Made by a program: the position numbers and the translations under genes. A DNA stretch of 64,000 nucleotides from Escherichia phage ECML-10, in sequence record OL631479.1; one strand, given 5' to 3'. Below the pieces are notes generated by a model. That model worked only from the letters and a program-made list of their open reading frames with translations. It had not been told where the DNA came from and searched no databases. Positions within the stretch are counted from its first letter, which is position 1. Each line of letters begins with the position of its first letter. Of the stretch, positions 1 to 64,000 are shown piece by piece.

Positions 1-1009
1 CTATCCACTCTGGGACAAACACTGATGGAAAATCTGTTTCAGAATACCCTTTGGTCGGACTAGTGAATCTGCCAGTTATTGTGTTGGATCTTTTGTCAAA
101 TGAGGCTTCCGGATAGATCTTTACCTCACCACAGACACAATCCTCACTCAGTGTCATTGTTGCCGGGCCATAATATGCACCGACCAGCAAACCATACTTA
201 CCAGCTACATAGCTGAGATCTGCTCCACAAGCTTTCAGCATTTCTGCCATAATACTTGCGGGAGCCTCATCCATGTCAAACTCACCGTTAATGGTGTAAC
301 GTCGCTCACTGGTTCCGTCAGCGTTTTTTACCGCCTCGTCGCATATGTTAGCAGCTTCCTTGAAGGACTCCCAGTTGATGGTTTCGTCAGGACATTTAAG
401 GTACGTTCTTAAATAGTCTAGGATCACCAAGGCCGCGTTATTGGTATACACCTCTTTACTGATACGAGGATCATAGCATTTTTTACCAACCTTGACGAGT
501 GTAACGTTTGGCAACCCAAAAGGAAACTTGTTAGGGTCAAACTTGAAGCTGGCACGTAGCCAACTGATCCCTCTACCTATCATGTCTGGTGACCACGATG
601 GACAGTGTGTCCCCATGAAAGGATCAGCTGTTTTTCTGTCGTTATGTAGCTCCCACGATACCAGATCTCCATACGAGGAAATAGGATTACCGTCGATGAG
701 TATGTCTTCTATACCTTCCAGAGGATGATTGGCAAGAACAATAGCACAGTGGAGAGTTCTGTCTCTATCCTGCTCCAAAAACGCAAGCAATCCGGATGTG
801 CGTGTCTTCCCATACACTACAGAGCAAGGTGCAGCAGAAGATCTGAGAAGCTTTTGTCTATCTTGCTGACTTCTGTAAGATTTGTTGCCCTCAAAAATCT
901 TATCCAGAGTTCTGGTGGTAACAGTGTTCAGGCTGTCAGCCAGAGCTGCCTTGGATGCGTTCCAGTCATAACTTGAAGATCTTGCAGAAGCAACGATGTT
1001 ATCAATCAT
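1..1009 (-). CDS. Tail tip / host-specificity-like protein, partial (runs off window start)
   Basis: Minus-strand ATG at 1009 (MIDNIVASARSSSYDWN...); manual translation stays open to position 1; last gene of the tail module. Not in ORF track because truncated. Confidence 0.35.
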   Translation of the reverse strand, partial: MIDNIVASARSSSYDWNASKAALADSLNTVTTRTLDKIFEGNKSYRSQQDRQKLLRSSAAPCSVVYGKTRTSGLLAFLEQDRDRTLHCAIVLANHPLEGIEDILIDGNPISSYGDLVSWELHNDRKTADPFMGTHCPSWSPDMIGRGISWLRASFKFDPNKFPFGLPNVTLVKVGKKCYDPRISKEVYTNNAALVILDYLRTYLKCPDETINWESFKEAANICDEAVKNADGTSERRYTINGEFDMDEAPASIMAEMLKACGADLSYVAGKYGLLVGAYYGPATMTLSEDCVCGEVKIYPEASFDKRSNTITGRFTSPTKGYSETDFPSVFVPEWI

Positions 1010-1020
1010 TGCAATTGGCA

Positions 1021-1458
1021 TTAATACCTCCAGACATCAACAACGACAGAATCTTTCATATCGAACATAAATACCCCTTTATCACCTTTCGCCCAAATCT
1101 GGTTGTTCCAGAACACACCAGCGGTGAGCCCGTTCAGACCTTCGAAGATAACAATATCTCCACGCTGAACCTGTTTAGGAGTATCCAGCCTAGTCATAAA
1201 GAGATCAAAAATAGTAGGCAGGTGTGTGGTTTTGAAACGGAGCATGCACCATCTTTTGCTTTCCAACTCCGTTTTATACGTTCCTTCGAAGTTAGAAAGA
1301 AAATCTGTTCCGTATTGGGCATCAACACACTTAGCTGCAAAGGTGCAACAATCGTGGAATCCCCATTCAAAAGGTATGGTGGCCTCTTCGTCAAATACTT
1401 TCCACAATCTTTCTTGCCAGTCCACTAGACGAGGATGTGTGCTCATTAAACCTCCCAA
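1021..1458 (-). CDS. Hypothetical tail-associated protein, possible Cys/His peptidase-like
   Basis: 145 aa; FHDCC motif; position in distal tail module. Confidence 0.3.
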   Translation of the reverse strand: MGGLMSTHPRLVDWQERLWKVFDEEATIPFEWGFHDCCTFAAKCVDAQYGTDFLSNFEGTYKTELESKRWCMLRFKTTHLPTIFDLFMTRLDTPKQVQRGDIVIFEGLNGLTAGVFWNNQIWAKGDKGVFMFDMKDSVVVDVWRY

Positions 1459-2012
1459 ATGATCGGGCGGCTCGCCACCTGATCCACATATTTAAAAAAT
1501 CTGTCATTATCGTTTCTTGAGCTGTGGCTTTCCTCCGTGTACCGATAAGGAAAACCTCTTAACCAACTGTTGAAGATGGAAGAGATGGATATGGACAAAG
1601 CACTATTCTCACCAGTCTGAATAGCCATATCTGTTATAAGGCCGTCAAACAAGCCATTAGTTGTAACAGGCAGACCATTCTCCATAGCGGTAATGTACAA
1701 CGTGGCACGACAACCAGAATACTCCGTCTTCAGCAGATCACCCACATACTTAGGATCAAACCCGTTCAATGTCGCTACCACAGATCCGAAGTTGGTGGCA
1801 TCTTTCTCAGACACAGCAGTTAATGTTGCTGATCCACCTATCCCTATAAAATGTTGCCCCTCAATTACTACAACACCAGTGCCTGAGCACACCCTGACAG
1901 TTCCTGTCGGTAGCTCCAGCTTTGCAGCAATTAAGATCTCAACACCATCAAGCTCCAGCTTTTCAAGAAATAAATTATCTAATGGCGCTCTGATCATCTT
2001 AGAAATCCTCAA
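1446..2012 (-). CDS. Hypothetical tail protein
   Basis: 188 aa ORF co-oriented and overlapping neighbours in tail module. Confidence 0.3.
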   Translation of the reverse strand: MRISKMIRAPLDNLFLEKLELDGVEILIAAKLELPTGTVRVCSGTGVVVIEGQHFIGIGGSATLTAVSEKDATNFGSVVATLNGFDPKYVGDLLKTEYSGCRATLYITAMENGLPVTTNGLFDGLITDMAIQTGENSALSISISSIFNSWLRGFPYRYTEESHSSRNDNDRFFKYVDQVASRPIIWEV

Positions 2013-2589
2013 AGAAGTTGATAACTATATTATCACCTTTTTGCATAGCATCGACTTTTTGCTTAATTTTGTAAATATCTCTGATATGAAACCTACCCTT
2101 CGGAGATTGAGTTATTATCTTCATGGTGTCCCCTGCGGCAATAGGTTTTCTAAGTCTTGGAGATATGCCTATAACAGCAGACCCAACACCATCACTACGC
2201 ACTGGAGCTGTTACCACTTTCAATTCATCATTGACAGATATTTTATCCCCAGCTCTGGCTATGTCTCTGTTTGGCTCCCACCCAACAGTCCTCAAAAAAT
2301 CATCGTTACCAGTAGGACCAAGGGCGATTGGCTCATTAGCTGTAACTGAGTGACCGTAAGTTTTAATAAGAAAGATGTTTCCATCTTTATACACCTGGTC
2401 AACAAAGCTCTTAAGCTCTAGCAACTGTGATTCGCTGATATTGGAAACCGTCAAAGTGCCTTTCCAGTTAGGTGTGGCATAGGTTACTTTTTGCGTTTTA
2501 CCTGTAAACGGACTTTTAAACGTAACAATATCTGCCAGCAGCTCCAATCTAATATCTGGAAGGTATCTAGGCCTTTCCCATAAAAACAT
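1999..2589 (-). CDS. Hypothetical tail protein
   Basis: 196 aa ORF directly downstream of the long tail fiber gene. Confidence 0.3.
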   Translation of the reverse strand: MFLWERPRYLPDIRLELLADIVTFKSPFTGKTQKVTYATPNWKGTLTVSNISESQLLELKSFVDQVYKDGNIFLIKTYGHSVTANEPIALGPTGNDDFLRTVGWEPNRDIARAGDKISVNDELKVVTAPVRSDGVGSAVIGISPRLRKPIAAGDTMKIITQSPKGRFHIRDIYKIKQKVDAMQKGDNIVINFFEDF

Positions 2590-2688
2590 TGTGCCTCCAG
2601 GTTAAACAATCATGATAGTTATTTTACCAGATTTTGAGTTAATACGCAATACAAACAAAAAGCCCCCGCCGAAGCGAGGGCAAAACAG

Positions 2689-5600
2689 TTACTTCAGTTT
2701 CTCTTGCAACCCAGTAACAACCTCTGTCAATTTTTTAACCTGCTCCTCAAGGGCGGTTATTTTATCGTCCTGTTCCCTGCAAACCTGGACAAGCAAGCCT
2801 GTTACGGCTGCGTAATCCACGCTGTAGAATCTTTCCTCTGTTATCAAAGGAGTTCCATCTTGATCAGGGTTTGGGATTTCCTTTCTTTGCACGAAAGAGC
2901 TAACTGCTTCCGGCAGCGCTTCAAGCACTTCTTGTGCTATAACACCTGCATAAGGCATACCGTTCTCTTTAAGAGTGTAAGTATAACCCTTCATCTTCCG
3001 GATAGCTTCTAACGCATCAGGAATAACAGATATGTTGTCTTTCAGGTCTCTGTCAGAGCTCTGATTGACAGATGTGCAATTCACAGCACCGTTTACAGAA
3101 AGATATCTTGATTTATCCGGCAAGGTACCGCAATGCCATACCCAATTTGCTTGAGACTCGTCAAGAACCTTAAACTCTAACACGTTTGGACGATCCCCTG
3201 TGCTGCCGTTACCCCAATAGTGCATATGGGCGGCATTAGCAGGCATGTTGCCACCGTTATTAGTAACATGGCTTCCAGAAATATATACCTTTAACTCTGA
3301 GGTCGGTATTTCCCCTTCGGGAGTTGTTCCTCCATATCTGAAGCTAACACCATTGCCACCTGTTTGGGTCCACGGGCCCCAAGTGAAGGTTTGTCTCACC
3401 ATATTACCATAACGTATAAATCTATCGCCGTGATAGGTAATATACTCTTGAACACACCCATTACCGTTATTGGCGTTATTCTGCAACACAATAAGTGTTC
3501 CAGCTTCATTTACCGGATAATGACGATCATATGTTGCATCATTATTTGCCGATTGATGGTAAATGCCTTCCCACAACCCATTATAGGTGTCAAGGTCTGA
3601 GGTACCGAGACCCTGACCCCTGTGCTGCATAGCCTTATTCCAGGGGTGGTGATTACCGCCTTCTATAGACCTGGTGTATAAGTTACTTTGTCTGCCAGCA
3701 ATCTGGAAAGCGTAGTTTCCCGAGAATCCTACAGATAAACCTCCTACAACCATGGTGTCTTGTGGACCGTTAACATTACCAGCCATTATTTTTGACGGGT
3801 TATTAGGCCCGAACTGGTTGTTCCAGTCTCCACCAGTATGACATACAAAACCACCTGGGGCTGAAAAAGTACCATCCTTATTGAAGTTGTAGAATCTATG
3901 AGCTGTGCCCACAACATCTCGAACAATAACTTGACCAGCCTCTGGAGTAGACCTGAACTCTGCTTGACCTTTAAGGCCAGCACCATTACCGCATTTAGAG
4001 GTAAACGTGCCGTTAGTTAGATCCTCTGTTCCATCTGATGCACACTGGAATCCTGCGTTAGAGAATAGCGCCTTTCTAGGACCACTGTAGCACAAATAGT
4101 CAAAACCGTCAGCCCATAGCTCTACTTTAGGCATGTTCATTTTGCTCATTATCGCATAGCGTTCAGCAGTGCCTATATAGTGCCACTGTGTGCCGCCGCC
4201 AGTGTAGAACCCAGAGGTACCTTTGAAGTCAACAATAGGTCTGGTGTTGGTATTGTTATCTCCGAGAACAGCCAGATTTAAATCTGCTGACTGGAGAGGT
4301 GCAACGAACTTAACACCGTCCTGATTGTCTGTTACAGAGCCAACCTGGTAATCTTGCTCCCTGGTAAACACCTCGACAACATTTCTACTTGCGTATATGC
4401 TGACAGGGAAAGCACGCGCCTCTGCATAGAAAGCAACATATTCTTGTTTACCCCTTGTTGGAGCAACCATCCCAAGAAGTGCTTTTTCATTCTGGTAGAA
4501 ATTTACTACCCCGTAGAAAGAGTCTCCTCTGTCTGTCCAACCACCAGTTCTATAGTGACACTGTAAGGTAGCACAGTTCATAGGGTCATTTCCAGATGAC
4601 GATCTGGTAACTATGGTAATATCAGTACCAGTTGCTGGAGCATAGTACGGATCTGTTCTAACGATGATCGGGTAGTATTTCCCATCTTCCATCCCTGCGG
4701 TTCTTGGCAGTGTTAAGAAGTCTTTCACACCTGCTGCTATAGGAACTTTGAACAGATTCTGAGCATCTGCTAGAGTTGTAGCCCCGGTGCCACCTGCGGC
4801 TTGAGGTAGAGGTTCCCACTTGGCCTTCCGGTTGTTATAAACACCCCATTCCAGAGTGCCGTTACCGGATTCGTCCATCCAGCCATCCCAGATAACCATC
4901 TTGGCGGCTTTCTTAGATCCCCAGAAGCCTCTTTCTGCTCCTGAACTACGTATCCACTCTCCAAGTCCCCAGTTTGTCAGCTGACCAGTAAGATCCCCAA
5001 CCTGCATGTATTTAGGGCAGTCTAATACACCGTCTTCGCGGAAACCCAAATATCTATGAGTTTCAGATCCTTTTGCACCTTTGTGGAGGTGGATTGTCAA
5101 CCAAGCCTTATTGTCGTTTCTTACCTCAGAGTAGATCCTATATCCATGCTCAAGGACACCGTCAGCGCTGTATTTGTCCCCGTTAACAATACCGGATGCT
5201 GACTTAACATCAGCAGAACTTTGAGACAGGTAAAGGTGCCCGAAGGTAGGAGAATTTCTAGACCCGAGACCGATGTGCGATCTAAAGGTATCATCGTTAC
5301 GAGGTCTAACCATCGGCTGCCATGCAGTCCACTGATTTGTGTTGGCCTGATAGGTTCTCAAATACCAAACATCTACGTTAGAGAATGGGTAGTATTCCTG
5401 ACGACAACCTGTACCGCCGTTAGCATTGTTCTGCCAAACAATCAAGTGACCAGCACCAGAACCTGCAGGGTAACCATTTGCCTCAGTTGCATAAGCAGTC
5501 ATCGGCTGGTAGTATACACCATCCTGATTACCAGTCAAGTTATTGATATTGAAATTTGGCTCAAGGGCTGCACGTTGCTTATAGAAAGCACCGATATTGA

Positions 5601-6501
5601 TACGGACTCCAGCGGCATCTCTAGCCCCTGTGCCGCCTTGCTCTATAGCAAGAGGTTGCCACGAAGCTGTTTGTTGGTTCCACATACCCCAACGGCCTGT
5701 TGCATCAAGCTGCAAGTACCCTGCCGTATTTAAATCATCTCCAGCACGGATAACTGTTCTTGTTGGGTTGTTTGCCTCTAGGCGTTTAAATTCATCACGA
5801 AGTGCTATTCTTTTCGTTGTTGCTACACCGTTGGTTACTGCAATGGTGTACATGGCTCCGGTGGTAGCGCCACGGAAAATACCATCAACAGTTGTAGTAT
5901 CACGGCGAGATACCACACCGTTCAGAAATTTTTCACCAGCTGCTACAGAAGGGTAGTTGGTGGTTCTTCCCTCTTCAATAACTGCAGGGCCAACAAAGTT
6001 ATCAAGGTGAATAACATCGCCTACGGTGTGCACTGTACCAAAATCTACACGCTGTGCAAGTGCTTTAGCATCGTTAGCTGTCTGAACAGTAACATCCATT
6101 ACATCCTGGACAGACTGCCCTTCGGCTGTCATGATCATAGATGCGCCAATGGTAGATTCCAGCTCCTCCCTTAAGGACGGGTCAGTATATACCATCCATG
6201 CAGCGTCAGTAATCCCACCATCAGCGTACGGTGAAGACAGTGCAGGAACAGTGTGCGGAAATTCACCTTTCCAACGCAGGTAGAGGTCTTCCTCTTCGAA
6301 GTAGGCAAAATCCATTGGGCCGTTTAACTTACCACCTTCCTTAAAGGAGATTACATGAGAAACAGTCCCATCCACATGGACAACATCGCCAATTTTTACA
6401 CGACGGGTCAGGTCTGGTTGCTGAACAACCAGGTAATCATCCTCTGTCACTGCGGTAGTGGCAGGAAGAGATTCAATTCTGACAACTTTAATATCAGCCA
6501 T
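2689..6501 (-). CDS. Long tail fiber protein with C-terminal intramolecular chaperone (peptidase S74-like) domain
   Basis: 1270 aa; internal repeats with W-x-P-L...GGTGA motif; C-terminus SDRDLKDNISVIPDALEAIRKMKGYTYTLKE resembles tail-fiber auto-cleaving chaperone domain; N-terminal ~100 aa shared with the 9136-9804 protein. Confidence 0.75.
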   Translation of the reverse strand: MADIKVVRIESLPATTAVTEDDYLVVQQPDLTRRVKIGDVVHVDGTVSHVISFKEGGKLNGPMDFAYFEEEDLYLRWKGEFPHTVPALSSPYADGGITDAAWMVYTDPSLREELESTIGASMIMTAEGQSVQDVMDVTVQTANDAKALAQRVDFGTVHTVGDVIHLDNFVGPAVIEEGRTTNYPSVAAGEKFLNGVVSRRDTTTVDGIFRGATTGAMYTIAVTNGVATTKRIALRDEFKRLEANNPTRTVIRAGDDLNTAGYLQLDATGRWGMWNQQTASWQPLAIEQGGTGARDAAGVRINIGAFYKQRAALEPNFNINNLTGNQDGVYYQPMTAYATEANGYPAGSGAGHLIVWQNNANGGTGCRQEYYPFSNVDVWYLRTYQANTNQWTAWQPMVRPRNDDTFRSHIGLGSRNSPTFGHLYLSQSSADVKSASGIVNGDKYSADGVLEHGYRIYSEVRNDNKAWLTIHLHKGAKGSETHRYLGFREDGVLDCPKYMQVGDLTGQLTNWGLGEWIRSSGAERGFWGSKKAAKMVIWDGWMDESGNGTLEWGVYNNRKAKWEPLPQAAGGTGATTLADAQNLFKVPIAAGVKDFLTLPRTAGMEDGKYYPIIVRTDPYYAPATGTDITIVTRSSSGNDPMNCATLQCHYRTGGWTDRGDSFYGVVNFYQNEKALLGMVAPTRGKQEYVAFYAEARAFPVSIYASRNVVEVFTREQDYQVGSVTDNQDGVKFVAPLQSADLNLAVLGDNNTNTRPIVDFKGTSGFYTGGGTQWHYIGTAERYAIMSKMNMPKVELWADGFDYLCYSGPRKALFSNAGFQCASDGTEDLTNGTFTSKCGNGAGLKGQAEFRSTPEAGQVIVRDVVGTAHRFYNFNKDGTFSAPGGFVCHTGGDWNNQFGPNNPSKIMAGNVNGPQDTMVVGGLSVGFSGNYAFQIAGRQSNLYTRSIEGGNHHPWNKAMQHRGQGLGTSDLDTYNGLWEGIYHQSANNDATYDRHYPVNEAGTLIVLQNNANNGNGCVQEYITYHGDRFIRYGNMVRQTFTWGPWTQTGGNGVSFRYGGTTPEGEIPTSELKVYISGSHVTNNGGNMPANAAHMHYWGNGSTGDRPNVLEFKVLDESQANWVWHCGTLPDKSRYLSVNGAVNCTSVNQSSDRDLKDNISVIPDALEAIRKMKGYTYTLKENGMPYAGVIAQEVLEALPEAVSSFVQRKEIPNPDQDGTPLITEERFYSVDYAAVTGLLVQVCREQDDKITALEEQVKKLTEVVTGLQEKLK

Positions 6502-6515
6502 TCTTTCTCCTGAAA

Positions 6516-6532
6516 GGGGGCAAACAGCCCCC
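6516..6532 (-). terminator. Hairpin (GGGGGCUGUUUGCCCCC on minus strand) between 865-aa gene and long fiber gene
   Basis: GC stem 5 nt after stop of 6537-9134 gene, followed by short U-run then RBS AGGAGAAAG of fiber gene. Confidence 0.4.
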
Positions 6533-6536
6533 TATG

Positions 6537-9134
6537 TTAAAGGTACAATCCACGGTATTGAGCATAAAGGCCCAGACCGCGAAGGATTTCGCCAGAGTGA
6601 TAGCCAACCGGATCAGAAACTGCCCAGCAGCCGTTTAAAATATTATCCCCATTAATGAAGTGGTGCTTTTGCAGTAGCTTCACACAGGCTTCTACAACAA
6701 TATCTATTTGAGGTATTGTCTCTGAATATCCGCACAGACCTAGCCAGCAGCAACCTGCAAGCCATTCACCTACCACCCACATCCTGTCTCCTCTGTCCTG
6801 ATAAGAATATCCCCCAGAGGTGTTAAAGTCTGTAGGCAGATTTCCTGAATGAGATGACTGGAATCTGTTGAGGAACCATGCCCATTTCTGGCAGAACAGG
6901 AATAGTCTTTCATCAACAGGTTCTTTATGTTTCTTGAGCTCATATATTGTGCGGCACGCAGCAACAAAAGATCTTGACTGGAGCTTAGAGTTATCTACCA
7001 TCTCCCACCAACCAGTCAACCCTTCATTACCTCTTTGCCATACATAACGTGAGGCAACTGGACCCTCTGTCTTAAATGTATTATTATACCAGACTTGAGC
7101 GTCATACAGAAAGCCTATTGTATTTGACAATCTATGGCGATCTATGTTTTCTGCACCCATGCAGTAGACTGCTGGGTATTGCATGCCAGGGTAGGGCCAA
7201 TTTGGCTTTTCCTCTAAGAGATAGTTTTCCTTATCTATCACCTTTCCGGCAGGGAACACACCCGGTGTGTGCCTGTATGCACCTTGCTTGTAGTTTCTGA
7301 CATAGCAATCTCCAACCTTAGCGGTTGATTCTGTCTTGCTTGCCATCCATACACTAAACCAGATTAGATAAGCATCCCTATCTGCAATATAGAATTGCGG
7401 CAGCGTGTTGACGCAATATAGATCAAACAAGCCATTACCTATCTGCCTGTCGCTTAGGCTGAAATCCACAGAGGTGAGCCCCTTAGGATTAGCAAAGAAA
7501 GGTTTAATCTCTTCTTCGGTGTGATGAGGTTGTGTCGGATCTAGTTTGAAATCTCCTAGAGTAAGAGTTTCTGTTATCCATTGTCCATTAGTGGCATATA
7601 GATCAGCATACCATAACCACCTGTCTTTGTCAAGAAATTTGACCCTTACCATCTCATCATCTGATCGATAAGTTACTGAGTTTAAAGAAATCTCTCTTCC
7701 AAAATTGAAAGTTACTTTACCTCTTGCTATATTACAACGGGTGAAGTTGTCAGAGTGGTTGTAAATGTCGGTATCATACTGCATACTGACACTAGCGCCA
7801 CCGCTCACGGCAATGTTTTCCTCTTTAGGTAAGAGATACGGATTACCGTCTTTACCAACCACCTCTACGAAATCGGTAACCTTGGCAACTATTTCTGTTA
7901 CCTCTGCCCCTCCAAAAGGAACCCCTATCCTGTACTGTTTTTTGTTATTGTTGCCATCATTAAGGATGAAATGTGGCTGGAACAGAACCCCTTCTCCTCC
8001 GAAATTCATAACAATTTCAGCATCTCTGCCTATTTTGTATGTAGTCCCTTTTTGGATTATTTCGCAAGGCTGGCGTGCGTTCATTCTAAAATTGATATAC
8101 CCGTCACTGTCCCTGCTCATGACAGGAACTGTTCCTGCAACAAGACAAGTACCATCTGTAAACGGTGCCTTAATCAACGTGGTCTTTCTAAACAGTTTGT
8201 CGTAGGCGTTTATATCACTGAAATTAAGCAACTTGTTGTAAGACTGTTCAAACGCGGTGTAATACTTTTCCTCACCTGTTAAGGTGTAGAGTTGATAACA
8301 AGCGTCACACCACATCTCTTCCCCGTCCAACTCTGGGGCTTGATTATCTGCAACCACGTTTATAGGATTTACAATTACAGGCGATCCTGCAGGTATCACC
8401 GATCCACCCTGCTCTTGGGGTAATCTTACACAATAGGTCACCTTGTGGCTGCCTGTAACACCCTTATCTTGTAATTGGATTGTGCCGAACTCTACAGACG
8501 TATGACCACTGTCGGCTATGCTACCGTTAGCCCAATAGCGGTTACCATCCCATGCTATATACCACTCAACCCACCAACTTAATCCAGATGTTGTCCAATC
8601 TGGGTTAGCATCTGTGCCGCCGTAAACATCAGCGTCTACAGTGTTTCTTCCTAACACACCGTTATATGCTTGGAAGGCCTTGTCCAGGTATTCTCCCCAT
8701 GTCGGAGATCCAGCTGGGATTTTTCCTCTACCGTTAGTAAAAGACACCACCACATCTTTAAACCCACCATGTGATGGGACCCCGTCTGTGGATAGAGGGT
8801 AGTGGGACAATCTTTGCATTTTACTTTCTACAGCATATGCGCCCAGAAGATGACTATTGTAAGCTTCCCAAGCATCTTTTGCCCTATCCAGATAGAAATC
8901 GCTTTTCGATGCCCTGTATGCTTCAATGTATCCCAGAATCAACACAGCTTGGGACTCATGCATTGCCCAATCATTATTTATCTTATTACCTGCCCACCCT
9001 GCAGCTATAAGACCATCAGGGTTTACTAGCTTATTTTGTGTAGGGGTGTTGGTAATACCTGTGTTGTTATCGAGGCACTTCCTGTGCCCCTCAATCATCT
9101 GAAATACGTTATCAATGTTGTGTTGAATACGCAT
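6537..9134 (-). CDS. Tail fiber/spike-like protein, possibly enzymatic (glycosidase-like)
   Basis: 865 aa, Trp/Gly/Tyr-rich, between two fiber genes; no recognised anchor domain. Confidence 0.45.
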   Translation of the reverse strand: MRIQHNIDNVFQMIEGHRKCLDNNTGITNTPTQNKLVNPDGLIAAGWAGNKINNDWAMHESQAVLILGYIEAYRASKSDFYLDRAKDAWEAYNSHLLGAYAVESKMQRLSHYPLSTDGVPSHGGFKDVVVSFTNGRGKIPAGSPTWGEYLDKAFQAYNGVLGRNTVDADVYGGTDANPDWTTSGLSWWVEWYIAWDGNRYWANGSIADSGHTSVEFGTIQLQDKGVTGSHKVTYCVRLPQEQGGSVIPAGSPVIVNPINVVADNQAPELDGEEMWCDACYQLYTLTGEEKYYTAFEQSYNKLLNFSDINAYDKLFRKTTLIKAPFTDGTCLVAGTVPVMSRDSDGYINFRMNARQPCEIIQKGTTYKIGRDAEIVMNFGGEGVLFQPHFILNDGNNNKKQYRIGVPFGGAEVTEIVAKVTDFVEVVGKDGNPYLLPKEENIAVSGGASVSMQYDTDIYNHSDNFTRCNIARGKVTFNFGREISLNSVTYRSDDEMVRVKFLDKDRWLWYADLYATNGQWITETLTLGDFKLDPTQPHHTEEEIKPFFANPKGLTSVDFSLSDRQIGNGLFDLYCVNTLPQFYIADRDAYLIWFSVWMASKTESTAKVGDCYVRNYKQGAYRHTPGVFPAGKVIDKENYLLEEKPNWPYPGMQYPAVYCMGAENIDRHRLSNTIGFLYDAQVWYNNTFKTEGPVASRYVWQRGNEGLTGWWEMVDNSKLQSRSFVAACRTIYELKKHKEPVDERLFLFCQKWAWFLNRFQSSHSGNLPTDFNTSGGYSYQDRGDRMWVVGEWLAGCCWLGLCGYSETIPQIDIVVEACVKLLQKHHFINGDNILNGCWAVSDPVGYHSGEILRGLGLYAQYRGLYL

Positions 9135-9135
9135 C

Positions 9136-9804
9136 TTAGATAGCTCCTGCGATAATCAGTGCCCCGTACCAAGTTAACCCGTTGTCGTAGGTTTCCAACT
9201 TGAAAATGTCTGTTGCACCAGCCGTGAATGTTAGGATAGGATCTCTTCCATAAGCCCATTTAACATTATCAGGCCAATAGACTTTGTTGCCGCCAGAGGT
9301 CTGCGTAATGCATACGGTTATAGTTCTCGCCACCCCTTCAAGACCTTCTGTTTGATTTTCAAAAGAGATTGTGGTATTTGAAGTTAGTCGAACTTTAAAG
9401 GTATCCGCAACTTCAAGATCCATATCAAGCTGACCACCGATAGATCCGTAATCAACTATTCTGCCAGAAGAAGTTGCAGCAAGCTCACCAAAAACAGACC
9501 AGGCATTTGCAGACACACCCCCAGCACCCTCTACAGTGGAGTCTGGGAGGATTATTTTAGGATAATCCCCGTTCCACGTGTAGTAGCGCTTAGTTTCGGG
9601 GTCGTAAGCAAAGTCCTTCTTGCTCTTAAGATAACCACCCTCTGTGAAATAGACTATCTTAGTAATGCTAAGATCGTTGACAACATCGTCAATCTTAGCC
9701 TTTCTTGTCCCATCAGTCTGGTTGACAACCAAGAAGTCATCACTCAGGACTGTTTCTGCATCTTCAAGATCTGGAATTGGTATTGTAGGATAAGCTACAG
9801 CCAT
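9136..9804 (-). CDS. Short tail fiber/spike protein sharing N-terminal anchor domain with long fiber
   Basis: 222 aa; N-terminus (DDFLVVNQTDGTRKAKIDDVV...YFTEGGYLKSKKDFAY) aligns with N-terminus of 2689-6501 product. Confidence 0.5.
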   Translation of the reverse strand: MAVAYPTIPIPDLEDAETVLSDDFLVVNQTDGTRKAKIDDVVNDLSITKIVYFTEGGYLKSKKDFAYDPETKRYYTWNGDYPKIILPDSTVEGAGGVSANAWSVFGELAATSSGRIVDYGSIGGQLDMDLEVADTFKVRLTSNTTISFENQTEGLEGVARTITVCITQTSGGNKVYWPDNVKWAYGRDPILTFTAGATDIFKLETYDNGLTWYGALIIAGAI

Positions 9805-9813
9805 GATTTCTCC

Positions 9814-10530
9814 TTAGTTAACATCAATAGCACGACCAGACTGGTTGGCAATAGCCTCATCGTTGGAGGTAGCAATAACACCAGAGTATTCGCGCTCATC
9901 TGGAGCAAGCGTCCAGGTATTGCGGTTAATGGTTTGTTCTGCCTCAGTCATCAGCAGATCTTTATCCTGAGTCAACAGAGAGCCTACAGGGATCGGGTTT
10001 TCCATCTCAGGACCAGCATACTGGTTCCACCATGTGGCATCTCCGGTTCTAGGCAACCTGAAGTTGATCAGATAGTACAGTTTATTAGCCCACTTAATCC
10101 AACCCTCATCATCACAGAGAGAGGTTGTCCCAGAATCAGGCTGTGGGTAGGTGAACTGATCAAGACCTACGAAAGCCAGTCTTACAATCTCGTTCTCTTT
10201 GGTAACAACCTCAAAGAACGCTTGGTATGTTCTCGATCTTCGATCCATGGTAGACTGGAAGTTTATGATGTTTAGCACATCCGGCTCTTGTCTTGCCACT
10301 TCCATGATCTTGTTATCAAGAACAGTCTTCATGACCTTCTTACTGAGAAAGTCCATATAAGGGAAGCCAAACAACTCGTCAAAGTACCAGCTCCCCTTCC
10401 ACGTATTAAACCTCATCCACAAGCGCTGGCGCAGACTTACCTGGTTTGAATCTATCAACTCAAGACCTTTGTCTATCGCCAAATCGCCTGTCTGTGGGTC
10501 CATCAATATATCACTATAAAGCGTAGCCAT
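9814..10530 (-). CDS. Putative baseplate protein
   Basis: 238 aa ORF between spike-like protein and fibers. Confidence 0.35.
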   Translation of the reverse strand: MATLYSDILMDPQTGDLAIDKGLELIDSNQVSLRQRLWMRFNTWKGSWYFDELFGFPYMDFLSKKVMKTVLDNKIMEVARQEPDVLNIINFQSTMDRRSRTYQAFFEVVTKENEIVRLAFVGLDQFTYPQPDSGTTSLCDDEGWIKWANKLYYLINFRLPRTGDATWWNQYAGPEMENPIPVGSLLTQDKDLLMTEAEQTINRNTWTLAPDEREYSGVIATSNDEAIANQSGRAIDVN

Positions 10531-10542
10531 GAAAGCCCTCTA

Positions 10543-11220
10543 TTAGTGCGGTCCACTTGTCTCGCCATCAGGGCAAGAGTGGGTATGACCTTTATATTCT
10601 GCATAGAATGAATCCAAATCCACACCAGCAGCAGTTATAATTCTACCAGATGGGTCTATTGTGGCACCATTCATTCTGATATTTCCATCCACAGCAGCTC
10701 GCAAATTGGCAGCCCCGTTAGTGAAAGAAAACTCCCCACTGCTGTCGCACCGTAATGTCCCACCAGGTGTTTGAAGCTCAAAATCGCCAGAAGGTGTCAG
10801 TTTAAAATAAACCCTATCATTCCATAACTCTACGTTATCAGGATCGATCTGTAAAGCGTTTGAGTCTGAATGAACAGAGGTGATTGCCCACCCTGGAAAC
10901 AGGCCGTGAGTTTGTTGATCGTCGTTATTGTTTTCATTTCTCTCTGAAAACTGCAATCCTACAACATCTCCGGCCTTAATAGGAAGTGTTAACCTTGCCT
11001 TTCCGCTGTTTGCGGACATCACTTGGATTGGAACGTCATAGATAAGAGGGTATCTCTCCACATCTCCGTCATCAAACGTGGTTTCAGCTATTGGCTGCAC
11101 GGCTGCAGAAGGTATACTGTAGTCAACACTGACAACTCTGGCCCTGATACTTGTGTGGTAGTCCCTCATCATTTTTTCTATGAAGGATCTTACAGCAGCA
11201 TCTTTCCTATTTATTGCCAT
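10543..11220 (-). CDS. Putative baseplate central spike protein
   Basis: 225 aa; Gly/Asn-rich beta-helix-like repeats and C-terminal His/Cys cluster (GHTHSCPDGETSGPH). Confidence 0.35.
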   Translation of the reverse strand: MAINRKDAAVRSFIEKMMRDYHTSIRARVVSVDYSIPSAAVQPIAETTFDDGDVERYPLIYDVPIQVMSANSGKARLTLPIKAGDVVGLQFSERNENNNDDQQTHGLFPGWAITSVHSDSNALQIDPDNVELWNDRVYFKLTPSGDFELQTPGGTLRCDSSGEFSFTNGAANLRAAVDGNIRMNGATIDPSGRIITAAGVDLDSFYAEYKGHTHSCPDGETSGPH

Positions 11221-12224
11221 TATACCTCCTCAGTTTTGTCAACAACTCCACCCACTGTTTCCCCAAGGCCAAGCTCTGTAGTGTAATCACCTCCTTCTAT
11301 GGTGCCCTTATGATGCACCGTGATCACCTTATAGAATCCTGTATATTGCTTGCTTTTAAGATAAATAGTGGACTCTGGGAGGATAGCTCCGTTAAGGCAG
11401 GTGGTTACAGTAAGGCCAACATCCTCTCTCGGGTTTTTCTTTTTCTTTTTAGATGTCGAACCACCTTTGGCAGCAGCTTTAGCTTTTCGTTTTTTAGCAG
11501 GTTCTGGGTTTTTAGGGGTAGGCGATCCGTGCATCCCAGACTCTGCACTTATTTCAAACACAGAGTCTTTGAACCTTTTTCCAACCTTGGTCCAATACAA
11601 AGCTCCATCCTGAACGCTAAATGTGGAGTTGGTCAGCCTTGCAAACCTGCGGAGGTTCTCTGCAGTGTTTCCAGAGAAAGCCATAGAGTATTGCAAAGTC
11701 TGGTTTCCAAAACCAACAACCCTACCTTTTGGCAAGTTCATATCCTTCAGTAGGTCATTAAGCACAGAGTTCAGAGGTGTGCCTTTCTGATAAGATCTTG
11801 TGCTTTGGCACTTAATGATGTTCTCAGTACCATCCCCGAAGATGAACTTAGTTTTTCTGGTCGGACCTTCCCATCTGTCTTCAACAAACTCTACAGTTCC
11901 GGAGAATATCAACTGGTTCTCATCATCATAGCCAGCTTCAAACATAACTGCAAGGGCATCAGCCTGATGCATATCCAGATAGTTAACTGTATCGTCAGAC
12001 AGGTTGTAAACTGTCACATAACCTTTGTTTGGCTCTTTGGTATTGTCCTTTTGTATGTCAAACTCTATATTGGCGGCACCAGTGTCTGAGCTAACTTCAT
12101 AAACTCCGGAATCACTCTCCCCTTTCTTTTCAACAGATTTTGGGATATTGGTTTTTGATTTACCGCCATGCTCTACCGGACGACCAAACAATAATCGCCA
12201 TGTTCTACGTCTGTACTCTGCCAT
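11220..12224 (-). CDS. Putative baseplate/tail hub protein
   Basis: 334 aa with Lys-rich internal linker; position after tape measure. Confidence 0.3.
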   Translation of the reverse strand: MAEYRRRTWRLLFGRPVEHGGKSKTNIPKSVEKKGESDSGVYEVSSDTGAANIEFDIQKDNTKEPNKGYVTVYNLSDDTVNYLDMHQADALAVMFEAGYDDENQLIFSGTVEFVEDRWEGPTRKTKFIFGDGTENIIKCQSTRSYQKGTPLNSVLNDLLKDMNLPKGRVVGFGNQTLQYSMAFSGNTAENLRRFARLTNSTFSVQDGALYWTKVGKRFKDSVFEISAESGMHGSPTPKNPEPAKKRKAKAAAKGGSTSKKKKKNPREDVGLTVTTCLNGAILPESTIYLKSKQYTGFYKVITVHHKGTIEGGDYTTELGLGETVGGVVDKTEEV

Positions 12225-12604
12225 TATTCTAACCCTTGCTGTTCCTTGTAAAGATCAACCGGGGTGCCGTATACAAGTTGTAGCTCAGATCTCGCCCCAA
12301 GGTTATATCTTCCAACCCTACCCCAATATTGATCGTCTTTAAACGACAGCGCCATCAGTCTACCTTTCGGTAAATCATCTCTGTAATGCAGTCCGTCTAA
12401 AATATCTTGACAAGCTGTTACTTTTCTGGTTACTAAAGGGCTGTCACCTACTGGACCAAGAGATAACCACCAGGACTCATCCCTCTCATTCCATTGCATA
12501 CGCATTTCATACGTTTCATTGTCTAAAACAACACGCATGGTTTGATCAGGAAAGCCGTCAATGTCCCACACAAAGGTAATTATGCACCAATCTTTAAGCT
12601 CCAT
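12224..12604 (-). CDS. Hypothetical tail protein
   Basis: 126 aa ORF in baseplate block. Confidence 0.3.
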   Translation of the reverse strand: MELKDWCIITFVWDIDGFPDQTMRVVLDNETYEMRMQWNERDESWWLSLGPVGDSPLVTRKVTACQDILDGLHYRDDLPKGRLMALSFKDDQYWGRVGRYNLGARSELQLVYGTPVDLYKEQQGLE

Positions 12605-12616
12605 TATACGCTCTCC

Positions 12617-13501
12617 TTATTTCCCGTTAACTTTGTTGTAGTTTCCCTGCTCAGAGGGGACTATGGTAGAAGGTCTTCCATATTCCTGATAATACCAATC
12701 CGCAGCCGATTGGGTAACACCGTTTTCATCTGTCCACATCATAGATTTGTATGGCTGCCACTCCTCTGCAGCGTTTGTGGATGCAGTGTCTGCGAATGCT
12801 CCTGTGTCCCTCTTGTTACCCACGTTACTGCCATTCTTACAGTCGTTGACAGCACCTTTTTGCTGGGTTTTGCCTACTTTCTTAGGATTGCTGTATACAG
12901 TTGCATTAACAACCTTATTCAAGTAGAATGTGCGGAACTCTGTAAGCTCTACATCAAACACCATTGCAGCGCCTTCACCAACAGACTTGTTGGCAGAAAG
13001 ACTGGTTATGATGTAGTTCTCAAGAAGTCTCTCCTCGGTAACCAAAGAAACCAACTGTCGCTTATTGATAATCTCAGTCAAAGCCTCCAATGCAGCGCCT
13101 GGTCGCATAGATGCTGCAGGGTTTTTAGAGTCAGTATTCCTATCAATGTAGTTTTGCTCATAAATTATGTGTGGGGATGTATTTACCCTACCAGTAAAAG
13201 AAAATACACCATCTTTAATTACAGCGTGGTCTGACAGGGTAGATTTATCTTCCACCGCAAACCCAGTCTTATCAACAGAATGTTTGAAAGAGTAATTCTC
13301 AACCTGATCGAAGATAATGGCAAGATCGTTAGTAAAGTTTTTACCCTTCATCTCCGTATTGCGACCGCCATAGTTAAGACCGCTGACAAACATAGTGTAC
13401 TTTACATCGCTTTCAGTTTGCTGCTCTGCCTTTTCAGCCTTTGGAGATTTAACCTCTTGAGGCTTGTACAGGTCTTTTTCATCAACTATATTGCTTGGCA
13501 T
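12617..13501 (-). CDS. Hypothetical tail/baseplate protein
   Basis: ORF trimmed to ATG at 13501 (RBS GGAGAGG) because promoter -10 lies at 13535-13540. Confidence 0.3.
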   Translation of the reverse strand: MPSNIVDEKDLYKPQEVKSPKAEKAEQQTESDVKYTMFVSGLNYGGRNTEMKGKNFTNDLAIIFDQVENYSFKHSVDKTGFAVEDKSTLSDHAVIKDGVFSFTGRVNTSPHIIYEQNYIDRNTDSKNPAASMRPGAALEALTEIINKRQLVSLVTEERLLENYIITSLSANKSVGEGAAMVFDVELTEFRTFYLNKVVNATVYSNPKKVGKTQQKGAVNDCKNGSNVGNKRDTGAFADTASTNAAEEWQPYKSMMWTDENGVTQSAADWYYQEYGRPSTIVPSEQGNYNKVNGK

Positions 13502-13534
13502 AACCTCTCCAGGACACTCCGATACCATCTAGAT

Positions 13535-13563
13535 ATTGTATCATAAAATAGCCGTTTTTACAA
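13535..13563 (-). promoter_or_regulatory. Sigma70-like promoter (TTGTAA-N17-TACAAT)
   Basis: Minus-strand hexamers with 17-nt spacer upstream of 13501 start. Confidence 0.4.
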
Positions 13564-13566
13564 CAC

Positions 13567-13594
13567 CGATAAAATAAAGGGGGCCGGAGCCCCC
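13567..13594 (-). terminator. Rho-independent terminator after tape measure gene
   Basis: Minus-strand GC hairpin (GGGGGGCUCCGGCCCCC) followed by UUUUAUUUU. Confidence 0.5.
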
Positions 13595-13606
13595 CTGCAC
13601 AGTTTA

Positions 13607-15943
13607 TTACCAAAGGTCGGTAGACATGAAGTTGATATCTTTATTGTTCTCCCACTCAAGTTTTGCATCAAATATTTTGTTAAACTCACCCTCATCTATT
13701 GAAATCGTGATTTTCCCATCACTGATCTCTAAAGGTAGCATTTCCATAGTTCTTAATTGAGAAGCAAAACCAGGGCCACCCGGCAACGGAAGAGTCCCGC
13801 CCGGTAAGGTGTCCAAAGGATTAACAAACCCGTTACCTCCCGATATGATATCTTTGCGAATCATATCGCTGATAGTATCCAGCTGCTGATTTCTTTCACT
13901 TAGTGGGTTGTAACGGTCATTAAATAATTCCCCGGCGCTTAGTATTGTACCGATAATGCCCAGCTTACCGAGCAGACCAACTTTGCCACCAGGTGTCTTG
14001 AGGCCACCTCCACCTTTTCCTGCCGGAGCTCCACCACCAGATCCTTCTGTAGTAGCGGCACCCGCTGCTCCAGCTGCACCCCTTAGAGAGTTAAGGAATT
14101 TAAAGGTTTTTACAAGCATAGATGCCATGACAAAACCTTTTGTTAGGGCGTTGACGACCAGCATGATGGCAGCAGCAAACCCTGCCCATTTAGCATAGCT
14201 AAAGGTGTCATGAAGCTCTTCAGAATATTCCTTCGTCTTGGCTGTTATGAACCCCCATTTAATCCCCCATTCAAGGAAAAACATGCGGATCTTGACTATA
14301 GTGTTGTTTAGTTCACCAACTACCCAGTTAAGGCCTCTCACAAACCCGCTAACAAAATCACCAGAGGCATCCCACACAAATTGCAGAGTCTCACCAGTGC
14401 GGATTAGTGTATAATAGAACTCTGTTAGTTCGTCAGACCAACGGGTGAACAGTTTCTGACGAGTCAGTTCGATAAAGGTTTTCAGTCTGTTTTCTGCCAG
14501 CACGTTAGACTTCTGCATTCTTTCATAACCAGCTGCAGATGCCTCGTTCATGTACTTAGCCACATACTTCATGATCTTGGCTGTTTTAACCTCGCCTTTC
14601 TTCATCATATCCATGAACTGATCCATGGAGAGTTCAGAAAGACCAAAAGCCTCTTTGGTGGCCTTGATAAAAGGTTCGTATGCACCAGGCAATGCTTCAG
14701 CAAGCTGTTGCTTCAGTTCCTCGGACATTACTTGTCCCTTGCCAAGCATCTGTTGGATTGCCATAATACCGCGCTGGTATTTTACCTCATCGGCACCATA
14801 AGCAGCAGCATACTGGGAGTATGCAGAAAACAGCTCATGCACTTCCTGATTTGTCATCTGGTTTTTGGCGTTTACCGACATCTGGGCGTAACCTTGAAGA
14901 CCAGATTTGAGATCAAAACCAAGACGCATAGCCTCTTGCTGGACAAACGCAACCTCACTGTTGGCTTTGTTTGGATCTCCAGTAACAGCAGTAAGAGCAG
15001 CACTTGCCCCCTCCATCATGTGACCGGATCTGTTAACCGCAGCAAATCCAGAAAAAGCTGTATACGCAGCTGTTGCATTAATAACAGATCTACGTAAGTC
15101 TCTCATGGCATCGCCTAGTGTAAGCGTTTGACTGGTGGCGCTTTTAAACCCAGACTGCAGCGCTGACAGGTGGGCGTTAAAGGTTGACTTCTTCATCTCC
15201 CCGCGAGCAAACCTGGACTCTAACTCTGAGTATCCTGGCAAGCTTCCACGGAATCCGGCCCCATACTTGGCAGAAAGTCTTATCGCGGAGTTGTAGAGGT
15301 GGGTTCTCCTTGCCTCACGATCCGACATAAGCCTATTATCCATACCAGCTTTACTGTCTCTTCTTAGCTGTCTATGATAACGATTCATAGCGGCTGTCTG
15401 AGCTTTCACAAGGTTAGGGTCGGAAGCCACACCACCCATATTAGGGTTACCGGGGATATATTTGAAAGATTTGGCATTAGCCAAAACTCTTGCCTTAGGT
15501 GCCTTATAACCACCGTAAGACACTGGTGCAGATTTGGCAGCCTTTTTGGCCTCTTTAGCTTGCTGCTGGTAGAACTTACGCATCCTAGCCATTTCTGGAT
15601 TTTTAGCGGTAAGATTACCTACAGCTTGTTTACGTCTCGCATTCTCCCTACGTTCTATTGCAGCCCTTACTGCAGCCTCTTTCTTGGCCTGTGCTACGCT
15701 CTCTCTGTGCAGTTTAGCATTTGCCTGAGATTGCTGTCTGGCAACCCTCTGCATTGTCTGCTGGGTTTTAACAGCTACCGCCTGCCATCTACTCATGGGG
15801 TTGGCTGAGTTAAAATCCTCGCCCAGTTTCCTGAACTCCCTCCCAATACTGCGAATTTTCTCTACAGCTTTTTTGTAGGAGGAGTTCTCTATCTCAAAGC
15901 CAATCTTGTTGACTGTTGTGGCAACTATTTTGTTTGTAGCCAT
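13607..15943 (-). CDS. Tail tape measure protein
   Basis: 778 aa, coiled-coil-rich with Gly-rich segment (GGGAPAGKGGGGLKTPGGKVG); between chaperone ORFs and baseplate genes. Confidence 0.7.
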   Translation of the reverse strand: MATNKIVATTVNKIGFEIENSSYKKAVEKIRSIGREFRKLGEDFNSANPMSRWQAVAVKTQQTMQRVARQQSQANAKLHRESVAQAKKEAAVRAAIERRENARRKQAVGNLTAKNPEMARMRKFYQQQAKEAKKAAKSAPVSYGGYKAPKARVLANAKSFKYIPGNPNMGGVASDPNLVKAQTAAMNRYHRQLRRDSKAGMDNRLMSDREARRTHLYNSAIRLSAKYGAGFRGSLPGYSELESRFARGEMKKSTFNAHLSALQSGFKSATSQTLTLGDAMRDLRRSVINATAAYTAFSGFAAVNRSGHMMEGASAALTAVTGDPNKANSEVAFVQQEAMRLGFDLKSGLQGYAQMSVNAKNQMTNQEVHELFSAYSQYAAAYGADEVKYQRGIMAIQQMLGKGQVMSEELKQQLAEALPGAYEPFIKATKEAFGLSELSMDQFMDMMKKGEVKTAKIMKYVAKYMNEASAAGYERMQKSNVLAENRLKTFIELTRQKLFTRWSDELTEFYYTLIRTGETLQFVWDASGDFVSGFVRGLNWVVGELNNTIVKIRMFFLEWGIKWGFITAKTKEYSEELHDTFSYAKWAGFAAAIMLVVNALTKGFVMASMLVKTFKFLNSLRGAAGAAGAATTEGSGGGAPAGKGGGGLKTPGGKVGLLGKLGIIGTILSAGELFNDRYNPLSERNQQLDTISDMIRKDIISGGNGFVNPLDTLPGGTLPLPGGPGFASQLRTMEMLPLEISDGKITISIDEGEFNKIFDAKLEWENNKDINFMSTDLW

Positions 15944-15997
15944 GGTTTCCTCATAATAAAAAGGGCCAGATCCCAGAAAAGGAATCCGGCCCTTAGA

Positions 15998-16246
15998 TTA
16001 TCCTCTCCTGCGCTTAGCTTTCGCAGCAGCTGCGGCAGCCTTCTGCTCCCGCTCCATTTCCCTGTTTTGGACGGTATCTAGGAATTCTTCGATATCAAGA
16101 TACTCACAGAGCTTCAGGAAATACGCCATATCTGCAAGATTTAGCGATTCAAAATTTTCCCCTTTGAAATTCTTGAGCACCCTGCACCAAAGAAAGTCGA
16201 ACCAGTTGAGTGAACTGTTCTTGGCTGCCCACTCACTGGCCCTCAC
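15998..16246 (-). CDS. Putative tail assembly chaperone (small)
   Basis: 82 aa ORF immediately upstream of tape measure. Confidence 0.35.
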   Translation of the reverse strand: MRASEWAAKNSSLNWFDFLWCRVLKNFKGENFESLNLADMAYFLKLCEYLDIEEFLDTVQNREMEREQKAAAAAAKAKRRRG

Positions 16247-16257
16247 AACAACCTTGC

Positions 16258-16731
16258 TTATTCCTGCTCTTCCGGAGTCTGATCCAGGTTGTTCACCTGC
16301 TGAATCATACCCATCTGCTGTAACATCTCCAGAAGGCTTCCTAAACCGTCTTGTGTGAAAAAACAGCCGTAGTTAACCTCCAGAACCTTACCTGCCAGCT
16401 TAATCATCTCCAGCAGATGCCCTGCAAACACAACATCCGGGTTAAGCTTATCCACACCATCTACGGTAATATCTTCGAACAAGATTTTAAATAGCTCTTC
16501 AATAGAGTTATCATCAAGTTCTTGGAACAGGTAAGCCAGAGCTGTAGGAAGGACCTCTGCCATGTTCTGACCGCCTGAGATAATAGATCCACCGATAGCA
16601 CCTAGCGGGACAGCCACAATCTTACCGATTTTAGGCATGTTTTTCATTGCTTTCATCGGTCCCCAGTGGGTGATCACAAAGTTGTGCCCTGCTAAATCAA
16701 TCTCTGTTGTAGGTCTAAAGTTTATAGCCAT
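16258..16731 (-). CDS. Putative tail assembly chaperone
   Basis: 157 aa acidic ORF between tube and tape measure genes. Confidence 0.35.
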   Translation of the reverse strand: MAINFRPTTEIDLAGHNFVITHWGPMKAMKNMPKIGKIVAVPLGAIGGSIISGGQNMAEVLPTALAYLFQELDDNSIEELFKILFEDITVDGVDKLNPDVVFAGHLLEMIKLAGKVLEVNYGCFFTQDGLGSLLEMLQQMGMIQQVNNLDQTPEEQE

Positions 16732-16774
16732 TTTATAGCATCCTTATTAGTCATGTTGTGCACCATATTTGTGT

Positions 16775-16803
16775 ATTTTACCATGATTATGGTGCATTGT
16801 CAA
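16775..16803 (-). promoter_or_regulatory. Sigma70-like promoter (TTGACA-N17-TAAAAT) flanked by inverted repeats
   Basis: Minus-strand hexamers upstream of 16731 start; GCACCAT / ATGGTGC inverted repeats flank the -10. Confidence 0.45.
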
Positions 16804-16852
16804 TTTAACCTTTCAAGCAATTCAAGAACGTGTGTCAAAACCATAAAAGCAA

Positions 16853-16884
16853 AAAGCCCCACCCGAAGGTGAGGCTTATGCTAA
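16853..16884 (-). terminator. Rho-independent terminator after tube gene
   Basis: Minus-strand 8-bp stem with UUCG tetraloop (GCCUCACC-UUCG-GGUGGGGC) followed by UUUUUGCUUUU. Confidence 0.6.
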
Positions 16885-16893
16885 AGTGTGCCC

Positions 16894-17367
16894 TTAGATA
16901 ATACCTGCAAGACCTGCGAGGCCAGTAAGAGCACCAGTGATGTTATCACGGTTGAGCCATGCATCCAGAATACCGATATCCCAGTCCAGCTGACCTACTT
17001 CGGTTCCGTAAGTCAGGTCAGGCTGTTTCTGGATCCAACCAATTGTGGAAATACCAGGGCCCTGGCTACCTTCCAGCAGAACCGGGAAGAATACCAGGCC
17101 AGTAATCGATGCCTGTTTCTGCCAGTCAGAAAGGTAAGCGTTCCATACAGAAGTGTTCTGCAAAGATACAGTCATAACACCAGATTGGTTACGAGACAGG
17201 GCAGCAGACATTTCGCCATCCACACCAACGTGAGGGTAGATGTTGTCTTCGTTTCTTGAAACAACGATCTTGGTGTCAGCAGCGAAGCCAGTGACACGCT
17301 GCTGCATCAGATACAGTTTGACCTTTTTAGGATCATAAGCATAAGGAGTTAAAATTTGAGTTTCCAT
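16894..17367 (-). CDS. Putative tail tube protein
   Basis: 157 aa ORF directly downstream of the putative sheath gene and followed by a strong terminator. Confidence 0.5.
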   Translation of the reverse strand: METQILTPYAYDPKKVKLYLMQQRVTGFAADTKIVVSRNEDNIYPHVGVDGEMSAALSRNQSGVMTVSLQNTSVWNAYLSDWQKQASITGLVFFPVLLEGSQGPGISTIGWIQKQPDLTYGTEVGQLDWDIGILDAWLNRDNITGALTGLAGLAGII

Positions 17368-17377
17368 CTAGTCTTCC

Positions 17378-18754
17378 TTATTCAGTCATTGCAACAGCAT
17401 TGGTGGATTTAGAACCAACTTTGTCCAGAAGGACGTTGATCCGGATACGAACGAAGTGCAGGGCGTTGTTATACACCAGTTCTACTTTCACACCTTCCAG
17501 AACACGAGCAGCCAACTGATTGGTTGGAATCTCTGCACGTTTAGGAACTGTGATGATCGGGTCGTAGAACACATTGTTGTCTTCGTCAAAACCTGTCAGG
17601 ATCGCACCATTCTTAATGCCAGTGTTGATTGGGTTGTTCATCAGGACAGACTTGATGACCGGAAGATCATCATCAGACATCTTCATGCTTAAACCCATGT
17701 TGGAGCGACGATGCATGTACCCAAACATAGATTCTTCAGATCTGAACTTGATCCAGTGTGCAAAACGAATAGCGTCTGCATACTGACCTGAAGCACACTT
17801 ACCTTCCCAGAAAGCGCCAACACCGTTAATCATTCTGTAGAAGTTAACGTGGTTTTCCCAAATAGCCATACGCTGAGTTAAAGTCAGAGACGGTGCAATC
17901 ACACCTGGCATCTGTTTTAAGTGCAAGCTGTCGCCGTAGGACGGATCGTTGGATGCCATAGCACCTATGATACCACCCTCCGGGAAGTCCTTATCTGCAC
18001 GAGGATCGTACATGCCAACACTGTCATATTGTGCAGCTTTCAGTTTGGTAGCGATGTTACTATCTTTGCCAGTCACATCTTCTGCAGTAGAGTAGACGTG
18101 CAGCTTGTAGTTGGCCTGAGCCCACTTAGCACATGCTTCAATGTCGGTGTGGTCTTCATGGCACAGGAAGTACCAATTGTCCCGCTCAGCATTGATCTTA
18201 TCAACTACTGTAGAAGGTTTTTCAGCATTGGCGATATTTTTAATTGTATAGTTACCAGTATGATAACCTACAGTGCAGTCACCAGTGATGGTGATAACAC
18301 CGTCTTCAGCCGCTACAGTGATATCGTCCAAGTTATCATCTGCTTCGATTTTAGTCTTCATGGACTCTGCGATCTGAGTTGCAGCTGTCCCACCAGAGAT
18401 AGGAACTATCAAAGAGGTATTGTAGCCACCTTTTGCAATAGTCATTACTACATCGGTATCAGCTGCGGCAGCAATACCTTTAAAATCTACAGTGGTTTTT
18501 TCTTTGGCCTGTCTGCCGATCATAACATATTGTGGAGGGAATACACCACCAAAAGCTTTTGCTGCAAACTCATACGCTGCAGAGCCTTGTGCGAAACCAT
18601 CTTCCACCATCTGATCCAGCTCCGCATATACGCGAGCTCGCTCAGTAAAGTTGTTGTGGATAGCGATGAACAGGGGAGTTTCGAAACCTACAGTGTCAAT
18701 AGGTTGGGTTCCGAGGTTAACTGTAACATCTACCACTTTATCTAAATATGGCAT
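17378..18754 (-). CDS. Putative tail sheath (major tail) protein
   Basis: 458 aa; sheath-tube-chaperone-tape measure gene order typical of contractile tails. Confidence 0.5.
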   Translation of the reverse strand: MPYLDKVVDVTVNLGTQPIDTVGFETPLFIAIHNNFTERARVYAELDQMVEDGFAQGSAAYEFAAKAFGGVFPPQYVMIGRQAKEKTTVDFKGIAAAADTDVVMTIAKGGYNTSLIVPISGGTAATQIAESMKTKIEADDNLDDITVAAEDGVITITGDCTVGYHTGNYTIKNIANAEKPSTVVDKINAERDNWYFLCHEDHTDIEACAKWAQANYKLHVYSTAEDVTGKDSNIATKLKAAQYDSVGMYDPRADKDFPEGGIIGAMASNDPSYGDSLHLKQMPGVIAPSLTLTQRMAIWENHVNFYRMINGVGAFWEGKCASGQYADAIRFAHWIKFRSEESMFGYMHRRSNMGLSMKMSDDDLPVIKSVLMNNPINTGIKNGAILTGFDEDNNVFYDPIITVPKRAEIPTNQLAARVLEGVKVELVYNNALHFVRIRINVLLDKVGSKSTNAVAMTE

Positions 18755-18826
18755 TTGTTTCCTCTTAATATCTGTGCACGGATATCAAACACGCAGTGTA
18801 ATCATTACACTACACAATTATAACGA

Positions 18827-19378
18827 TTACTGACCACTGTCTGTAACCGATTTATCAGAATTGGGTGAAGGGAAGTGTGTGGTTATTTCAGCCTTAATTC
18901 CCTGAAGATCCTCAAAAGCCCCAATGTCTGTCTCAACAAACCTTACGTTAAATGTCAGCATTACCGTGGCTCTATTTTCATACGTCTGCTTATTCAACGG
19001 CACTCTTTGAGGTGAGATTGTTGAATTGTTAGAGTAGGCAAAGCACGATCCCAGAGGGAAATACTTGTCATAAAACATTGGAAGGTTTATTGCTTGCAAT
19101 ACTCTGCTAAGTGCAGCATATGCCCTGCCGCGATAAGCTGTTAACAGATAAGTAACAGTGTAACTGTGGGTGACGTAAGCATTACCTTCCGCATCTTGAA
19201 ACTCATTATCTTCCCAAGTGGTGGGATTGATCGCCAGGGTTTGCAAAAGTACAAACTCACCTTCCGGCTTCGGTATGGTAGAGCTTTCTGCCAGAACTAC
19301 AGTTCTTCCTGTGGCAACCTTGACAAGCTTAGCGATGGTTGTTTCAAGATCAGAAAAAACTTTTTCGAAAGCTTCCAT
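18827..19378 (-). CDS. Hypothetical neck/tail-completion protein
   Basis: 183 aa ORF between capsid and tail genes. Confidence 0.3.
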   Translation of the reverse strand: MEAFEKVFSDLETTIAKLVKVATGRTVVLAESSTIPKPEGEFVLLQTLAINPTTWEDNEFQDAEGNAYVTHSYTVTYLLTAYRGRAYAALSRVLQAINLPMFYDKYFPLGSCFAYSNNSTISPQRVPLNKQTYENRATVMLTFNVRFVETDIGAFEDLQGIKAEITTHFPSPNSDKSVTDSGQ

Positions 19379-19803
19379 CAGTTTTCTCCTTCAGGCTCTT
19401 CTACCACAAAAAATCTATATCTTCCACCACCAGACGTGACATAAGCATCACATTTTAAAACGGTAAACCACTTCAGGTCACCACGGATGTCAGGCAGTTG
19501 AATTTGATCAGCCATTGCATATGTTCCTTCGTCTGGACTATACAACTTGGTTGAGGAGTAAACTGTAAAAGCCTCGTACTGTCTGTCACCCTCAGGATTT
19601 ATCTGGGAGGAGTAATCTTTAGCTGCCCTTCCTGTCAACGGCTGCACAACACACTCTAAGACATCAAACTCTTCATACTCAAGTTCTAACCCCTCGTTGG
19701 CAAAAGGGCCACCAACTGTTTTGTTATACACTCTGTGGCGACCTTTGAATGTTTTACGAGGTATTAGTCTGTTCTTTCCTATCAGCTTATAACCTGCTGC
19801 CAC
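19378..19803 (-). CDS. Hypothetical head-tail joining protein
   Basis: 141 aa ORF, start overlaps stop of upstream gene. Confidence 0.3.
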   Translation of the reverse strand: MAAGYKLIGKNRLIPRKTFKGRHRVYNKTVGGPFANEGLELEYEEFDVLECVVQPLTGRAAKDYSSQINPEGDRQYEAFTVYSSTKLYSPDEGTYAMADQIQLPDIRGDLKWFTVLKCDAYVTSGGGRYRFFVVEEPEGEN

Positions 19804-19819
19804 TCAACCCCCCTTATTT

Positions 19820-20290
19820 TTACTGTCCGATTTTAAAGGTTGCAGATTCAAGCAGCACATCGTAATGCCGCATAGCCTCGTTGAAGCCTTTCTCTTGTGC
19901 CCACTGCTCGCTAACAGTAGGATTACTAAACTGCCCAGCCTCAATAACAAACTGGATAGCTTTGGCCCCTGTGTCCCCCATCTGCTTAAGAATAGCCTCT
20001 GCACTCGATCCCCTAGCCATAGCTCTCAACAATTTTTCTGTCAAGGTCTGTAGTTGAGTACTATGAAATGCAAAAGCTGTCTCCATGAAATTGCGAACAG
20101 GCAGCCCGTTCCAACCGAAGTTGTGAATGGCTGCCAATGTTGCCATATTTAAGCCTGACGGGTGAGGTTCGTCATAAAAGCCGTAGGTTATTGTTTTACT
20201 TTCAAGTCTCACAAGCTCTTTGTAGAAGCGATCTAAACGCTTTAGGTTGAACCTTGTTTGACATTTAACCTTTAGCATTATATCCCTCAC
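19820..20290 (-). CDS. Hypothetical head-tail joining protein
   Basis: 156 aa ORF in connector region. Confidence 0.3.
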   Translation of the reverse strand: MRDIMLKVKCQTRFNLKRLDRFYKELVRLESKTITYGFYDEPHPSGLNMATLAAIHNFGWNGLPVRNFMETAFAFHSTQLQTLTEKLLRAMARGSSAEAILKQMGDTGAKAIQFVIEAGQFSNPTVSEQWAQEKGFNEAMRHYDVLLESATFKIGQ

Positions 20291-20331
20291 TAATGTATTT
20301 TACCACAAAGATGCATCAAAAGCAACAATTT

Positions 20332-21009
20332 TTAAAAACTGCGTTTGCGTCTTGGGTGGCGAGGAGGTTGGTTATTTAGACCACTGATAGGTGTAATCCC
20401 CTGGACATCGAACGGTCCGTTGCTGTTTTCATTAAATTTAACCCGAATTCCTTCGTCTACACGAACACCACCAATGATAATCATTCTGCTGTAAGCATCT
20501 AACTCAGAATCTACATAGTCTGGGTGTGCCAGCAGCCAATCAAGAAAATCCTTCCATTGGGCGTAGGAAGATCCACCACGAATCTCTATGGTCTCATCAC
20601 CTATTTTTTCCAGACGGGAAGTTATACTTGCATTACCACTGGACACTTCCTGCATCATCAGCCACCGCACAAGTTGCACAAGAACATTGTACTTAAGCAG
20701 CGGTAGCTTATCAGGATCTGCCGGATAATTTAGTTTCAACTTCTCCATGTCAAGGAATGTTTTAATTACCTCATCAGGGAGAGTTTCCTCATCAACATTG
20801 CCAAGCAATAACCTCATAATATCAATAAGAGGTTGGTCTGGATCAGGTTCCGGAGGCACAGGATCTTCTTTTGGTGGTTCTTCTGGGGTATCGACTACAC
20901 CATCATGGTTAGGCGGTGACGGGATAATCTCTTCATCTTCATACCATGCCATTTGAAAATACCTCGTAAAAATAAAGCCCCATTCCTGATTTGGAAGGGG
21001 CCTTAACAA
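20332..21009 (-). CDS. Hypothetical virion protein
   Basis: 225 aa with Pro/Glu-rich linker (PPEPDPDQP). Confidence 0.3.
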   Translation of the reverse strand: MLRPLPNQEWGFIFTRYFQMAWYEDEEIIPSPPNHDGVVDTPEEPPKEDPVPPEPDPDQPLIDIMRLLLGNVDEETLPDEVIKTFLDMEKLKLNYPADPDKLPLLKYNVLVQLVRWLMMQEVSSGNASITSRLEKIGDETIEIRGGSSYAQWKDFLDWLLAHPDYVDSELDAYSRMIIIGGVRVDEGIRVKFNENSNGPFDVQGITPISGLNNQPPRHPRRKRSF

Positions 21010-21011
21010 AA

Positions 21012-21839
21012 TTATGCCAGTGCAGCCTCAAAATCTTTCATCATATTTTGGAAAGTTTTTGCCTTACTTAAGGTAACACCGTACTCTTTAGCGAAGGTTT
21101 GGAGTGCATCTTTTGAACCACTTTTGTCATCTTCGTTGTTAAGAGCTGCGGCCTGTTTAAGGATTTCATCCTTATTCTCAACGGTTACAAATGAGGAAGA
21201 GGATACAGTCACATCTTGCGGATCTGCTACAGTAACTTCACCGTCACCACCAGGTTCAGTAGGACCTACAGGTGGCTCCGGCTCTGGTTCAGGCGGTGGA
21301 GCTATCGTAGAGACCAGTCCAAGATTTACAACCTGAGAACGTTTCTTAGGCCACTCAATGGTGAAAGTTTGGGTATCTTCTTCATAAACAATGTTGCATT
21401 GCTCATCGTTTATGGTCACTTTTTTAGGCATCCCTACAGGGTCCCATAGATGGCCCTCTGCCACGGAAACTTGGAAAGCCGCATCTACCTCTTTAAACAC
21501 TGACGGGGTGAGTGTGATATTGACATCACCGCTTTGCAGTGTTAAAGTGCTTTCATCAAGGTTCTCTGTGAAGAACAGAAGAATAACACCCATACGAATA
21601 GTTGAGATACCAGTATCAATTGGCAGGCCTGTGTGTTTTGCAATCTTCTCGAAGAAGTCTACAATCGTTCTGCACGGATAGTGAACACTGCCAATAACGA
21701 ATTCTGTTGGTGGCAGCAGGGCTGATAAACCAACATTGATTTCTGGATTGTATTGTGATAAAAATTGATAAAAACTTAACTGATTGTTGAAAACTCTTAA
21801 TAGAGGATCATACTCGACTGGATATACAGCTCTCTTCAC
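21012..21839 (-). CDS. Hypothetical virion protein
   Basis: 275 aa with Pro/Glu-rich linker (PPPEPEPEPPVGPTEPGG). Confidence 0.3.
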   Translation of the reverse strand: MKRAVYPVEYDPLLRVFNNQLSFYQFLSQYNPEINVGLSALLPPTEFVIGSVHYPCRTIVDFFEKIAKHTGLPIDTGISTIRMGVILLFFTENLDESTLTLQSGDVNITLTPSVFKEVDAAFQVSVAEGHLWDPVGMPKKVTINDEQCNIVYEEDTQTFTIEWPKKRSQVVNLGLVSTIAPPPEPEPEPPVGPTEPGGDGEVTVADPQDVTVSSSSFVTVENKDEILKQAAALNNEDDKSGSKDALQTFAKEYGVTLSKAKTFQNMMKDFEAALA

Positions 21840-21860
21840 GGGACACTCCTGTTAAACCCT

Positions 21861-21900
21861 AATAAATAAAAAGGGGAGGGGAGAACCCCCTCCCCCCCCC
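21861..21900 (-). terminator. Rho-independent terminator after major capsid gene
   Basis: Minus-strand long GC hairpin (GGGGGGGGGAGGGGGUUCUCCCCUCCCC) followed by UUUUUAUUUAUU. Confidence 0.55.
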
Positions 21901-21924
21901 ATATGGGATGAATCACCTTAGTGA

Positions 21925-22932
21925 TTATTCACTTTTCAGAGTTACTTTAACAACCAGCTCTGGACGGGTGTTAACTGCCAGCATAGAAGTTTCAGATTCA
22001 ATCTTCTCTTCACGCAGGTATGCAGAGTGTTTATACCACATGTACAGTTCCTGTGCTGGAGTGTTTGCTTCGTTAACATCGTCTGCCGGAGCAAAGTGCA
22101 GCTGGAACATCTGATCAATACCCATCGGCAGAATGCGAGCTTCTTTCTTAGGAATATTGCCAGAGATATCTTCGATAAAGGTGATACCTTTATGCTCAAA
22201 CACACGGTATACGCTGTCTTGACCGCCAGCACCCAGACGGCGACGCAGAGGTTCCTGAGCAGAGCCGTAATAGGTGTATGCCAGTTCTACCAGCGGGTGA
22301 TGAGTAACAGCACTGAAGAACTCCGGTGAGCACAGGGCTACAATGCGATAGCCAGCTGCGTTATCACCAGCTTGCAGTGCGATGTGCAGACGAGCTTCTT
22401 CCAGAACCTCCATAGGATCCTGATCTGCTTTTGCAGGGTCGATCTCAACAGACTTCTGAGACACACCCCACAGAGTGTAGTAATCATACTGGCAGGTAGC
22501 GTCACCAGGTGCATAGGATTTACCCAGAATAGCCTGGAACAGCGCTTTCTCACGCAGTGCTTCATGGGAAACACGGATACGGCGAACAACGCGGGTCACT
22601 ACGTCCTGAACAGTTTTCGGAGCATCAGGGGTGAAGTAACGACGGAAGTTCTGGACATCTGCAGCAGTGATGCCTTTATCCAGAGGGAAGAACGGGATGT
22701 TCAGGTTTTTAACCTGAGCACGTTCATTACCAACGTAGTTACGCTCACCACCACGACGGCGTGCTGGAATGTCGGTTACAACTTCATCAACACGCTCAAT
22801 CTGAGCAATTGTTGAGGTGCCGAGACGAGTTTCGAACAGATCCATACCGGTAATCAGGCGAAATTGACGCGGAACAAGGTCCAGAGTAGCACCTAAATCG
22901 ACAATGCCAAATTCATCTTTACGAGTAATCAT
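21925..22932 (-). CDS. Major capsid protein (lambda gpE-like)
   Basis: 335 aa; follows decoration gene and precedes strong terminator; resemblance to lambda E family from memory. Confidence 0.7.
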   Translation of the reverse strand: MITRKDEFGIVDLGATLDLVPRQFRLITGMDLFETRLGTSTIAQIERVDEVVTDIPARRRGGERNYVGNERAQVKNLNIPFFPLDKGITAADVQNFRRYFTPDAPKTVQDVVTRVVRRIRVSHEALREKALFQAILGKSYAPGDATCQYDYYTLWGVSQKSVEIDPAKADQDPMEVLEEARLHIALQAGDNAAGYRIVALCSPEFFSAVTHHPLVELAYTYYGSAQEPLRRRLGAGGQDSVYRVFEHKGITFIEDISGNIPKKEARILPMGIDQMFQLHFAPADDVNEANTPAQELYMWYKHSAYLREEKIESETSMLAVNTRPELVVKVTLKSE

Positions 22933-22984
22933 TTATTTCTCCAAAGTAAAACTTAAATATTTTTCCCGAACAATTTAGGGCTTA

Positions 22985-23371
22985 TTATTCACCAATAGTC
23001 TGGACGTGAACTTTGTTACCTAAAGCTTCCAACTTATCCAGAATTCTTTGGTCTGCTTTAGCTCCATCTGCACCTAACAGCATGTCTTTTGCAAAGGTGA
23101 CACCATGGACGGCAACAACCAGGTTATAGGATTGTCCTACTTCTAACGGTTTTGCAAGATGAACCGTACCAGCATCTTTGACAAGAGCACGGTCAACAAG
23201 AACGCCGTACACATCAGAACCGTCTGCGTTAGCGATGGTACCTGTTTTTGTTACAACAGTGCCAGCGTGGTGATGCTCTGTCAGTGTTACCTTAATCTCT
23301 TTAAAATTGTAGCCAGCATCGCTAGAATCAACTTTGCCGAGCACGATATCAGAATATTGAGCGGTAATCAT
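22985..23371 (-). CDS. Head decoration protein (lambda gpD-like)
   Basis: 128 aa ORF immediately upstream of major capsid gene. Confidence 0.5.
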   Translation of the reverse strand: MITAQYSDIVLGKVDSSDAGYNFKEIKVTLTEHHHAGTVVTKTGTIANADGSDVYGVLVDRALVKDAGTVHLAKPLEVGQSYNLVVAVHGVTFAKDMLLGADGAKADQRILDKLEALGNKVHVQTIGE

Positions 23372-23391
23372 TTATTTCCCCCGTTAATGTC

Positions 23392-24369
23392 TTATTTGTT
23401 AGATTCTGCACGTGCACGAGCAAGTGCTTTTGCAACGTTTTCAGCAAGAATTTCTTCTGCGGATTTTGCAATATCATCCACAACAGGTTCGCCATCATTA
23501 CCATGTTCAGTGGTGGCAAACTCTTCTTTAGTTTTATGCACCTCTGCTTCCAGCTCTTCAATTTTTGCTTGAGCTTTCTCCAGCATAGCTACGATAGGTT
23601 CGTTAGCTTTTTCCAGCATGAAGTCAACCAGGGTTGCGTGATCTTCTTCACCAACAAAGCTTAAAGCTTGAGCCTTAGTCAGCATTTTAGCTTTTTCAAC
23701 TTCAACCTGGGCCTTGATGATTTCTTCAGCTTTACTCTGGGTTGCTTTCAGCTCTTCTACTTGCTTCAGCAGATCCAGATACTCTTTAGTTTTGGTTACG
23801 TCCACCGGATTCTCCTCGGTATTTGCGGATTTTGCAACATCATCCACCTCGGTAGTTTTATCCACCTCAGCAGGTTCCTGTACCGCCTTGATCAGGTTCC
23901 CTTCTTTATCGAAGAGATCAGCGGTTACTTGTTCAAAAATCTGTTGTGTTTTTAACAGGCTGTACTGATCTACCACACTAAGCTGCTTGCCTTCTTTTGC
24001 AGCCTTATGAATGGTCACGTTATCACAACGCTCTTCCAGCCATGCAATACAAGACTCTGCGTCAGCTTGCGCCCATTCCCAATCAGGATGCTCTTTAGCC
24101 CAAGCCTCCTCTTCAATCTCAAAACCAAGCATGTGTGCAAGTGCTTTAGCATCATCATACCACATATCGAAGAAACGACGCAGGTATTCTTCAAAACTAA
24201 GCTCCACAGTAACTTGGCGAAGTGCCTTAACAATATCGTCTGTTAACTGCTCAGGCTTAAGATCACTCTTCATCAAAAGAGATACAGGTCTATTGTTAGC
24301 GCTATAGCCTTGCGCCTTGTGGCACAGGGCAATCCCCTTCTCTTTAATAGTAATCGTTTTTTCAGACAT
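23392..24369 (-). CDS. Putative scaffolding protein
   Basis: 325 aa with Glu/Lys-rich coiled-coil C-terminal half; between portal and capsid genes. Confidence 0.45.
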   Translation of the reverse strand: MSEKTITIKEKGIALCHKAQGYSANNRPVSLLMKSDLKPEQLTDDIVKALRQVTVELSFEEYLRRFFDMWYDDAKALAHMLGFEIEEEAWAKEHPDWEWAQADAESCIAWLEERCDNVTIHKAAKEGKQLSVVDQYSLLKTQQIFEQVTADLFDKEGNLIKAVQEPAEVDKTTEVDDVAKSANTEENPVDVTKTKEYLDLLKQVEELKATQSKAEEIIKAQVEVEKAKMLTKAQALSFVGEEDHATLVDFMLEKANEPIVAMLEKAQAKIEELEAEVHKTKEEFATTEHGNDGEPVVDDIAKSAEEILAENVAKALARARAESNK

Positions 24370-24800
24370 TATTCATTGCCCTCTTCTACAACACTGATCC
24401 CGAAGTTTACGTTGGTAATTTCACCAGTTTCTTCATCAACATTACCTGTTGCCTGAATGCTTAGGCCACCAACAATGCCAGCCTTCTTAGCTTCCCATAG
24501 TTCAGGATTATTGTATTTAACTTTAGCAACCCAAGAGCCAGCCTTGATGACCTGCTCAGTGCCAATCACTACAACATCAAACTCTTCTTGAATCCACGTC
24601 TTTTCAATGGTGAAAGCATCTGTAGAGGTCAAGTGGAAAAGGTTCTCAGAAACTAGGCCTGCGGCGTATGCTGCGTCCCAGTTATCTTTGGCCTTTTTGA
24701 TGGTGTCTTTACTCATCCACTCCCCGTGAGCATCTTTAGTGTCAGGTTCGTAGATGATTTCGTAGGAAATCATTTCTTCCTGTGGCATCTTATTCCCCAT
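24369..24800 (-). CDS. Hypothetical head morphogenesis protein
   Basis: ORF trimmed to internal ATG (24800 or 24788) to avoid overlap with portal. Confidence 0.3.
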   Translation of the reverse strand: MGNKMPQEEMISYEIIYEPDTKDAHGEWMSKDTIKKAKDNWDAAYAAGLVSENLFHLTSTDAFTIEKTWIQEEFDVVVIGTEQVIKAGSWVAKVKYNNPELWEAKKAGIVGGLSIQATGNVDEETGEITNVNFGISVVEEGNE

Positions 24801-24855
24801 GTGGATTATTTTATCACGCCAAAGGAGGTTTTGCAACCCCCTGTGTTGATAATTT

Positions 24856-26412
24856 TTAATTTTCCATGTTGGATATGGAATTATCTCTGGTTGATGACAT
24901 CTTAGAAGTGCCGTTGCCAGTGGATCCTGCAGCCATTCCATCACCAGCCCTACTGATGTCCTGGCCCAAGAGCTTCATCAGCTCTTCCTGATCCATGTCC
25001 TCGTCAAATCTTTCATCAAACCCGCCTACTTCAAGAATCTTATTAATTACTGCAGGAGTTTTTGGCAAGTAACCTACAGCACCGATCCTCTGGACAAACT
25101 TGGAGAAGCTCTCCATGTCCACTTCTTCAATCAGACCAGGTTTCAGTTTAGGCATATCATCATCCTCAAGGATGATACCATTCAATGCCAGAAGCTGTGG
25201 AATAAGATCTTTATTGAAGGCCTCAGTGATAATATCTATATCACGCTGAACAAAATGACCATGAATAGATTGTTTTGACTCAGACAGAGAGAAGGATCCA
25301 ACGTTATCGTTACCAAGGTTAATAAAGCCAGCACCGAAACGGTCAAGAATCGCCTTCTTACGGGCATCAATCAAATCTTTAGTGGAATACTGCTTACCCA
25401 TACCGTCAACCCCCTTCAGGGTCATGGAGTAAAGCTCTTTACCAGACTTATCTCTATCAGACGGAAGTATAAAGAAACTTTGCTCACCACTATGGGCGTT
25501 TGCTGCGTCAAGCATAAGGTCTGCAACCATTCTCCCTTCCATTGAATTCGGGTCAATGCTGGCCTTGTTCAAAATATTGGAAGGAATTTTCAGCTCAAGC
25601 ACACCACCAAGGTCTTTGGAACAGCCAACAACCTCAAGGTTTTCAATCAGAACTTTCTCACGGAAAGATCTGTAGCAACCTATCATCGGTGACACACCTG
25701 CAGGGTTAGATTCTGTTCCTGACAGGGTCATGAGCATAAGCTTTTTAGCAGGGATGAAAATTTCAGGCTCATTAAAGCCTTTTGAAGGCATTGCAGCAAG
25801 AGGTCCAGCCCAGCGTGCATTCTGAGTGTTTAGAAATGCATTAGGTGACTGATAAATACCTGTCAGTGTTCTACTATTCTTGTCAAAGACAAACGGCTCT
25901 GATCTGGACAAACTGGCCTGAGGTCGGAATGCAATTTTATCAATAAGAAGCATCCCGGCATATTTACCTTCTTTCTCTCTGCGGTATACTTTCTCAAACA
26001 GTGAAAAACCATACTCGTTAAAGGTAGCTGCGCTTCTTGCAATATCTCGAAGAGTTTGTTGGTTTGCCAAATTACGCAAAGAATACTCTATAAGCTCGGC
26101 AGCTTTCTTAGAGTCTTCACTTTTAACATTGTAAAGGATCTTAAAATCATTGAATGCTTTCGTGATGAAAACATATTTTGTATCTAAGGCAGTAGCAACT
26201 GTGGAATCACATTTCATAGTCTCCACTGTGGCAATCAGCTGAGGCCAACGCAATTCCTCAACCATCATAGATTGCGATTCTGCCATAATTTGGGAAAGTG
26301 CGCCAGAACCGATCTCACTCATACGAACATTATGAGTTGGTGCGCCTGCGTTCCCAGATTTATTCACAGTTTTGGCTGTGGCGTTGTGTTTCCTGCGGTT
26401 CTTTTTGGACAC
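24856..26412 (-). CDS. Portal protein
   Basis: 518 aa ORF immediately downstream of terminase, upstream of scaffold/capsid genes. Confidence 0.6.
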   Translation of the reverse strand: MSKKNRRKHNATAKTVNKSGNAGAPTHNVRMSEIGSGALSQIMAESQSMMVEELRWPQLIATVETMKCDSTVATALDTKYVFITKAFNDFKILYNVKSEDSKKAAELIEYSLRNLANQQTLRDIARSAATFNEYGFSLFEKVYRREKEGKYAGMLLIDKIAFRPQASLSRSEPFVFDKNSRTLTGIYQSPNAFLNTQNARWAGPLAAMPSKGFNEPEIFIPAKKLMLMTLSGTESNPAGVSPMIGCYRSFREKVLIENLEVVGCSKDLGGVLELKIPSNILNKASIDPNSMEGRMVADLMLDAANAHSGEQSFFILPSDRDKSGKELYSMTLKGVDGMGKQYSTKDLIDARKKAILDRFGAGFINLGNDNVGSFSLSESKQSIHGHFVQRDIDIITEAFNKDLIPQLLALNGIILEDDDMPKLKPGLIEEVDMESFSKFVQRIGAVGYLPKTPAVINKILEVGGFDERFDEDMDQEELMKLLGQDISRAGDGMAAGSTGNGTSKMSSTRDNSISNMEN

Positions 26413-26436
26413 AAGCTTTACCCCTCAAAACAGTAT

Positions 26437-26463
26437 AACAAAATAGCCCTCGTGTTAGAGGGC
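26437..26463 (-). terminator. Hairpin terminator between terminase and portal genes
   Basis: Minus-strand GCCCUC-UAACAC-GAGGGC stem-loop followed by UAUUUUGUU. Confidence 0.45.
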
Positions 26464-26514
26464 CAGTATCTCCGATTACTCTATTCTACCACATCTAATT
26501 AAGATTGGCAACAC

Positions 26515-27321
26515 TTAGATAAAACGCTTGAACATAGAAGGTGATGAGATTGATGGAATCACACAAGGAAGTGCTACCTCCTCTTTCTCCAGGAAATTAA
26601 TCGCAGAAGCTACACAGTCGGCCCAGTCGTCTTTCCTGTTAAATGTTGATCTTTCCCCGTTGAATTTTTCAAGTTCAGTCAGAAATGCTTCCAGAGTATC
26701 AGGATGGAAACTGGATTTTACAATCCTAACCATTCCTTGTTGGGCAAGATTGGCAAAAGGTGAGAACCTTGTCAGTTTAGATTTGTTGGAAGGCATTGGG
26801 TCTTCTTCAACCCTAAACCCTTCGGCGAGCAAGGATCTGGAGGATGTTAAGAACTCACTCTTACCTGCCTGACCAGGGTCCACAGAGAATACGATTATAC
26901 AATCATCACCATCAAACTGCGCCTGTTTCCTGATGATCACATCTCGTTCACCAGCCTTTTTACAGAACTTACCTTCCAGACCTGTGGAATACCTCCCGTC
27001 ATCAACGTTCTCAGGACAATAATCACCGGACAGGTAATAAAAGCCGTCGCTATCCTTACTTACCTTAACACTGGCTGTAAAGTCAGGAAATTTATTACCG
27101 GAAGTTCTCTCGGTTCCTGCCTTATCCCATGCCCTGCAAGATACTGATCCAAGGGGTACTCTATCGGCATCACGAAGGAAAGATCTTTGAAAATAGTTTG
27201 CACCCTCAGGCTTTGCAAACCAGTTGCCATGAAGAAGCTGGGCTTTTTCAAGCTCGGGCAGACCTTCAAGAAAAGCAAGGTATTCTGGGTTGTCTCTTAA
27301 GCAGACAGGATTATCGAATCC
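26515..27321 (-). CDS. terL: Terminase large subunit, C-terminal nuclease part (putative exon 2)
   Basis: Frame open from 27321 to 26515 (269 codons, longer than the 141-aa track ORF); RAWDKAGT and DFTAS motifs typical of terminase nuclease domain. Confidence 0.65.
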   Translation of the reverse strand, partial: GFDNPVCLRDNPEYLAFLEGLPELEKAQLLHGNWFAKPEGANYFQRSFLRDADRVPLGSVSCRAWDKAGTERTSGNKFPDFTASVKVSKDSDGFYYLSGDYCPENVDDGRYSTGLEGKFCKKAGERDVIIRKQAQFDGDDCIIVFSVDPGQAGKSEFLTSSRSLLAEGFRVEEDPMPSNKSKLTRFSPFANLAQQGMVRIVKSSFHPDTLEAFLTELEKFNGERSTFNRKDDWADCVASAINFLEKEEVALPCVIPSISSPSMFKRFI

Positions 27322-28291
27322 TTATATTCAAAGGTGGTCGCAACACCACCTTCCGCACCTTTACGTGCTGCTGCATGTTACCATGCAGAGTAGACTATAT
27401 CACCACCCATTTCAGGGTGCTTCGCTTTTCGAGCGCCATAAGCTTGCGCCCTACTCCCTCTCGGGATAGTCGTTGAACTACATTACCAATCGTAATTGTT
27501 TGAAATATAGGTGTAAGTCTTACGGTCTTTTATTCCTTTAACAACACTAAAACTTACTCCCCACTTCTTAGCTATTTTATTTACACACAAGACCTTATCA
27601 CTAAGATCCTCGCAGATACCTATTATCTTGTGCTCACTTATCCGATTAGAGGTTGGCACTTTTCTAAAGTTAAACTCTTTAGAAATATCTGGGTATACTG
27701 AGCCATTCTTTATACCACTTACAAGTGGTTGATTGACACCAAACATTTCACAAATGTCTTTTACCCTTGCGCCTTGCTCTAACAGCCTACATATTTCAAG
27801 AGCAGTGGCATCATCCAGAGACCTGTATTTATTGACATAGTCCTTTTTAAGTCCCATTTCATGAGCGTGATGTGTGTTTTCCTCAGGCGTTGTCCACTCA
27901 AGGTTCCATGCGGCGTTATTCAACTTATTACCATCTAGGTGGTTTACTTGAGTTTTTACGCTGGGATTGTCATTATCAACAAAAGTCATAGCAATCACTC
28001 TGTGAACGAGCACTTGGAACTTTTTACCGTCCTCGCACAAAGTTACCATAGCATAGCCAGTCTTTTTCTGCACATTAGGATGGAGGAATTTATTAGAATA
28101 CAGACTGTAAATTCTGCCATCGTATGTAGCACAATAATGATTGTAGCCTAAAAAGCCTAAATTTTTCATTTCAAACATCTCCCTACTACAGGTTCGGAAG
28201 GGTAATTATAGCTGCTGATTGTCCGTTTAGCAATCGGATTTCCCAGCAATTAACGAAGTTATTCGACGTGCATTTCTGCACGAAGCCACTA
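27322..28291 (-). other. Intervening sequence in terL, putative group I intron carrying an HNH ORF
   Basis: ~970 bp between the two terminase halves; same-strand HNH ORF; 3' part contains a GATATAGTCT-like element. Boundaries approximate. Confidence 0.45.
27483..28178 (-). CDS. HNH homing endonuclease
   Basis: 231 aa; HNH motif VNHLDGNKLNNAAWNLEWTTPEEN; located inside interrupted terminase gene. Confidence 0.8.
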   Translation of the reverse strand: MFEMKNLGFLGYNHYCATYDGRIYSLYSNKFLHPNVQKKTGYAMVTLCEDGKKFQVLVHRVIAMTFVDNDNPSVKTQVNHLDGNKLNNAAWNLEWTTPEENTHHAHEMGLKKDYVNKYRSLDDATALEICRLLEQGARVKDICEMFGVNQPLVSGIKNGSVYPDISKEFNFRKVPTSNRISEHKIIGICEDLSDKVLCVNKIAKKWGVSFSVVKGIKDRKTYTYISNNYDW

Positions 28292-29041
28292 TCATTTAAT
28301 GGTTGCGCCTATGAACGAGAATGACAACGGTCTTGGCTTGATCTCTACACCCAGTCCGTTAACCGTGGTGTATTTCTCTATCAACTCTTCTTTAGAGTCT
28401 CCCCATATAAATTCACCGTCGCGTCGGATAAAATATCTTTTCTTACCGCATTTCTCCGGATCTGGATACCCTTCATCGTCCAACCACCATCTAACCAGTT
28501 TGGCAAGCATGTGTTCTGAATCGGGGTTACAGCTGATAACCATTCTTGATGGATACTTTGACTGAGATCGCAGACGAGACATCAGATAGTCTATCTGCTC
28601 CCATTCGAACTGCGTGCCCTCATCGAAGCAAACCATGGTGTACTCAAGCCCCTGATGGTTAAGCTTATCTTGTACATACTCCATGTGGCAGTATTTTACA
28701 ACAGCTCCCTTTTTGCTTCTATCCCACTTGCCAGTGCTCGGATCAAACCGTGGAAAAATGAACTTATGATCCTTCTCTCTGAACTTTGGCTTAATGTTTT
28801 CAGGCAGATCACTATAAATAGCTACTGCTTTAGGCCATAGTCCACCCTCACCTTCCAACTGTGGGGTTGTTCTTCGGAACATAACCACAGAGCTGTGGGG
28901 GTCATCAATAATTTTAAGTGGCATCAACTGCAAGAGGAACGACTTGCCAGACCCTGCGGCACCGCCGATTACCAAAATATCTGCATCGTTTTCTAGGATC
29001 ATCTTCTGCTTTTCAGAACACGGTCCGTAAATCTTAGACAT
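28292..29041 (-). CDS. terL: Terminase large subunit, N-terminal ATPase part (putative exon 1)
   Basis: Walker A GGAAGSGKS, Walker B-like VCFDEG; 249 aa. Confidence 0.75.
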   Translation of the reverse strand: MSKIYGPCSEKQKMILENDADILVIGGAAGSGKSFLLQLMPLKIIDDPHSSVVMFRRTTPQLEGEGGLWPKAVAIYSDLPENIKPKFREKDHKFIFPRFDPSTGKWDRSKKGAVVKYCHMEYVQDKLNHQGLEYTMVCFDEGTQFEWEQIDYLMSRLRSQSKYPSRMVISCNPDSEHMLAKLVRWWLDDEGYPDPEKCGKKRYFIRRDGEFIWGDSKEELIEKYTTVNGLGVEIKPRPLSFSFIGATIK

Positions 29042-29328
29042 TAACCTCTCTCCTTTGGAAACAGTGTTCTAATATAGTCTTGCAAAATGATCAATTTAGC
29101 TCTATCATTGCTACAAGACAGATTATTATCCCTCATAATGCCAGAGTTCACTGCATCTGGCGCACCTTTCTTCAAAGGCATAGCTTTAGCAGGTGGTTTC
29201 ATGGCACCTTCTGGGGGTTTAACAATCAACCTTCCTACATCTGGAGGGTCAATCTTGTATTCTTTCTCAACACTGGTTGCACACCCACATAATAACAAGC
29301 ACGCAATAAACAGTGTAGCAACTCTCAT
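29041..29328 (-). CDS. Putative o-spanin (outer-membrane lipoprotein)
   Basis: 95 aa; N-terminal signal with Cys cluster (FIACLLLCGC), Pro-rich mature region; follows i-spanin-like gene with 4-nt overlap. Confidence 0.5.
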   Translation of the reverse strand: MRVATLFIACLLLCGCATSVEKEYKIDPPDVGRLIVKPPEGAMKPPAKAMPLKKGAPDAVNSGIMRDNNLSCSNDRAKLIILQDYIRTLFPKERG

Positions 29329-29723
29329 CGATCCTCCTGATTGATACTCTCATTATAAATATCTATAAGCTGATCAGGAAGTGTTGACTTCTTACCTTCA
29401 GGTGATTGGAGGTAGATAATCTGCTTTTCTCTACCTGCCCTCTCAGCTATATTTAATTTATCCTGCAAATCAGAAAGAGATTTTTCAAGGTTTTTAACCT
29501 CCTCTGCGTGGCCCATTTTAATTTTGTCGGCCTGCTTTTGTTGCTGATCAAGGATCCGTTCCCACTTTAACTCTGTTGCTGACACACCCTCTTGGTAGGC
29601 ATCATTAAGCTTAGAGTTAAACCAATACACGGCCCCAAGATAAGCTGCACCTATAGCCGCTGCAAAAACTAAACCTTTTATGATCCCTTTATACCTACTC
29701 AGCCATGTTAAAACTGAAATCAT
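29325..29723 (-). CDS. Putative i-spanin
   Basis: 132 aa; N-terminal TM helix (GLVFAAAIGAAYLGAVYWF) followed by charged coiled-coil region. Confidence 0.5.
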   Translation of the reverse strand: MISVLTWLSRYKGIIKGLVFAAAIGAAYLGAVYWFNSKLNDAYQEGVSATELKWERILDQQQKQADKIKMGHAEEVKNLEKSLSDLQDKLNIAERAGREKQIIYLQSPEGKKSTLPDQLIDIYNESINQEDR

Positions 29724-29828
29724 TTTAAGGCTCCAGAAACGAAAAAACCCCGCAGCTATGCAGCTAACGGGGCGGGTTAAAATTGAGTAACCTAAATAGA
29801 TCGAAACTAACTAAAAGGAGACTAATAC

Positions 29829-30098
29829 TTATCGAGGCACTCGGTGGATGATTCTAACAGTAACTGCATTTTCATTCATCAAGTATGCATCTACATCTCT
29901 GTAAATATAAAACTTCTGCTCACTATCAACAACACAAGCTACCGCCCCTTCAGAGTTGTCTTCAAAAAAGACCACCACTGCATCGCAGCTGAGTTCATGA
30001 TATGACTCTCGAAGATTTACAGCCAGAGGATTGAAATCGTCACGAAAATCTACGGTATGGGTTGGATTTACACGCTCTACAATTTTAAGTGTATACAT
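29829..30098 (-). CDS. Hypothetical protein
   Basis: Track ORF 29829-30188 trimmed to ATG at 30098 (RBS AAAGGAAC) because upstream part overlaps tRNA-Pro. Confidence 0.3.
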   Translation of the reverse strand: MYTLKIVERVNPTHTVDFRDDFNPLAVNLRESYHELSCDAVVVFFEDNSEGAVACVVDSEQKFYIYRDVDAYLMNENAVTVRIIHRVPR

Positions 30099-30143
30099 TT
30101 TAAAGGTTCCTTTTGTTTGTATATGTTTAAAGTATAACTGAAA

Positions 30144-30221
30144 GTGGTCTCCACGGAGTGATTCGAACACTCGACCTCCTGATCCCAAATCAGGCGCTCT
30201 ACCAAGCTGAGCTACGCGGAG
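30144..30221 (-). tRNA. tRNA-Pro (anticodon UGG)
   Basis: Hand-folded cloverleaf: 7-bp acceptor, T-loop TTCGAAT, anticodon loop UUUGGGA, encoded CCA. Confidence 0.75.
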
Positions 30222-30232
30222 TATTCATTATT

Positions 30233-30307
30233 TGGTGGCCCTGGGTGGAATTGAACCACCGTCTGGCGATTATGAGTCGCTTGCTTGAACCTTCCAGCTA
30301 CAGGGCC
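30233..30307 (-). tRNA. tRNA-Met (anticodon CAU; could be Ile-lysidine type)
   Basis: Acceptor GGCCCTG/CAGGGCC, T-loop TTCAATT, anticodon loop CUCAUAA, CCA encoded. Confidence 0.7.
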
Positions 30308-30308
30308 A

Positions 30309-30384
30309 TGGTGCTGATGGCAGGACTTGAACCTGCAACCTATTGATTACAAATCAATTGCACTACCAATTGTGCTACATCAGC
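30309..30384 (-). tRNA. tRNA-Thr (anticodon UGU)
   Basis: Acceptor GCTGATG/CATCAGC, D-stem GCAC/GTGC, anticodon loop UUUGUAA, T-loop TTCAAGT, CCA encoded. Confidence 0.7.
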
Positions 30385-30390
30385 AAAAAG

Positions 30391-30488
30391 GTGCTAGGTG
30401 ATGGAATCGAACCACCTATGTATTCAACGACTACCTCGTCTATTTTCAGGATTAAAAATCCTCGCCCTTGCCAAAGGGCTTACCTAGC
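30391..30488 (-). tRNA. Atypical tRNA-like gene (~98 nt), isotype unresolved
   Basis: Perfect 7-bp acceptor and 4-bp D-stem, T-loop TTCGATT; anticodon arm has only 4 bp with loop UUUUUAA (UUU) and a ~30-nt variable region. Confidence 0.4.
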
Positions 30489-30596
30489 TCAGTATGTTGA
30501 CCATGTTGCTAGTCGGCGATGACGACTGTAACATTTGATAATCCGGTTCTGCTTCCGGCTTTCGCTTAATTACAAGGTCAACAATATGGCAGAGGA

Positions 30597-30686
30597 TAAT
30601 GGAATCGAACCATCATCGAGTCATCCTCAACGGGACGGTTTTCAAGACCGCTTGAGCACCATTGCTCCCTACCCTCTTTTATAAAC
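30597..30686 (-). tRNA. tRNA-Ser (anticodon UGA)
   Basis: Type II tRNA with long variable arm; anticodon loop CUUGAAA; T-loop TTCGATT; CCA encoded. Confidence 0.65.
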
Positions 30687-30791
30687 AATACTGATAATGA
30701 CACTGATTTTCGAGCAGTTAGTGACTAGTATAAACGACGATAAATATCAATGCCATTATCTGTATGATTTATGCATTTAAAAATATAAATT

Positions 30792-30879
30792 TGGTGGTGA
30801 GTGATGGAGTCGAACCACCAGAATCGCAATGATAACAGATTTACAGTCTGCCCCGCTACCCCTACGGAATTAACTCACC
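30792..30879 (-). tRNA. tRNA-Tyr (anticodon GUA)
   Basis: Acceptor GGTGAGT/ACTCACC, anticodon loop CUGUAAA, long variable arm, T-loop TTCGACT, CCA encoded. Confidence 0.7.
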
Positions 30880-31009
30880 TAAATACTAATATTTAAATTC
30901 TTTTTAAAATAGCTAGTGTTCTCACCACTAACTATGAGGTATCGGTAAAGTGGTTACCGCCACTTGCCGAAGATTTACTCTGCTAAAGTAAGCTACATTA
31001 AAAAGAACT

Positions 31010-31084
31010 TGGCACCCCGTACTGGACTCGAACCAGTGTCAACGGCTTAGAAGGCCGCTGCTTTATCCACTAAGCTAACAGGGC
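31010..31084 (-). tRNA. tRNA-Arg (anticodon UCU)
   Basis: Acceptor with two G-U pairs, D-stem GCTT/AAGC, anticodon loop CUUCUAA, T-loop TTCGAGT, CCA encoded. Confidence 0.65.
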
Positions 31085-31180
31085 ACTGGGTGGCTTTCTT
31101 TTACACCTTAGCCGCCAGAAAAGGTGGGAGACCATGTTTACAATATTACACTGTTAAGCAAAGTTTGTCAAGAAAATATT

Positions 31181-31516
31181 TTAGCTATTGCTAACAGGCT
31201 GTATTTCTGTAGTAAATGGCATAAAAGGTGCTGGTTTTTCAGCCTCTTCCACTACCATCTCTTCCTCTTCACCAAACATCTCATCATATTCTTCCTGCAT
31301 TCGGTCTGCCTTATCAAGAACATACTCTGCAATGCTTTGACGAATATTTTGTTTGGTTTTCGGGTCCAACATCATCTCTCTTAAAACTTTGTGAGCTTCT
31401 GGAACCATCGCTATAAAAGATTCCTTCATATCAAGGATGTTCTTCTCTAGCTGAATGGCGTTGGACTCCTCTTTCAGAGGTCTGCCTCTACGGCGACGCT
31501 TTTTAGTTGTATCCGC
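31181..31516 (-). CDS. Hypothetical protein with basic AT-hook-like N-terminus
   Basis: Start chosen at MADTTKKRRRRGRPLK; acidic C-terminus. Confidence 0.3.
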   Translation of the reverse strand, partial: ADTTKKRRRRGRPLKEESNAIQLEKNILDMKESFIAMVPEAHKVLREMMLDPKTKQNIRQSIAEYVLDKADRMQEEYDEMFGEEEEMVVEEAEKPAPFMPFTTEIQPVSNS

Positions 31517-31865
31517 CATGTTTCCTCCATTATCACGTGATAGGTGGATTTTATCATAGCAAATACTGATTGTCAAGTTCGCCGCAGGGTGGTATTCCCT
31601 GCGACTTGTCCAGCGTCCTGGACCAGCAAGACCCAACAAGTGGGTTACCAGAGGCCTATTACCCGCGCTTCGGCTCGACCTTGTTACAGGTTGGCTGGGG
31701 TCACATCGTCATGTGCTGGCTGCCCCTACCATTTTAAGTGTGGTGCACTATCAAGCCCTCTAAGGGGAACTCAGTCTTCTCCGAACCCTGTTTCAAAGCA
31801 TCCGGAGATAAAGCCATCAAATTCATCTTTAAATTGGATATTCATCATGATACACGAAAACAACC

Positions 31866-32108
31866 TCATTGTAAAGCACAAATAAATAAAACATACTTAA
31901 TTTGTTTGTTATCAGGCTCAGGGTAGAAGTAGAAGATCTTGCTATCACCGATCTGAACACCACCATCCCAACAGCATAGCCCATAACCTGTATTCATACA
32001 AGCTAAGTCGTTGGCAAAATCTATTGCATCATCCAGTGCACGAAATTCACCTTCATCTTCTAAATAATCCTCATTCATGGAACGAAAAACGAGCTTAACC
32101 TTAAACAT
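31866..32108 (-). CDS. Hypothetical protein
   Basis: 80 aa ORF, co-oriented. Confidence 0.25.
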   Translation of the reverse strand: MFKVKLVFRSMNEDYLEDEGEFRALDDAIDFANDLACMNTGYGLCCWDGGVQIGDSKIFYFYPEPDNKQIKYVLFICALQ

Positions 32109-32184
32109 AGCATTACCTGTAGACCTCGTAAGTTAAAATTGTAGCACATCATATTGCAGATCTTATCAGGTAACATTATTTTTG

Positions 32185-32394
32185 TCAACAGATTCCGGCC
32201 TTATCTCGCCTGTCTGCGTATTCTTTAATCGCAACCTCATCTGCATTAGTGACCAGGTCTTCAAAGTAACTCTCAAGCTCCTCGTCAATGTCAGGAGACC
32301 AGCTCTTTTTCCTGTCAGTGTGAATTGCAGACTTGTTGAACTTATTACAGTTCTTTGCTACCGGATTATTCATTAAGCGCTCCTCAGCGTTCAT
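32185..32394 (-). CDS. Hypothetical protein
   Basis: 69 aa ORF overlapping upstream gene end. Confidence 0.25.
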   Translation of the reverse strand: MNAEERLMNNPVAKNCNKFNKSAIHTDRKKSWSPDIDEELESYFEDLVTNADEVAIKEYADRRDKAGIC

Positions 32395-32962
32395 AGTAAA
32401 TTTTATTTAACATTACCTCATCCTTTGCAGAAAGAATACCGAGATATGCATCACCGAATCTACCTGCAACAACCTCTGCGTGATACATCACTTCGTTAAT
32501 ATCGTCAAGAGTGATAACTGGATGACCGTATCTCTCTGAGTATTGTCTCAGAGTGCGATGTAGGGAGTCATCATCATAGGCAGACTTTTTAATATCACAA
32601 ACACGACGAATAGCCTTGATGTCGAAAAACCCTGTACGATACCAACCAAGAAAAAGGTTTCGTGCAGTGTCAACATCTACATCAATACCATCAAGAACCT
32701 TATCTACAAGATAGCTGTCATCCTTTGGACCTGCTTCCTTAGTGCGAATGTAGTTGCCATCTTTTCCAGGTGACAGCTCCTTCTCATCACCAACCTGAAT
32801 GCCATCATTTGGCGGTGTTAACCACTTATCCGGATGCTTACGATCACGAGCGTTAGAATGATTACGCTGGAAACCTGGCTTCCACTTGAAAGTTTTCTCC
32901 ATCTGTTCTTCATTCTGATAACGTTTTGCAATCTTTTCACGGTCATCTTTGCGTGAGCTCAT
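32384..32962 (-). CDS. Hypothetical protein
   Basis: 192 aa ORF downstream of the non-coding repeat region. Confidence 0.3.
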   Translation of the reverse strand: MSSRKDDREKIAKRYQNEEQMEKTFKWKPGFQRNHSNARDRKHPDKWLTPPNDGIQVGDEKELSPGKDGNYIRTKEAGPKDDSYLVDKVLDGIDVDVDTARNLFLGWYRTGFFDIKAIRRVCDIKKSAYDDDSLHRTLRQYSERYGHPVITLDDINEVMYHAEVVAGRFGDAYLGILSAKDEVMLNKIYYER

Positions 32963-33465
32963 AGCTGCCTCCTCTTCAAGTTATAGAAAAACTCACTGTA
33001 TCGCTTTGTAACGAGCTTTTCTATCAAACTGGTGCGATTGCATTACTTGGTATGGTTTATACAGCTGTGGAGCGATTTAGGGGCCTCATTATCCGTTTCC
33101 ACACATAAACTTTATCCAAACTCGCGCGGGAGTCTCTCAACCGACTCCTTACGGCGCTGGCAAGCTTTCGTCGGTGGCCCACATTAGTGCTCGGCCTTTG
33201 GCCTGCGCTATCGCTTCGCTCCCACACATGTTAACAGACCTGCATGTATGCACTTCTGTTATTGTGTGCACTATGGAGGCCCGGCATCTCGCCCCCTCGT
33301 AGGCGAGTGCCAATGAAGGGCCGACACTACCTATAGAAAGTAATAAATTTAAAACATGGTACTTAGGATCTAGTATATTCTACATAAGTTAAGTATATGT
33401 ACTTAGTACCATAAGTACTAGATCTTTTATTTTTTATTATTTAGTTATTTTAGTTATATTCTTTA

Positions 33466-33549
33466 TGTGTCCGTATCACGGACAGTTAGTGTCCGTATTA
33501 CGGGCAGATGTGTCCGCGTGACGGACAGTAGTGTCCGTATCACGGACAG
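33466..33549. repeat. Four tandem 21-bp palindromic repeats (consensus TGTCCGT-NNN-ACGGACA), candidate iterons/operators
   Basis: Units at ~33466, 33487, 33508, 33529, each an internal inverted repeat; preceded by AT-rich tract 33421-33465. Confidence 0.7.
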
Positions 33550-33623
33550 TTACTAGCCTCTGTTCCAGGGCGAACATAAAACATACGAATCCTTATAGTA
33601 CAGATATTTAAGTTTTTACTGGT

Positions 33624-33974
33624 CTAACCAGTTGTTGACATCCGAATAACTTCTTCTGGTGGCAAAACTTTGGAAAATGTGCATCTTTTACCTCTCCCTT
33701 GTGTGGATATTTCAACCACTCCCGCACATTCTAAAGTTTTAACGCACGCTGCTGCTTTTGTTTTCTTTATCCCAACATCTGCTGCAATTTTCCTTGTGCT
33801 GGGTGTGAAGCGTGAATTTCCTCCAAGCTTATACCAGTTGTGCAGGTAGCAGTATACAATCTTGTCATACAAGTCAAGAACAACAACCTCTCCAGTTGTG
33901 TCATTCAAAACTTTTGACATAGACAGTATTTCAAGGGGGACTTTAAGATATAGCAGCTTATCCCCATCTTTCAT
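33624..33974 (-). CDS. Hypothetical protein, possible DNA-binding
   Basis: 116 aa ORF ending ~75 bp upstream of the palindromic repeat array; basic segment RKIAADVGIKKTKAAACVKTLE. Confidence 0.3.
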   Translation of the reverse strand: MKDGDKLLYLKVPLEILSMSKVLNDTTGEVVVLDLYDKIVYCYLHNWYKLGGNSRFTPSTRKIAADVGIKKTKAAACVKTLECAGVVEISTQGRGKRCTFSKVLPPEEVIRMSTTG

Positions 33975-34021
33975 ATCTCCTGATTCTCCTTGTGTGGCAA
34001 TTTTCTTTAAAATAGCAGGGA

Positions 34022-34576
34022 TTACTCCCCGCTGTCAATAGCAAGACTCATTGCAATACGGTATGCCTCTTCTAATGGTAAGAGTCTCCCCCACACATCC
34101 CAACCGACATCAAGCTGCCTGCCAAACAACTGTTGTGTGGTTCCGTGAGCATGACCGAACAGTTGGACTGATCCATGAGGCTTTCTGTTCCACTTTGCAA
34201 ACTGGTAATGGCTCATACAGATCAAATTCTTGTTGTGGCGAAGCTCGTAATAATCTACAACCTCGTGATAGAACTCTTTCATAATTCTGACAGTCGTCCT
34301 TGTGTCATGGTTGCCACGAACAAGAATAATATGTCCGTTCAACATATTTAGAATATCCGGGAGTAAGTTGTTGATATTCTTATCATTAGTGCACGCAATA
34401 TCTCCCAAGTGGAACACAGTGTCTGCAGGTGACACAACAGAGTTCCACTCGGCGATGATTCCTGCATTCATACTGTCAAGATTGTGATCATACTGAGATC
34501 TGTGTTTTTGACATGAATCAAACTCCATGACCCGCTGGTGGAGAAAGTGTGTGTCGCTTGTTACAAAGTATTTCAT
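34022..34576 (-). CDS. Calcineurin-like metallophosphoesterase
   Basis: Motifs GDIACTND, GNHD, GHAHG; start at ATG 34576 (RBS GAGGAA) just after kinase gene stop. Confidence 0.65.
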   Translation of the reverse strand: MKYFVTSDTHFLHQRVMEFDSCQKHRSQYDHNLDSMNAGIIAEWNSVVSPADTVFHLGDIACTNDKNINNLLPDILNMLNGHIILVRGNHDTRTTVRIMKEFYHEVVDYYELRHNKNLICMSHYQFAKWNRKPHGSVQLFGHAHGTTQQLFGRQLDVGWDVWGRLLPLEEAYRIAMSLAIDSGE

Positions 34577-34583
34577 ACATTCC

Positions 34584-34994
34584 TCATTTAAGTTTAATGC
34601 AGTTTTTAAGCTGGCGTTCCATACGATCCACAACCCTGTCTGGAACATCATGAATGCTTTTATTACCGTGGCGGTTTTCAACCACGATCACGGTATAACT
34701 ATACCCATGACTGATTGCCATGTCAATATATTCTTGCACATGTTTTTCTTTTGTAAACGTATTACTTACCACGATACGGTCGTATCCCATACGCATCATA
34801 TCTTCTACGTTATCTTTGCACCATTTTGCTGCAAGTGTTACTTTACTTGCATCCCAGTTGTAATTTCCGTCATCGTCGTACCAGAACATGTCGTTCTCAA
34901 AATGTGGATACAGACCTTCTAAAGATAGAGCATTTGCCAGTGTTGATTTGCCAGACCCTGGTATACCACGCACGATATATAGCATTTTAGACAT
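34584..34994 (-). CDS. P-loop polynucleotide kinase-like protein
   Basis: Walker A GIPGSGKST near N-terminus like T4 Pnk kinase domain; start ATG 34994 with RBS GGGGGA. Confidence 0.5.
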   Translation of the reverse strand: MSKMLYIVRGIPGSGKSTLANALSLEGLYPHFENDMFWYDDDGNYNWDASKVTLAAKWCKDNVEDMMRMGYDRIVVSNTFTKEKHVQEYIDMAISHGYSYTVIVVENRHGNKSIHDVPDRVVDRMERQLKNCIKLK

Positions 34995-35022
34995 AGCAAT
35001 CCCCCGTTTTAATTTTAATGAT

Positions 35023-35051
35023 AGTATACCTAACTGTTTTGTTAATTTCAA
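35023..35051 (-). promoter_or_regulatory. Sigma70-like promoter (TTGAAA-N17-TATACT) for kinase/phosphoesterase genes
   Basis: Minus-strand hexamers in divergent intergenic region. Confidence 0.4.
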
Positions 35052-35054
35052 GTG

Positions 35055-35084
35055 TTGACACTAGGTTGTTTGTGTGGCAGGATA
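35055..35084 (+). promoter_or_regulatory. Candidate promoter for RNA ligase operon (TTGACA, weak -10)
   Basis: TTGACA at 35055-35060; -10 region diverged; shares leading GTTGACA with other plus-strand promoters. Confidence 0.3.
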
Positions 35085-35094
35085 GACTGACAAA

Positions 35095-36030
35095 ATGACA
35101 AATGAGGAACGTATGATGAAGTATTTTAATGCAGACGATCTAGTTGACAAAGGTCTTGTAACCAGTCGATATTATCCAGATCTTGGATTAAAGATCTATA
35201 AATATGCCAGAAAAGTATTCTACAACAATCTGTGGCATTTGTCCCCTCGTTTGCTGGAGTGCCGAGGCATTGTTGTCGGTAATGAAGGAAATGTTGTGGC
35301 ATGGCCCTTCACAAAAGTGTTTAACTTGGGAGAAAATCACACCAACCTGCCTGACAATAAGCTTGTGACGGCGGTAGAGAAAAAGAACGGATTCCTCGGC
35401 GTGGTGTCATCTCATAAAGGTGAACTATTGTTCTCAACAACCGGATCTCTTGATTCCCCATATTGTAACCTCGCAAAGGAAACCATCCGGGAGCAATGTG
35501 GTAATTTAGATCTTATCAAGAAGGTTATGGGCAATGAAAACATGACATTCATGTTTGAAATTTGTCACCCTTCAGATCCGCATATTGTTCAGGAAGATCA
35601 TGGCGCATATTTGATAGGTTGCAGATATAATGATTCTGGAATAATGCTGCCAGAAGCAGCTTTAGATGGGATTGCCAAATACCTTGGCGCAAAACGTCCT
35701 CACACTGTGCGTGAAATTCCGTTCAGCTATGCAAAAGAATTGGCTGCAGAAACAAGAGGTGAAGGGTATATGATTCGTAAGCCTTACTACCCTTATGATC
35801 TGCAGCTGAAGATCAAGTCTCCATACTATCTGGCACGGAAGGCCGTAATGAGGGGTAAAGCTTGGAAGATTTGGGATGATGATATCTTTAAACGTGTTGA
35901 CGAAGAGTTTTACGGCATGGTAAACTTCATTCGTAGCAATTACACAGAAGATGTGTGGAACTGCCTACTGGAGCAGGAACGCAGGGAGATACTCGACCAC
36001 TATTTCCACAACGAGGACTATATGCAATGA
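35095..36030 (+). CDS. rnlA: RNA ligase 1 (T4 RnlA-like)
   Basis: LLECRGIVV, FTKVFNLGEN, VEKKNGFLGVV (motif I), GEGYMIRK (motif IV), LKIKS (motif V); matches T4 Rnl1 as recalled. Alternative start ATG 35113. Confidence 0.7.
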   Translation: MTNEERMMKYFNADDLVDKGLVTSRYYPDLGLKIYKYARKVFYNNLWHLSPRLLECRGIVVGNEGNVVAWPFTKVFNLGENHTNLPDNKLVTAVEKKNGFLGVVSSHKGELLFSTTGSLDSPYCNLAKETIREQCGNLDLIKKVMGNENMTFMFEICHPSDPHIVQEDHGAYLIGCRYNDSGIMLPEAALDGIAKYLGAKRPHTVREIPFSYAKELAAETRGEGYMIRKPYYPYDLQLKIKSPYYLARKAVMRGKAWKIWDDDIFKRVDEEFYGMVNFIRSNYTEDVWNCLLEQERREILDHYFHNEDYMQ

Positions 36031-36377
36031 AGAAGTTGATTGTGTGGCTGGATGATTTGAGAGATCCGTCAAATTATGGACTCCCAGACGCTGTTTGGCT
36101 GAAGAATTCCTCCGAGTTTATGGATTTTATTAACGATAAGGGAAAGCTCTACAGACGCGTTTCTGAGTGGCATATGGACAACGACTTAGGAGAAGTATTC
36201 GAAGGATATGATTGCCTATCCATGTTGGAGGAAAAATTTGTATTCGGTAAGCCTCCAGTGGTTGACAACGTGAAGATTTTCGTACATACTTCTAATCCAT
36301 CAGCGGCTCGTAAATTCATGCTTGCAGCTGACTCGTTTAAAAAGTTTGGAATAGAGATTAAACAAAACATCTACTGA
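36027..36377 (+). CDS. Hypothetical protein (receiver-like N-terminus), translationally coupled to rnl and sir2
   Basis: ATG overlaps rnl stop (ATGA); begins MKKLIVWLDDLRDP. Confidence 0.3.
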   Translation: MKKLIVWLDDLRDPSNYGLPDAVWLKNSSEFMDFINDKGKLYRRVSEWHMDNDLGEVFEGYDCLSMLEEKFVFGKPPVVDNVKIFVHTSNPSAARKFMLAADSFKKFGIEIKQNIY

Positions 36378-36385
36378 GGACACTT

Positions 36386-37147
36386 ATGCGACGACTGATT
36401 ATTATCTCCGGTGCTGGTTTGAGCGCTGAATCTGGTATTCCCACTTTCCGATCTGGTAGCACTGCAATGTGGGAGAATTTCAGCATCGATGAGGTGTGCA
36501 ACATCCACACCTTTGCCAAGAACTACTATAAGGTGCATGACTTTTACAATGCACGTCGTGTAGCTCTGGGCAGTGTTGATCCTAACCTTGCACATCTTCG
36601 GATCGCTGAGTGGTATTCCCGCTGGTCTGGTCGTGTGATCAACCTTACCACCAATGTAGATGATTTGCTGGAGCGTGCTGGTGTAAAACATGAAGATATT
36701 TTACATGTCCACGGGTATTTGCCTGAAATCACCTACGAAGATGCTGAAGGTAATGATGTAATTAAAAATATCGGATACACGGAGGTAGATACAGGTAAGT
36801 ATACCTGGGTTAAGCCCAATGTAGTGTTCTTCGGTGAGGTTGCTCCTAAGTATACAGACATGTATGACCTGTTGACATCTCTCACAAGCAATGATATGGT
36901 GATCCTGGTAGGTTGTTCTAACACAGTTATTAATTTTAACTGGGAATTGTTTCCTGCTACTTGTAAAGGCACAAAACTGCTGATTGTAAACAAGTATGAT
37001 TCGCAGAGTGCAGATGGAAGTGGCATTTCACGTAGCGACCTTTATCAATATGAGGATCGCGGGATCCCTGTATGGTTTAACGGTGCTGTTGACGCTTTCT
37101 CTGATAAAGTATTTATTGAAACTGTAGAAAACTTTATGGAACTTTAA
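36386..37147 (+). CDS. Sir2-family NAD-dependent protein (sirtuin-like, no zinc ribbon)
   Basis: GAGLSAESGIPTFR, TTNVDDL, HVHGY, VVFFGE, LVGCSNTV motifs; no CxxC pairs. Confidence 0.75.
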   Translation: MRRLIIISGAGLSAESGIPTFRSGSTAMWENFSIDEVCNIHTFAKNYYKVHDFYNARRVALGSVDPNLAHLRIAEWYSRWSGRVINLTTNVDDLLERAGVKHEDILHVHGYLPEITYEDAEGNDVIKNIGYTEVDTGKYTWVKPNVVFFGEVAPKYTDMYDLLTSLTSNDMVILVGCSNTVINFNWELFPATCKGTKLLIVNKYDSQSADGSGISRSDLYQYEDRGIPVWFNGAVDAFSDKVFIETVENFMEL

Positions 37148-37160
37148 AAGGAGACCTTTA

Positions 37161-37874
37161 ATGCTGAATACTAAACTGATCGACAACCTGGAAAAACTGT
37201 CTCAGCCTGAAAACTACCTTTGGTCTGCCAACTGGGTGGAAAACTGGAACCGTGTGGCAGCTAAGGTGAAAAAATCATACACACCATTCGAATTACAGCT
37301 TAGCTTCATTGAGGAAGAGTTCAATGAAGTTTTGGAAGAGCTGGAGAAAGGTGATGGTGGAGATCACTTGCTAAAAGAGGCCTGCGATCTTCATGTTGTC
37401 ACAAGTTATGCCGCTTATCTTGTTAATGACAATCACGAAAAGTGGTCAAACCTGTTTGATAATCCACGAGGTATTAAGTTCAAGATTGGTGAGTTCTATG
37501 ATACACTGATCGCTGCGAAAAACACCTCTAAGCAAAGAGCGTCTGCTTACCGCTTAGCAGAGTTGTCAACAGCTTTGCTGTTCCAGCTTCGCGGTGATGT
37601 GTGCGGGATGATGCGTAAGGTTCTCAAATCGAATGACAGCAAGTTTGCACGGGTCAACCATCTACGGTATTCACACGGTGCCAGTGCAGATATGCCTGCT
37701 GAACAACTCATCGAGTTGGAGATTAAAGATCTTGAGCGACGCTTTGATGGTCGATATGAAGGTTTTGTTGCCAAGGAAGAATTCTACAACGGTAATAAAG
37801 TTATCATATTCCTTGACAGTAAAGGTAAGATCATGAAGCCTTCAAGCTTCAAGGATGTAACAGAGTATATTTAA
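37161..37874 (+). CDS. Hypothetical protein, possibly MazG-like nucleotide pyrophosphohydrolase
   Basis: Glu-rich helix IEEEFNEVLEELEKGD; assignment tentative. Confidence 0.3.
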   Translation: MLNTKLIDNLEKLSQPENYLWSANWVENWNRVAAKVKKSYTPFELQLSFIEEEFNEVLEELEKGDGGDHLLKEACDLHVVTSYAAYLVNDNHEKWSNLFDNPRGIKFKIGEFYDTLIAAKNTSKQRASAYRLAELSTALLFQLRGDVCGMMRKVLKSNDSKFARVNHLRYSHGASADMPAEQLIELEIKDLERRFDGRYEGFVAKEEFYNGNKVIIFLDSKGKIMKPSSFKDVTEYI

Positions 37875-37880
37875 CAACAT

Positions 37881-37905
37881 AGCCGGGTGATCCCGGCTTT
37901 ACTTG
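37881..37905 (+). terminator. Rho-independent terminator ending the rnl-sir2 operon
   Basis: Hairpin AGCCGGG-UGAU-CCCGGCU followed by UUACUUGUUG. Confidence 0.45.
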
Positions 37906-37937
37906 TTGTGGAAAGTATGCAAGTGAGGCAGATAGTT

Positions 37938-38246
37938 ATGTACAAGCACTCTAGAGATCTTGAAAACGATGCTGTGTTTGGGGATCAGATGAAAGAGTTG
38001 GTTAAACTCATAGACAGGATAGAGGATAAGTTTGACACTAAGATCTACATCGACAGCAAAGTATTCAACCACAAAATATGGACAAATCTGTGTGTTGGGC
38101 TACATGGTGATAAAGATATTGTAAATTTGGTTGTAATAAAGTTCATAGTGTGGCAGAATAAGACTATACGTTATTCCGATCCACACTTACTTGTTTATCC
38201 TATAAAAGACCTACTACAGAAGGAGGACTGCAATGCCGTTATTTAA
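37938..38246 (+). CDS. Hypothetical protein
   Basis: Start trimmed to ATG 37938 (RBS GAGG) downstream of terminator. Confidence 0.3.
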   Translation: MYKHSRDLENDAVFGDQMKELVKLIDRIEDKFDTKIYIDSKVFNHKIWTNLCVGLHGDKDIVNLVVIKFIVWQNKTIRYSDPHLLVYPIKDLLQKEDCNAVI

Positions 38247-38502
38247 TCTTGCTAAACCTGTAGAAGCCCACCAGTTTGACGGAAGCTCTTCATCAGTATC
38301 TGATCTGCAACGGTGGATTGATACAGGTGTGTTTACATCGTCACCTGTTCGGACCAGAGATCTTCGTCGCATGTGTGAGCTTGTCGAGCCTTTTGGTAAC
38401 CTTGTCTTGTACCAGGGAGATTGGCTAGTTGACTTTATGGGAGACTGGTTGGTAATGAGTAAAGAAGAGATGTTTAAAATTTTTAAGGAAGAGGCCGAGT
38501 AA
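38233..38502 (+). CDS. Hypothetical protein
   Basis: 89 aa ORF, overlaps neighbours by a few nt. Confidence 0.3.
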   Translation: MPLFNLAKPVEAHQFDGSSSSVSDLQRWIDTGVFTSSPVRTRDLRRMCELVEPFGNLVLYQGDWLVDFMGDWLVMSKEEMFKIFKEEAE

Positions 38503-39785
38503 TGCATCAAATCAAAACAACACTGTACGCACTGAACAAAGATGGCAGCTACCAACAGTGGAAAGTATTCACTGATGGCGAAAAGGTTATCGTAGAGTTT
38601 GGCAAGCTTGACGGTAAATTGCAGTACAAAGAGACGGTATGCACACCTAAGAACGTAGGTCGTGCCAATGAGACTACAGCTGAGCAACAGGCCGAGCTTG
38701 AGGCTATCAGCAAGTGGGAAAAACAAGTCCGTCTGGGGTATGTTGAAAACATGGAAGATTGCGAGCAGGGTGTTGATCTTTTACCCATGCTGGTGCATGA
38801 CTACCTGAAGCGTGGCAAGGCACTTAAATTACCTTGCTGGATCTTGCGTAAGTTAGATGGCCTTCGTCTGCTTGTTGTTTTCCAAAATGGTGAGCCTAAA
38901 TTTATTTCCCGTGGTAATAAGTCCTATCCTATTCAAGGAAAGCTTTTAGAGCAACTTCGTTCTTTCCATTCTACCACTGGGATTAAACAACTTGATGGGG
39001 AACTATACATTCATGGTCTTCCTTTGCAGAAAATAGTGTCTCTTGCTAAACGGTGGCGCACACAGGAAGAGATTCAGGCCGAGATCGATAAAGACTATGA
39101 GGCAGATAAAAAACGCCGTCATGCCGCAATTAAGGCAGGCTTATCAACATACAAAAACTTCAACAAGGTAGATATTCCTGTCGATGTTGAGCCTGTTCGT
39201 GATGATTTGCGTTACGGTGGGTACTGTAGCTACGATCTTGAGTATCACATTTTTGATATTCCTAGCGACAAGGTGTGGTGGGATCCAGAAACAGAGTCTG
39301 GACGCTGCAAGGATCTTATGGATGCAGAGGATACCGTTACCACTCTGATGCTTGACCATATCAAGGTTGTTGACGCAGAGCTTGCGTACACAGTTGATCA
39401 TTGCGAAGAATCTGTTGGTATATTCATGTCCGAAGGATATGAAGGTACCATTATGCGTAACTTCTGTGGTAAATATGAGTATGGTCAGCGAACATCTGAA
39501 GCATTGAAATGGAAAAAGTTCAACGACGCAGAGGTGAAAGTTATTGACGTTGAGAAAGATAAGAATGATGAAGGTGTTCTTATCTGTGTTGACAAGGAAG
39601 GTGTTGTTGTTAAAATGAAGATGAAAGGCACGCACGAGGAGCGTAGCTATGACAGGATGCAGAAAATGATCGGCAAGTTTGTCACCTTCAAATATCAAGC
39701 AAGGACAGAAGACAACAACTACCAATTCCCTGTCGGTATCTGCGTCCGAAATGTTAACCCAGACACTTGGGAGGTTCTGGAATGA
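38502..39785 (+). CDS. ATP-dependent DNA ligase
   Basis: 427 aa; motif I RKLDGLR (KxDG), DGELYIHG, EGTIMRN; nucleotidyltransferase layout. Confidence 0.65.
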   Translation: MHQIKTTLYALNKDGSYQQWKVFTDGEKVIVEFGKLDGKLQYKETVCTPKNVGRANETTAEQQAELEAISKWEKQVRLGYVENMEDCEQGVDLLPMLVHDYLKRGKALKLPCWILRKLDGLRLLVVFQNGEPKFISRGNKSYPIQGKLLEQLRSFHSTTGIKQLDGELYIHGLPLQKIVSLAKRWRTQEEIQAEIDKDYEADKKRRHAAIKAGLSTYKNFNKVDIPVDVEPVRDDLRYGGYCSYDLEYHIFDIPSDKVWWDPETESGRCKDLMDAEDTVTTLMLDHIKVVDAELAYTVDHCEESVGIFMSEGYEGTIMRNFCGKYEYGQRTSEALKWKKFNDAEVKVIDVEKDKNDEGVLICVDKEGVVVKMKMKGTHEERSYDRMQKMIGKFVTFKYQARTEDNNYQFPVGICVRNVNPDTWEVLE

Positions 39786-39912
39786 TGTAGGATGGTTTAG
39801 TAGATAACGGTAGCCAATTGAATGATGGTTTTTCAATTGGCACCTACATAACCACACTATGCAGTGTTGTTGTTGATCGGGTTAGTTATGAGTAAACTGG
39901 AGAGTATGAAAA

Positions 39913-40410
39913 ATGAAACTTGATAAAAATGTTCAACGAAAAGCTTTCTTGGATCTTATTGGCTGGGCAGAGGGAACAACAACCCACCCTGCCACCAAAT
40001 GTGGAGGATACGATGTTGTAGCATACGGGATGGACGGAAAACCTGAAATCTTTACAGATTTTTCTACGCACCCTTTTGCAAACGGTCGCCCTGGTAAAGT
40101 GTTTAACTCAAAAGGGCAAAGAACTACAGCCTGCGGTAAATATCAATTTCTTGTCAAATACTGGGAACACTACAAAAAACAGCTTAAGTTGCCGGATTTT
40201 GGACCAGATAGCCAGGATAAGTGGGCAATCCAGTTGATCAGGGAACGTAAAGCACTTGAAGACATAGATAACGGTCATATTAAATCTGCTATACGTAAGA
40301 CCTCAAATATTTGGGCTTCGTTCCCATACAACCAGTACGACCAAAATCCAAAAACCATTGACAAGTTGCTTAAGAAATTTGTAGAGTTTGGAGGTGTTGT
40401 TCTGGATTAA
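39913..40410 (+). CDS. Endolysin, lambda R-like lytic transglycosylase
   Basis: 165 aa; QRKAFLD, EGT, GYDV, GKYQ, SQDKWAIQLIRERKAL, NIWAS align with lambda R as recalled. Confidence 0.85.
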   Translation: MKLDKNVQRKAFLDLIGWAEGTTTHPATKCGGYDVVAYGMDGKPEIFTDFSTHPFANGRPGKVFNSKGQRTTACGKYQFLVKYWEHYKKQLKLPDFGPDSQDKWAIQLIRERKALEDIDNGHIKSAIRKTSNIWASFPYNQYDQNPKTIDKLLKKFVEFGGVVLD

Positions 40411-40464
40411 TGATCAAAAGGTAGGCCACTCGCCTACCTTTCTACACCAGAGGTGTGTTGAGAT

Positions 40465-41226
40465 ATGAAGATACATTTCTTTTTTAATGATCACTATCCT
40501 TATTGGTACAAGGATGGTGATCTAATCTTTTGGAAACCTGGCTACAGTAGGAATGGAAATAGGGCTGGACACTACAACAAAAAGACTGGATATTTCCAAG
40601 TGTACAATAAGCTGACAAATGTTAAACGTGGCAGACATAGGGAAATTTTTGACATGTTTTACGGATGTGTCACAGATACTTGGCATATCGATCATATCGT
40701 CTCTAAGAAAAATTCTACTAACGGAGTGCCTGTAGACAAGATAGAAAACCTTCAAATGTTGAAGCCTTGGGATAACTACTGTAAGAGAGCCTTGGAAAAT
40801 GTGCAAAGCAATAACACCTCTACAGTGACTGGTGTGGTATGGCTGAAAAGAGAGGGTAAGTGGAGGGCAAGTAGAAGGATAAATAGGGTAAATGTTAGGT
40901 TGGGAGATTTTGACACTTTCGAAGAGGCTAAGTCTAGGGTTGAATGGTCAATAGCCAACCCGGAAGAGGCTTTAAAGATAGTTCCAAACCCGCACAAGAA
41001 TAATATCCTGCCAGGTATTGATTGGTCTAAGAAAGATACCTGTTGGAGGGCACGAGATAACAAAGGAAGAAACTTAAGATGCTTCAACGACAGGAAGTGG
41101 CTAAATCCGTGGTGGGAGGCAGTTTGTGCAAGAAAGTCTTGGGAAGTAAACTGTCTCTACGGAGGGATGTCACTAACTGAGTGGAAGTTATCCAGAGGCT
41201 ATCCAAGACCTTGTGTTGAGGATTGA
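40465..41226 (+). CDS. HNH homing endonuclease with AP2-like DNA-binding domain (free-standing)
   Basis: HNH motif WHIDHIVSKKNSTNG...NLQML; AP2-like segment GVVWLKREGKWRASRRINRVNVRLGDFDTFEEA. Confidence 0.75.
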   Translation: MKIHFFFNDHYPYWYKDGDLIFWKPGYSRNGNRAGHYNKKTGYFQVYNKLTNVKRGRHREIFDMFYGCVTDTWHIDHIVSKKNSTNGVPVDKIENLQMLKPWDNYCKRALENVQSNNTSTVTGVVWLKREGKWRASRRINRVNVRLGDFDTFEEAKSRVEWSIANPEEALKIVPNPHKNNILPGIDWSKKDTCWRARDNKGRNLRCFNDRKWLNPWWEAVCARKSWEVNCLYGGMSLTEWKLSRGYPRPCVED

Positions 41227-41289
41227 TCATTGACATAACCACACGGACGTGGTACTGTTACCTCATAAAATGTTTGAGGGGGTTTAACC

Positions 41290-41496
41290 ATGAAAGATTT
41301 TCTGTTGGCAATTTTGTTCATGGCGGCATGTCTGGCCTGTGGTGTCGTGTTTGCAGGTGAAACAGCGTATCTTGTCGATGTATATCGTGACAATGGTAAA
41401 CGTATTTGCCTTTATGAGACAAGCCAAGGTGAGCTCTACGAGCTTGTGAAACAAGGTGAGGCAGGTTCCTGCCCTCGCACCAATTTCTTTGAATGA
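41290..41496 (+). CDS. Small signal-peptide protein
   Basis: 68 aa; hydrophobic N-terminus LLAILFMAACLACGVVFA. Confidence 0.35.
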   Translation: MKDFLLAILFMAACLACGVVFAGETAYLVDVYRDNGKRICLYETSQGELYELVKQGEAGSCPRTNFFE

Positions 41497-41505
41497 GGGA
41501 GAACA

Positions 41506-41971
41506 CGTGGAAGACGGACGTTTAATGAAGTCTGAACGAAGGCTTATTGTGCAACTGATCCCAGAAACAGCTTGGTATAATAACCTCCGAAACGCTGTGA
41601 AGAAGAGTGAGTGGGATAAGATCCGCAAGAAGTGCTATAGAGAAGCCAACTACACCTGTGAGGTGTGCGGCGGTAAAGGCAGCAAACACCCAGTGGAGTG
41701 TCATGAACTTTACACTTTCGAAGAGGGAGTGATCCGGCTTGTCGGACTGATAGCACTGTGCCCGGATTGTCACACATCGGTGCATCCTGGGTTAGCAAAT
41801 ATCCGTGGAAAGTATGCTCAGGCAGTTAATCAGTTGGCTAAGGTGAATAAGATCACCAAGAGTATGGCAGAGGCGTATTACCGAGACTGCTTTGCAGAGT
41901 GGCGTGAGCTTAGTAAAGTTCCAGAATGGAAGACTGACTTTTCGTGGATAGAGGGTTACCTTGATGGCTAA
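41506..41971 (+). CDS. Zinc-finger protein, possible HNH-like nuclease
   Basis: GTG 41506 preceded by RBS GAGGGAG; CEVCG...ECHEL...CPDCH pattern. Confidence 0.3.
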
Positions 41972-42254
41972 GAGACCTGTAAAAGAGAAATTCGATAAGA
42001 CAGCTTTTGTATTCGATACACCTCTGGACGACATCATTAGAGGTATGCAATCATTGTATCGGAAGGCTGAATCTGAGCAGCTGTCGGAATCAGAACTTTA
42101 CTGGCTCGGTTGGTGGGAGTTAAACCTGCCTAAAGCTGAAAGTTCTTCTCTGAGAACTGTTAAAACGTGCGCCCAAGAAAACGCTGCACTTGGAATCTAC
42201 CACAAAAGGAAAAGATCAACAAAAAGCTCTCCAAGAAAGACTAAAAAGTCTTGA
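41961..42254 (+). CDS. Hypothetical protein
   Basis: 97 aa ORF with basic C-terminus. Confidence 0.25.
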   Translation: MMAKRPVKEKFDKTAFVFDTPLDDIIRGMQSLYRKAESEQLSESELYWLGWWELNLPKAESSSLRTVKTCAQENAALGIYHKRKRSTKSSPRKTKKS

Positions 42255-42280
42255 CAAAAGTGTTATTAATCTGATATTAT
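42251..42280 (+). promoter_or_regulatory. Sigma70-like promoter (TTGACA-N18-TATTAT)
   Basis: Consensus -35; member of recurring GTTGACAAA...AGATATTATCGG family. Confidence 0.5.
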
Positions 42281-42313
42281 CGGTCAGATATCTATAAACT
42301 AGGAGAACTAGAT

Positions 42314-42622
42314 ATGCTTAAAATTTTTATTGTTGAAGATAAAGATATTGTCCAGTTGTATGCAAACGAGAATCATAAAGGTATGATTCTGAAGAAGGCA
42401 AGCAACCTTCATGAAAACACAATTCAACCTGGCGATGTAATTAAGATCTGTGGTTATATGATACCAGACTCCTTGATGAAAATAACCCACCACTGGGGGT
42501 CTAATCCGTTCCTTTTTGAAAAGTATTGGGATGTTGAGTCACTTATTGCAGAGAGTGATGATGCATTCCATTACAGCATCCAACCATCTTGCAGAATAAC
42601 TAACAGGAGGGTCTTTGAGTAG
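42314..42622 (+). CDS. Hypothetical protein
   Basis: 102 aa ORF with RBS AGGAGAA. Confidence 0.3.
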   Translation: MLKIFIVEDKDIVQLYANENHKGMILKKASNLHENTIQPGDVIKICGYMIPDSLMKITHHWGSNPFLFEKYWDVESLIAESDDAFHYSIQPSCRITNRRVFE

Positions 42623-43754
42623 AGAATATCCACTTATTGAGTCCATAGATTGTCTGGCTGATCTTCTTGAACCTGACGCTATAGTTTATTATGACTTCGA
42701 TCAGGTTGCATATCAAGCTGCAGCAAGTTGTGAAAAAAGGACAATTGAGGTAACACACAAAGCCTCCGGACGTAAGAAGATGTTTAAAACACGAACAGAG
42801 TTCTGGGGGCGGCAGAAGAACACAGTTGGTGGTTGGTTAAAAGCTGAGAATACCAACCGTGAAGCTGCATGTAAAAAGGCTGGCAAGGAGTTTATTCCGT
42901 GGACACGAGAAGATTTCGATGTCTTGGATATCCAAACCCCTGATCCTGTAGAGAACTGCTTGCACACAATTAAGTGTAAAGCGAATGCAGTCCTTAATTA
43001 TCTCGGTATTCCGGAAGATCGGTGCGTGGGGGTACTTGGAGGCACAGGTAATTTCAGACTAGATCTTCCCATGCCGGAAAGATATAAAGCCAACCGTAAC
43101 AATACTCTTCGACCACTGCTGCTTGGAGATGCAAGACAGTATCTCCAAAAGCAGTATAATGCTCAAGTGATCAACGGTATCGAGGCTGACGACTGGTTAG
43201 CTATCCAGCAATTTGAAGGTTGGAACCACTACCAAAAAACAGGTAAGTTCAACAAGTTTATTATCTCTATTGATAAGGACCAAAGAACACTGCCGGGGCT
43301 TGTGTTCGATCCCATGCGAAACGATAAGGGAGATTTTGTAAGGGAAACCCCTATGCTGATCGATAACGGTATGGGGAACATCTTCATGAAGCCTAATGGA
43401 GAGGTTGGTGGTTACGGAATGCTGTTCTTCGGATACCAAATGCTGTGTGGTGACTCTGCCGACAATATCAAGCCGTATCAAGGACTTATCGGTAAGGGTA
43501 AGTTCGGGGATGCCTCAGCATTCTACCTACTGTCTCAGTGCAGCACTCCAAAGGAGATGTGGGTGGCTATTATTGATCAGTACAAGAAGTGGTTCCCGAA
43601 AGGTGTTGTTAAGTATACTGACTTCAATGGTGTTGATCGTAGAATTTCCGTAGGTCAATGGATGAGTATAATTTTTGACTGTTTGTATATGAAGCGAACA
43701 TTCAATGATCAAACAAAACTTGTTAACGTTCTTAGAAATGTTGGAGCAATTTGA
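42615..43754 (+). CDS. 5'-3' exonuclease / flap endonuclease
   Basis: GIEADDWLA and LCGDSADNIKPYQGLIGKGKFGDAS (H3TH-like) motifs. Confidence 0.65.
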   Translation: MSREYPLIESIDCLADLLEPDAIVYYDFDQVAYQAAASCEKRTIEVTHKASGRKKMFKTRTEFWGRQKNTVGGWLKAENTNREAACKKAGKEFIPWTREDFDVLDIQTPDPVENCLHTIKCKANAVLNYLGIPEDRCVGVLGGTGNFRLDLPMPERYKANRNNTLRPLLLGDARQYLQKQYNAQVINGIEADDWLAIQQFEGWNHYQKTGKFNKFIISIDKDQRTLPGLVFDPMRNDKGDFVRETPMLIDNGMGNIFMKPNGEVGGYGMLFFGYQMLCGDSADNIKPYQGLIGKGKFGDASAFYLLSQCSTPKEMWVAIIDQYKKWFPKGVVKYTDFNGVDRRISVGQWMSIIFDCLYMKRTFNDQTKLVNVLRNVGAI

Positions 43755-44086
43755 TGACTAAAAATTCTGTAGATAGTGCAATTATGGAAGCTGTTTTTGA
43801 GGATGATCATACAACAGGGACACTTAAAACAAAAAATACATTCGTTGTTGCCACAGGTATGTGGCGGTTGTATGAAGATGACACCATTTCATACATCCTG
43901 TACACTGATGATTACGCAGATGACCGTGTATGGTCTGCTGTTTTAAAAGAGGATTGTGAACTGATTGAGGGCGAGCGGTTATGCATGTTCCCCAGTGTGG
44001 AAACAGATGTTAAGCTTTGCTCTCTCGTCTTGTTCAAAGATAAGGCTTATGCTCCTGATGAAGGAGAGGAGGATGAGGAAGTATGA
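43751..44086 (+). CDS. Hypothetical acidic protein
   Basis: 111 aa ORF, overlapping start/stop with neighbours. Confidence 0.25.
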   Translation: MMTKNSVDSAIMEAVFEDDHTTGTLKTKNTFVVATGMWRLYEDDTISYILYTDDYADDRVWSAVLKEDCELIEGERLCMFPSVETDVKLCSLVLFKDKAYAPDEGEEDEEV

Positions 44087-44712
44087 GAGAGCGTCTATTA
44101 TCCATAGACCAGTCGTTGACACACACAGCTTGCGTTGTATGGGACGATGGAAAGCCTGTTCATAAGGTTGTGTTACGAACTCAAAGCTCATCTGCAAAAG
44201 AGAAGAAACCAGGGACGGTTTCTTTTGCAACAGCTGCTGAGCGTATTGACTGGATCTGCAAACAGGTCAGATATTATATCCACACGCACGGAGTTGACAC
44301 CGTGGTTATGGAAGGACTTTCCTTCGGATCTCGCGGGGATGCCACACGTGAACTGGCTGGGTTGTTTTACGGTCTCGAAGTTATGCTTTGGGATGCTTTA
44401 GCTGATTGTGAAAATGACGGCCTGTTTAAGGTTCACACAGTGACACCAACAACTGCCAAAAAGTTTGCTCGTAGTCATCTTCCTGAAGAACTTGCTTTTG
44501 AGGAGAAGAAAAAGCTTGACAAAAAGACAGGTAAAGAGCATACTGTGAAGAAACCTGTTACGATGGATAAAAAGTTGATGGTTAAGGCCTGCGAAGTATC
44601 TGAACCAGGGTTCCTAGATGGGATCAATTTGGTACAAGGTAAGGCCGATCTCGCAGATGCTTATTGGATAGGCAGGGCGCATCTGGAGGGGTTATCGCAA
44701 AGCGTAAAATAA
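44083..44712 (+). CDS. RuvC-like Holliday junction resolvase
   Basis: N-terminal LLSIDQSLTHTACVVWDDGK and C-terminal KADLADAYWIGRAH resemble RuvC motifs. Confidence 0.5.
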   Translation: MRERLLSIDQSLTHTACVVWDDGKPVHKVVLRTQSSSAKEKKPGTVSFATAAERIDWICKQVRYYIHTHGVDTVVMEGLSFGSRGDATRELAGLFYGLEVMLWDALADCENDGLFKVHTVTPTTAKKFARSHLPEELAFEEKKKLDKKTGKEHTVKKPVTMDKKLMVKACEVSEPGFLDGINLVQGKADLADAYWIGRAHLEGLSQSVK

Positions 44713-45269
44713 GAAAGAAAGCTGTCAAAGCCCCCGTTCATAGCGGGTGGCTAAAAGATTCTAAGGACATAGCCAACTTTCGAAAAGAATTGTCAGAGGA
44801 GCAGGATGGTCTTGATCCGATCTTGTGCGAGCCACTTCGTAAGCCTTGTTTAGATCATGATCATCTGACTGGTCGTTGCAGGGGTGTTTTGTCTCAGTGC
44901 ACTAATACCTTTGAGGGGTATGTGCTTAAATACTGGATGAAATACTGTAACGAGTATACAGATTGCAGTTTATCAGAGGCGTTGCGCCGGATGGCTGACT
45001 ATCTGGAGAAAGACTACAGCGACTTCCCGCTCCACAAAAACTACAGAGATGATATGACAAAGTTCTTGAGGAGATGCTCTAAAGCTACGATTATTGCACG
45101 AGCAGAATCAGATCTCAATCTTGTCATTAATCCAGAGTGCACCAAGCATGAGGCTATTGAGTCCTACATGCAGGAGTTTATAAAGAAAACTGAGGAGAGA
45201 GATTTCTATGGGGATGAAAAAGGTATTCAATCCTTGCGACTCAGTCCTGATCAGGATGAAATACCGTAA
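44664..45269 (+). CDS. Endonuclease VII-like (T4 gp49-type) resolvase
   Basis: CLDHDHLTGRCRGVLSQCTN motif; start uncertain (TTG 44664 overlapping upstream gene, no early in-frame ATG). Confidence 0.65.
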   Translation: MDRQGASGGVIAKRKIRKKAVKAPVHSGWLKDSKDIANFRKELSEEQDGLDPILCEPLRKPCLDHDHLTGRCRGVLSQCTNTFEGYVLKYWMKYCNEYTDCSLSEALRRMADYLEKDYSDFPLHKNYRDDMTKFLRRCSKATIIARAESDLNLVINPECTKHEAIESYMQEFIKKTEERDFYGDEKGIQSLRLSPDQDEIP

Positions 45270-45429
45270 CTGGAAAGGTGTTGTTGCAGATCGCTGCGTT
45301 ACTGAGCCTAATTTATGGTTTGGCTCTACAGAGTATCATAAAGAAGAGCAGTGGTTGATGCATGCCTTTGATGTAGACAAGGGCGAATATCGTGACTTCG
45401 CTTTAAAAGACATTCTTCAGTTTTACTAA
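45208..45429 (+). CDS. Hypothetical small protein
   Basis: 73 aa ORF overlapping 3' end of preceding gene in another frame. Confidence 0.2.
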   Translation: MGMKKVFNPCDSVLIRMKYRNWKGVVADRCVTEPNLWFGSTEYHKEEQWLMHAFDVDKGEYRDFALKDILQFY

Positions 45430-45441
45430 GGAATTTTGACG

Positions 45442-46425
45442 ATGATGGCAAAGTTAACTCTTGAGCAAATTTTAACACTAAAGCAGCAGGGATACACTAA
45501 TAGACAAATTGCTCGTGAATTTTTAGGCCGTGAGTCACGTGAGAGTTGGATCCGACTACAGCTTAAACGTGCACAAGAGAATATGTCAGAGATTGTAGGA
45601 GAAGCAACGGAGCGCTTCCTTGAAGAACACAAAGGAGCTAAAGTTTGGGTGTATGATACAGAAACATCACCAACAAACGGCTGGTTCTTTGGGCACTATA
45701 AGACCAACATTCAAACCTGCGGTATTGAAATTATGCCCTATATGCTAACTTTCGCAGGTAAGTGGTTAGACAGTCCTAGTGTGGTTGACTGCGCTCTTCC
45801 CGATTACAAAATGTGGGATGAGGATATTCACAATGACCTCGAATTGATTCAGGACTTGTGGTATTATCTGGATAAATGTGATGTCGCAGTAGCCCACAAT
45901 TCAGGTTTTGACTGTGGGTGGGCAAACCAACGATTTGCATTTCACGGGTTGCCTCCAACAAGCCCATACAAAGAGGTTGACACCCTTAAAATGATCAAGA
46001 AGGCATTCCGTTTGAATGCAAACACTTTGGAGTATGCATGCAAATACTTCCAACTTGCCAGACAGAAACTGATTGACCACACATTTGAAATGTGGATCAA
46101 GTGTGTTCATGGTGATCTTGAGGCGTTTAAACAGATGCGGGAGTACAATGTTGGTGATATCCTATCTCTGGAAGGCCTGTATTTGCTGGCACGCCCGTTT
46201 GCTAAGCAGCACCCCAACATGTCATTGTACTACCAGGATGAGGAGCCAAAAGTTCGTTGCCCACGCTGCGGTGGAGAACACCTTCACGAGGAAGAAGCTT
46301 TGGCGTATACTCAACTGAGTGCATTTAAAACATATCGCTGCGAAGGTTGTGGATCTGTTGTTCGTGACCGTAACAACATCCGTACCAGAGAAGAAATGAA
46401 AAACACCCTGATTCAGATAATCTAA
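45442..46425 (+). CDS. HTH / DEDD-family 3'-5' exonuclease / Zn-ribbon fusion protein
   Basis: N-terminal HTH-like LKQQGYTNRQIAREF; VWVYDTETSP, AHNSGFD, EYNVGD exonuclease motifs; C-terminal CPRCG...CEGCG. Confidence 0.5.
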   Translation: MMAKLTLEQILTLKQQGYTNRQIAREFLGRESRESWIRLQLKRAQENMSEIVGEATERFLEEHKGAKVWVYDTETSPTNGWFFGHYKTNIQTCGIEIMPYMLTFAGKWLDSPSVVDCALPDYKMWDEDIHNDLELIQDLWYYLDKCDVAVAHNSGFDCGWANQRFAFHGLPPTSPYKEVDTLKMIKKAFRLNANTLEYACKYFQLARQKLIDHTFEMWIKCVHGDLEAFKQMREYNVGDILSLEGLYLLARPFAKQHPNMSLYYQDEEPKVRCPRCGGEHLHEEEALAYTQLSAFKTYRCEGCGSVVRDRNNIRTREEMKNTLIQII

Positions 46426-46434
46426 TCAAGTATA

Positions 46435-46462
46435 GGGAGGCTTGCGCCTCCCTTTTCCTTTT
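46435..46462 (+). terminator. Rho-independent terminator
   Basis: Hairpin GGGAGGC-UUGC-GCCUCCC followed by UUUUCCUUUU. Confidence 0.5.
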
Positions 46463-46471
46463 GGAGGCACT

Positions 46472-47290
46472 TTGAGCAAGAAAGAGTCCAACGACAAATA
46501 TTACACAAACCCTGAGTATGCAGAATATCTTGTTGGTAAAGTAAAAGATAAGTATGGAAATTGTGCATACGTTGAGCCTTCTGCTGGAAGGGGTTCTTTT
46601 TCAAAACTATTTTCAGAGATACTGTCTTACGATCTAGTACCAGATCCTGAATTTGAAGGACCAACACCGTGCATTCAGGCAAACTTCTTGGAGGTGCATC
46701 CCAAGGCAGATGTCTTCATAGGTAACCCACCATTTGGCAAGAATTCATCTTTAGCTTGCAAATTCTTTAACCATTGTGCATCATTGCTAGAGCTTGGAGG
46801 GGCTATAGCCTTCATCTTGCCACGGACATTTGAAAAAATATTTTTTGCAAACAAACTGGACATGTCGATGCACCTTGTCTACAGTGAAAGGTGCCCTAAG
46901 AACTCGTTTCTACTTAATGGCAAACCTTATGACGTGCCGTGTGTTTTCCAAATTTGGGAGAAAAAGGCGTGCAACAGGGATCCTGTAGAGATTGGGGAGA
47001 ATAAGTTATTTTCTTTTAGCACTCCAGATGACTACGACTTCTGTGTAAGACGTGTTGGGTATAATGCTGGAAAAGTATTGGGGGAGGATGACCCAAAATC
47101 TGAAGAATCAACATATTTCATAAAATCTTTAGTTGACGGTGTTGACAGAGTGTTTGCTGAATGCTATTCTTCTTTTCAAGAAGAAGCAGGTAAGACTGCC
47201 GGAATGAAGAGTATAGGTAAGAAAGAACTACAATACATTTTGGAGACTAGGTATGATCAAAAGCATAGACTTGACCAAAGAACTTACTGA
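46472..47290 (+). CDS. N6-adenine DNA methyltransferase
   Basis: Motif I-like VEPSAGRGSF and motif IV NPPFG; start TTG 46472 after GGAGG (no early in-frame ATG). Confidence 0.6.
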   Translation: MSKKESNDKYYTNPEYAEYLVGKVKDKYGNCAYVEPSAGRGSFSKLFSEILSYDLVPDPEFEGPTPCIQANFLEVHPKADVFIGNPPFGKNSSLACKFFNHCASLLELGGAIAFILPRTFEKIFFANKLDMSMHLVYSERCPKNSFLLNGKPYDVPCVFQIWEKKACNRDPVEIGENKLFSFSTPDDYDFCVRRVGYNAGKVLGEDDPKSEESTYFIKSLVDGVDRVFAECYSSFQEEAGKTAGMKSIGKKELQYILETRYDQKHRLDQRTY

Positions 47291-47711
47291 TGCAAAAGCT
47301 TTTGGTGAGACAGCGGTACAAAGGGGGCAGGCGATGGGACTGGCACTACCTTTCGTATTAAAAGAGCACTTTACAGATTTTCAACTTATCAAGGGTGATA
47401 AGGGAATGCTTATCCTGGAGCATAAGTTGAGTAAGAAACGCTATAAAGTTGTTTTTAATTCTAAAGCTCCAACAAAACTGGGATTCAGAACTTACAATCT
47501 TAACCCATCCTACACTAAGGGTGTTGGAAGGGTAGAACAACAGCATTTCAGTGCCAGAGCTTCTTTAGCCCCTTTGATGCTAAATTTCTCAGGGGTGGCT
47601 TTAGGATACCTTGATAAGAAAAGAGTTCTTCATGTCCGTTTCACAGACTTTGTAACGCTTCTAGCCAACAACGAGGTTGATGAAAAGGGACGTGTAAAAA
47701 CAAACTTCTAA
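47253..47711 (+). CDS. Hypothetical protein
   Basis: 152 aa ORF overlapping end of methyltransferase gene. Confidence 0.3.
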   Translation: MIKSIDLTKELTDAKAFGETAVQRGQAMGLALPFVLKEHFTDFQLIKGDKGMLILEHKLSKKRYKVVFNSKAPTKLGFRTYNLNPSYTKGVGRVEQQHFSARASLAPLMLNFSGVALGYLDKKRVLHVRFTDFVTLLANNEVDEKGRVKTNF

Positions 47712-47738
47712 TAACGCATAGTATGATTGGAGAACGCA

Positions 47739-47930
47739 ATGACACTAAAGTTAACAATTCCAGACAGCTTTTCAGAAGACTTTATCCCAGAAATGATGGG
47801 TAAGATGCGATCATTGCTTGATCAGATCGAGGAAGCTGTTTGGGAAGACGATGCTGTAGTGGCTAACGAGCTGGTAGATAAGTGTAAAAGTATTATTGAT
47901 GCAGTTGAAGAATACCACGGAGGTTTTTGA
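47739..47930 (+). CDS. Hypothetical small acidic protein
   Basis: ATG 47739 with RBS GGAGAA. Confidence 0.25.
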   Translation: MTLKLTIPDSFSEDFIPEMMGKMRSLLDQIEEAVWEDDAVVANELVDKCKSIIDAVEEYHGGF

Positions 47931-48544
47931 TGGATATTATTGTTCTTAACGCCCCACCCAGCAGTGGTAAGGATCACATTGCAGATCTCTTGTTGGAAGC
48001 TATTCCTAACTCACACCACCGTGAGGTTAAGGAGATGCTCTTCAGTGTGGCAATTAAGGCAGCTGGTGTAACTCCTCAACTCTGGAATGCACTTTATGAC
48101 CGCCACTACAAAGAAGAGCCTTGCCCTTTCTTAATGATAGACGGCAAGCATGTTTCTCCGCGAGAATGGATGATCCATTGTAGTGAAAATCTGATTAAAC
48201 CTATCTTTGGTGAAGATGCTTTCGGTAAAGCCGCAGTCGCATCTTTGAAGAAAGATTTCCCTAAAGGTAAAGGGGTTGTTGTTTACTCCGATGGTGGATT
48301 CAAAGAGGAGCTGGCATGCCTTAGCGAGTACGCGTACAGCACAGGTGGAGATCTGTTGTTGTTCCGTATTCACCGTGTCGGATATGACTGGGGAAATGAT
48401 TCCAGAACCTATCTAAGTCTGGAAAAGAACGGAATAAAAGGAATTGAGTTCGATGTTGTAAACCCTGAAGGTGCACCTTGGGAATGTGCATCGGAGATTG
48501 TGTGCAAGTATATTGATGCTAAAGAGGCCCAAGAAGAATGTTAA
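47930..48544 (+). CDS. Putative deoxynucleoside monophosphate kinase
   Basis: N-terminal P-loop variant NAPPSSGKD resembling T4 gp1-type kinases; RBS GGAGG. Confidence 0.4.
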   Translation: MDIIVLNAPPSSGKDHIADLLLEAIPNSHHREVKEMLFSVAIKAAGVTPQLWNALYDRHYKEEPCPFLMIDGKHVSPREWMIHCSENLIKPIFGEDAFGKAAVASLKKDFPKGKGVVVYSDGGFKEELACLSEYAYSTGGDLLLFRIHRVGYDWGNDSRTYLSLEKNGIKGIEFDVVNPEGAPWECASEIVCKYIDAKEAQEEC

Positions 48545-49131
48545 TCGGTATTGATGTAGATTTGACACTGGTAGATTCAGGAACAGCATGGTGGGAGTGG
48601 TTGGAGCGTTTATATGGTCCAGCCAGTAAGACAGTCACTAAACCTTCTAATGGGTTAATGTATTACGATCTGTCAAAGTATTGGCCTGATCGCCCCAAAG
48701 AAAACATCATAGGGCCTTTTGATTTCTGGAGTGACCCGTTCCTCTACGACTTTCTTAAGCCTGAAGAGGGGGCTATTGAGGTTATGAAAGATTTGGTGGC
48801 TCGTGGTCACAAGCTTGCATTTATCTCGGTATGCAAGAAAGGTCACCTTGCATCTAAATCAAGGTTCTTAAAGCGTTGGACTAGTGATTTTATGGATCTG
48901 GACGATCACACCCAGGGTCACGGCTTCTACGCCACGCATTTCAAGGGAAATGTGGCTGTAGATGTTATAATTGACGACAGGCATGAATACCTGAACCAAT
49001 TCGCTTCACGCCCTGAAGTTATTAAAATCCTAAAAGATACGCCTTATGAGCAATTTGAGGAGTTAAAGGTTAGTGTTGACTATACCGCTAATAGCTGGTA
49101 TAAAATAGGAAAGTTTTTAGAAGGTATTTGA
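48538..49131 (+). CDS. HAD-family phosphatase / 5'-nucleotidase-like
   Basis: N-terminal HAD motif I IGIDVDLTLV. Confidence 0.45.
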   Translation: MLIGIDVDLTLVDSGTAWWEWLERLYGPASKTVTKPSNGLMYYDLSKYWPDRPKENIIGPFDFWSDPFLYDFLKPEEGAIEVMKDLVARGHKLAFISVCKKGHLASKSRFLKRWTSDFMDLDDHTQGHGFYATHFKGNVAVDVIIDDRHEYLNQFASRPEVIKILKDTPYEQFEELKVSVDYTANSWYKIGKFLEGI

Positions 49132-49132
49132 A

Positions 49133-49333
49133 ATGGGCAGATGTTCTAAAGGTGGCGATCCTGTAGTCAGATACGGTGACTGGCTAGAGGTGTATGATCT
49201 GGGAGGTAAGCTGGTGTATGCCTCCAGGATCACCCAAGACATGTGCTCCGATATGTTCAACAGATACCTTGCATTTAAGGCCAACATAAACCCAGACGAA
49301 ATTTCCAAAATTAAAACAAGGAGAGCTAAATAA
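49133..49333 (+). CDS. Hypothetical small protein
   Basis: 66 aa ORF tightly packed between neighbours. Confidence 0.25.
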   Translation: MGRCSKGGDPVVRYGDWLEVYDLGGKLVYASRITQDMCSDMFNRYLAFKANINPDEISKIKTRRAK

Positions 49334-50316
49334 TGCTAAAACTGTGCACTGCAAAGATCATTGCTGACAGCATTTCCGAGAAAGGTAAGCGCATCACAAC
49401 TTTTGAGCTAGAGTATCCTCGAATTATTCACTCAGAGCTTATGACGCACCGAGTGTTCAGCCGAAACGCCATGTCTTCCCGTGCAGTGCCTGTCGGAAAG
49501 ATGCTGCAACAGATTGTGGAGAATCCGGCAATGCCAGTTCGCTTCGGTGTAAATAAGCGAGGAATGGAAGATGGTGGGGAACACGATCAAAAGATCCGTG
49601 TAGAGTACACTGATATGGAGCTAACTCCGGAAGAGTTTTGGAAAGAAGCTGCAAAAAACGCCGCTTGGCATGCAGAGAAGTTTGCCCTTGCTGGTTACCA
49701 TAAGCAAGTATGTAACCGCTTAGTGGAGCCTTTTCAGCGCATGAAAACAGTTGTAACAAGCACCGAGTGGAATAATTTTTTCCACCTCCGTTGCTGGCAC
49801 GATGCGGATCCTACGATTCAGATGTTAGCTAATTGTATGTGGGAGGCTCTTGTGAATAGCACTCCTGAAATCCTTAAACCGGGTCAATGGCACACTCCAT
49901 ATGTAGAGCACGTTTATTTGGACGGGGAGTTTAACTACGCTGTACGTGACACAGAAGGAAAGCTCTGCATTCTCGATACTAAAGAAGCTCTGTCTATCAG
50001 TGCTAGTTGCTGTGCACAAGTATCTTATCGAAATATTGACAGCACGTTTGAAAAGGCAGACAGTGTGGCTAAAAAATTGATTGGTGGGGATCGTATTCAT
50101 GCAAGCCCTTACGAGCACCAGGCAACACCTATGGATCACGATAACGCAATGGAACGTTTAAACTACTACCTGTCTTCATGTGAAATCACACAAGACATCA
50201 GTACTTGGCAGGAAGGTGTAACCCATCAAGACCGTGATGGTAAATTCTGGTCTGCCAACTTTTGTGGGTGGGTTCAGCACAGACAACTGCTTAATAACCA
50301 CTTCGTGAAAGGTTAA
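49333..50316 (+). CDS. thyX: Flavin-dependent thymidylate synthase ThyX
   Basis: SELMTHRVFSRNAMSSRA matches ThyX signature (ELVRHRxxSxxxxSxR) as recalled. Confidence 0.7.
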   Translation: MLKLCTAKIIADSISEKGKRITTFELEYPRIIHSELMTHRVFSRNAMSSRAVPVGKMLQQIVENPAMPVRFGVNKRGMEDGGEHDQKIRVEYTDMELTPEEFWKEAAKNAAWHAEKFALAGYHKQVCNRLVEPFQRMKTVVTSTEWNNFFHLRCWHDADPTIQMLANCMWEALVNSTPEILKPGQWHTPYVEHVYLDGEFNYAVRDTEGKLCILDTKEALSISASCCAQVSYRNIDSTFEKADSVAKKLIGGDRIHASPYEHQATPMDHDNAMERLNYYLSSCEITQDISTWQEGVTHQDRDGKFWSANFCGWVQHRQLLNNHFVKG

Positions 50317-50317
50317 T

Positions 50318-50344
50318 CCTATCACAGCGATAGGTAACTTTTGT
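50318..50344 (+). terminator. Hairpin after thyX
   Basis: CCTATC-ACAGC-GATAGG stem-loop followed by TAACTTTTGTG. Confidence 0.35.
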
Positions 50345-50345
50345 G

Positions 50346-50374
50346 TTGACTAATAGTATTAGATAATCTATAAT
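50346..50374 (+). promoter_or_regulatory. Sigma70-like promoter (TTGACT-N17-TATAAT)
   Basis: Near-consensus hexamers with 17-nt spacer. Confidence 0.6.
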
Positions 50375-50414
50375 AATGGCTCACTTTGTTGGTGAGCCAG
50401 AAATGGAGACAGAT

Positions 50415-50876
50415 ATGAGTAATGTTATGATTCCTAAAAAGACATTTATTTCAGTTACTTTGGATTTCCTATCTACCGTTCCCGGGTTTAACGTTCGCAC
50501 ACGAAACGGTCTCCGAGCTGCACTCTTTGCCGTAGGGTTTGATTTAAAAAGTATTGATGTTCTTCGTGGAAAAAACGTTCGATGCAAAAATAAGCCAACA
50601 CATTATCGAAAGGCAGATGTATTTGCTGGTGTCATGCGTGCAGACTTTAGATACCCGCAAATGTATAACGGTGTAGATATTTTAGATGTGGATAAAGCAC
50701 CTGGTGAGGCAATGCTTGTTCAAGATCTTCCGTATGATATTCCTGTAGAGGATCGTGTTAATGTAAGAAAGTATACAAAACAATCTGAAAAGGCTGAAGA
50801 TATTCATATTGTTGATGAACCTTTCAATTTTGAAGATCTGCATCGCCTGGAAAAATTATTCGGTATTGAAAGCTAA
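50415..50876 (+). CDS. Hypothetical protein
   Basis: Track ORF trimmed to ATG 50415 because promoter -10 ends at 50374. Confidence 0.3.
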   Translation: MSNVMIPKKTFISVTLDFLSTVPGFNVRTRNGLRAALFAVGFDLKSIDVLRGKNVRCKNKPTHYRKADVFAGVMRADFRYPQMYNGVDILDVDKAPGEAMLVQDLPYDIPVEDRVNVRKYTKQSEKAEDIHIVDEPFNFEDLHRLEKLFGIES

Positions 50877-50886
50877 GGTGGTGAAG

Positions 50887-51117
50887 ATGAGTCATAACTC
50901 CAAGTGGAAGGATCTTGGTTTTGCAAGTCGGTCAGAGTATGTTGGTTGGCTTTGGTTCAACGGCCTGACAAATGATATTAAAATGTATGATGATGTTTAT
51001 TATGACGAGTATACAGGCAAAATTATAAATATCTCTGTAGAAGAGGATACCTTTATCCAGCAAGATACTGATACCTGCCTTGATAAATACGTTGATGAAG
51101 TGGAGGAAGCAAATTGA
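50887..51117 (+). CDS. Hypothetical small protein
   Basis: ATG 50887 with RBS AAGGTGGTG; stop overlaps nrdA start. Confidence 0.25.
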   Translation: MSHNSKWKDLGFASRSEYVGWLWFNGLTNDIKMYDDVYYDEYTGKIINISVEEDTFIQQDTDTCLDKYVDEVEEAN

Positions 51118-53429
51118 TCACCAAGGTAATTAAAAGCAACGGATGTGAAGTGGCATTCGATCCAGAACGTTTAAATAAGGCAGCTATTTTCGGTGACGAC
51201 GGTAACGGCAATTGGTCACATATTGCACTGGATGCATACAAACGACTGTATGATGGATGTACAACCAAAGAAGTTAACCAAGCTATCATAGACTCCTGTG
51301 TTAGCCGTAAAGACGAAGCACATTCCTGTATGGCTGGTCGTGTTCTTATTGGTCAGATTTATAAAGAGGCTTTTGGAGGGTTTACAAAGATCCCTTCCTT
51401 ACCATCATTTTACAACGACATGGTTGAGAAAGGGTATTGGGAGGATATGGGATATAGCTTTACCGAGCTAAACACTTTAGACGCTGTTATTGACCACAGT
51501 AAAGATCTCGGTTATGGCTATGCAGTCCTTAAACAGTTTCGCGACAAATACGGGATCAAGGATACTCTTAAAGACACCTTGTTTGAATCTCCCCAGATGA
51601 TGTTTATGGGGATAGCAATGGCTGTCATGAAGAATATGCCGAAAGAACGTCGTATCAACGATGTTGTAAAATTATACACTTATCTGTCCGACTTAAAGAT
51701 CAATGCCCCGACACCGTACTTAAACGGGCTGCGCACAGGTAAGACAGGGTATGCATCTTGTTGTGTAATAAAAGCTGACGATACAGCAAAATCTATTGGT
51801 GTGGCACGTGAAGTTGCGTACACAATGACGGTTAACCAAGCAGGTATCGGCTACTATTTATCATCAAGATCTGCAGGTGATGGTGTTCGCGGTAACACTA
51901 TTAAACACATGGGTAAGATTCCATATTATCGAGGTATTGACGCTGGGGTTAAGGAGAACAGGCAACAATCACGTGGCGGTTCTGCAACAGTATCATTCCT
52001 TGCACTAGACCCGCAGATTGATGAGCTAATCCGCTTGAGAAACCCTATGACTGTTGCTTCAAAAAGAATCAACACCATGGACTACTCCATCGGTATTAAT
52101 AGGTCGTTTATCAACCGTGTGGCTAAGAATTTAGATTGGATGCTTGTTTCTTATAAGCACGCTCCTCAACTGCATGAGGGTATCTTCACCATGTCTATGG
52201 AGGAGTTTGATGCAGAGGTTGATCGTATTGCTAAAGATGACAGTATCCCTAAAACATGGATCCGAGCCAGAGATCTTGCTGTTGAACTGATCACGCAGCG
52301 TACTGAGGTGGGAAGGCTGTATGTATACTGGACAGATGAGATGAATAGACATACACCTTTTAAAGATGTGATCTATTCAAGTAACCTGTGTGCAGAAATA
52401 GCCCTCCCTACAAAAGGCTATTCAGATATGCGTAATATCTTCAAGTACGATGCTGATGATGGAGAGGTTGCATTGTGCTTCCTGTCATCTCTTGTAGCTG
52501 GAAGGGTTACTCCAGAGGAGTATGAGGATGTTGCATACTACACGGTGCTTATGATTGACAATGTTATGGAAATCATGACATATCCGTATGAAAATATGGA
52601 AAGCACAGTTAAAAAACGCAGATCCATCGGGGTTGGCCTTACCAATGTTGCACATTTTATTGCCAGCCACAAGGTTACTTACGGATCTCCTGAAAGTAAA
52701 CAGCTTGTTCACGATCTTGCAGAACTTCACAGCTACAGCTTGCATAAGGCAAGTTTACGGTTGGCAAAAGAGCGTGGTGTCTGCGAGTGGATGCATAAAA
52801 CAAAATATCCAGAAGGTTGGTTACCAATCGACACCTATAACAAAGAGGTCGATAGCGTGGTGAAAGATCCTTCTCTTAAACAGGATTGGGAAGGGTTACG
52901 TAAAGAAATTATTGAAAATGGTGGGCTACGTAATAGCGTTCTTGAAGCATATATGCCTAATGAAAGCTCTTCGCTGGCAACAAACACCACTAACGGGGTT
53001 TATCCTGTCCGTGAGCACATTATCTTTAAAAAGTCGCCACAAGGGCAGGTGCTGTTTATCGTTCCTGACTATGATGAGTTGAAAGAGTATTACACCTCGG
53101 CTTGGGACGTTGATACTAACGACATGATCGATATGTATGCTGTGATTCAAAAATTTACAGGTCAGGCAATCAGCGCGGATTTATACATAGACTACACCAA
53201 GTTGAAAGATGGTAAAATTTCAATGAAGGAGCAGCTAGGGTACCTTATCCGTGCCACTAAATTCGGGATGAAGACATGGTATTATTTAAACTCCAGGGTT
53301 GGTGCTGGTGACTCATTGGCAGAGGAACTTCATGCCAAGAAACAGGCTGAAGATGAAACCAGAAAGAACTACCCTTTGATTGCAGATAGTTCGGTTGAAG
53401 ATCCGTATTGCGAAAGTTGTGCACTATAA
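51114..53429 (+). CDS. nrdA: Ribonucleotide reductase class Ia alpha subunit NrdA
   Basis: 771 aa; ATP-cone N-terminus, NLCAEIALPT active-site motif, C-terminal CESCAL; TTG start after RBS GGAGGAAG. Confidence 0.9.
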   Translation: MITKVIKSNGCEVAFDPERLNKAAIFGDDGNGNWSHIALDAYKRLYDGCTTKEVNQAIIDSCVSRKDEAHSCMAGRVLIGQIYKEAFGGFTKIPSLPSFYNDMVEKGYWEDMGYSFTELNTLDAVIDHSKDLGYGYAVLKQFRDKYGIKDTLKDTLFESPQMMFMGIAMAVMKNMPKERRINDVVKLYTYLSDLKINAPTPYLNGLRTGKTGYASCCVIKADDTAKSIGVAREVAYTMTVNQAGIGYYLSSRSAGDGVRGNTIKHMGKIPYYRGIDAGVKENRQQSRGGSATVSFLALDPQIDELIRLRNPMTVASKRINTMDYSIGINRSFINRVAKNLDWMLVSYKHAPQLHEGIFTMSMEEFDAEVDRIAKDDSIPKTWIRARDLAVELITQRTEVGRLYVYWTDEMNRHTPFKDVIYSSNLCAEIALPTKGYSDMRNIFKYDADDGEVALCFLSSLVAGRVTPEEYEDVAYYTVLMIDNVMEIMTYPYENMESTVKKRRSIGVGLTNVAHFIASHKVTYGSPESKQLVHDLAELHSYSLHKASLRLAKERGVCEWMHKTKYPEGWLPIDTYNKEVDSVVKDPSLKQDWEGLRKEIIENGGLRNSVLEAYMPNESSSLATNTTNGVYPVREHIIFKKSPQGQVLFIVPDYDELKEYYTSAWDVDTNDMIDMYAVIQKFTGQAISADLYIDYTKLKDGKISMKEQLGYLIRATKFGMKTWYYLNSRVGAGDSLAEELHAKKQAEDETRKNYPLIADSSVEDPYCESCAL

Positions 53430-53436
53430 TTTTAAA

Positions 53437-53456
53437 GGGGCTTCGGCCCCATTTTA
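53437..53456 (+). terminator. Hairpin after nrdA (GGGGC-UUCG-GCCCC + AUUUUA)
   Basis: Short GC stem with UUCG loop and U-rich tail between nrdA and nrdB. Confidence 0.45.
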
Positions 53457-53468
53457 GAGGTTAGAATA

Positions 53469-54557
53469 ATGGCTGTATTTAATGCTGAGAACACCGCTCA
53501 TAAAACTGGTGACTATCCGCTGTTTCTAGGACAGCAAATGGGTATGTATGACTCTATCAACAAAAAATATCCACAACTGTTTGAACTATACAAAAAACAA
53601 AAAGAGCAAGATTGGGCAGAGGATGAAGTGGATTTGTCGCAATCTATTTCAGATTTTGTAACATGCTCCAAGTCAACTTATGACGTGATGGTGCAGACCT
53701 TGATGTGGCAATGGGAGGCTGATAGCGTTGCGGCAAGATCGATCATCTGCCTCTTTTCACCATTCATCACTAATAGTGAGCTTTTCACTCTATTGATGAA
53801 ACAGTCAGAGATTGAAGTTCTTCACGCACTAACTTACTCAGAGATTGTTAGACAATGCCTCCCCAATGCCCGTGAGATTATAGAAGAGATTCAGGAAAAC
53901 CAAAACGTTCTGAGCAGATCTGGCGTTATTGTCAAATACATGCAAGAGCTCGAGGTTATTGGTGCAAAATACCGACTGGATCCTTCTAGTGTTGAAGAAG
54001 ATGTTGTGCGGAAATGCATTCTTAGAGCGCTTTTTGCACTTTTAGCCCTGGAAAGTATTGAGTTTATTGCAAGTTTTGCATGCACTTTCGCAGTAGCTGA
54101 ACAGGGTATCTTTGTTCAGGTGGCGCAGCTTGTTCAAAAAATCATGCTTGACGAAATGCTACATTCGAAAGGTGATTTTGCCATCATTGATATCCTGCTT
54201 AATGATCCCACATGGGAGAAAAGCTTCCTTGAGATAAAGGGGGAGTTAAAAGAGATTCTTGATGAAGTACGAACCAAAGAGTACGGTTGGAGTGACTATA
54301 TTTTCAGCGAAGGAAGGGCGATTATAGGTCTTAACTCACCGTTGCTTAAAGAATGGGTTGACTATAACTGCTCACCGATTTATGATTACTACGACATCGA
54401 CAAAGACTTTGTGCCGCCAACAAAGGACCCGCTACCGTTTATGCAGGTGTGGATGAAACCTTCATTGCAACAGACGGCGAACCAAGAAATGTCGAACACT
54501 GACTACCGCGTCAACACAACTGTTAACGACGCTGAAGAAGAAATTTGGGAGTTTTAA
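53469..54557 (+). CDS. nrdB: Ribonucleotide reductase class Ia beta subunit NrdB
   Basis: 362 aa ferritin-like protein directly after nrdA; acidic aromatic C-terminal tail (EEEIWEF). Confidence 0.85.
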   Translation: MAVFNAENTAHKTGDYPLFLGQQMGMYDSINKKYPQLFELYKKQKEQDWAEDEVDLSQSISDFVTCSKSTYDVMVQTLMWQWEADSVAARSIICLFSPFITNSELFTLLMKQSEIEVLHALTYSEIVRQCLPNAREIIEEIQENQNVLSRSGVIVKYMQELEVIGAKYRLDPSSVEEDVVRKCILRALFALLALESIEFIASFACTFAVAEQGIFVQVAQLVQKIMLDEMLHSKGDFAIIDILLNDPTWEKSFLEIKGELKEILDEVRTKEYGWSDYIFSEGRAIIGLNSPLLKEWVDYNCSPIYDYYDIDKDFVPPTKDPLPFMQVWMKPSLQQTANQEMSNTDYRVNTTVNDAEEEIWEF

Positions 54558-54560
54558 TAT

Positions 54561-54839
54561 ATGAGCTGCGAAAAATCTTTTTTCATCATCATTTACGGTA
54601 AGGATAACTGCCCACATTGTGTCAGAGCAAAAGAATTTGCAATCAGCAAAGGTCTGCCTTTTGTATATAAGACACTTGGCGAGGGCTACACAAAAGAAGA
54701 GCTTATTGAGAAGTGTAGTCCAATCGTCCCCCGAACGTTGCCGCAGATCTTCTTAGAAAGCGATCTTGACAGTATCCATATAGGCGGTGCCGACGATTTC
54801 ATCTCTTTTGTTAAGAATGGTTTTGGAGAGAAAAAGTGA
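54561..54839 (+). CDS. Glutaredoxin-like protein
   Basis: 92 aa; CPHC redox motif; between nrdB and nrdD. Confidence 0.75.
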   Translation: MSCEKSFFIIIYGKDNCPHCVRAKEFAISKGLPFVYKTLGEGYTKEELIEKCSPIVPRTLPQIFLESDLDSIHIGGADDFISFVKNGFGEKK

Positions 54840-55699
54840 AAGTTGTAAAACGGGACGGTAGAGAAGAGTTCTATAACGGAATTAAGGTGATCAAGGCGGC
54901 AGAGTCCGCCTTATTTGAGTCTGGACATACTGAAGAAGAAGCTTACCGGATCGCCTGCGAGGTTAATGAAGTTGTTGCTAACAATCTACCAACCGACCAG
55001 TGCACGATCTCTGTAAAAAATATCCATATCCTTGTTGAAGACGCTCTTATGGATATGGGTTTAAAATGTGCAGCCAGAGAATACATCCAGTATAGGCAGA
55101 CAAGAGATAATAACAGAGAGGCAGGTGGAAAACTGCTCGCAGATATTAGTGGCTTCTTGGATCGCACTTGTGATGAATTTACAAAAGAAAACGCAAATAA
55201 GCCTACCAATCATGTACACACTCATCGTGACCTGCTTGCAGGCATCCTTAGCAAACACCTTGCATCAACACAGATCCTGCCAGACCGTGTCTCAGAAGAG
55301 CACAATAAAGGCTTCATCCATGTGCATGATCTTGACTACTTGATCAGTCCGTTAACAAACTGTTGTTTGGTAAATTATCCAGATATGTTGGAAAACGGAT
55401 TCAACATTGGTAACGCCCATGTCAGTAAGCCGAAGTCAATAGGGGTTGCAACAACAATCCTTAGCCAAATCTCTAGTGCGGTAGCTAGTGCTCAATATGG
55501 GGGTCAGACTATGAGCCATATTGATCATTATCTGGCACAGTATGCTGAAGCGACCTATGAGAAGAACCTTAAATTTTGCCAGGAACATTGGTTGCCAGAT
55601 GCTGAGACTGTTGCAATGCAAATGACAGATAAAGACGTATTTGACAGTATGCAGACATTACTTTATCAAATCAACACGTTAACCTCTGTCAACGGTTAA
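54836..55699 (+). CDS. nrdD: Anaerobic ribonucleotide reductase NrdD, N-terminal part (putative exon 1)
   Basis: ATP-cone-like N-terminus MKVVKRDGREEFYNGIKV; ORF ends at in-frame stop presumably inside intron. Confidence 0.75.
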   Translation: MKVVKRDGREEFYNGIKVIKAAESALFESGHTEEEAYRIACEVNEVVANNLPTDQCTISVKNIHILVEDALMDMGLKCAAREYIQYRQTRDNNREAGGKLLADISGFLDRTCDEFTKENANKPTNHVHTHRDLLAGILSKHLASTQILPDRVSEEHNKGFIHVHDLDYLISPLTNCCLVNYPDMLENGFNIGNAHVSKPKSIGVATTILSQISSAVASAQYGGQTMSHIDHYLAQYAEATYEKNLKFCQEHWLPDAETVAMQMTDKDVFDSMQTLLYQINTLTSVNG

Positions 55700-56547
55700 C
55701 AAACTGGCCGTTGTAAAACTCTCCTAACCTCATAAGAGGGGTCGGTAAATCCGGCTAACGGGGAACGCTAAGGCGAAAGCTATGCCAATCCCGTGACTAG
55801 TTCTTACAGGAGTTGGAACGGTTGTAACGACTAACGAAAGGCAGAGATGCTTGACAAACATTTCTGAACCAAGTAGTGTAGGGGTTAGTTGAAATACTAA
55901 CTTCGAAATGGAGAGGCTCTATGAAAAAGATCATTCTTAATGGTGAAGAATCAAACTATGTGATTGATGAGGTTGGAAACGTATACGGAAAACGTGGAAT
56001 GCTACACCCAATATTGTGGGGAGGTTATGGAAAAGGTAACAAGCATGTTAAACGCCGTTATATGTACTCTTTCAACCACAAAGGTAAAAAGATTCGAATC
56101 CAAACCTCAAGGATTGTTGCCTTGTATTGTTTGCCGGATGTCCCAGAAGACCCTGAAAACTGGGAAGTGAATCATAAAGATGGCAATACATTGAATGATC
56201 ATCCGTCTAACCTAGAGTGGGTTTTGCCGGAAGATAATAAGAGACATGCTTTCCGAACAGGACTTTGTCCAGGTAAGTGCTATAGGAAAGTGCAGGCATA
56301 CAAAGGGAAAACCTTGGTGGGTGAATATCCTTCACTCTATGCCTGTGCAAAAGCCTTAAATTTGAACGTAGGTAACGTTCATAGGGCTATCGAAGGAAAT
56401 GCCGAAGGTAAGCATCTCACAATAAAGGGTTATTATCTTATTGAAGTAGAGTAAGAGATAGTCTGGCCCTGTGGAAACACAGGGAGGAGACAGCAGACTC
56501 CATTCATCACATTAAGTTTAGGACTGGATACCTCGGTCTTTGGTAGA
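55700..56547 (+). other. Putative group I intron in nrdD carrying an HNH ORF
   Basis: ~850 bp between the two nrdD parts with ~220 nt structured leader before the HNH ORF. Boundaries approximate. Confidence 0.5.
55921..56454 (+). CDS. HNH homing endonuclease (intron-encoded)
   Basis: 177 aa; HNH motif VNHKDGNTLNDHPSNLEWVLPEDN. Confidence 0.8.
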   Translation: MKKIILNGEESNYVIDEVGNVYGKRGMLHPILWGGYGKGNKHVKRRYMYSFNHKGKKIRIQTSRIVALYCLPDVPEDPENWEVNHKDGNTLNDHPSNLEWVLPEDNKRHAFRTGLCPGKCYRKVQAYKGKTLVGEYPSLYACAKALNLNVGNVHRAIEGNAEGKHLTIKGYYLIEVE

Positions 56548-57756
56548 ATGATTACCAAAAACTACTTGAAAGTCCACAAAATGGGTCTTGGTGAAGAACG
56601 TATCACACCTGTGTTCCCTAAAGTGCTGTTCTTCCTAGAAGAGGGTGTCAACATGAACCCTGGAGATCCTAACTATGATTTGAAACGATTAGCTCTGGAA
56701 TGCTCTGCAGAGCGGATTTATCCTGACTTTGTTTCTGTTCCACTAAATCGTAAAGTGACAGGCTCGACAGATGGTAAAGTAACGAGCATGGGTTGCCGGA
56801 GTTTTCTTAGCAAATACAATGACTTGGAAACAGGCGAGGAGAAATACCTTGGTAGATTTAACTTAGGCGTTGTTAGCCTTAACCTGCCAATGATTGCGGC
56901 AAAAGCTAAGACGGAAGGTGTTGATTTCTTTGCCGTTCTTGACGAGTATCTGGATTTGGCATATGAAGCTCACCTTGTAAGGGTTAACCGTCTGAAAGGC
57001 ACCAAAGCAGGGCAGAACCCTATCATGTGGTGTGAAGGCGCTCTTGCTCGCCTGGATCCTGAAGAGAGTATTGATAAACTCTTCTATGACGGGTACGCTT
57101 CCATCAGTATTGGGTATATTGGTGTGTATGAAACCTGTCAGATTTTGGGCAGGGAGGGTGACAAGGCTTTAGCTCTTGGAATACTTCAGCACATGAGAGA
57201 TGCTTGTGAGCGATACAAGAAGGAAAGTAGACTAGCGTTTAGCTTGTACGGCACCCCTTCTGAGAGTCTATGCTATAAAGCTGCAACCTGTCTGGATCGT
57301 GAATATCCTGAAGTGTTGAAGCACGAGCATGAATATCTCACCAACAGTTTCCATCAGCCAGTATGGATCAATAGCTCTCCTTTTGATAAGTGGGAGTATG
57401 AGGAAGGTTTTGCTATGATCTCCTCTGGTGGCAACATCGGATACGTAGAGACACCAAATCTGAAAAACAACTTAGATGCTTTGGAAGCTCTTGTTGATTT
57501 CGGATATAAACACATTATGTATTTTGGTATCAACCAGCCTGTGGATAAATGTCTCAAGTGTGGTTTCTCTGGTGAGTTCAGTGCAACAGCTAAAGGCTTT
57601 GTATGCCCAGAGTGCGGAAACCATGAAGAGGGAACGATCAGCGTAATTCGACGTGTGTCTGGATACCTTTCCAGTCCTAACTCTCGTCCTTACAATAAAG
57701 GTAAGCAAGCGGAAGTTATCGAGCGAGTTAAGCACTACGGAAGTTGTGGTTGCTGA
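56548..57756 (+). CDS. nrdD: Anaerobic ribonucleotide reductase NrdD, C-terminal part (putative exon 2)
   Basis: Glycyl-radical motif RRVSGYLS near C-terminus; Zn-ribbon CLKCG...CPECG. Confidence 0.8.
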   Translation: MITKNYLKVHKMGLGEERITPVFPKVLFFLEEGVNMNPGDPNYDLKRLALECSAERIYPDFVSVPLNRKVTGSTDGKVTSMGCRSFLSKYNDLETGEEKYLGRFNLGVVSLNLPMIAAKAKTEGVDFFAVLDEYLDLAYEAHLVRVNRLKGTKAGQNPIMWCEGALARLDPEESIDKLFYDGYASISIGYIGVYETCQILGREGDKALALGILQHMRDACERYKKESRLAFSLYGTPSESLCYKAATCLDREYPEVLKHEHEYLTNSFHQPVWINSSPFDKWEYEEGFAMISSGGNIGYVETPNLKNNLDALEALVDFGYKHIMYFGINQPVDKCLKCGFSGEFSATAKGFVCPECGNHEEGTISVIRRVSGYLSSPNSRPYNKGKQAEVIERVKHYGSCGC

Positions 57757-57822
57757 TACTTGACAAAAGCCACAAGGATGTGGCACACTTAGTTCAAAGA
57801 TTAGAGCTAAGAAGGTTCAGCA

Positions 57823-58950
57823 GTGTCCAGAAAACTTACAACAGATGAGTTTATAAAGAGGGCAAAAGCAGTTCATGGAGATAAGTATGATTACTCTAAG
57901 GTTGAGTATGTAAATGCCTGCACCAAGGTTATAATTATCTGCCCATATCATGGAGAATTTGAACAAGCTACCCACCAACACCTTGCAGGACGAGGCTGCC
58001 GGGAATGTGGAAAGCTAAAAATGGCACAAAGCCACATTATACCACATAAGGAGTGGTTGAATGTTATCCAAGAGGTCAATCCTTATGTCGAAGTGATTGG
58101 AGAAATAATAAGCTGCAGAACAAAAGTGCCGTGCCGCTGCAAAATTTGCAGTCATGAATGGTCAGCAATGCCTTATCTTCTTAAACAAGGACATGGGTGC
58201 CCTAGATGCGGCAAGCTAAAATTCGCACAAAGCAGAGCTATAGCCCATACCGAGTGGGTCGAGGACATAACGAAGAAAAATACATATATTGAAATAGTAG
58301 AAAGGGTTAAAAATAGCGATACACCAGTATTGGCACGATGCAAAATTTGTAGTCATGAATGGTTAGCAAGACCATCCCATCTTAAACGAGGGCATGGGTG
58401 CCCTAGATGTAAAGGCAATGCAAAGAGATCCCATGTGGAATGGGTAGGGCATATAAAGGTTGTCAATCCAAGTATTAAAGTGCTTGGAAAAATTAAAAAC
58501 GGCAGTGCAAAAGTATTATGTAGGTGTAAGATTTGTGATTATGAATGGTCTCCTGCTCCTATTAGGCTCAAGCAAGGACATGGGTGCCCTAGATGTGCTA
58601 ACTACGGCTTTTTATCGTACAATCACGGCAAACTTTACATTATGGTTGATGACTTAGAAGTACCAACACTTATGAAGATCGGTATTAGCGTCAGTGTCGA
58701 AGAGAGAAAAGATAGGATATTGAAAAGTGCCAAAAGGGCAGGGGTAGGTATTTATGATCTCTACCTGGCGAAAACGTGGGAAGGATCAACTCAAAACATG
58801 GCAGATTTAGAAAAATCTGTGCATAAGGCCTTCAGCAAGTATAAAATAAACTTCCCTGTAAAATTTGATGGTAGCACAGAATTCTTCTACTACAGGCCTG
58901 AAGTGTTTGACACGGTGGAAGAAGTATACAGGAAGATTTGTGGTAAATGA
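57823..58950 (+). CDS. Zinc-finger repeat protein with C-terminal GIY-YIG/T5orf172-like domain (putative nuclease)
   Basis: Four ~60-aa repeats (C-x-C-K-I-C...HEW...GHGCPRC) also visible as nucleotide repeats; C-terminal KLYIMVDD...MKIGIS; GTG start. Confidence 0.35.
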   Translation: MSRKLTTDEFIKRAKAVHGDKYDYSKVEYVNACTKVIIICPYHGEFEQATHQHLAGRGCRECGKLKMAQSHIIPHKEWLNVIQEVNPYVEVIGEIISCRTKVPCRCKICSHEWSAMPYLLKQGHGCPRCGKLKFAQSRAIAHTEWVEDITKKNTYIEIVERVKNSDTPVLARCKICSHEWLARPSHLKRGHGCPRCKGNAKRSHVEWVGHIKVVNPSIKVLGKIKNGSAKVLCRCKICDYEWSPAPIRLKQGHGCPRCANYGFLSYNHGKLYIMVDDLEVPTLMKIGISVSVEERKDRILKSAKRAGVGIYDLYLAKTWEGSTQNMADLEKSVHKAFSKYKINFPVKFDGSTEFFYYRPEVFDTVEEVYRKICGK

Positions 58951-59002
58951 TCGTAGAAAGATATGCATATCTTAAATATGCTATTAACTAAGGAGGTTCA
59001 GT

Positions 59003-59119
59003 ATGTCATCGGGTATCTATAAAATCTGCAAGTGCGGTTGTCATTGTAATCTTCGTTGGTGCAAGGCACTGGACGATTTTATTTGGCATTGCCCTAAATG
59101 TGATGCGGAGTATCTATGA
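59003..59119 (+). CDS. Small Cys-rich zinc-ribbon-like protein (38 aa), not in ORF track
   Basis: RBS AAGGAGG 7 nt before ATG; MSSGIYKICKCGCHCNLRWCKALDDFIWHCPKCDAEYL; stop overlaps nrdG ATG. Confidence 0.4.
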   Translation: MSSGIYKICKCGCHCNLRWCKALDDFIWHCPKCDAEYL

Positions 59120-59589
59120 ACATTGCCGGATACACAGAAATATCTTACACCGAAGGGCCAGGTATTAGAACTGCCTTATGGGTATCTGGGTGCCCACACG
59201 CCTGCCCTGGTTGCTTTAATCAGGCATTTTGGTCAAAAGATAAAGGAAGAGAGTTCACTGAAGAAGACTTGCAAAAAATCTTGTCAGATTTAGATAACCC
59301 GTCTGTGTGCGGTATCTCTCTGCTGGGTGGAGAACCCTTAGCATACTATAATGAGCCAGATATTATTAACCTGATGGAGAAAATTAAGGAAAAATTTGGT
59401 GACAAGAAAACTATTCTTGTATATACTGGGTTCACATTTGACCATATCTCTAGCGATGTTCTTAAACTGGCTGATATCATCATTGACGGTAAGTATGTAA
59501 AAGATTTACCAACCAAGAAACCGTTCCGAGGTAGCGATAACCAAAGAATGTTTAAAAAAGTATCAGGCGGTTGGGTTCAGGTAGACTAG
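59116..59589 (+). CDS. nrdG: Anaerobic ribonucleotide reductase activating protein NrdG
   Basis: 157 aa; radical-SAM CxxxCxxC motif CPHACPGC. Confidence 0.8.
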   Translation: MNIAGYTEISYTEGPGIRTALWVSGCPHACPGCFNQAFWSKDKGREFTEEDLQKILSDLDNPSVCGISLLGGEPLAYYNEPDIINLMEKIKEKFGDKKTILVYTGFTFDHISSDVLKLADIIIDGKYVKDLPTKKPFRGSDNQRMFKKVSGGWVQVD

Positions 59590-59592
59590 TTG

Positions 59593-59622
59593 TTGACAAA
59601 GCTTTGTTTAGATAGGTATAAT
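59593..59622 (+). promoter_or_regulatory. Sigma70-like promoter (TTGACA-N18-TATAAT)
   Basis: Consensus hexamers; same family as 42251, 50346, 60986. Confidence 0.6.
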
Positions 59623-59653
59623 TATCGTAAAATGAAAGCAGAGGAGGTGCCAA

Positions 59654-59767
59654 ATGGCTAAAAAAGCCTTGAAGAAGGCGTACAAGAAAGAGATTGCGCT
59701 TGAGCTTAAGAAAAAACACAAGCGTGAAAAGAAACATCATGAGGATGAAGAGGGGGTGCAACAGTGA
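59654..59767 (+). CDS. Small Lys-rich basic protein (37 aa), not in ORF track
   Basis: RBS GAGGAGG; MAKKALKKAYKKEIALELKKKHKREKKHHEDEEGVQQ; stop overlaps GTG start of next ORF. Confidence 0.35.
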   Translation: MAKKALKKAYKKEIALELKKKHKREKKHHEDEEGVQQ

Positions 59768-60114
59768 CACAAGAACGTATCGATTTGGCTAATAAGTTTG
59801 TAGATCTCATTTTGCCACGGTTAGTTACTCAACATGCAGACGCTATTTCTACTAATCTTGATGGCTTACGTCTAATGCTAAATCGCACAGATGACCCTCG
59901 TATTCGGGCTGATTTAGAAGCCTCTGCCAACAAACTGGAAAAGTTCTTGCAAGTAGATACGCAAGAAGCCTTACACAAGATTATGGTGGAAGGTTTCTCT
60001 AAAGAATTTACCATTAAAGAGCTTAAGGAGCTGATCCACCAAGAAGAGATGAATATCCGAGTTCAGGCTGTTGCAAGCAGCATGGAGGCGGCTATTGAAA
60101 AACTGTTGCAGTAA
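59764..60114 (+). CDS. Hypothetical protein
   Basis: 116 aa helical ORF, GTG start. Confidence 0.3.
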   Translation: MTQERIDLANKFVDLILPRLVTQHADAISTNLDGLRLMLNRTDDPRIRADLEASANKLEKFLQVDTQEALHKIMVEGFSKEFTIKELKELIHQEEMNIRVQAVASSMEAAIEKLLQ

Positions 60115-60152
60115 AAGTACTTGGCACATCTCAATCTGAAAGGAGTCCCAAC

Positions 60153-60941
60153 ATGGGTCGAGCTAAAGAAACAAAACGCATGCGTGATGAAGCTAGAGAG
60201 GCTCGCAAATCTGATCGCCTGCGTAAGGCTGCTGAGAAATTTGCTGACGAACGAGAGCACACCGCTCCAGCTCTCCGACCAATGAATAAAAAGCAGCAAA
60301 AGTATCTTGATTATCTAGGGTCACGTAAGATTATTATTGTAAACGGTGTGTTTGGATCCGGTAAGACATTCATGGCATCTGCATATGCAGGTGATCTTCT
60401 GCGTAAGAATGAGATTGATAAGATCATTGTTGCACGTCCTTATGTACAGACCGGAAAATCAAGCGGATACAAACCGGGAACGTCAATGCAGAAGCTTTGG
60501 CCTTACCTTCGTAGTATGATGGACACGATTTGTCGTCGTGTTGGCAAAGGTGCTTTTGCCGCAATGCTGGGAGACGGTCAGAACAGCCGTATCGAGATTT
60601 GTGAAGTTGAAAGCATTCGTGGTCGTAGTTTCGATGAGCGATGCTTTGTCCTGATTGACGAGGCACAGCAAACTAACCCTGAAGAAATGTTGTCAATTAT
60701 CACAAGGATCTCTGATCAGGCCACCCTTGTAATTATGGGCGATAATAGCCAACGTGACATCCCTGGTAAATCTGGCCTTGCATGGGTGACGGATTTCTTT
60801 ACTCGTCATCCAGATCCTGAGGTTGGAATGATCAGCTTTGATAGTCCAGACGATGTCGTTCGTTCCGGGTTGGGTCGTCAGATTGCACTCAATCTTATTG
60901 AGGATCGTGCAAATCATATTTGGACCCCTGTTTCCGAGTAA
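60153..60941 (+). CDS. phoH: PhoH-like ATPase
   Basis: 262 aa; Walker A GVFGSGKTF and PhoH-like downstream motifs. Confidence 0.85.
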   Translation: MGRAKETKRMRDEAREARKSDRLRKAAEKFADEREHTAPALRPMNKKQQKYLDYLGSRKIIIVNGVFGSGKTFMASAYAGDLLRKNEIDKIIVARPYVQTGKSSGYKPGTSMQKLWPYLRSMMDTICRRVGKGAFAAMLGDGQNSRIEICEVESIRGRSFDERCFVLIDEAQQTNPEEMLSIITRISDQATLVIMGDNSQRDIPGKSGLAWVTDFFTRHPDPEVGMISFDSPDDVVRSGLGRQIALNLIEDRANHIWTPVSE

Positions 60942-60985
60942 TACAGAAGGGTGGTTATTCCACCCTTAAATATCTAAAACAGTTG

Positions 60986-61014
60986 TTGACAAATAGGCAA
61001 GCTTTAGATATTAT
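60986..61014 (+). promoter_or_regulatory. Sigma70-like promoter (TTGACA-N17-TATTAT)
   Basis: Follows hairpin 60947-60967; -10 context GATATTATTATCGG resembles promoter at 42251. Confidence 0.55.
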
Positions 61015-61041
61015 TATCGGACAAAACAAGGAGAAGGACAG

Positions 61042-61354
61042 TATGGCCACAATACAAGAGAAACTGAATAAAATATACTGCCTGTTTGTCTATAACGGCG
61101 AGACAATTTTGGCATATAAAGGATCCAAGAATGTATGGATCAAGGACAGTGGTGGTAATATAATCAATTTAGCGTTGCTACGTGAGCGCCGACACAGATT
61201 CTTTATCGAGTCTAGAATTATTGAAAGTAGTACCTGCTACAGAACAGGCGATAAAGTAATTGTTGACAATGATACGTGGTATGTGGTAGACTGGCAATCA
61301 TTGAGCTGTGATGCTTCTGACAATCGTAAGTACTCTATAGTGATTGCTAAATAA
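61042..61354 (+). CDS. Hypothetical protein
   Basis: Start ATG 61042 with RBS AAGGAGAAGG downstream of promoter. Confidence 0.3.
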
Positions 61355-61414
61355 AGGTAAATGTGAATCAGGTTTAAATAAATAGCTTTCAACTTCCAAT
61401 ATTAAGGATTTCTC

Positions 61415-62464
61415 ATGAATTTAACACCTCGCAGCACCATGGTACACGGCATGAAAGAAAAACAGAACGGTTTCGAACCTATGAGTAATAAAATGTTCGG
61501 TATGCCGGGTGGTATTATGGAAACATACAGCTACCCAACACCAGTTGTTGACCACGTTCTTTATATCGACGATTTGGAAGACTTACAAGATCATATGTCT
61601 CGTCTGCAGACGATCCGTATGGCTCAGCCGGAAGAAAGCATTCGGGTGATCATCAATAGCCCTGGGGGTTGCGTGCACATTGCAATGGCTTATCTGCAGG
61701 CATTCCGCGAGTCTCAGGCAAGCGTTGTTGCACATGCTGAAGGGATGTGTTGCTCTGCTGGAACAATCTTATGGCTTGGTTGCAAAGAACGTACTGTGGC
61801 TCCGGACACAGAATTTATGTTCCACTACTATCAAGGTGGCACTTATGGTAACGGTGTGAACATGAATACTCAGGTCAGCTACTGGAAAAAACGTTTTGAA
61901 CGCCTGATCGAAAAATACTACGGTGAGGTGCTGACAGAAGATGAGATCGCATCCATCACAGCTGGTGGCGAAGTGTGGTTGGACGGAGAAGAGCTGGCAG
62001 CACGCACTGGAGCTATTATTCTGGATGAAGGCAACATACAACGCATCCAGAACGGACAAAAACCGAAAAAGCTTCTGGCAAAAGGTGATGAGGAAGGCGT
62101 GTTAGGTGAAGCAGGTCTTCCGGAGATTCACCAGTGCACATCTTTAGATGAGTTAGTTCATGCTGTTGAATCTGCAAAAGAGGGTGGTTCGAAAGGTGAT
62201 GTTCACACTGTGTTCCTGAATCTGCAGATGGAAAGTGGCGAGACCGTCCGAATTGCCCTGGGTGAGATTACTTCAGAAGATCTGCAGAGATTCTCTGTCG
62301 TTGAACTTCAGGATATTCTGTCTCAATTGAAGACCACTCTGAACGGCGGTGAAGAGGTTAAGGTGAAAGATAAGACTCGCAAGCGTCTTGTGGACAATAT
62401 TATTAAAACAGCAAAAGAGCTCAATGAAAAAATCCTGGGTGCAGGAATTGTCGAAGAAGCTTAA
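61415..62464 (+). CDS. ClpP-like serine protease (S14 family) with C-terminal extension
   Basis: VIINSPGGCVHIAMA and HAEGMCCSAGT (catalytic Ser context); ~150 aa Glu-rich C-terminal extension. Confidence 0.7.
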   Translation: MNLTPRSTMVHGMKEKQNGFEPMSNKMFGMPGGIMETYSYPTPVVDHVLYIDDLEDLQDHMSRLQTIRMAQPEESIRVIINSPGGCVHIAMAYLQAFRESQASVVAHAEGMCCSAGTILWLGCKERTVAPDTEFMFHYYQGGTYGNGVNMNTQVSYWKKRFERLIEKYYGEVLTEDEIASITAGGEVWLDGEELAARTGAIILDEGNIQRIQNGQKPKKLLAKGDEEGVLGEAGLPEIHQCTSLDELVHAVESAKEGGSKGDVHTVFLNLQMESGETVRIALGEITSEDLQRFSVVELQDILSQLKTTLNGGEEVKVKDKTRKRLVDNIIKTAKELNEKILGAGIVEEA

Positions 62465-62476
62465 ACATTAATTCTA

Positions 62477-62500
62477 AAGCCCTCTTCGGAGGGCTTTTAT
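62477..62500 (+). terminator. Rho-independent terminator after ClpP-like gene
   Basis: Hairpin AAGCCCUC-UUCG-GAGGGCUU followed by UUAU. Confidence 0.55.
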
Positions 62501-62515
62501 GATCTGGAGATTTGC

Positions 62516-63049
62516 ATGACTTGTGCTAGAAAACCTGATGAACAACGTAACGCATACGATGAGTATGTGACACCGGAGTGGTGTGCAGAAGGGCTGTATG
62601 ACCTCATTCCGTTCCCAGAAGATTGGACCTATTTGGAGCCTTGCAGAAATAGCGCCTCAGGCGTGTTCTACTCCCGTATGCCGTTAGGATCTGCATGGGG
62701 AGAAATCCAAGAAGGTGTTGACTATCTGAATACAGAATACAACCATGTTGACTGTATTATCACCAACCCACCGTACAGCTTGGCTCGTGAGTTTGTAGAC
62801 AAGGCGTTGAAAGATGCTGACGTAGTTATTATGCTTTTGCGTCTTAATTTTCTGGAAAGCAAAGCCAGATTTGAATGGTGGCTTGATAATGCACCTACCA
62901 CTGTGATCACAATATCTAAGCGTCCATCATTCCAATCGAATGGCAGAACTGACGGGCAAGCATATGCATATTTTGTATGGGACAAGAAAAACCGTCTAGA
63001 CTTGCCGCCATTTATGTGGTTGGCACCACCAGAGGCAGATTTGAAATGA
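62516..63049 (+). CDS. Small N6-adenine methyltransferase-like protein
   Basis: 177 aa; DCIITNPPY (motif IV) and EPCRNSASGVF (motif I-like). Confidence 0.4.
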   Translation: MTCARKPDEQRNAYDEYVTPEWCAEGLYDLIPFPEDWTYLEPCRNSASGVFYSRMPLGSAWGEIQEGVDYLNTEYNHVDCIITNPPYSLAREFVDKALKDADVVIMLLRLNFLESKARFEWWLDNAPTTVITISKRPSFQSNGRTDGQAYAYFVWDKKNRLDLPPFMWLAPPEADLK

Positions 63050-63330
63050 AAATGAGTGCTAAGGACAAGTTGCACCAGTTAGCGCTAAAACGTCCTGTAA
63101 CGCTCCCTGACGAGCTTAACTCCATTTATGATGCGATTGTAGGGGAGATACAAAATAAAGCGTTAGCAGGCTTTCTGGGATGCGGATTTTCGATAAATCT
63201 ACCCTCACATCTCTCAGATTACTTCCCGCATATTGTTGGGGATTTGAGGGCAGGAGGTCTGCAGGTAGATGTTGTTGGCATCTCTCCAGAGAAAAATAAC
63301 ACGGTTGCCTACTTGACAGTAACCTGGTAG
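63046..63330 (+). CDS. Hypothetical protein
   Basis: ATG overlaps upstream stop (ATGA). Confidence 0.25.
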   Translation: MKMSAKDKLHQLALKRPVTLPDELNSIYDAIVGEIQNKALAGFLGCGFSINLPSHLSDYFPHIVGDLRAGGLQVDVVGISPEKNNTVAYLTVTW

Positions 63331-63364
63331 TTGTGTATTGTTGTTATCAACAAGGGGGTCATTT

Positions 63365-63604
63365 ATGTACAAGTCATTTTCAATTTACTCAAGACAGGCG
63401 AAACACTACACAGAGATCCTGATTACTCAGAAAAAATCTGTAGAGGGTGAGTGGGAGTATCACCATAAAATGTTGCGTCCAGCTTGGGTTTTTGATAGAC
63501 TTATTGCTATGATCCCTCTTGGAGAAGTATACCCTCTGACAGGTCATAGGGATGCTTGGGATTTAATTGATTACATAGATTCATTTAAGGAGCCCAGTGT
63601 ATGA
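63365..63604 (+). CDS. Hypothetical protein
   Basis: ATG 63365 with RBS AAGGGGG. Confidence 0.25.
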   Translation: MYKSFSIYSRQAKHYTEILITQKKSVEGEWEYHHKMLRPAWVFDRLIAMIPLGEVYPLTGHRDAWDLIDYIDSFKEPSV

Positions 63605-63999
63605 AGATTGAGATCACTAAAGAAGGTAAGAAAGTGTCTGGAGACTATGCAACAGTAATTCGAGATTTAATGTTTGAAACCACCAAGTTCGGCACATCTA
63701 AAGTTGGTCAAACGGTGAGTGTGCAAGGTAATATCACCTCAGGAGAGAAGATAATCATCGTGATCAAAGGACAAGATCCTGTGGAAGGAACAGTGGGCCG
63801 AGGAGGCTACCTGTGCATTTCTGAAGAACCGCGCATGCTGGTTGCTGATGACTCCACAGGTAAAAAGCGGGTATGTAACACTGACGAGGTGATGATTATC
63901 TATCCAGTCAACCCAGATGATCCTGCAACATGGATTGTGGGGAATGAAATCTTCTCTTTAGAAGAGTTATCCTTCCCAGCTCCGCGCTCTGTTCAGTAA
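63601..63999 (+). CDS. Hypothetical protein
   Basis: 132 aa ORF, start overlaps upstream stop. Confidence 0.25.
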   Translation: MKIEITKEGKKVSGDYATVIRDLMFETTKFGTSKVGQTVSVQGNITSGEKIIIVIKGQDPVEGTVGRGGYLCISEEPRMLVADDSTGKKRVCNTDEVMIIYPVNPDDPATWIVGNEIFSLEELSFPAPRSVQ

Positions 64000-64000
64000 T

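Follow-up and report, generated by a model that had tools for sequence, protein, structure and literature searches.

Genes and signals at the locus

The window (the whole 64,000-nucleotide stretch of Escherichia phage ECML-10 analyzed here, sequence record OL631479.1) derives from an rV5-like Vequintavirus and shares 99.7% identity with phages naam and DrSchubert. Three genes on its minus strand, whose positions agree with those given in a preliminary description of this DNA, encode proteins of 222, 865, and 1270 residues, corresponding to rV5 gp43, gp42, and gp41 respectively (Table 1). The first two reading frames meet at a TAA-G-ATG junction, and a 35 nt gap separates the 865- and 1270-residue genes; this gap contains a GC-rich hairpin followed by GGAG and ATG, and a terminator scan of the window made no call there. 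A second, terminator-like hairpin closes the unit. All three proteins, gp43 and gp42 among them, are present together in rV5 virions (PMC3606486), which makes for a multivalent arrangement rather than an either/or choice between appendages.

Table 1. Features of the three-gene tail locus in the window
Feature	Position	Strand	Basis or remarks
222-residue protein, rV5 gp43 / phi92 gp140 family; N-peptide, Tail_spike_N cassette, and XD1-like C-terminal domain	9136..9804	-	ORF; PHROG 7760, E=1e-119; orthologue identities
Putative N-terminal docking peptide, residues 1-44 of 222-residue protein	9673..9804	-	Peptide profile matches
Tail_spike_N (PF18668) cassette, residues ~45-108 of 222-residue protein	9481..9672	-	Pfam; solved tailspike chains
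gp140-like C-terminal beta-sandwich, residues ~109-222 of 222-residue protein	9139..9480	-	XD1 / T4 gp9-like
865-residue protein, rV5 gp42 / phi92 gp141 family	6537..9134	-	(alpha/alpha)6-barrel glycoside-hydrolase-like, inserted beta domains
GC-rich hairpin GGGGGC-TGTTT-GCCCCC, between 865- and 1270-residue genes	6516..6532	-	Read from sequence
1270-residue lateral tail fiber, rV5 gp41	2689..6501	-	Head, T5-type shaft, hypervariable tip, S74 chaperone
Putative N-terminal docking peptide, residues 1-44 of 1270-residue fiber	6370..6501	-	Alignment and peptide profile
Tail_spike_N (PF18668) cassette, residues ~45-105 of 1270-residue fiber	6187..6369	-	Pfam; solved chains
Neck and linker, residues ~106-168 of 1270-residue fiber	5998..6186	-	tblastn match boundaries
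Fiber shaft, residues ~169-950 of 1270-residue fiber	3652..5997	-	Homology to siphovirus-type lateral fibers
Hypervariable distal tip, residues ~951-1148 of 1270-residue fiber	3058..3651	-	Allele comparison
Peptidase_S74 chaperone domain and C-terminal coiled coil, residues 1149-1270 of 1270-residue fiber	2692..3057	-	PF13884; matches 6f45
Terminator-like hairpin and T-run after 1270-residue gene	2662..2681	-	8-bp stem, 7 GC pairs, TTTTTGTTTG tail

Two of the three proteins share an N-terminal module

It had been proposed from the letters alone that the 222- and 1270-residue proteins begin with alignable N-termini and that the 865-residue protein lacks this module, and both observations are borne out. 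BLASTP aligns residues 8-105 of the small protein with 7-105 of the fiber at 38/99 identities (38%) and 55% positives with one gap (E=3e-18), a significant similarity, and the motif strings reported earlier are all visible in the alignment except that 'AAW' is 'NAW' in the 222-residue protein. When each was compared by phmmer with all 450 six-frame open reading frames of the window, the sole match was the reciprocal partner (E=4e-17 and 2e-18). No third copy was found in the window or in the remaining tail-fiber cluster of the near-identical phage DrSchubert, and the best scores of the 865-residue protein against the two proteins (E=0.37 and 1.4) are not significant.

Both N-termini score above the 25-bit Pfam gathering cut-off for Tail_spike_N (PF18668), with 41.0 bits for the 222-residue protein (residues 51-105) and 38.6 bits for the 1270-residue protein (residues 46-103). 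Both cassettes also match the solved chains 9occ_G, 9d84, 4qnl, and 5w6h (TSP4), with additional matches to 4oj5 (TSP1) for the small protein and to 9lna for the fiber, whose alignment to 9occ_G runs to residue 138. In the CBA120 tailspikes TSP1, TSP3, and TSP4, Tail_spike_N forms the D2 domain of the head (PMC8825819), and by these profile matches the shared region is homologous to a characterized attachment module. The AF2 model of the head has a pLDDT below 50, so that assignment of the two heads to the same fold draws on sequence and profile homology only.

The head consists of two separable parts

The shared module of ~105 residues is composed of a ~44-residue N-terminal peptide and a ubiquitous Tail_spike_N cassette, and these are separable. 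In alignments of the small-protein family with phi92 gp140 and Schickermooser gp258 the cassette is cleanly present or absent as a block lying between N-peptide and C-terminal domain, and the peptide remains conserved in members that lack it. A profile of the peptide matches phi92 gp140 (E=1e-24) and the phi92 endosialidase gp143 (E=4e-9), both of which are without the cassette, and phi92 gp151 has the cassette and no peptide. The cassette is widespread, occurring in 1,260 phage records; the peptide is rare, with 38 matches among 1.84 billion cluster representatives, and the ~44 residues preceding the cassette match no solved chain. In all strong full-length matches the peptide occupies residues 1-48, in proteins of 159 to 1599 residues whose distal domains include S74 fibers, a Collar domain, and an alginate lyase. 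In Seunavirus the same head is carried on a colanidase-type body, the stretch in common by tblastn being residues 1-134 of the fiber, ending within the neck and linker. Comparison with related phages thus supports the earlier proposal of a modular head joined to differing distal parts.

The N-peptide also recurs in pairs within single genomes. The 4MG proteins 4MG_049 and 4MG_047 are 47% identical over 103 residues (E=1e-26), the small protein of genome L008 is 49% identical to its 1493-residue fiber over 53 residues (E=2e-14), and the 244- and 502-residue proteins of genome L009 are 41% identical over 44 residues (E=4e-10); comparisons between the latter two genomes and the window are not significant, so that the peptide is shared within a genome even where its sequence departs from that in the window. 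We infer a docking role for the head from this peptide common to within-genome pairs, from its replacement in podovirus ISAO8, where the T7 tail-attachment domain PF03906 takes the N-terminal position of the small protein, and from ultracentrifugation data showing that the TSP1 head binds the XD3 domain of TSP4 (PMC8825819). Residues 1-44 would then constitute a lineage-specific docking peptide, and residues ~45-108 a generic trimeric spacer cassette of the CBA120 D2 type. Tailspike head domains are trimeric, and that of TSP1 is reported to trimerize in a Zn-dependent manner (PMC8825819), as might be expected if the shared N-terminus were a mere trimerization or folding nucleus that arose by duplication and has no docking function. 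We regard this as very improbable, however, given the binding of the homologous TSP1 head to TSP4, the substitution by a known attachment domain in a podovirus, and the behavior of the N-peptide, which co-varies within genomes, diverges between them, and invariably forms the very start of proteins whose distal parts are structurally unrelated.

The 1270-residue protein is a mosaic fiber

The fiber shaft is 33-38% identical to proteins of Kenya-K33, ESCO30, EASG3, CAjan, and others, which are lateral tail fibers of T5-like phages, Nonagvirus/Seuratvirus, and Drexlerviridae. None of these matches residues 1-167, and the homology to T5-like lateral fibers extends to residue 1265, including a Peptidase_S74 domain (PF13884; 51.2 bits against a Pfam cut-off of 22 bits, residues 1149-1200). 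In comparisons with other Vequintavirus alleles the head is 98-100% identical and the distal tip only 24-30%, and in phage naswa the tip has been replaced. This hypervariability suggests that the tip is the probable receptor-binding region. Both the 222- and 865-residue proteins are ~99% invariant within the genus, and as only the 1270-residue fiber varies, it is the plausible host-range determinant. The 'switching' suggested earlier is to be read as evolutionary exchange of cassettes.

The gene for the 222-residue protein is coupled to that of a glycosidase-like protein

The C-terminal domain of the 222-residue protein has the beta-sandwich fold of the XD1/T4 gp9 spacer-adaptors and is superposable on XD1 representatives; the fold search also matched CpaA and StcE. 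The N-terminus of this gp140-like family is swapped lineage by lineage, with a coiled coil in Rosemountvirus and a SPRY domain in a Burkholderia prophage in addition to the ISAO8 example. The 865-residue protein, a putative enzyme, has an (alpha/alpha)6 toroid fold (mean pLDDT 64) resembling glycoside hydrolases of the GH105, GH88, GH76, and GH8 types, and has no attachment domain of its own. Glycosidases of this fold are usually monomeric, and the adaptor is presumably trimeric.

The two genes are tightly associated. The 12 genomes inspected come from Vequintavirinae, Stephanstirmvirinae, Rosemountvirus, Ounavirinae, Autographiviridae, Seoulvirus, a Vibrio phage, two metagenome contigs, and a Burkholderia prophage. 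In all 12, a full-length homologue of the 865-residue protein begins directly after, or overlapping with, the gene whose product ends in the gp140-like domain. Of 50,697 phage records, 524 match the small-protein C-terminal domain and 524 the glycosidase, and the taxon counts for the two nearly coincide. No fusion of the two was seen in six homologues examined. The related podovirus Ahp1 has a one-piece fiber where ISAO8 carries a two-piece set. In BP63 the gene pair adjoins neck genes, and attachment may therefore occur elsewhere than at the baseplate in some phages. The absence of the shared module from the 865-residue protein is probably the key observation: its head appears to be supplied in trans by the 222-residue protein.

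The 222-residue protein does not act like the alternative receptor-binding fiber of the earlier view; it looks less like a fiber than an adaptor tethering the neighboring sugar-cutting enzyme to the virion. Two independent receptor-binding fibers plugged directly into the baseplate, with a lectin-like tip on the 222-residue protein and the 865-residue protein attached by another route, would accord with the use of XD1-type folds as glycan-binding modules in CpaA and StcE, with the database designation 'tail fiber' (PHROG 7760), and with the phi92 cryo-EM placement of fiber I directly on wedge protein gp145. We nonetheless consider it unlikely, because the small protein is invariant whereas true receptor-binding regions vary, because in unrelated phages alike its C-terminal domain occurs in strict association with the glycosidase gene, and because the ISAO8 small protein fills the only tail-fiber slot and leaves the glycosidase with no other visible attachment.

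A proposed split tailspike alongside a one-piece fiber

The explanation of the locus as a whole that we consider probable is that a common head serves both a fiber and a split tailspike. The 1270-residue protein would be a one-piece fiber with head, T5-type shaft, receptor-binding tip, and self-cleaving S74 chaperone. The 222-residue protein would be an adaptor whose XD1/T4 gp9-like domain holds the glycosidase-like product of the gene immediately downstream, giving a tailspike with its head on one polypeptide and its enzyme on another. Two differing trimeric appendages of one virion would then use the head for the same kind of site at the baseplate periphery. The adaptor role is suggested by the gene adjacency and junction, the matching record counts, the invariance and joint virion presence of the proteins, the glycoside-hydrolase fold with no attachment domain, and the one-piece and two-piece arrangements of Ahp1 and ISAO8. 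Points that count against the explanation are the low pLDDT of the head and 865-residue models, the failure to find XD2/XD3 docking domains of the T4 gp10 type among 12 cluster proteins scanned, the lack of a Rosetta-stone fusion in the six homologues, the uncertain stoichiometry of a usually monomeric enzyme with a presumably trimeric adaptor, and the location of the BP63 pair.

It is improbable that the heads compete for one docking site, such that each virion mixes long fibers and adaptor-glycosidase units. Both paralogues of a genome share the same state of N-peptide and cassette (with the cassette in the window and 4MG, without it in phi92), and no second, distinct docking platform was found among 12 cluster proteins scanned, as competition would imply. 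But in the phi92 maps the fibers form three ordered sets with six-fold symmetry, fiber II arising at the base of fiber I, suggesting neighboring fixed sites rather than mixed occupancy, and the heads, at only 38% identity, leave room for site discrimination.

Whether the rV5 gp43/phi92 gp140 family is a universal adaptor, which captures the gp42/gp141 glycosidase, is mobile, has its N-terminus swapped to fit the virion, and forms fiber II of phi92, seems to us an evenly balanced question. If so, rV5- and phi92-like myoviruses would use the N-peptide, alone or followed by Tail_spike_N; podoviruses, the T7 gp17 N-domain; Rosemountvirus, a coiled coil; and the Burkholderia prophage, SPRY. The split tailspike would be an undescribed and widely mobile host-recognition module in about 1% of sequenced phages, and a docking peptide common to the two would account for the emergence of phi92 fiber II beside gp143.

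Comparison with known systems

The attachment module itself is of a known type, and the proposed adaptor-enzyme gene pair is present in hundreds of unrelated phages. In the Kuttervirus CBA120, the D1-D2 heads of TSP1 and TSP3 dock on T4 gp10-like XD domains of TSP4 and TSP2 (Chao et al. 2022, PMC8825819). In these best-studied homologues, the partner that receives the head is a second tailspike and not the baseplate. The similarities include a Tail_spike_N domain close to the N-terminus, related heads on several receptor-binding proteins that are co-expressed in one virion, a head that in CBA120 is a demonstrated docking element, and a module of XD1 fold. However, D1, which in CBA120 contacts the XD3 trimer, is replaced by the short, unrelated ~44-residue peptide; the XD1-like domain is the C-terminus of a stand-alone 222-residue protein; and one appendage would be divided between an adaptor and an (alpha/alpha)6 enzyme that is not a beta-helix. 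No Gp10-type (XD2/XD3) Pfam domain was found in the 12 proteins scanned, nine from the window plus DrSchubert bas50_0031, 0032, and 0034, and XD domains easily escape sequence searches. Relative to T4 gp9, gp10 domain 1, and TSP4 XD1, the module in the window has only 5-12% sequence identity and lies at the C-terminus, and its proposed role is the binding of an enzyme in place of a spacer function.

In the adaptor-plus-tailspike fibers of K1E, K1-5, and SP6, and in phi92 fiber I, where the gp143 endosialidase is carried on an arm (PMC13450770), a short N-terminal peptide likewise attaches an enzyme or fiber through another protein, and the gp143 peptide is of the same family as those in the window. 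In the window, however, Tail_spike_N follows the peptide and the distal part is a T5-type fiber, not an endosialidase. The N-terminus of rV5 gp43 has been likened to the P22 tailspike particle-binding domain (2VNL, HHpred probability 96%; Kropinski et al. 2013, PMC3606486), which also provides a trimeric N-terminal attachment domain followed by a neck and variable body, although P22, a podovirus, has a single tailspike type, which docks on the gp4/gp10 tail hub. Finally, residues ~169-1265 of the fiber, including S74, resemble T5 pb1 and the L-shaped DT57C LtfA-LtfB fibers at 33-38% identity, but these do not match the first ~167 residues and so are without the head; by this comparison, the fiber body in the window is one grafted onto a myovirus-specific docking head.

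The tail gene cluster and its surroundings

The genes for the 222-aa, 865-aa and 1270-aa proteins end a transcription unit; the genes upstream encode, in order, tape measure, tube initiator, plug, hub, spike and sheath initiator, parallel to phi92 gp134-gp139, and a strong terminator is located 3' of the 1270-aa gene. The junction between the 222-aa and 865-aa genes reads TAA-G-ATG. The region has 99.7% identity with naam and DrSchubert (BASEL Bas50), two rV5-like myoviruses of ~137 kb in the genus Vequintavirus. In rV5 the products are named gp43 (222 aa), gp42 (865 aa) and gp41 (1272 aa), and all three were found in virions by mass spectrometry (PMC3606486). The rV5-like region is also matched by 18 'Campylobacter phage' records (MG0656xx, host C. 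jejuni), with ~97-98% identity among the matches listed; these have similar genome sizes and no annotation, and mislabelling or co-isolation of coliphages in that study is the probable explanation.

Several other features were observed nearby. A perfect hairpin preceding the 1270-aa gene could act in RNA stability or attenuation, or could mark a recombination boundary at which fibre cassettes are exchanged. The block beside the 1270-aa fibre of this myovirus looks like a siphovirus tail-tip module, and is not present at the equivalent position in 4MG, Schickermooser or phi92. Farther away, a change in the sign of the GC skew is consistent with a divergent transcription boundary, at which minus-strand structural genes give way to plus-strand genes.

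Positions of features in the window and in comparison loci. Coordinates of the three ORFs are exactly those of the preliminary description.
Feature	Position	Strand	Remark
222-aa ORF	window 9136-9804	minus	
865-aa ORF	window 6537-9134	minus	
1270-aa ORF	window 2689-6501	minus	
Perfect 6-bp GC hairpin	window 6516-6532		GGGGGC-TGTTT-GCCCCC; short gap between 865-aa and variable 1270-aa fibre genes
GC-skew sign change	window ~34000-36000		about -0.1 to +0.14
Siphovirus-type tail-tip block	window 1021-2589, running past window position 1; L001 7423-12590	minus (window)	downstream of 1270-aa fibre
Block member, 196 aa			PHROG 'distal tail protein'
Block member, 188 aa			'tail protein'
Block member, 145 aa			DUF6950 protein
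Block member, 1199 aa	off-window		lambda-J-like; Pfam Phage_Tail_Tip, Ig_J, Ig_J_second
phi92 gp151	L004 19320-21281		
naswa fibre	L006 7501-12272 (fibre locus)		
502-aa and 244-aa genes, Kolesnikvirus/FelixO1-like	L009 2588-6001; L013 1839-5243		consecutive genes

A two-part head shared by the 222-aa and 1270-aa proteins

The N-terminal similarity of the 222-aa and 1270-aa proteins proposed in the preliminary description is borne out by BLASTP, which aligns residues 8-105 with 7-105 at 38% identity with one gap (E=3e-18); as also described there, the 865-aa protein has no such module, resembling neither of the other two. Each N-terminus matches only its partner among the 450 six-frame ORFs of the window, and no third copy was found either in the window or in the remaining tail-fibre cluster of a near-identical phage. 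Both score above the Pfam threshold for PF18668 (Tail_spike_N), and both align with one and the same segment of solved tailspikes (CBA120 TSP1, TSP3 and TSP4, 4qnl, 9occ_G and others). In TSP1 this segment is residues ~105-159, which we infer to be D2, the second domain of the head; ultracentrifugation has shown binding of the TSP1 D1-D2 head to TSP4 XD3 (PMC8825819).

Alignment of the 222-aa protein with its 4MG, Schickermooser and phi92 homologues shows that the Tail_spike_N cassette (residues ~45-108) is a clean insertion or deletion between a conserved N-peptide (residues 1-44) and the C-terminal domain. The N-peptide profile matches phi92 gp140 (E=1e-24) and the endosialidase gp143 (E=4e-9), both of which are without the cassette, and phi92 gp151 opens directly with the cassette (E=3e-21) and no N-peptide, followed by collagen-like and fibritin-C-like segments. 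The cassette therefore has at least two N-terminal contexts within one virion, and separate profiles of the N-peptide and cassette confirm that they travel independently. The cassette is found in 1,260 phage records, and the N-peptide gave only 38 matches among 1.84 billion cluster representatives. All strong full-length N-peptide matches are at residues 1-48, in proteins of 159-1599 aa, with distal domains that include S74 fibres, a Collar domain and alginate lyase. No solved structure with the N-peptide was found (the best match, E=1.7, is spurious), and the AF2 monomer of the 222-aa protein has pLDDT <50 over residues 1-113, giving no usable head fold for comparing the two heads.

Recent gene conversion between the two heads is unsupported: the paralogues (38-47% identity) resemble each other no more closely than they do their orthologues in other genera, which points to an old duplication.

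Exchange of distal parts behind the head

In related phages the head is found with different distal parts. Seunavirus 4MG has the pairing seen in the window but with another distal part: its small protein and a 712-aa protein of colanidase type are alike over the first ~103 residues (47% identity, E=1e-26). In phi92 the pairing is of gp140 with the endosialidase gp143. In two distant phage contigs the N-peptide is unlike that of the window (comparisons with the window are not significant), yet each contig has a matching pair of its own: the small protein with a 1493-aa fibre in L008 (49% over 53 aa, E=2e-14), and a 244-aa with a 502-aa protein in L009 (41% over 44 aa, E=4e-10). Such co-variation of the N-peptide within a virion is what a common docking partner predicts. 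The interpretation in the preliminary description is supported in part: a docking head with exchangeable distal parts is borne out by its presence on a colanidase-type protein (4MG), an endosialidase (phi92, N-peptide) and a fibre (the window), with the baseplate as a putative docking site.

The L009 and L013 loci, from Kolesnikvirus/FelixO1-like phages, have consecutive genes for the 502-aa protein and the 244-aa adaptor, with related N-terminal peptides (E=4e-10). An upstream 357-aa protein with a T4 Gp10_C domain has a similar-looking N-terminal motif, its match to the 244-aa protein being not significant (E=0.036). This suggests that the shared-docking-peptide rule may reach more than two appendages in these phages.

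By its database matches, the 1270-aa fibre is itself a mosaic. Residues 1-134 match colanidase-type proteins only, and residues ~169-1265 match lateral fibres from T5-like phages, Nonagvirus and Drexlerviridae, all of them without a match to the first ~167 residues. Among Vequintavirus alleles the head and shaft are 98-100% identical, with residues ~950-1130 falling to 24-30%, and in naswa the tip is replaced outright. The alleles of naswa, FFH2, ime and Alma match the fibre only up to residue ~1047-1061; at the one allele locus read, that of naswa, a 1479-aa fibre precedes a separate 110-aa ORF, an arrangement that looks like replacement of an intramolecular chaperone by a separately encoded one.

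A conserved gene pair for a proposed adaptor and a glycosidase-like protein

The proposal that host range is switched by two alternative receptor-binding fibres does not suit the 222-aa protein, which, like the 865-aa protein, is ~99% invariant within the genus and is paired with a glycosidase gene. It is not a conventional fibre, and its confidently modelled part has an XD1/T4-gp9-like fold. The curated BASEL label 'sialidase domain protein' (DrSchubert bas50_0025) is unsupported, the only Foldseek matches, to a Micromonospora sialidase, having E>1.

In all 12 genomes inspected, the gene abutting the start of the 865-aa homologue ends in a gp140-like C-terminal domain. The pair is present in the window, 4MG, Schickermooser and phi92; in three distant homologues, from two metagenome contigs and a Burkholderia prophage (domain E=1e-30, 1.5e-29 and 2e-16); and in Rosemountvirus BP63, Vibrio phage D504, Kolesnikvirus SeKF_13, autographivirid ISAO8 and the jumbo Seoulvirus SPFM11. 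In the first four of these last five groups the genes overlap by 1-8 nt and in SPFM11 the gap is 3 nt, and the 865-aa profile aligns along its full length with all five large proteins (E 0 to 1e-196). Of 50,697 phage records, a search with the C-terminal domain alone matches 524, as does one with the glycosidase, and the taxon counts are nearly identical. Lineages differ in the N-terminal portion of the small protein, which in the T7-like ISAO8 is the tail-attachment domain of the T7 tail fibre (PF03906, E=1e-8); the related podovirus Ahp1 has a one-piece 779-aa fibre with the same N-domain (PMC5014404).

Most simply, the small protein can be read as an adaptor, which would supply the glycosidase in trans with its missing virion-docking head, and this would explain why the middle protein 'lacks' the module. 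No fusion of the two was found, the six homologues examined all beginning at the same N-terminal helix. This helix/'GHxxFxxRNTG' region of the glycosidase is conserved. The possibility that the 865-aa protein is an XD-type platform for both heads was rejected: it has the fold of an (alpha/alpha)6 glycoside-hydrolase barrel into which beta elements are inserted, gave no Pfam match, and showed nothing XD-like. Nor was an XD2/XD3-type platform detected among 12 cluster proteins scanned by Pfam. We found no earlier description of the gene pair in the searchable literature.

Implications for virion architecture

In rV5- and phi92-like phages, which genes make up each of the three sets of lateral fibres was described in 2021 as 'far from clear' (BASEL; PMC8594841). 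By cryo-EM of phi92, fibre I is on top of wedge gp145's C-terminal domain and fibre II rises from the base of fibre I; fibre II, which 'remains a significant challenge', and the fibre I 'arm' were left unassigned in that 2026 study, and gp141 was never considered (PMC13450770). The shared docking peptide offers a concrete wiring rule, in which gp43+gp42 and gp41 are predicted on equivalent neighbouring sites, as are gp140+gp141 and gp143 in phi92. If the latter do occupy adjacent equivalent sites, gp140+gp141 would be a candidate for fibre II, a proposal about equally likely to prove right or wrong.

The rV5- and phi92-like phages are widely used as broad-host-range therapeutic candidates, and the docking-peptide rule singles out the variable tip of the 1270-aa fibre (residues ~950-1150) as the part to modify by engineering. 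If confirmed, the pairing of adaptor and glycosidase would be a portable two-gene module, in which exchange of just a ~50-150-aa N-terminal piece lets an enzyme without an attachment domain be fitted to the virions of myo-, podo- and jumbo-phages, and would be of direct use in receptor-binding-protein engineering.

Two receptor-binding proteins with a common N-terminal module are ordinary phage biology, and the original finding is a new instance of a well-known principle, involving a domain already in Pfam and a well-studied phage group. What is newly added is the division of the head into two parts, the finding that the docking peptide co-varies within a virion, and the conserved pair of proposed adaptor and glycosidase.

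Follow-up and report, generated by a model that had tools for sequence, protein, structure and literature searches.

Does the lateral tail fiber of Escherichia phage ECML-10 enter the virion at the full length of its open reading frame, or does it end in an intramolecular chaperone that folds the fiber tip and subsequently cuts itself off, as the initial annotation of this locus had predicted? The question is raised by the 3' end of a single gene within the window, i.e. the whole stretch of 64,000 nucleotides (OL631479.1) that was analysed, and the features of this gene are collected in Table 1.

ORF 2689..6501 encodes a Vequintavirus (rV5-like E. coli phage) lateral tail fiber of the rV5 gp41 type: PHROG 6578, 'tail fiber protein', matches the product over its full length (E = 0), and its amino acid identity amounts to 99.8% with RudolfGeigy bas52_0026 (99.6% at the nucleotide level), 95.7% with rV5 gp41 and 94% with MaxBurger bas54_0027, the last of which is assigned to RBPseg class TC12. 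These Vequintavirus orthologs represent one gene, which has a constant length, constant neighbours and a constant architecture of Tail_spike_N and S74 domains, and they differ from the ECML-10 fiber by point substitutions only; in the MaxBurger ortholog it is the central region (aa ~640-840) that differs, with 62-88% identity per bin. The N-terminal Tail_spike_N domain presumably attaches the fiber to the baseplate or an adaptor, by analogy with other proteins of this kind, and the fiber sequence matches N-terminal parts of the PDB structures 9occ_G, 9lna_A, 9d84_A, 4qnl_A and 5w6h_A (CBA120 TSP4). A terminator is annotated 3' of the fiber gene, at the place equivalent to the hairpin listed in Table 1, in phage Murica as well.

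Table 1. Features of the lateral tail fiber gene and its product, from the N-terminal to the C-terminal end of the protein (positions are those of the window).
Feature	Position	Strand	Remarks
Lateral tail fiber gene	2689..6501	(-)	1270 aa, 139.2 kDa precursor; from ORF list
Tail_spike_N domain, N-terminal, presumed anchor (aa 46-103)	6193..6366	(-)	Pfam PF18668, E = 1.1e-9
Repeat A copy 1 (aa 266-330)	5512..5706	(-)	W-x-P-L...GGTGA junction motif
Repeat B copy 1 (aa 318-394)	5320..5550	(-)	LIV-x-QNNAN-x-G-x-GC-x-QEY β-domain, tentatively knob-like
Repeat A copy 2 (aa 547-609)	4675..4863	(-)	W-x-P-L...GGTGA junction motif
Repeat B copy 2 (aa 969-1044)	3370..3597	(-)	QNNAN domain, tentatively knob-like
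Hypervariable distal segment (aa ~1041-1120)	3142..3381	(-)	candidate receptor-contacting tip
β-rich segment before predicted cleavage site (aa ~1095-1148)	3058..3219	(-)	T4 gp34-repeat-like; last part of predicted mature fiber
Peptidase S74 intramolecular chaperone domain (aa 1149-1270)	2692..3057	(-)	122 aa, 13.7 kDa, pI 4.6
Catalytic motif S1149-D-R-D-L-K1154	3040..3057	(-)	Ser1149 codon 3055-3057, Lys1154 codon 3040-3042
Long α-helix, C-terminal (aa ~1230-1269)	2695..2814	(-)	AF2 fragment residues 141-180, pLDDT 93-96, 40 residues
Terminator-like hairpin, intrinsic	2662..2681	(-)	right after stop codon; 8-bp stem (7 G-C), then T-run

Our data confirm that aa 1149-1270 constitute a Peptidase S74 intramolecular chaperone domain. 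The initial annotation had proposed an HMM search as a check, and this search gives a strong match: Pfam PF13884 (Peptidase_S74) aligns with aa 1149-1200 over positions 1-57 of the 58 in its profile, and the score of 51.2 bits (E = 1.6e-13) lies well above the cut-off of 22 bits. The S74 likeness claimed for the C-terminal ~130 residues is borne out, but the length of the domain has to be corrected to 122 residues; the stretch quoted at the time, SDRDLKDNISVIPDALEAIRKMKGYTYTLKE, corresponds to aa 1149-1179 (nt 2965-3057), and the interval then marked (2689-3100) comprises aa 1134-1270 plus the stop codon. The domain occupies the very end of a protein that PHROG classifies as a tail fiber, 3' to the β-rich, T4 gp34-like segment. 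A profile of its homologs matches S16 gp37 (6f45, E = 8e-16), MyRF (7dc3, E = 1.5e-6) and the GA-1 appendage (3gud, E = 0.12). Likewise, an AF2 model of the C-terminal fragment, computed as a monomer (pLDDT 86.4), has only two significant neighbours in a Foldseek search of the PDB at E < 1e-3, 3GW6 (E = 7e-5) and 7DC3 (E = 4e-4), both with probability 1.0 and with the moderate TM-scores (0.4-0.6) of a monomer model. Its long C-terminal helix is presumed to be the trimerising coiled coil of the chaperone: a high coiled-coil probability has been reported at this helix for rV5 gp41 (PMC3606486), and a C-terminal coiled coil drives the trimerisation of MyRF (PMC8326128).

The best of the structural matches, 3GW6, is the chaperone (CIMCD) of the K1F endosialidase endoNF, which shares ~16% sequence identity and an aligned Ser-x4-Lys with the fiber domain and is likewise situated at the C-terminus of a trimeric host-recognition protein, although its passenger is a sialidase and the passenger here is a fiber. 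The MyRF ICA (7DC3) comes second with the best TM-score (0.59 on target) and an aligned dyad; MyRF, however, is a eukaryotic membrane transcription factor, and its relation to the fiber exists at the level of the domain only. In sequence, S16 gp37 (6F45; E = 1.4e-5 from the single sequence) comes closest to the C-terminal module among solved structures, and the fiber shares with it both 'SSDR..K' and the helix at the C-terminus. T5 pb1 (4UW7/4UW8) is, like the ECML-10 protein, a long lateral fiber that ends in an S74 chaperone, and its T-S-D-A-R-L-K aligns with S-S-D-R-D-L-K. The alignment also reveals that the chaperones of both K1F and T5 contain long insertions (the 'tentacle' hairpin region), which the domain described here lacks. 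A homology with T5 pb1 over the whole protein was considered and rejected, as the best E in full-protein BLASTP is 2.0 and the alignment is confined to the S74 motif. The shaft does have counterparts, at about 33-35% identity, in LTF alleles of other T5-like phages (JLBYU43, HildyBeyeler).

The residues on which the activity of such a domain depends are conserved. The Ser, Asp and Lys of the catalytic motif are kept in all 30 of 30 aligned homologs, all 25 alleles that have the full length of about 1270 aa retain S-D-x3-K, and Ser1149 and Lys1154 fall into invariant alignment columns with S911/K916 of the K1F endosialidase and S1264/K1269 of T5 pb1 and, in the profile of homologs, align to S587(A)/K592 of MyRF. 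The Ser-Lys dyads of K1F endoNF, T5 pb1 and MyRF have been proven experimentally, and the dyad is indispensable for S74/ICA cleavage (PMC8326128, PMC4690869). The scissile bond is predicted between S1148 and S1149.

From these elements the following course can be proposed. The 139-kDa precursor would be made with its last 122 residues (S1149-K1270) acting as an intramolecular chaperone; three S74 domains would associate, largely via the C-terminal helix, and set the three chains in register, whereupon the fiber tip upstream could fold into its trimeric β-structure. After correct folding, Ser1149, activated by Lys1154, would attack the S1148-S1149 peptide bond, and the chaperone trimer (3 x 13.7 kDa) would depart from a mature fiber of 1148 residues and 125.6 kDa, anchored to the baseplate complex by the Tail_spike_N domain at its N-terminus. 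We regard this reading as a whole, a chaperone that folds the tip, cleaves itself and leaves a 125.6-kDa fiber, as highly likely, although the occurrence of cleavage, the folding role and the receptor binding of the tip are here inferred rather than observed.

The fiber that would remain is built in part from duplicated segments. As the initial annotation had recognised, these carry W-x-P-L...GGTGA and QNNAN/QEY motifs, and each is present twice: GGTGA occurs at aa 289 and aa 570, in both cases following a W-x-P-L (aa 281 and aa 562), and [LIV]3-x-QNNAN-x-G-x-GC-x-QEY occurs at aa 353 and 1003. The alignment of the two copies of repeat A scores 81 against 30.4 +/- 5.7 in shuffles (maximum 50, z = 8.8), and that of repeat B scores 110 against 36.1 +/- 6.6 (maximum 59, z = 11.2). 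The duplications are old, because no DNA-level repeat inside the fiber gene corresponds to the protein repeats and only short chance matches are found there. In the monomer AF2 model the first GGTGA segment has a pLDDT below 50, so that trimerisation is probably required for its folding; copy 1 of repeat B reaches 65-81. For the QNNAN domain, Foldseek ranks 6CL6 (R2 pyocin fiber) and 6EU4 (AS12 tailspike) first, with E = 2.4e-4 and probability 1.0, and T4 gp34 next; the likeness to R-type pyocin knobs and to the T4 gp34 shaft, at ~20% identity, is a lead and not a membership. The assignment of the domain as knob-like is tentative, because the model of the first repeat unit has an overall pLDDT of 59 and the GGTGA segment is left unmodelled. 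When six internal segments were scanned against Pfam (E <= 10), nothing credible emerged, nor any family for the QNNAN domain, and a homolog search with aa 240-420 returned no matches, evidently since short queries miss the long orthologs that the full-length query found. The repeats look like building blocks of the shaft: two GGTGA junction motifs and two knob-like β-domains.

The stretch between the second QNNAN domain and the chaperone is hypervariable among alleles. The bin that starts at aa 1041 is only 20% identical to the Murica and navn alleles, whereas the S74 domain beside it is 93-100% identical. In the β-rich segment next to the predicted cleavage site, for which the AF2 model predicts β-strands, a 'WGN..R..V.E....FY.Q....NG' motif links the homolog profile to two structures of T4 gp34, 5nxf and 4uxe (E about 1e-3). 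With the chaperone gone, aa ~1041-1148 would form the new distal end, and we infer that this part most likely contacts the host surface. T5 pb1 offers a model for a cleavage that unmasks a binding tip: competition for adsorption is seen there with the cleaved tip only (PMC4690869). Alternatively, the cleaved tip might dock a separate gp38-like adhesin, as in S16 and T2, rather than bind the receptor itself. This possibility has been raised by RBPseg for MaxBurger (PMC12143355), and it agrees with the kinship to S16 gp37, which bears gp38 at its tip. However, no adhesin gene adjoins the fiber gene in the neighbourhood that was inspected: a terminator follows the stop codon, and the gene that comes next is part of a J-type module and codes for a Dit-like distal tail protein (E = 1e-49 to phrog_1302). 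Adhesin density is also absent from the RBPseg maps (PMC12143355), and the ~80 distal residues are hypervariable, as a direct receptor-binding surface would be. We consider docking of an adhesin improbable and retain direct binding by the tip.

Some alleles replace the whole distal end. Those of the JeffSchatz type diverge at aa ~1047, coinciding with the end of the second copy of repeat B, and alternative alleles at the locus possess a lectin-like head instead of the tip and S74 domain, together with an extra acidic ORF of 110 aa (phrog_1361). Perhaps, although we think it rather doubtful, the distal end is an exchangeable cassette that carries its own folding device, i.e. the cis-acting S74 chaperone; the knob domain and the S74 domain, both conserved, could then flank the tip (aa ~960/1041-1120) as recombination arms. 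It would be speculative to see in the 110-aa ORF, which has no Pfam or PDB sequence match, a trans-acting counterpart of the chaperone.

Indirect support for a mature fiber that falls short of the ORF comes from the cryo-EM map of the S74-bearing MaxBurger fiber, which lacks density for the peptidase domain: in RBPseg 2025 no density was seen for the S74 domain of RBP_11, 'as expected' (PMC12143355). RBP_11 should be the MaxBurger ortholog QXV82547.1, judging from the genome sequence, where the only S74-coding site lies at the 3' end of the gene for this 94%-identical protein; the latter has one substitution in its last 130 aa. These maps are of low resolution (7.3-9.5 A), and absent density could reflect flexibility instead of loss. 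The S74-like domain might in that case be retained as a permanent C-terminal trimerisation or coiled-coil cap without self-cleavage, a small flexible cap being able to escape low-resolution cryo-EM (PMC12143355). Peptides from rV5 virions fit either way: all eight map to aa 434-1073 and none to the chaperone, but at 8% coverage this gap is expected by chance (P = 0.375), so that the mass spectrometry table was discarded as an uninformative test of cleavage; the 'proteomics' paper on an O177 phage contains no experimental fiber data. A retained cap would also agree with the lack of an identifiable upstream Arg sensor. In endoNF and in T5 pb1 (Arg1250/Asp1239), a neighbouring chain contributes an Arg/Asp 'folding sensor'; Asp1129 of the fiber aligns with Asp1239, but Arg1250 falls into an alignment gap and has no clear equivalent in the fiber, Arg1132 is not conserved, and Arg1104, although kept in 22 of 31 homologs, is distant in sequence. 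Such a sensor is not universal, however, as MyRF has none in a stalk and still cleaves (PMC8326128). Furthermore, the dyad, which looks sufficient in every studied member (PMC8326128), is intact and invariant here, and the RBPseg authors themselves anticipated the missing density. A permanent cap appears quite unlikely to us, and self-removal of the chaperone once the fiber is assembled is very probable.

That we are dealing with an endosialidase (endo-N-acetylneuraminidase) tailspike, as the ortholog in phage PDX is annotated in GenBank (MG963916) and as the HHpred match of rV5 gp41 to the K1F entry 3GW6 could suggest, is scarcely credible, given that 3GW6 is the chaperone domain and not the catalytic part, that the likeness to K1F gp17 is limited to the C-terminal module, and that Pfam, full-length and segment-wise at E <= 10, detects no sialidase or glycosidase domain in the 1270 aa, only Tail_spike_N and S74.

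An S74 chaperone on an rV5-type fiber is correct and ordinary, and it had already been reported in close relatives: the PF13884 and 3GW6 matches were listed for gp41 in the 2013 paper on rV5 (PMC3606486), and RBPseg described the domain on the MaxBurger fiber (PMC12143355). The mechanism of S74 domains is textbook knowledge, and our analysis settles no open question. What is added is the hypervariable stretch of aa ~1041-1120 in front of a conserved chaperone, and the observation that other alleles swap the whole distal end. For annotation this means that the fiber of the virion is best described by residues 1-1148 and not by the full ORF, and that the 'endo-N-acetylneuraminidase' labels on orthologs, which in PDX arose because of the chaperone domain, are misleading. 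For host-range engineering of rV5-like therapeutic phages, the segment from the second knob domain to S74 is the one to swap, and the chaperone is to be left intact.

The fiber, an ortholog of rV5 gp41, is encoded by a single gene at 99.6% nucleotide identity to bas52_0026 ('lateral tail fiber protein') of Escherichia phage RudolfGeigy (Vequintavirus), and about 120 further rV5-like phages match it at the nucleotide level. The protein shares 95.7% identity with rV5 gp41 (1272 aa) and 94% with MaxBurger bas54_0027, and the match to PHROG 6578 ('tail fiber protein') spans it end to end. Overlapping plus-strand ORFs are short and unsupported, and the GC skew, negative across the surrounding 34 kb, is consistent with minus-strand genes. 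At window ~34000-36000 the skew turns from negative (1-34 kb) to positive (36-64 kb), which indicates a coding-strand switch between two divergent gene blocks. More than 20 GenBank records (MG065644-MG065690; 'Campylobacter phage' A142, C7, D1 and others) with 96-100% identity to the fiber gene are labelled as Campylobacter jejuni phages, yet have rV5-like genome sizes; this host label looks doubtful, and contaminating coliphages are possible.

The initial annotation of window 2689-3100 (fiber aa 1134-1270 plus the stop codon) had proposed a C-terminal S74-like chaperone domain of ~130 aa. Its identity is borne out by Pfam (PF13884 at aa 1149-1200, E = 1.6e-13; 51 bits, cut-off 22), its length is 122 aa, and Ser1149 (from nt 3057 downwards) is the first residue of the C-terminal string quoted there. 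The experimentally established hallmark of the family is a Ser-Lys dyad, with Ser at the scissile bond and Lys five residues on (PMC4690869, PMC8326128); cleavage is lost in T5 pb1 S1264A (PMC4690869) and in MyRF S587A/K592A, positions equivalent to endoNF S911/K916 (PMC8326128). When the C-termini of the fiber, T5 pb1, K1F gp17 and diverse homologs were aligned, Ser1149 and Lys1154 fell into invariant columns with T5 S1264/K1269 and K1F S911/K916, and the three fixed residues of the S-D-x-x-x-K motif were kept in 30/30 homologs. A clear equivalent of the Arg 'folding sensor' of endoNF and T5 was not found in the fiber in this alignment; as MyRF shows, the sensor is not universal (PMC8326128). 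The homolog profile matches S16 gp37 (6f45, 8e-16) and, at 1.5e-6, the MyRF ICA domain (7dc3); the GA-1 appendage chaperone (3gud) is a weak match. Residues 1090-1270 were modelled with AlphaFold2 at a mean pLDDT of 86.4. The model ends in a helix of 40 residues, and a Foldseek comparison with the PDB gave just two significant matches, 3GW6 (endoNF chaperone) and 7DC3 (MyRF), at probability 1.0 each. The S74 module is present in 1,346 of 50,697 phage records. An S74 chaperone on this fiber is an ordinary finding and was already known, since the 2013 rV5 paper listed an HHpred match of gp41 to 3GW6 together with PF13884 (PMC3606486) and the 2025 RBPseg cryo-EM study followed; the interpretation given in the initial annotation is correct.

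The ortholog in phage PDX (AVJ51858.1, L009 4201-8019) is labelled 'endo-N-acetylneuraminidase'. Its likeness to the K1F enzyme is confined to the chaperone of the latter, a sialidase domain is not detectable in it, and the label appears to be an annotation transfer from the K1F endosialidase chaperone domain.

Cleavage, if it takes place, would yield a 1148-aa, 125.6-kDa fiber and an acidic 13.7-kDa fragment. The rV5 virion mass spectrometry table contains eight gp41 peptides, all from aa 434-1073, and at this 8% coverage the lack of chaperone peptides (P = 0.375 by chance) is not evidence for cleavage. The strongest indirect evidence comes from RBPseg, which described the S74 domain of the MaxBurger fiber RBP_11, and this domain is missing from the virion map (PMC12143355). 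Because MaxBurger has a single S74-coding site, and this site closes the gene of the ortholog with 94% identity, we infer that RBP_11 is that ortholog. Retention of the domain as a non-cleaving cap is unlikely, given that the catalytic dyad is intact. The canonical S74 reading is best supported, and we regard it as highly probable: the C-terminal domains would form a trimer and serve as the template on which the distal β-structure folds, Ser1149/Lys1154 would then cut the S1148|S1149 bond, and the chaperone would depart, exposing the variable tip for host binding. A precedent is T5 pb1, of which only the cleaved form competes for adsorption (PMC4690869).

RBPseg suggested that a gp38-like adhesin might dock on the fiber tip (PMC12143355), which the neighbourhood does not support: the stop codon is followed by a strong terminator-like hairpin, and the next genes encode a Dit-like protein, a tail protein, a DUF6950 protein and a J-like central fiber. 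The hairpin suggests either that transcription units are separated behind the fiber gene or that transcription is attenuated ahead of the J-type module. This siphovirus-style tip module lies directly downstream of the fiber in a myovirus. Upstream, the rV5 gp42 ortholog had no Pfam match at E <= 0.01. Still further upstream, Tail_spike_N occurs for a second time, in the small ortholog of rV5 gp43; this second copy suggests that the attachment complex is branched and bears several fibers. A tRNA cluster elsewhere in the window includes an odd call with a four-base anticodon.

Features of the fiber and of its surroundings (window coordinates unless stated otherwise)
Feature	Position	Strand	Description
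Fiber gene	2689-6501	minus	single ORF, 1270 codons
Tail_spike_N anchor	fiber aa 46-103		N-terminus
W-x-P-L...GGTGA junction	fiber aa 266-330, 547-609		two copies
β-domain	fiber aa 318-394, 969-1044		two copies, QNNAN-G-x-GC-x-QEY signature
Terminator-like hairpin	2662-2681	minus	intrinsic, strong; 8-bp stem, 7 G-C, T-run; immediately after fiber stop codon
Tip module	1-2589; L001 6494-11901	minus
Dit-like 'distal tail protein'	tip module		196 aa, phrog_1302
Tail protein	tip module		phrog_2048
DUF6950 protein	tip module
Lambda-J-like central fiber	tip module		1279 aa, Phage_Tail_Tip and Ig_J domains; window starts inside gene
'Lateral tail fiber with glycosidase domains'	6537-9134	minus	865 aa, rV5 gp42 ortholog, phrog_2871
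tRNA cluster	30145-31084	minus	seven calls (Pro, Met, Thr, Ser, Tyr, Arg)
'tRNA-???'	30390-30488		99 nt, anticodon atcc; within cluster

The internal repeats noticed earlier are likewise real: GGTGA occurs at fiber aa 289 and 570 and QNNAN at aa 357 and 1007, and the segments align far above shuffled controls (z = 8.8 and 11.2, respectively). No DNA-level repeat underlying them was found in the fiber gene, so the duplications are old. Neither unit is covered by any Pfam family. Related fibers carry one to four GGTGA copies, which fits a role at module junctions. The first unit was modelled with moderate confidence (pLDDT 65-81 for the β-domain and <50 for the GGTGA part), and its top PDB neighbours are all fiber proteins, namely the R2 pyocin fiber (6CL6), the AS12 tailspike (6EU4) and then T4 gp34; the QNNAN unit may tentatively be regarded as a knob-type shaft domain. 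For this fiber class RBPseg described, at class level, a 'pyocin knob' (D7) and a duplicated 'mobile' domain D42 (PMC12143355). According to the homolog profile, similarity to a T4 gp34 repeat is seen in the ~55 residues that precede the predicted cleavage site.

Among S74-bearing alleles, identity in the S74 domain is 93-100%, whereas fiber aa ~1041-1120 are hypervariable, with 20% identity to Murica and navn; another variable zone covers aa ~560-830. Megablast coverage of the last 672 nt of the gene falls into three classes (full, about 534 nt and about 430 nt), which point to breakpoints of recombination immediately before the chaperone. Other Vequintavirus alleles have the proximal shaft alone in common with the fiber and differ in their distal ends: a class of ~1480 aa (JeffSchatz) lacks S74 and has a weakly ConA/lectin-like C-terminus, one of ~1198 aa has a different end, and one of ~1620 aa has a tail Collar domain. 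In the JeffSchatz-type allele, an additional ORF for an acidic protein of 110 aa (phrog_1361, bas55_0027, L006 6940-7272 in JeffSchatz) follows the fiber gene and abuts its stop codon. This ORF is absent in ECML-10; no Pfam or PDB sequence match was found for it, and by its position it may encode a trans-acting fiber chaperone. These classes agree with the allelic variation in three large lateral-fiber genes described in the BASEL paper (PMC8594841). It is this allelic structure, a hypervariable segment against a conserved S74 domain together with the allele classes, that we offer as an addition to what was known of the fiber.

Follow-up and report, generated by a model that had tools for sequence, protein, structure and literature searches.

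A tail protein with a predicted six-hairpin glycosidase-type barrel and its proposed adaptor in Escherichia phage ECML-10

The window analysed here, a stretch of 64,000 nucleotides from Escherichia phage ECML-10 (OL631479.1), contains the gene gp42 for a tail protein of 865 residues. We consider it reasonably probable that gp42 is a virion tail protein with a six-hairpin glycosidase-type barrel, which is mounted by gp43 and binds and probably cleaves a surface polysaccharide. The catalysis, the substrate and the contact with gp43 are predictions. Having no tail-binding module of its own, gp42 would most likely be mounted at the periphery of the baseplate by gp43. The N-terminus of gp43, which has a homologue in the long fibre gp41, would act as a tailspike-type anchor, and the C-terminal gp43 domain of about 100 residues would dock gp42, the two proteins probably being translated in a coupled manner. 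Once mounted, gp42 would attach to a conserved surface polysaccharide of enterobacteria and probably cut it, and this action would help the phage to reach its LPS-core receptor.

The gp42 gene is a single open reading frame on the minus strand (6537..9134); the initial annotation had recognised this frame correctly and had given no strand. Identical 865-residue proteins are annotated in GenBank, among them those of HdK5, naam and RudolfGeigy with 100% identity. The rV5 gp42 protein is 99.4% identical and a phi92-like homologue about 35% identical. The PHROG 2871 family ('tail protein') matched over the full length (residues 1-863, E = 0, 1184 bits), and at the sequence level nothing distinguishes the window protein from this family, which includes rV5 gp42 and phi92 gp141. 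Because of the 99.4% identity to rV5 gp42 and the homology to phi92 gp141, the window was assigned to Vequintavirus. LL12 gp42 had previously been aligned to nearly the full length of phi92 gp141 (PMC7229145), and both gp42 and gp43 are present in rV5 virions, as detected by mass spectrometry (PMC3606486). When 1.84 billion proteins were searched, the gp42 family comprised 92 representative clusters. Among all 119 close relatives of the window, gp42 was at least 95% identical.

The idea of a sugar-cutting enzyme is not new for this family, since it is already present as a database annotation. The BASEL homologue carries the annotation 'lateral tail fiber protein with glycosidase domains', and phi92 gp141 was entered as 'Glycosidase' in PMC5380687. 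In the PDB and the searched literature we found no member with a solved structure or a demonstrated activity and none whose substrate or location in the virion has been established, no experiment on any member and no report of glycosidic-bond cleavage, epimerase or lyase chemistry by a homologue. The 2026 cryo-EM study of phi92 neither places nor mentions gp141 (PMC13450770).

Profile searches with gp42, as proposed by the initial annotation for glycoside hydrolases, gave no match in Pfam-A or NCBIfam at E ≤ 0.1, and the single sequence matched no PDB chain at E ≤ 1. Since there was no Pfam, NCBIfam or PDB sequence-family match, the catalytic residues could not be assigned by homology. Likewise, no significant match to a sequence model of a specific CAZy family (GH8/GH126, GH76, GH88/GH105 or GH48) was observed in Pfam-A, NCBIfam and the PDB. 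Set against the window's remaining tail proteins, gp42 is raised in Trp (3.1% vs 1.6%), Tyr (5.5% vs 4.1%) and Cys (2.0% vs 0.6%), so that the suggested richness in Trp and Tyr was borne out, but not that in Gly (9.1% vs 9.1%) and Asp (6.5% vs 6.1%).

The structure of gp42 was predicted with AF2. With 62 homologues, a confident model of a glycosidase-like barrel was obtained (pLDDT 90.5, pTM 0.87). It replaced an initial model from 6 sequences, which had a pLDDT of 64 and on which Foldseek was uninformative; a word-indexed homologue search had returned 6 proteins only. The glycosidase-type idea of the initial annotation was supported by the predicted fold, and no curated glycoside hydrolase family model matched. 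The core is predicted to be a six-hairpin (alpha/alpha)6 barrel like that of glycoside hydrolases, in which about 12 helices pair up into six hairpins, and two beta-sandwich regions resembling carbohydrate-binding modules are predicted in two of the loops between the barrel helices. Residues 1-100 (8835..9134; minus strand, as for all following segments) would form the first three barrel helices (AF2 helices 2-23, 59-76 and 79-96), with E60 and Q62 at the start of helix 2. The first beta-sandwich insertion (residues 101-261, 8352..8834; AF2 strands 101-254) lies between barrel helices 3 and 4. It is followed by barrel helices 4 and 5 (residues 262-312, 8199..8351), where AF2 and conservation place D270-x-E272 at a helix N-terminus. 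The second, larger insertion (residues 313-644, 7203..8198; AF2 strands 329-613) contains the family-invariant D502, and its local Foldseek matches were sandwiches of the CBM11/CBM51 type and CIA30-like sandwiches. Residues 645-865 and the stop codon (6537..7202) account for the last six barrel helices (AF2 helices 663-687, 717-735, 742-761, 782-800, 809-824 and 844-864), in which N671, D678, Q680, R721 and E849 are conserved.

The resemblance to six-hairpin enzymes was also seen with profiles. The helical-hairpin motif at the N-terminus of gp42 (residues 1-100) matched cellobiose 2-epimerase and GH76. A profile of the barrel alone matched in the PDB cellobiose 2-epimerase (9e-5), GH76 (4e-4), GH88 (0.015) and a 'six-hairpin glycosidase' (0.037), these matches spanning the hairpin motif only; the full profile likewise recovered the hairpin motif alone. 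Identity to the six-hairpin enzymes, i.e. the GH8-like CPF_2247 (3ren), GH105/YteR, GH76, GH48, GH88 and cellobiose 2-epimerase, was only 9-13%, and gp42 differs from these glycosidases and epimerases by the two large beta-sandwich insertions (about residues 101-261 and 313-644) that split its barrel. No analogue of the whole protein was found in the PDB (TM below 0.2). The family-conserved residues E60/Q62, D270/E272, R721 and E849 are all kept in the window protein and lie at predicted helix N-termini. E60, D270, E272 and E849, which are conserved in 86-96% of the family, may form the catalytic face, judged by their sequence positions on the model. The family motif D-A/G-E, here D270-G-E272, aligned weakly with the catalytic Asp-Asp of GH76A (E 0.15); the adjacent Asp-Asp signature of GH76 was not found in gp42, which has D-x-E instead of DD. 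The gp42-family sequence TEGQS resembles SEGQ, which we take to be the catalytic-Glu motif of GH8; this resemblance was not used as evidence.

According to the initial annotation, gp42 lies between two fibre genes. It does lie between gp43 and gp41, but the upstream 'fibre' gp43 is most likely the adaptor of gp42, which is the new proposal made here. The gp43 gene (9136..9804, minus strand) is an open reading frame of 222 codons, and its role as the adaptor is suggested by its presence in the rV5 virion and by a distribution like that of gp42. Its residues 1-110 (9475..9804, minus strand) match Pfam Tail_spike_N (PF18668, E 2e-10) and have tailspike N-termini as their PDB sequence matches. This tail-anchoring module is common to gp43 and gp41, which also matches Tail_spike_N, with 38% identity over about 100 residues (gp41 residues 7-105, E 3e-18). 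As the initial annotation had noted, gp42 lacks the module; its best BLASTP hits to gp41 and gp43 had E values above 1. Residues 111-222 of gp43 (9136..9474, minus strand) form a conserved domain of about 100 residues that accompanies gp42-like genes, as read from the synteny across loci. It has no Pfam family and no sequence relative in the PDB, and the copy in gp43 is the sole one within the window.

Directly 5' of the gp42 homologue, the gp43 C-domain was observed in 8 of 8 GenBank loci examined, including myoviruses, podoviruses and a jumbo phage. The same arrangement was found in 72 of the 74 testable IMG/VR loci, on the same strand and with gaps of 3-105 nucleotides. In the two exceptions the module is instead fused behind an N-terminal extension of about 275 residues (read in L062). 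The N-termini of the adaptors belong to at least 16 unrelated types, including Tail_spike_N, Phage_T7_tail, Phage_tail_fib and phage_tail_N. The two genes form a conserved cassette in which the anchors are swapped. The records that contain gp43 and gp42 are almost identical (512 and 524, respectively), and the genus counts matched closely. From the synteny and the co-distribution we propose that gp43 and gp42 are in physical contact. At their junction (9132..9149, minus strand) an AGGAG Shine-Dalgarno sequence lies within the last gp43 codons, followed by TAA, one base and ATG, which suggests that the two genes are translationally coupled. A fusion of the adaptor C-domain ahead of the gp42 module in one chain was searched for and not found. 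Only one odd chain of 293 residues (P0066) was seen, which has the two parts in the reverse order.

In phages, two-component systems of an adaptor and an enzymatic receptor-binding protein are represented by the SP6/K1-5 adaptor with its tailspikes, G7C gp66-gp63.1 and the CBA120 TSP complexes. Like these, gp43 is small, has a tail-binding N-terminus and stands beside an enzyme-like protein without an anchor, and the anchor is exchanged to match the tail in question, whereas the docking part stays the same. Unlike in these systems, the docking domain of gp43 (residues 111-222) has no Pfam family or PDB sequence relative, and the cargo is predicted to be an alpha/alpha barrel and not a beta-helix or an SGNH esterase. 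Canonical tailspike depolymerases, e.g. those of P22, the CBA120 tailspikes and phi92 gp150, are trimeric right-handed beta-helices. With them gp42 shares the presence in the virion, a probable glycan target and the location in a cluster of receptor-binding-protein genes. It has neither the right-handed beta-helix nor an N-terminal particle-binding domain and shows no sign of a trimeric spike, so that the suggested spike, in the usual sense of the word, is not supported. The SSV19 tail protein VP4 (7xdi_F) was also taken as a comparable system.

The enzyme-like fold need not mean an active enzyme. A catalytically dead, lectin-like receptor-binding protein, in which the barrel and the sandwiches bind glycan as an adhesin on gp43, is a rather unlikely alternative. 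Of the 47 polar or aromatic residues that the family conserves, 19 are replaced in the rV5 clade, including W274M, E360I, Y651M, D703N, W715N and H786W, which could mean a changed specificity or a lost activity. The missing match to a curated GH family model would also fit a dead protein, and the authors of the LL12 study recognised no enzymatic domain among the tail proteins of that phage (PMC7229145). However, E60, D270, E272 and E849 at the helix N-termini are retained in gp42, as are D502, D678, R341, R701 and R721. Moreover, all three sequences of the rV5 clade (identities to gp42 of 81% and 56%) have the changed positions in common, a pattern that resembles a stable alternative site more than decay. 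It would be more improbable still that gp42 chiefly scaffolds the branched fibre network and holds other fibres, for instance as the 'arm' of the L-shaped phi92 fibre, and that its enzyme-like fold is a relic. In favour of this reading, the arm of phi92 fibre I and fibre II still lack an assignment (PMC13450770). In phi92-like genomes the gene immediately precedes the other lateral-fibre genes, bas60_0026 and bas60_0027 being the next ones, and certain homologues carry extra receptor-binding domains, of the N4 gp65 type, in the same chain. Yet the cassette also occurs in small contigs of podovirus size (38-41 kb). In a T7-like Aeromonas phage, the 12.7-kb locus examined has no annotated tail-fibre genes beyond the adaptor ('tail fiber protein') and the gp42 homologue, and there is therefore no sign of other fibres to scaffold there. 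The conservation of the family is concentrated in polar residues at the helix ends of the barrel, as expected for a ligand site.

A relation to phage N4 was also considered, in which gp42 would be an N4-like 'glycan deacetylase' fibre directed to the N4 glycan receptor (NGR). The legend of S5C in Maffei 2021 puts a fibre with a deacetylase domain around position 8,000 of the gp49-to-gp27 alignment; by arithmetic this position lies in gp42. Vequintavirinae depend on wecB and nfrB (PMC8669472). But N4 gp64 gave no tblastn match to the window and an hhalign probability of 0.1% only, and its true homologues are the phi92-like bas60_0026 and rV5 gp34. In the same way, the gp42 family profile showed no similarity to N4 gp65, the non-contractile tail sheath and receptor-binding protein, and the window protein is without its NCTSP domains. 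The link of gp42 to N4 gp64/65/66 was rejected on this sequence comparison, and we give the deacetylase reading hardly any credence. At the C-terminus, some family members (P0020, P0025) do have NCTSP_N and TIM-barrel_NCTSP domains like those of N4 gp65, and therefore the gp42 module has been combined with other receptor-binding modules. Equally far-fetched is a core baseplate wedge protein of the gp6/gp7 or gpJ/gpI class, which the position of gp42 after the gp25-like gene gp44 (order gp46, gp45, gp44, gp43, gp42) might indicate. rV5 has its wedge genes, gp36 and gp35, in another part of the genome, and in the Septuagintavirus locus the wedge genes come right after the gp44 homologue, with no cassette at this position (PMC11370258); the idea drawn from gene order was rejected on these two grounds. 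In addition, gp42 homologues are present in podoviruses, and the phiTE baseplate study describes no such protein. Structural comparison found no match of gp42 to wedge proteins, a kind of match that the initial annotation had named as speaking against an enzyme.

Returning to gp42 as a glycosidase-type protein mounted by gp43, a wider and more tentative proposal is possible. The gp42-like proteins may be new virion six-hairpin glycanases, unclassified in CAZy, that have spread as a two-gene cassette over myoviruses, podoviruses and jumbo phages with a docking domain of about 100 residues and exchangeable anchors. The gp43-gp42 pair of rV5 and phi92 (gp140-gp141) might then make up some of the unassigned lateral-fibre density and attack a conserved enterobacterial glycan. 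The rV5-like and phi92-like groups count among the coliphages of broad host range that are isolated most often (PMC8594841), and they are considered for therapy and biocontrol. If our proposal is true, the confident fold and the obligate adaptor partner offer a concrete assignment, open to test, of gp43-gp42 (gp140-gp141 of phi92) among fibres that even the 2026 phi92 cryo-EM study has not fully matched to genes (PMC13450770). An active gp42 would represent a new glycoside-hydrolase-like family, with a target that is apparently conserved because the protein is nearly invariant across Vequintavirus. If inactive, it would still exemplify an enzyme fold recruited as an adhesin. The docking domain might also serve as a ready-made handle for transferring this module between phage chassis, since nature has already given it at least 16 different anchors.

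Downstream of gp42 follows gp41 (2689..6501, minus strand), a long fibre of 1270 residues with Pfam Tail_spike_N and Peptidase_S74 domains, which is variable among Vequintavirus and 80% to 100% identical in the 119 close relatives. The genes are arranged in the order hub (gp46), spike (gp45), gp25-like (gp44), gp43, gp42 and fibre. Between the gp42 stop codon and the ribosome-binding site of gp41, sequence reading and folding revealed the hairpin mentioned in the initial annotation, which has a G+C stem of 7 bp, AGGGGGC-TGTTT-GCCCCCT (6515..6533, minus strand). It carries little weight, as it is not a canonical terminator and its folding energy is ordinary (z -1.57, with 12 of 200 shuffles folding as well). 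Only TTT follows the stem and the hairpin did not pass the terminator scan; the reading as a terminator is not supported. Canonical terminators were found after the tape-measure gene (13577..13596) and after gp41 (2662..2681), the latter being the end of the transcription unit.

The tail protein gp42 (865 aa) is encoded on the minus strand at 6537..9134, as defined by the open reading frame and by identical database proteins. The window belongs to a Vequintavirus, an rV5-like coliphage. The gp42 sequence recurs unchanged (100% identity) in HdK5, naam and RudolfGeigy, and its rV5 counterpart gp42, annotated as 'tail protein', is 99.4% identical. The gene for gp43 (222 aa, 9136..9804) lies upstream and the gene for gp41 (1270 aa, 2689..6501) downstream. 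An N-terminal module of about 100 residues is common to gp41 and gp43 (38% identity, E 3e-18) and is recognised in both as Pfam Tail_spike_N; no trace of it was found in gp42 by sequence comparison or Pfam. The initial annotation was largely correct in its observations. It had described gp42 as devoid of the fibre N-terminal module, which was borne out, and as lying between two fibre genes, although the upstream 'fibre' gp43 is probably the adaptor of gp42. A composition rich in Trp, Tyr, Gly and Asp was found for Trp (3.1% vs 1.6% in other tail proteins) and Tyr (5.5% vs 4.1%) but not for Gly and Asp, and Cys was enriched as well (2.0% vs 0.6%). The hairpin noticed ahead of the long fibre gene is present (AGGGGGC-TGTTT-GCCCCCT, 6515..6533). 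Its tail consists of TTT only, it failed the terminator scan and its folding energy is unexceptional (z -1.57). In the gp42 gene block, the canonical terminators follow gp41 and the tape-measure gene.

The main new result beyond the prior annotation is a near-obligate adaptor cassette with swapped anchors. A C-terminal domain of about 100 residues resembling residues 111-222 of gp43 was found in a small protein encoded directly 5' of the gp42 homologues of rV5, RudolfGeigy, the phi92-like PaulScherrer, jumbo phage phAPEC6, Erwinia phage phiEa21-4, Rosemountvirus JEP7, podovirus 7-11 and a T7-like Aeromonas phage (34-50% identity to gp43, E 1e-15 to 1e-35). With an HMM, this domain was then sought in 77 IMG/VR loci retrieved by a family alignment, on contigs of 4-348 kb. 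In 72 of the 74 testable loci the domain was encoded on the same strand and ended 3-105 nt ahead of the gp42-like gene. The two loci without a separate adaptor, L062 and L081, belong to 237-kb jumbo phages. In L062 (3173-6769) a reading frame of 1198 residues opens with an unrelated N-terminal extension of about 275 residues, and its gp42-like module begins near residue 277. Upstream of the conserved domain, the adaptors fall into at least 16 types that are not linked by BLAST, and for four of these types Pfam identifies a classical tail-attachment module: Tail_spike_N, Phage_T7_tail, Phage_tail_fib (P2 gpH type) and phage_tail_N (lambdoid side fibre). The domain at residues 111-222 of gp43 has no Pfam family and no sequence relative in the PDB, and occurs in a single copy in the window.

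Among GenBank records gp43 occurs in 512 and gp42 in 524, and their counts per genus agree closely. In the window, gp43 ends with ...GCAGGAGCTATCTAA, followed by one base and the gp42 ATG, so that a Shine-Dalgarno sequence lies within the last gp43 codons. All this is read most simply as a cassette of two genes, in which the adaptor combines a fixed docking domain with an anchor that can be exchanged and carries the anchor-less, enzyme-like gp42; the missing fibre module of gp42 is then explained by the anchor that gp43 would supply. We infer that the two proteins contact each other, and consider the adaptor relationship likely. A separate protein, P0066 (293 aa), combines a region like the gp42 N-terminus (18-195) with the adaptor domain (200-287), in the order opposite to that of the genes; it may have arisen by recombination or by gene mis-calling, or be a genuine variant.

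PHROG 2871 'tail protein' was matched along the full length of gp42. The family is small, since HMMER, run exhaustively over 1.84 billion representative proteins, gave only 92 clusters. The GenBank copies comprise 119 of the Vequintavirus type, every one at least 95% identical, and 405 below 60% identity. The distant copies come from very diverse phages, including phi92-like myoviruses, podovirus 7-11, a 53-kb Rosemountvirus, the 350-kb Asteriusvirus and 240-kb Salmonella jumbo phages, Erwinia phiEa21-4, a T7-like Aeromonas phage and Vibrio phages. Mass spectrometry of rV5 virions revealed both gp42 and gp43 (PMC3606486). LL12 gp42 can be aligned with nearly full-length phi92 gp141 (PMC7229145), which is listed as 'Glycosidase' in a review (PMC5380687), and the BASEL authors labelled the identical protein 'lateral tail fiber protein with glycosidase domains'. 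The enzymatic idea was thus already present in the literature and is not new as an annotation, where it stands as inference only. Records MG065635-MG065676, named as 'Campylobacter phage' (C9, C11, C12, C14, C15, A12a, A116, D#), contain a gp42 that is 99.2-99.5% identical; most have the rV5-like genome size of 128-138 kb, three are shorter (59-88 kb), and they appear to be E. coli Vequintavirus sequences, either mislabelled or contaminating. For ORF17 of phage S144, a virion 'tail protein', its authors report that HHpred suggested hydrolase activity and that Phyre2 showed a likeness to neither spike nor fibre (PMC7432712); by this account it is a possible gp42 homologue in Loughboroughvirus.

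By profile search, gp42 matched no Pfam-A or NCBIfam family, and its sequence matched no PDB chain. With six sequences AlphaFold2 gave a poor model (pLDDT 64); it was superseded by one built on 62 aligned family members (pLDDT 90.5, pTM 0.87), which gave a confident, enzyme-like six-hairpin fold. The model has eleven long helices in three groups (residues 2-23, 59-76 and 79-96; 269-286 and 289-305; 663-687, 717-735, 742-761, 782-800, 809-824 and 844-864), and beta-rich insertions lie between the groups at about residues 101-261 and 313-644. By Foldseek, the likeness to known structures was local only: the beta regions resembled CBM-type sandwiches, and helical and beta parts resembled D-glucuronyl C5-epimerase and GH116. 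In the PDB, a profile of the barrel segments alone matched cellobiose 2-epimerase (9e-5), GH76 (4e-4), GH88 and a 'six-hairpin glycosidase', solely through the repeated helical-hairpin motif. The model and these matches therefore place gp42 in the six-hairpin superfamily at the level of the fold and outside every described family, and we regard this predicted assignment as very probable. Beyond the earlier annotation, the model thus adds a confidently predicted six-hairpin architecture with two insertions, for which Foldseek found no whole-protein analogue in the PDB (every TM score <0.2). In contrast to the beta-helix tailspikes, gp42 has a predicted six-hairpin barrel and no beta-helix. The initial proposal of a depolymerase-type spike is upheld in part, for the enzyme-like fold but not for the spike, and gp43 is probably an adaptor of gp42 rather than an independent fibre.

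Polar residues conserved throughout the family, candidates for an active site, are located at the N-termini of barrel helices 2 (E60/Q62), 4 (D270/E272), 7 (R721) and 11 (E849), and N671/D678/Q680 inside helix 6. K105, R341, D502 (100%) and Q652 are invariant in the insertions. The family motif N-A-x-D-A-E-x-W-F aligned weakly (E 0.15) with the catalytic Asp-Asp segment of the GH76A mannanase, the pair that is mutated in PDB entry 6shm. Of the 47 polar or aromatic positions with 85% or more conservation in the family outside the rV5 clade, 28 are kept in gp42 of the window, including E60, D270, E272, E849, D678 and D502. The rV5 clade (gp42 of the window, P0002 and P0003) is altered at the other 19, with W274M, E360I, Y651M, D703N, W715N, H786W and changes at position 718 and others. 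At the sequence level, this suggests a remodelled ligand site. A glycan-directed function of gp42 is quite probable, and catalysis in the rV5 clade is about as likely as not.

The BASEL paper (Maffei 2021) and Sellner et al. describe a 'glycan deacetylase' fibre that Vequintavirinae have in common with N4, and a dependence on the NGR glycan. By our arithmetic, the position of about 8,000 in the S5C legend of Maffei 2021 puts this fibre in gp42. Sequence comparison spoke against this identity: N4 gp64, gp65 and gp66 matched neither anything in the window nor the profile of the gp42 family (about 0.1% probability by hhalign). N4 gp64 matched PaulScherrer bas60_0026 (L007 8880-11039; 'glycosidase and deacetylase domains') with E 1e-30 and rV5 gp34 (L010 12327-14399) with E 6e-28. 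These two are the true homologues of gp64, the putative NGR-directed 'deacetylase' fibre; rV5 gp34 falls outside the window, whose first position corresponds to rV5 position 31511. The gene order after the gp25-like gp44 could suggest a baseplate wedge protein. This was rejected as well, since in rV5 the wedge is encoded by gp36 and gp35, podoviruses also carry the cassette, and no such protein is described in the phiTE baseplate study. In Septuagintavirus W70, which is said to resemble Certrevirus in its fibres, genes 112-115 comprise the gp44 homologue (PHROG 4233) followed directly by wedge genes. Accessory fibre genes thus seem to have been inserted between gp44 and gp36 in rV5, as the block gp43-gp42-gp41-gp40-gp39-gp38-gp37 (window ~1-9804).

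It is improbable that gp42 is mainly a structural scaffold of the fibre network. Such a role would fit the 2026 cryo-EM study of phi92, where the fibre I arm and the whole of fibre II have no assigned protein; gp141 is never mentioned there, and gp140, by gene position in the phi92-like locus the presumed gp43 homologue, is listed as a candidate fibre protein. In P0020 (1557 aa) and P0025 (1795 aa) a gp42-like module is followed by C-terminal NCTSP_N and TIM-barrel_NCTSP domains of the N4 gp65 type (E 1e-21 to 1e-78), so that the module is joined to other receptor-binding modules inside larger proteins.

In the glycan-directed reading, gp43 would attach at the baseplate periphery by its tailspike-type N-terminus, homologous to that of gp41, and would hold gp42 by its C-terminal domain. 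The conserved barrel face, flanked by the two beta-sandwich regions, would be presented to a surface polysaccharide, which gp42 would bind and probably cleave, easing access to the receptor in the LPS outer core, as known for LL12 (PMC7229145). Within Vequintavirus gp42 and gp43 are nearly invariant whereas gp41 varies (80-100% identity), which speaks for a conserved target and against an O or K antigen specific to one serotype. We lean towards this mechanism as a whole.

In the same window, Pfam PF18352 matched the gp45 homologue (central spike, 10543-11220). At about 34000-36000 the GC skew and the coding strand change sign: up to about 34 kb the skew is negative and the genes lie on the minus strand, and beyond it the skew is positive. 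This marks the border of the structural module with a divergently transcribed module.
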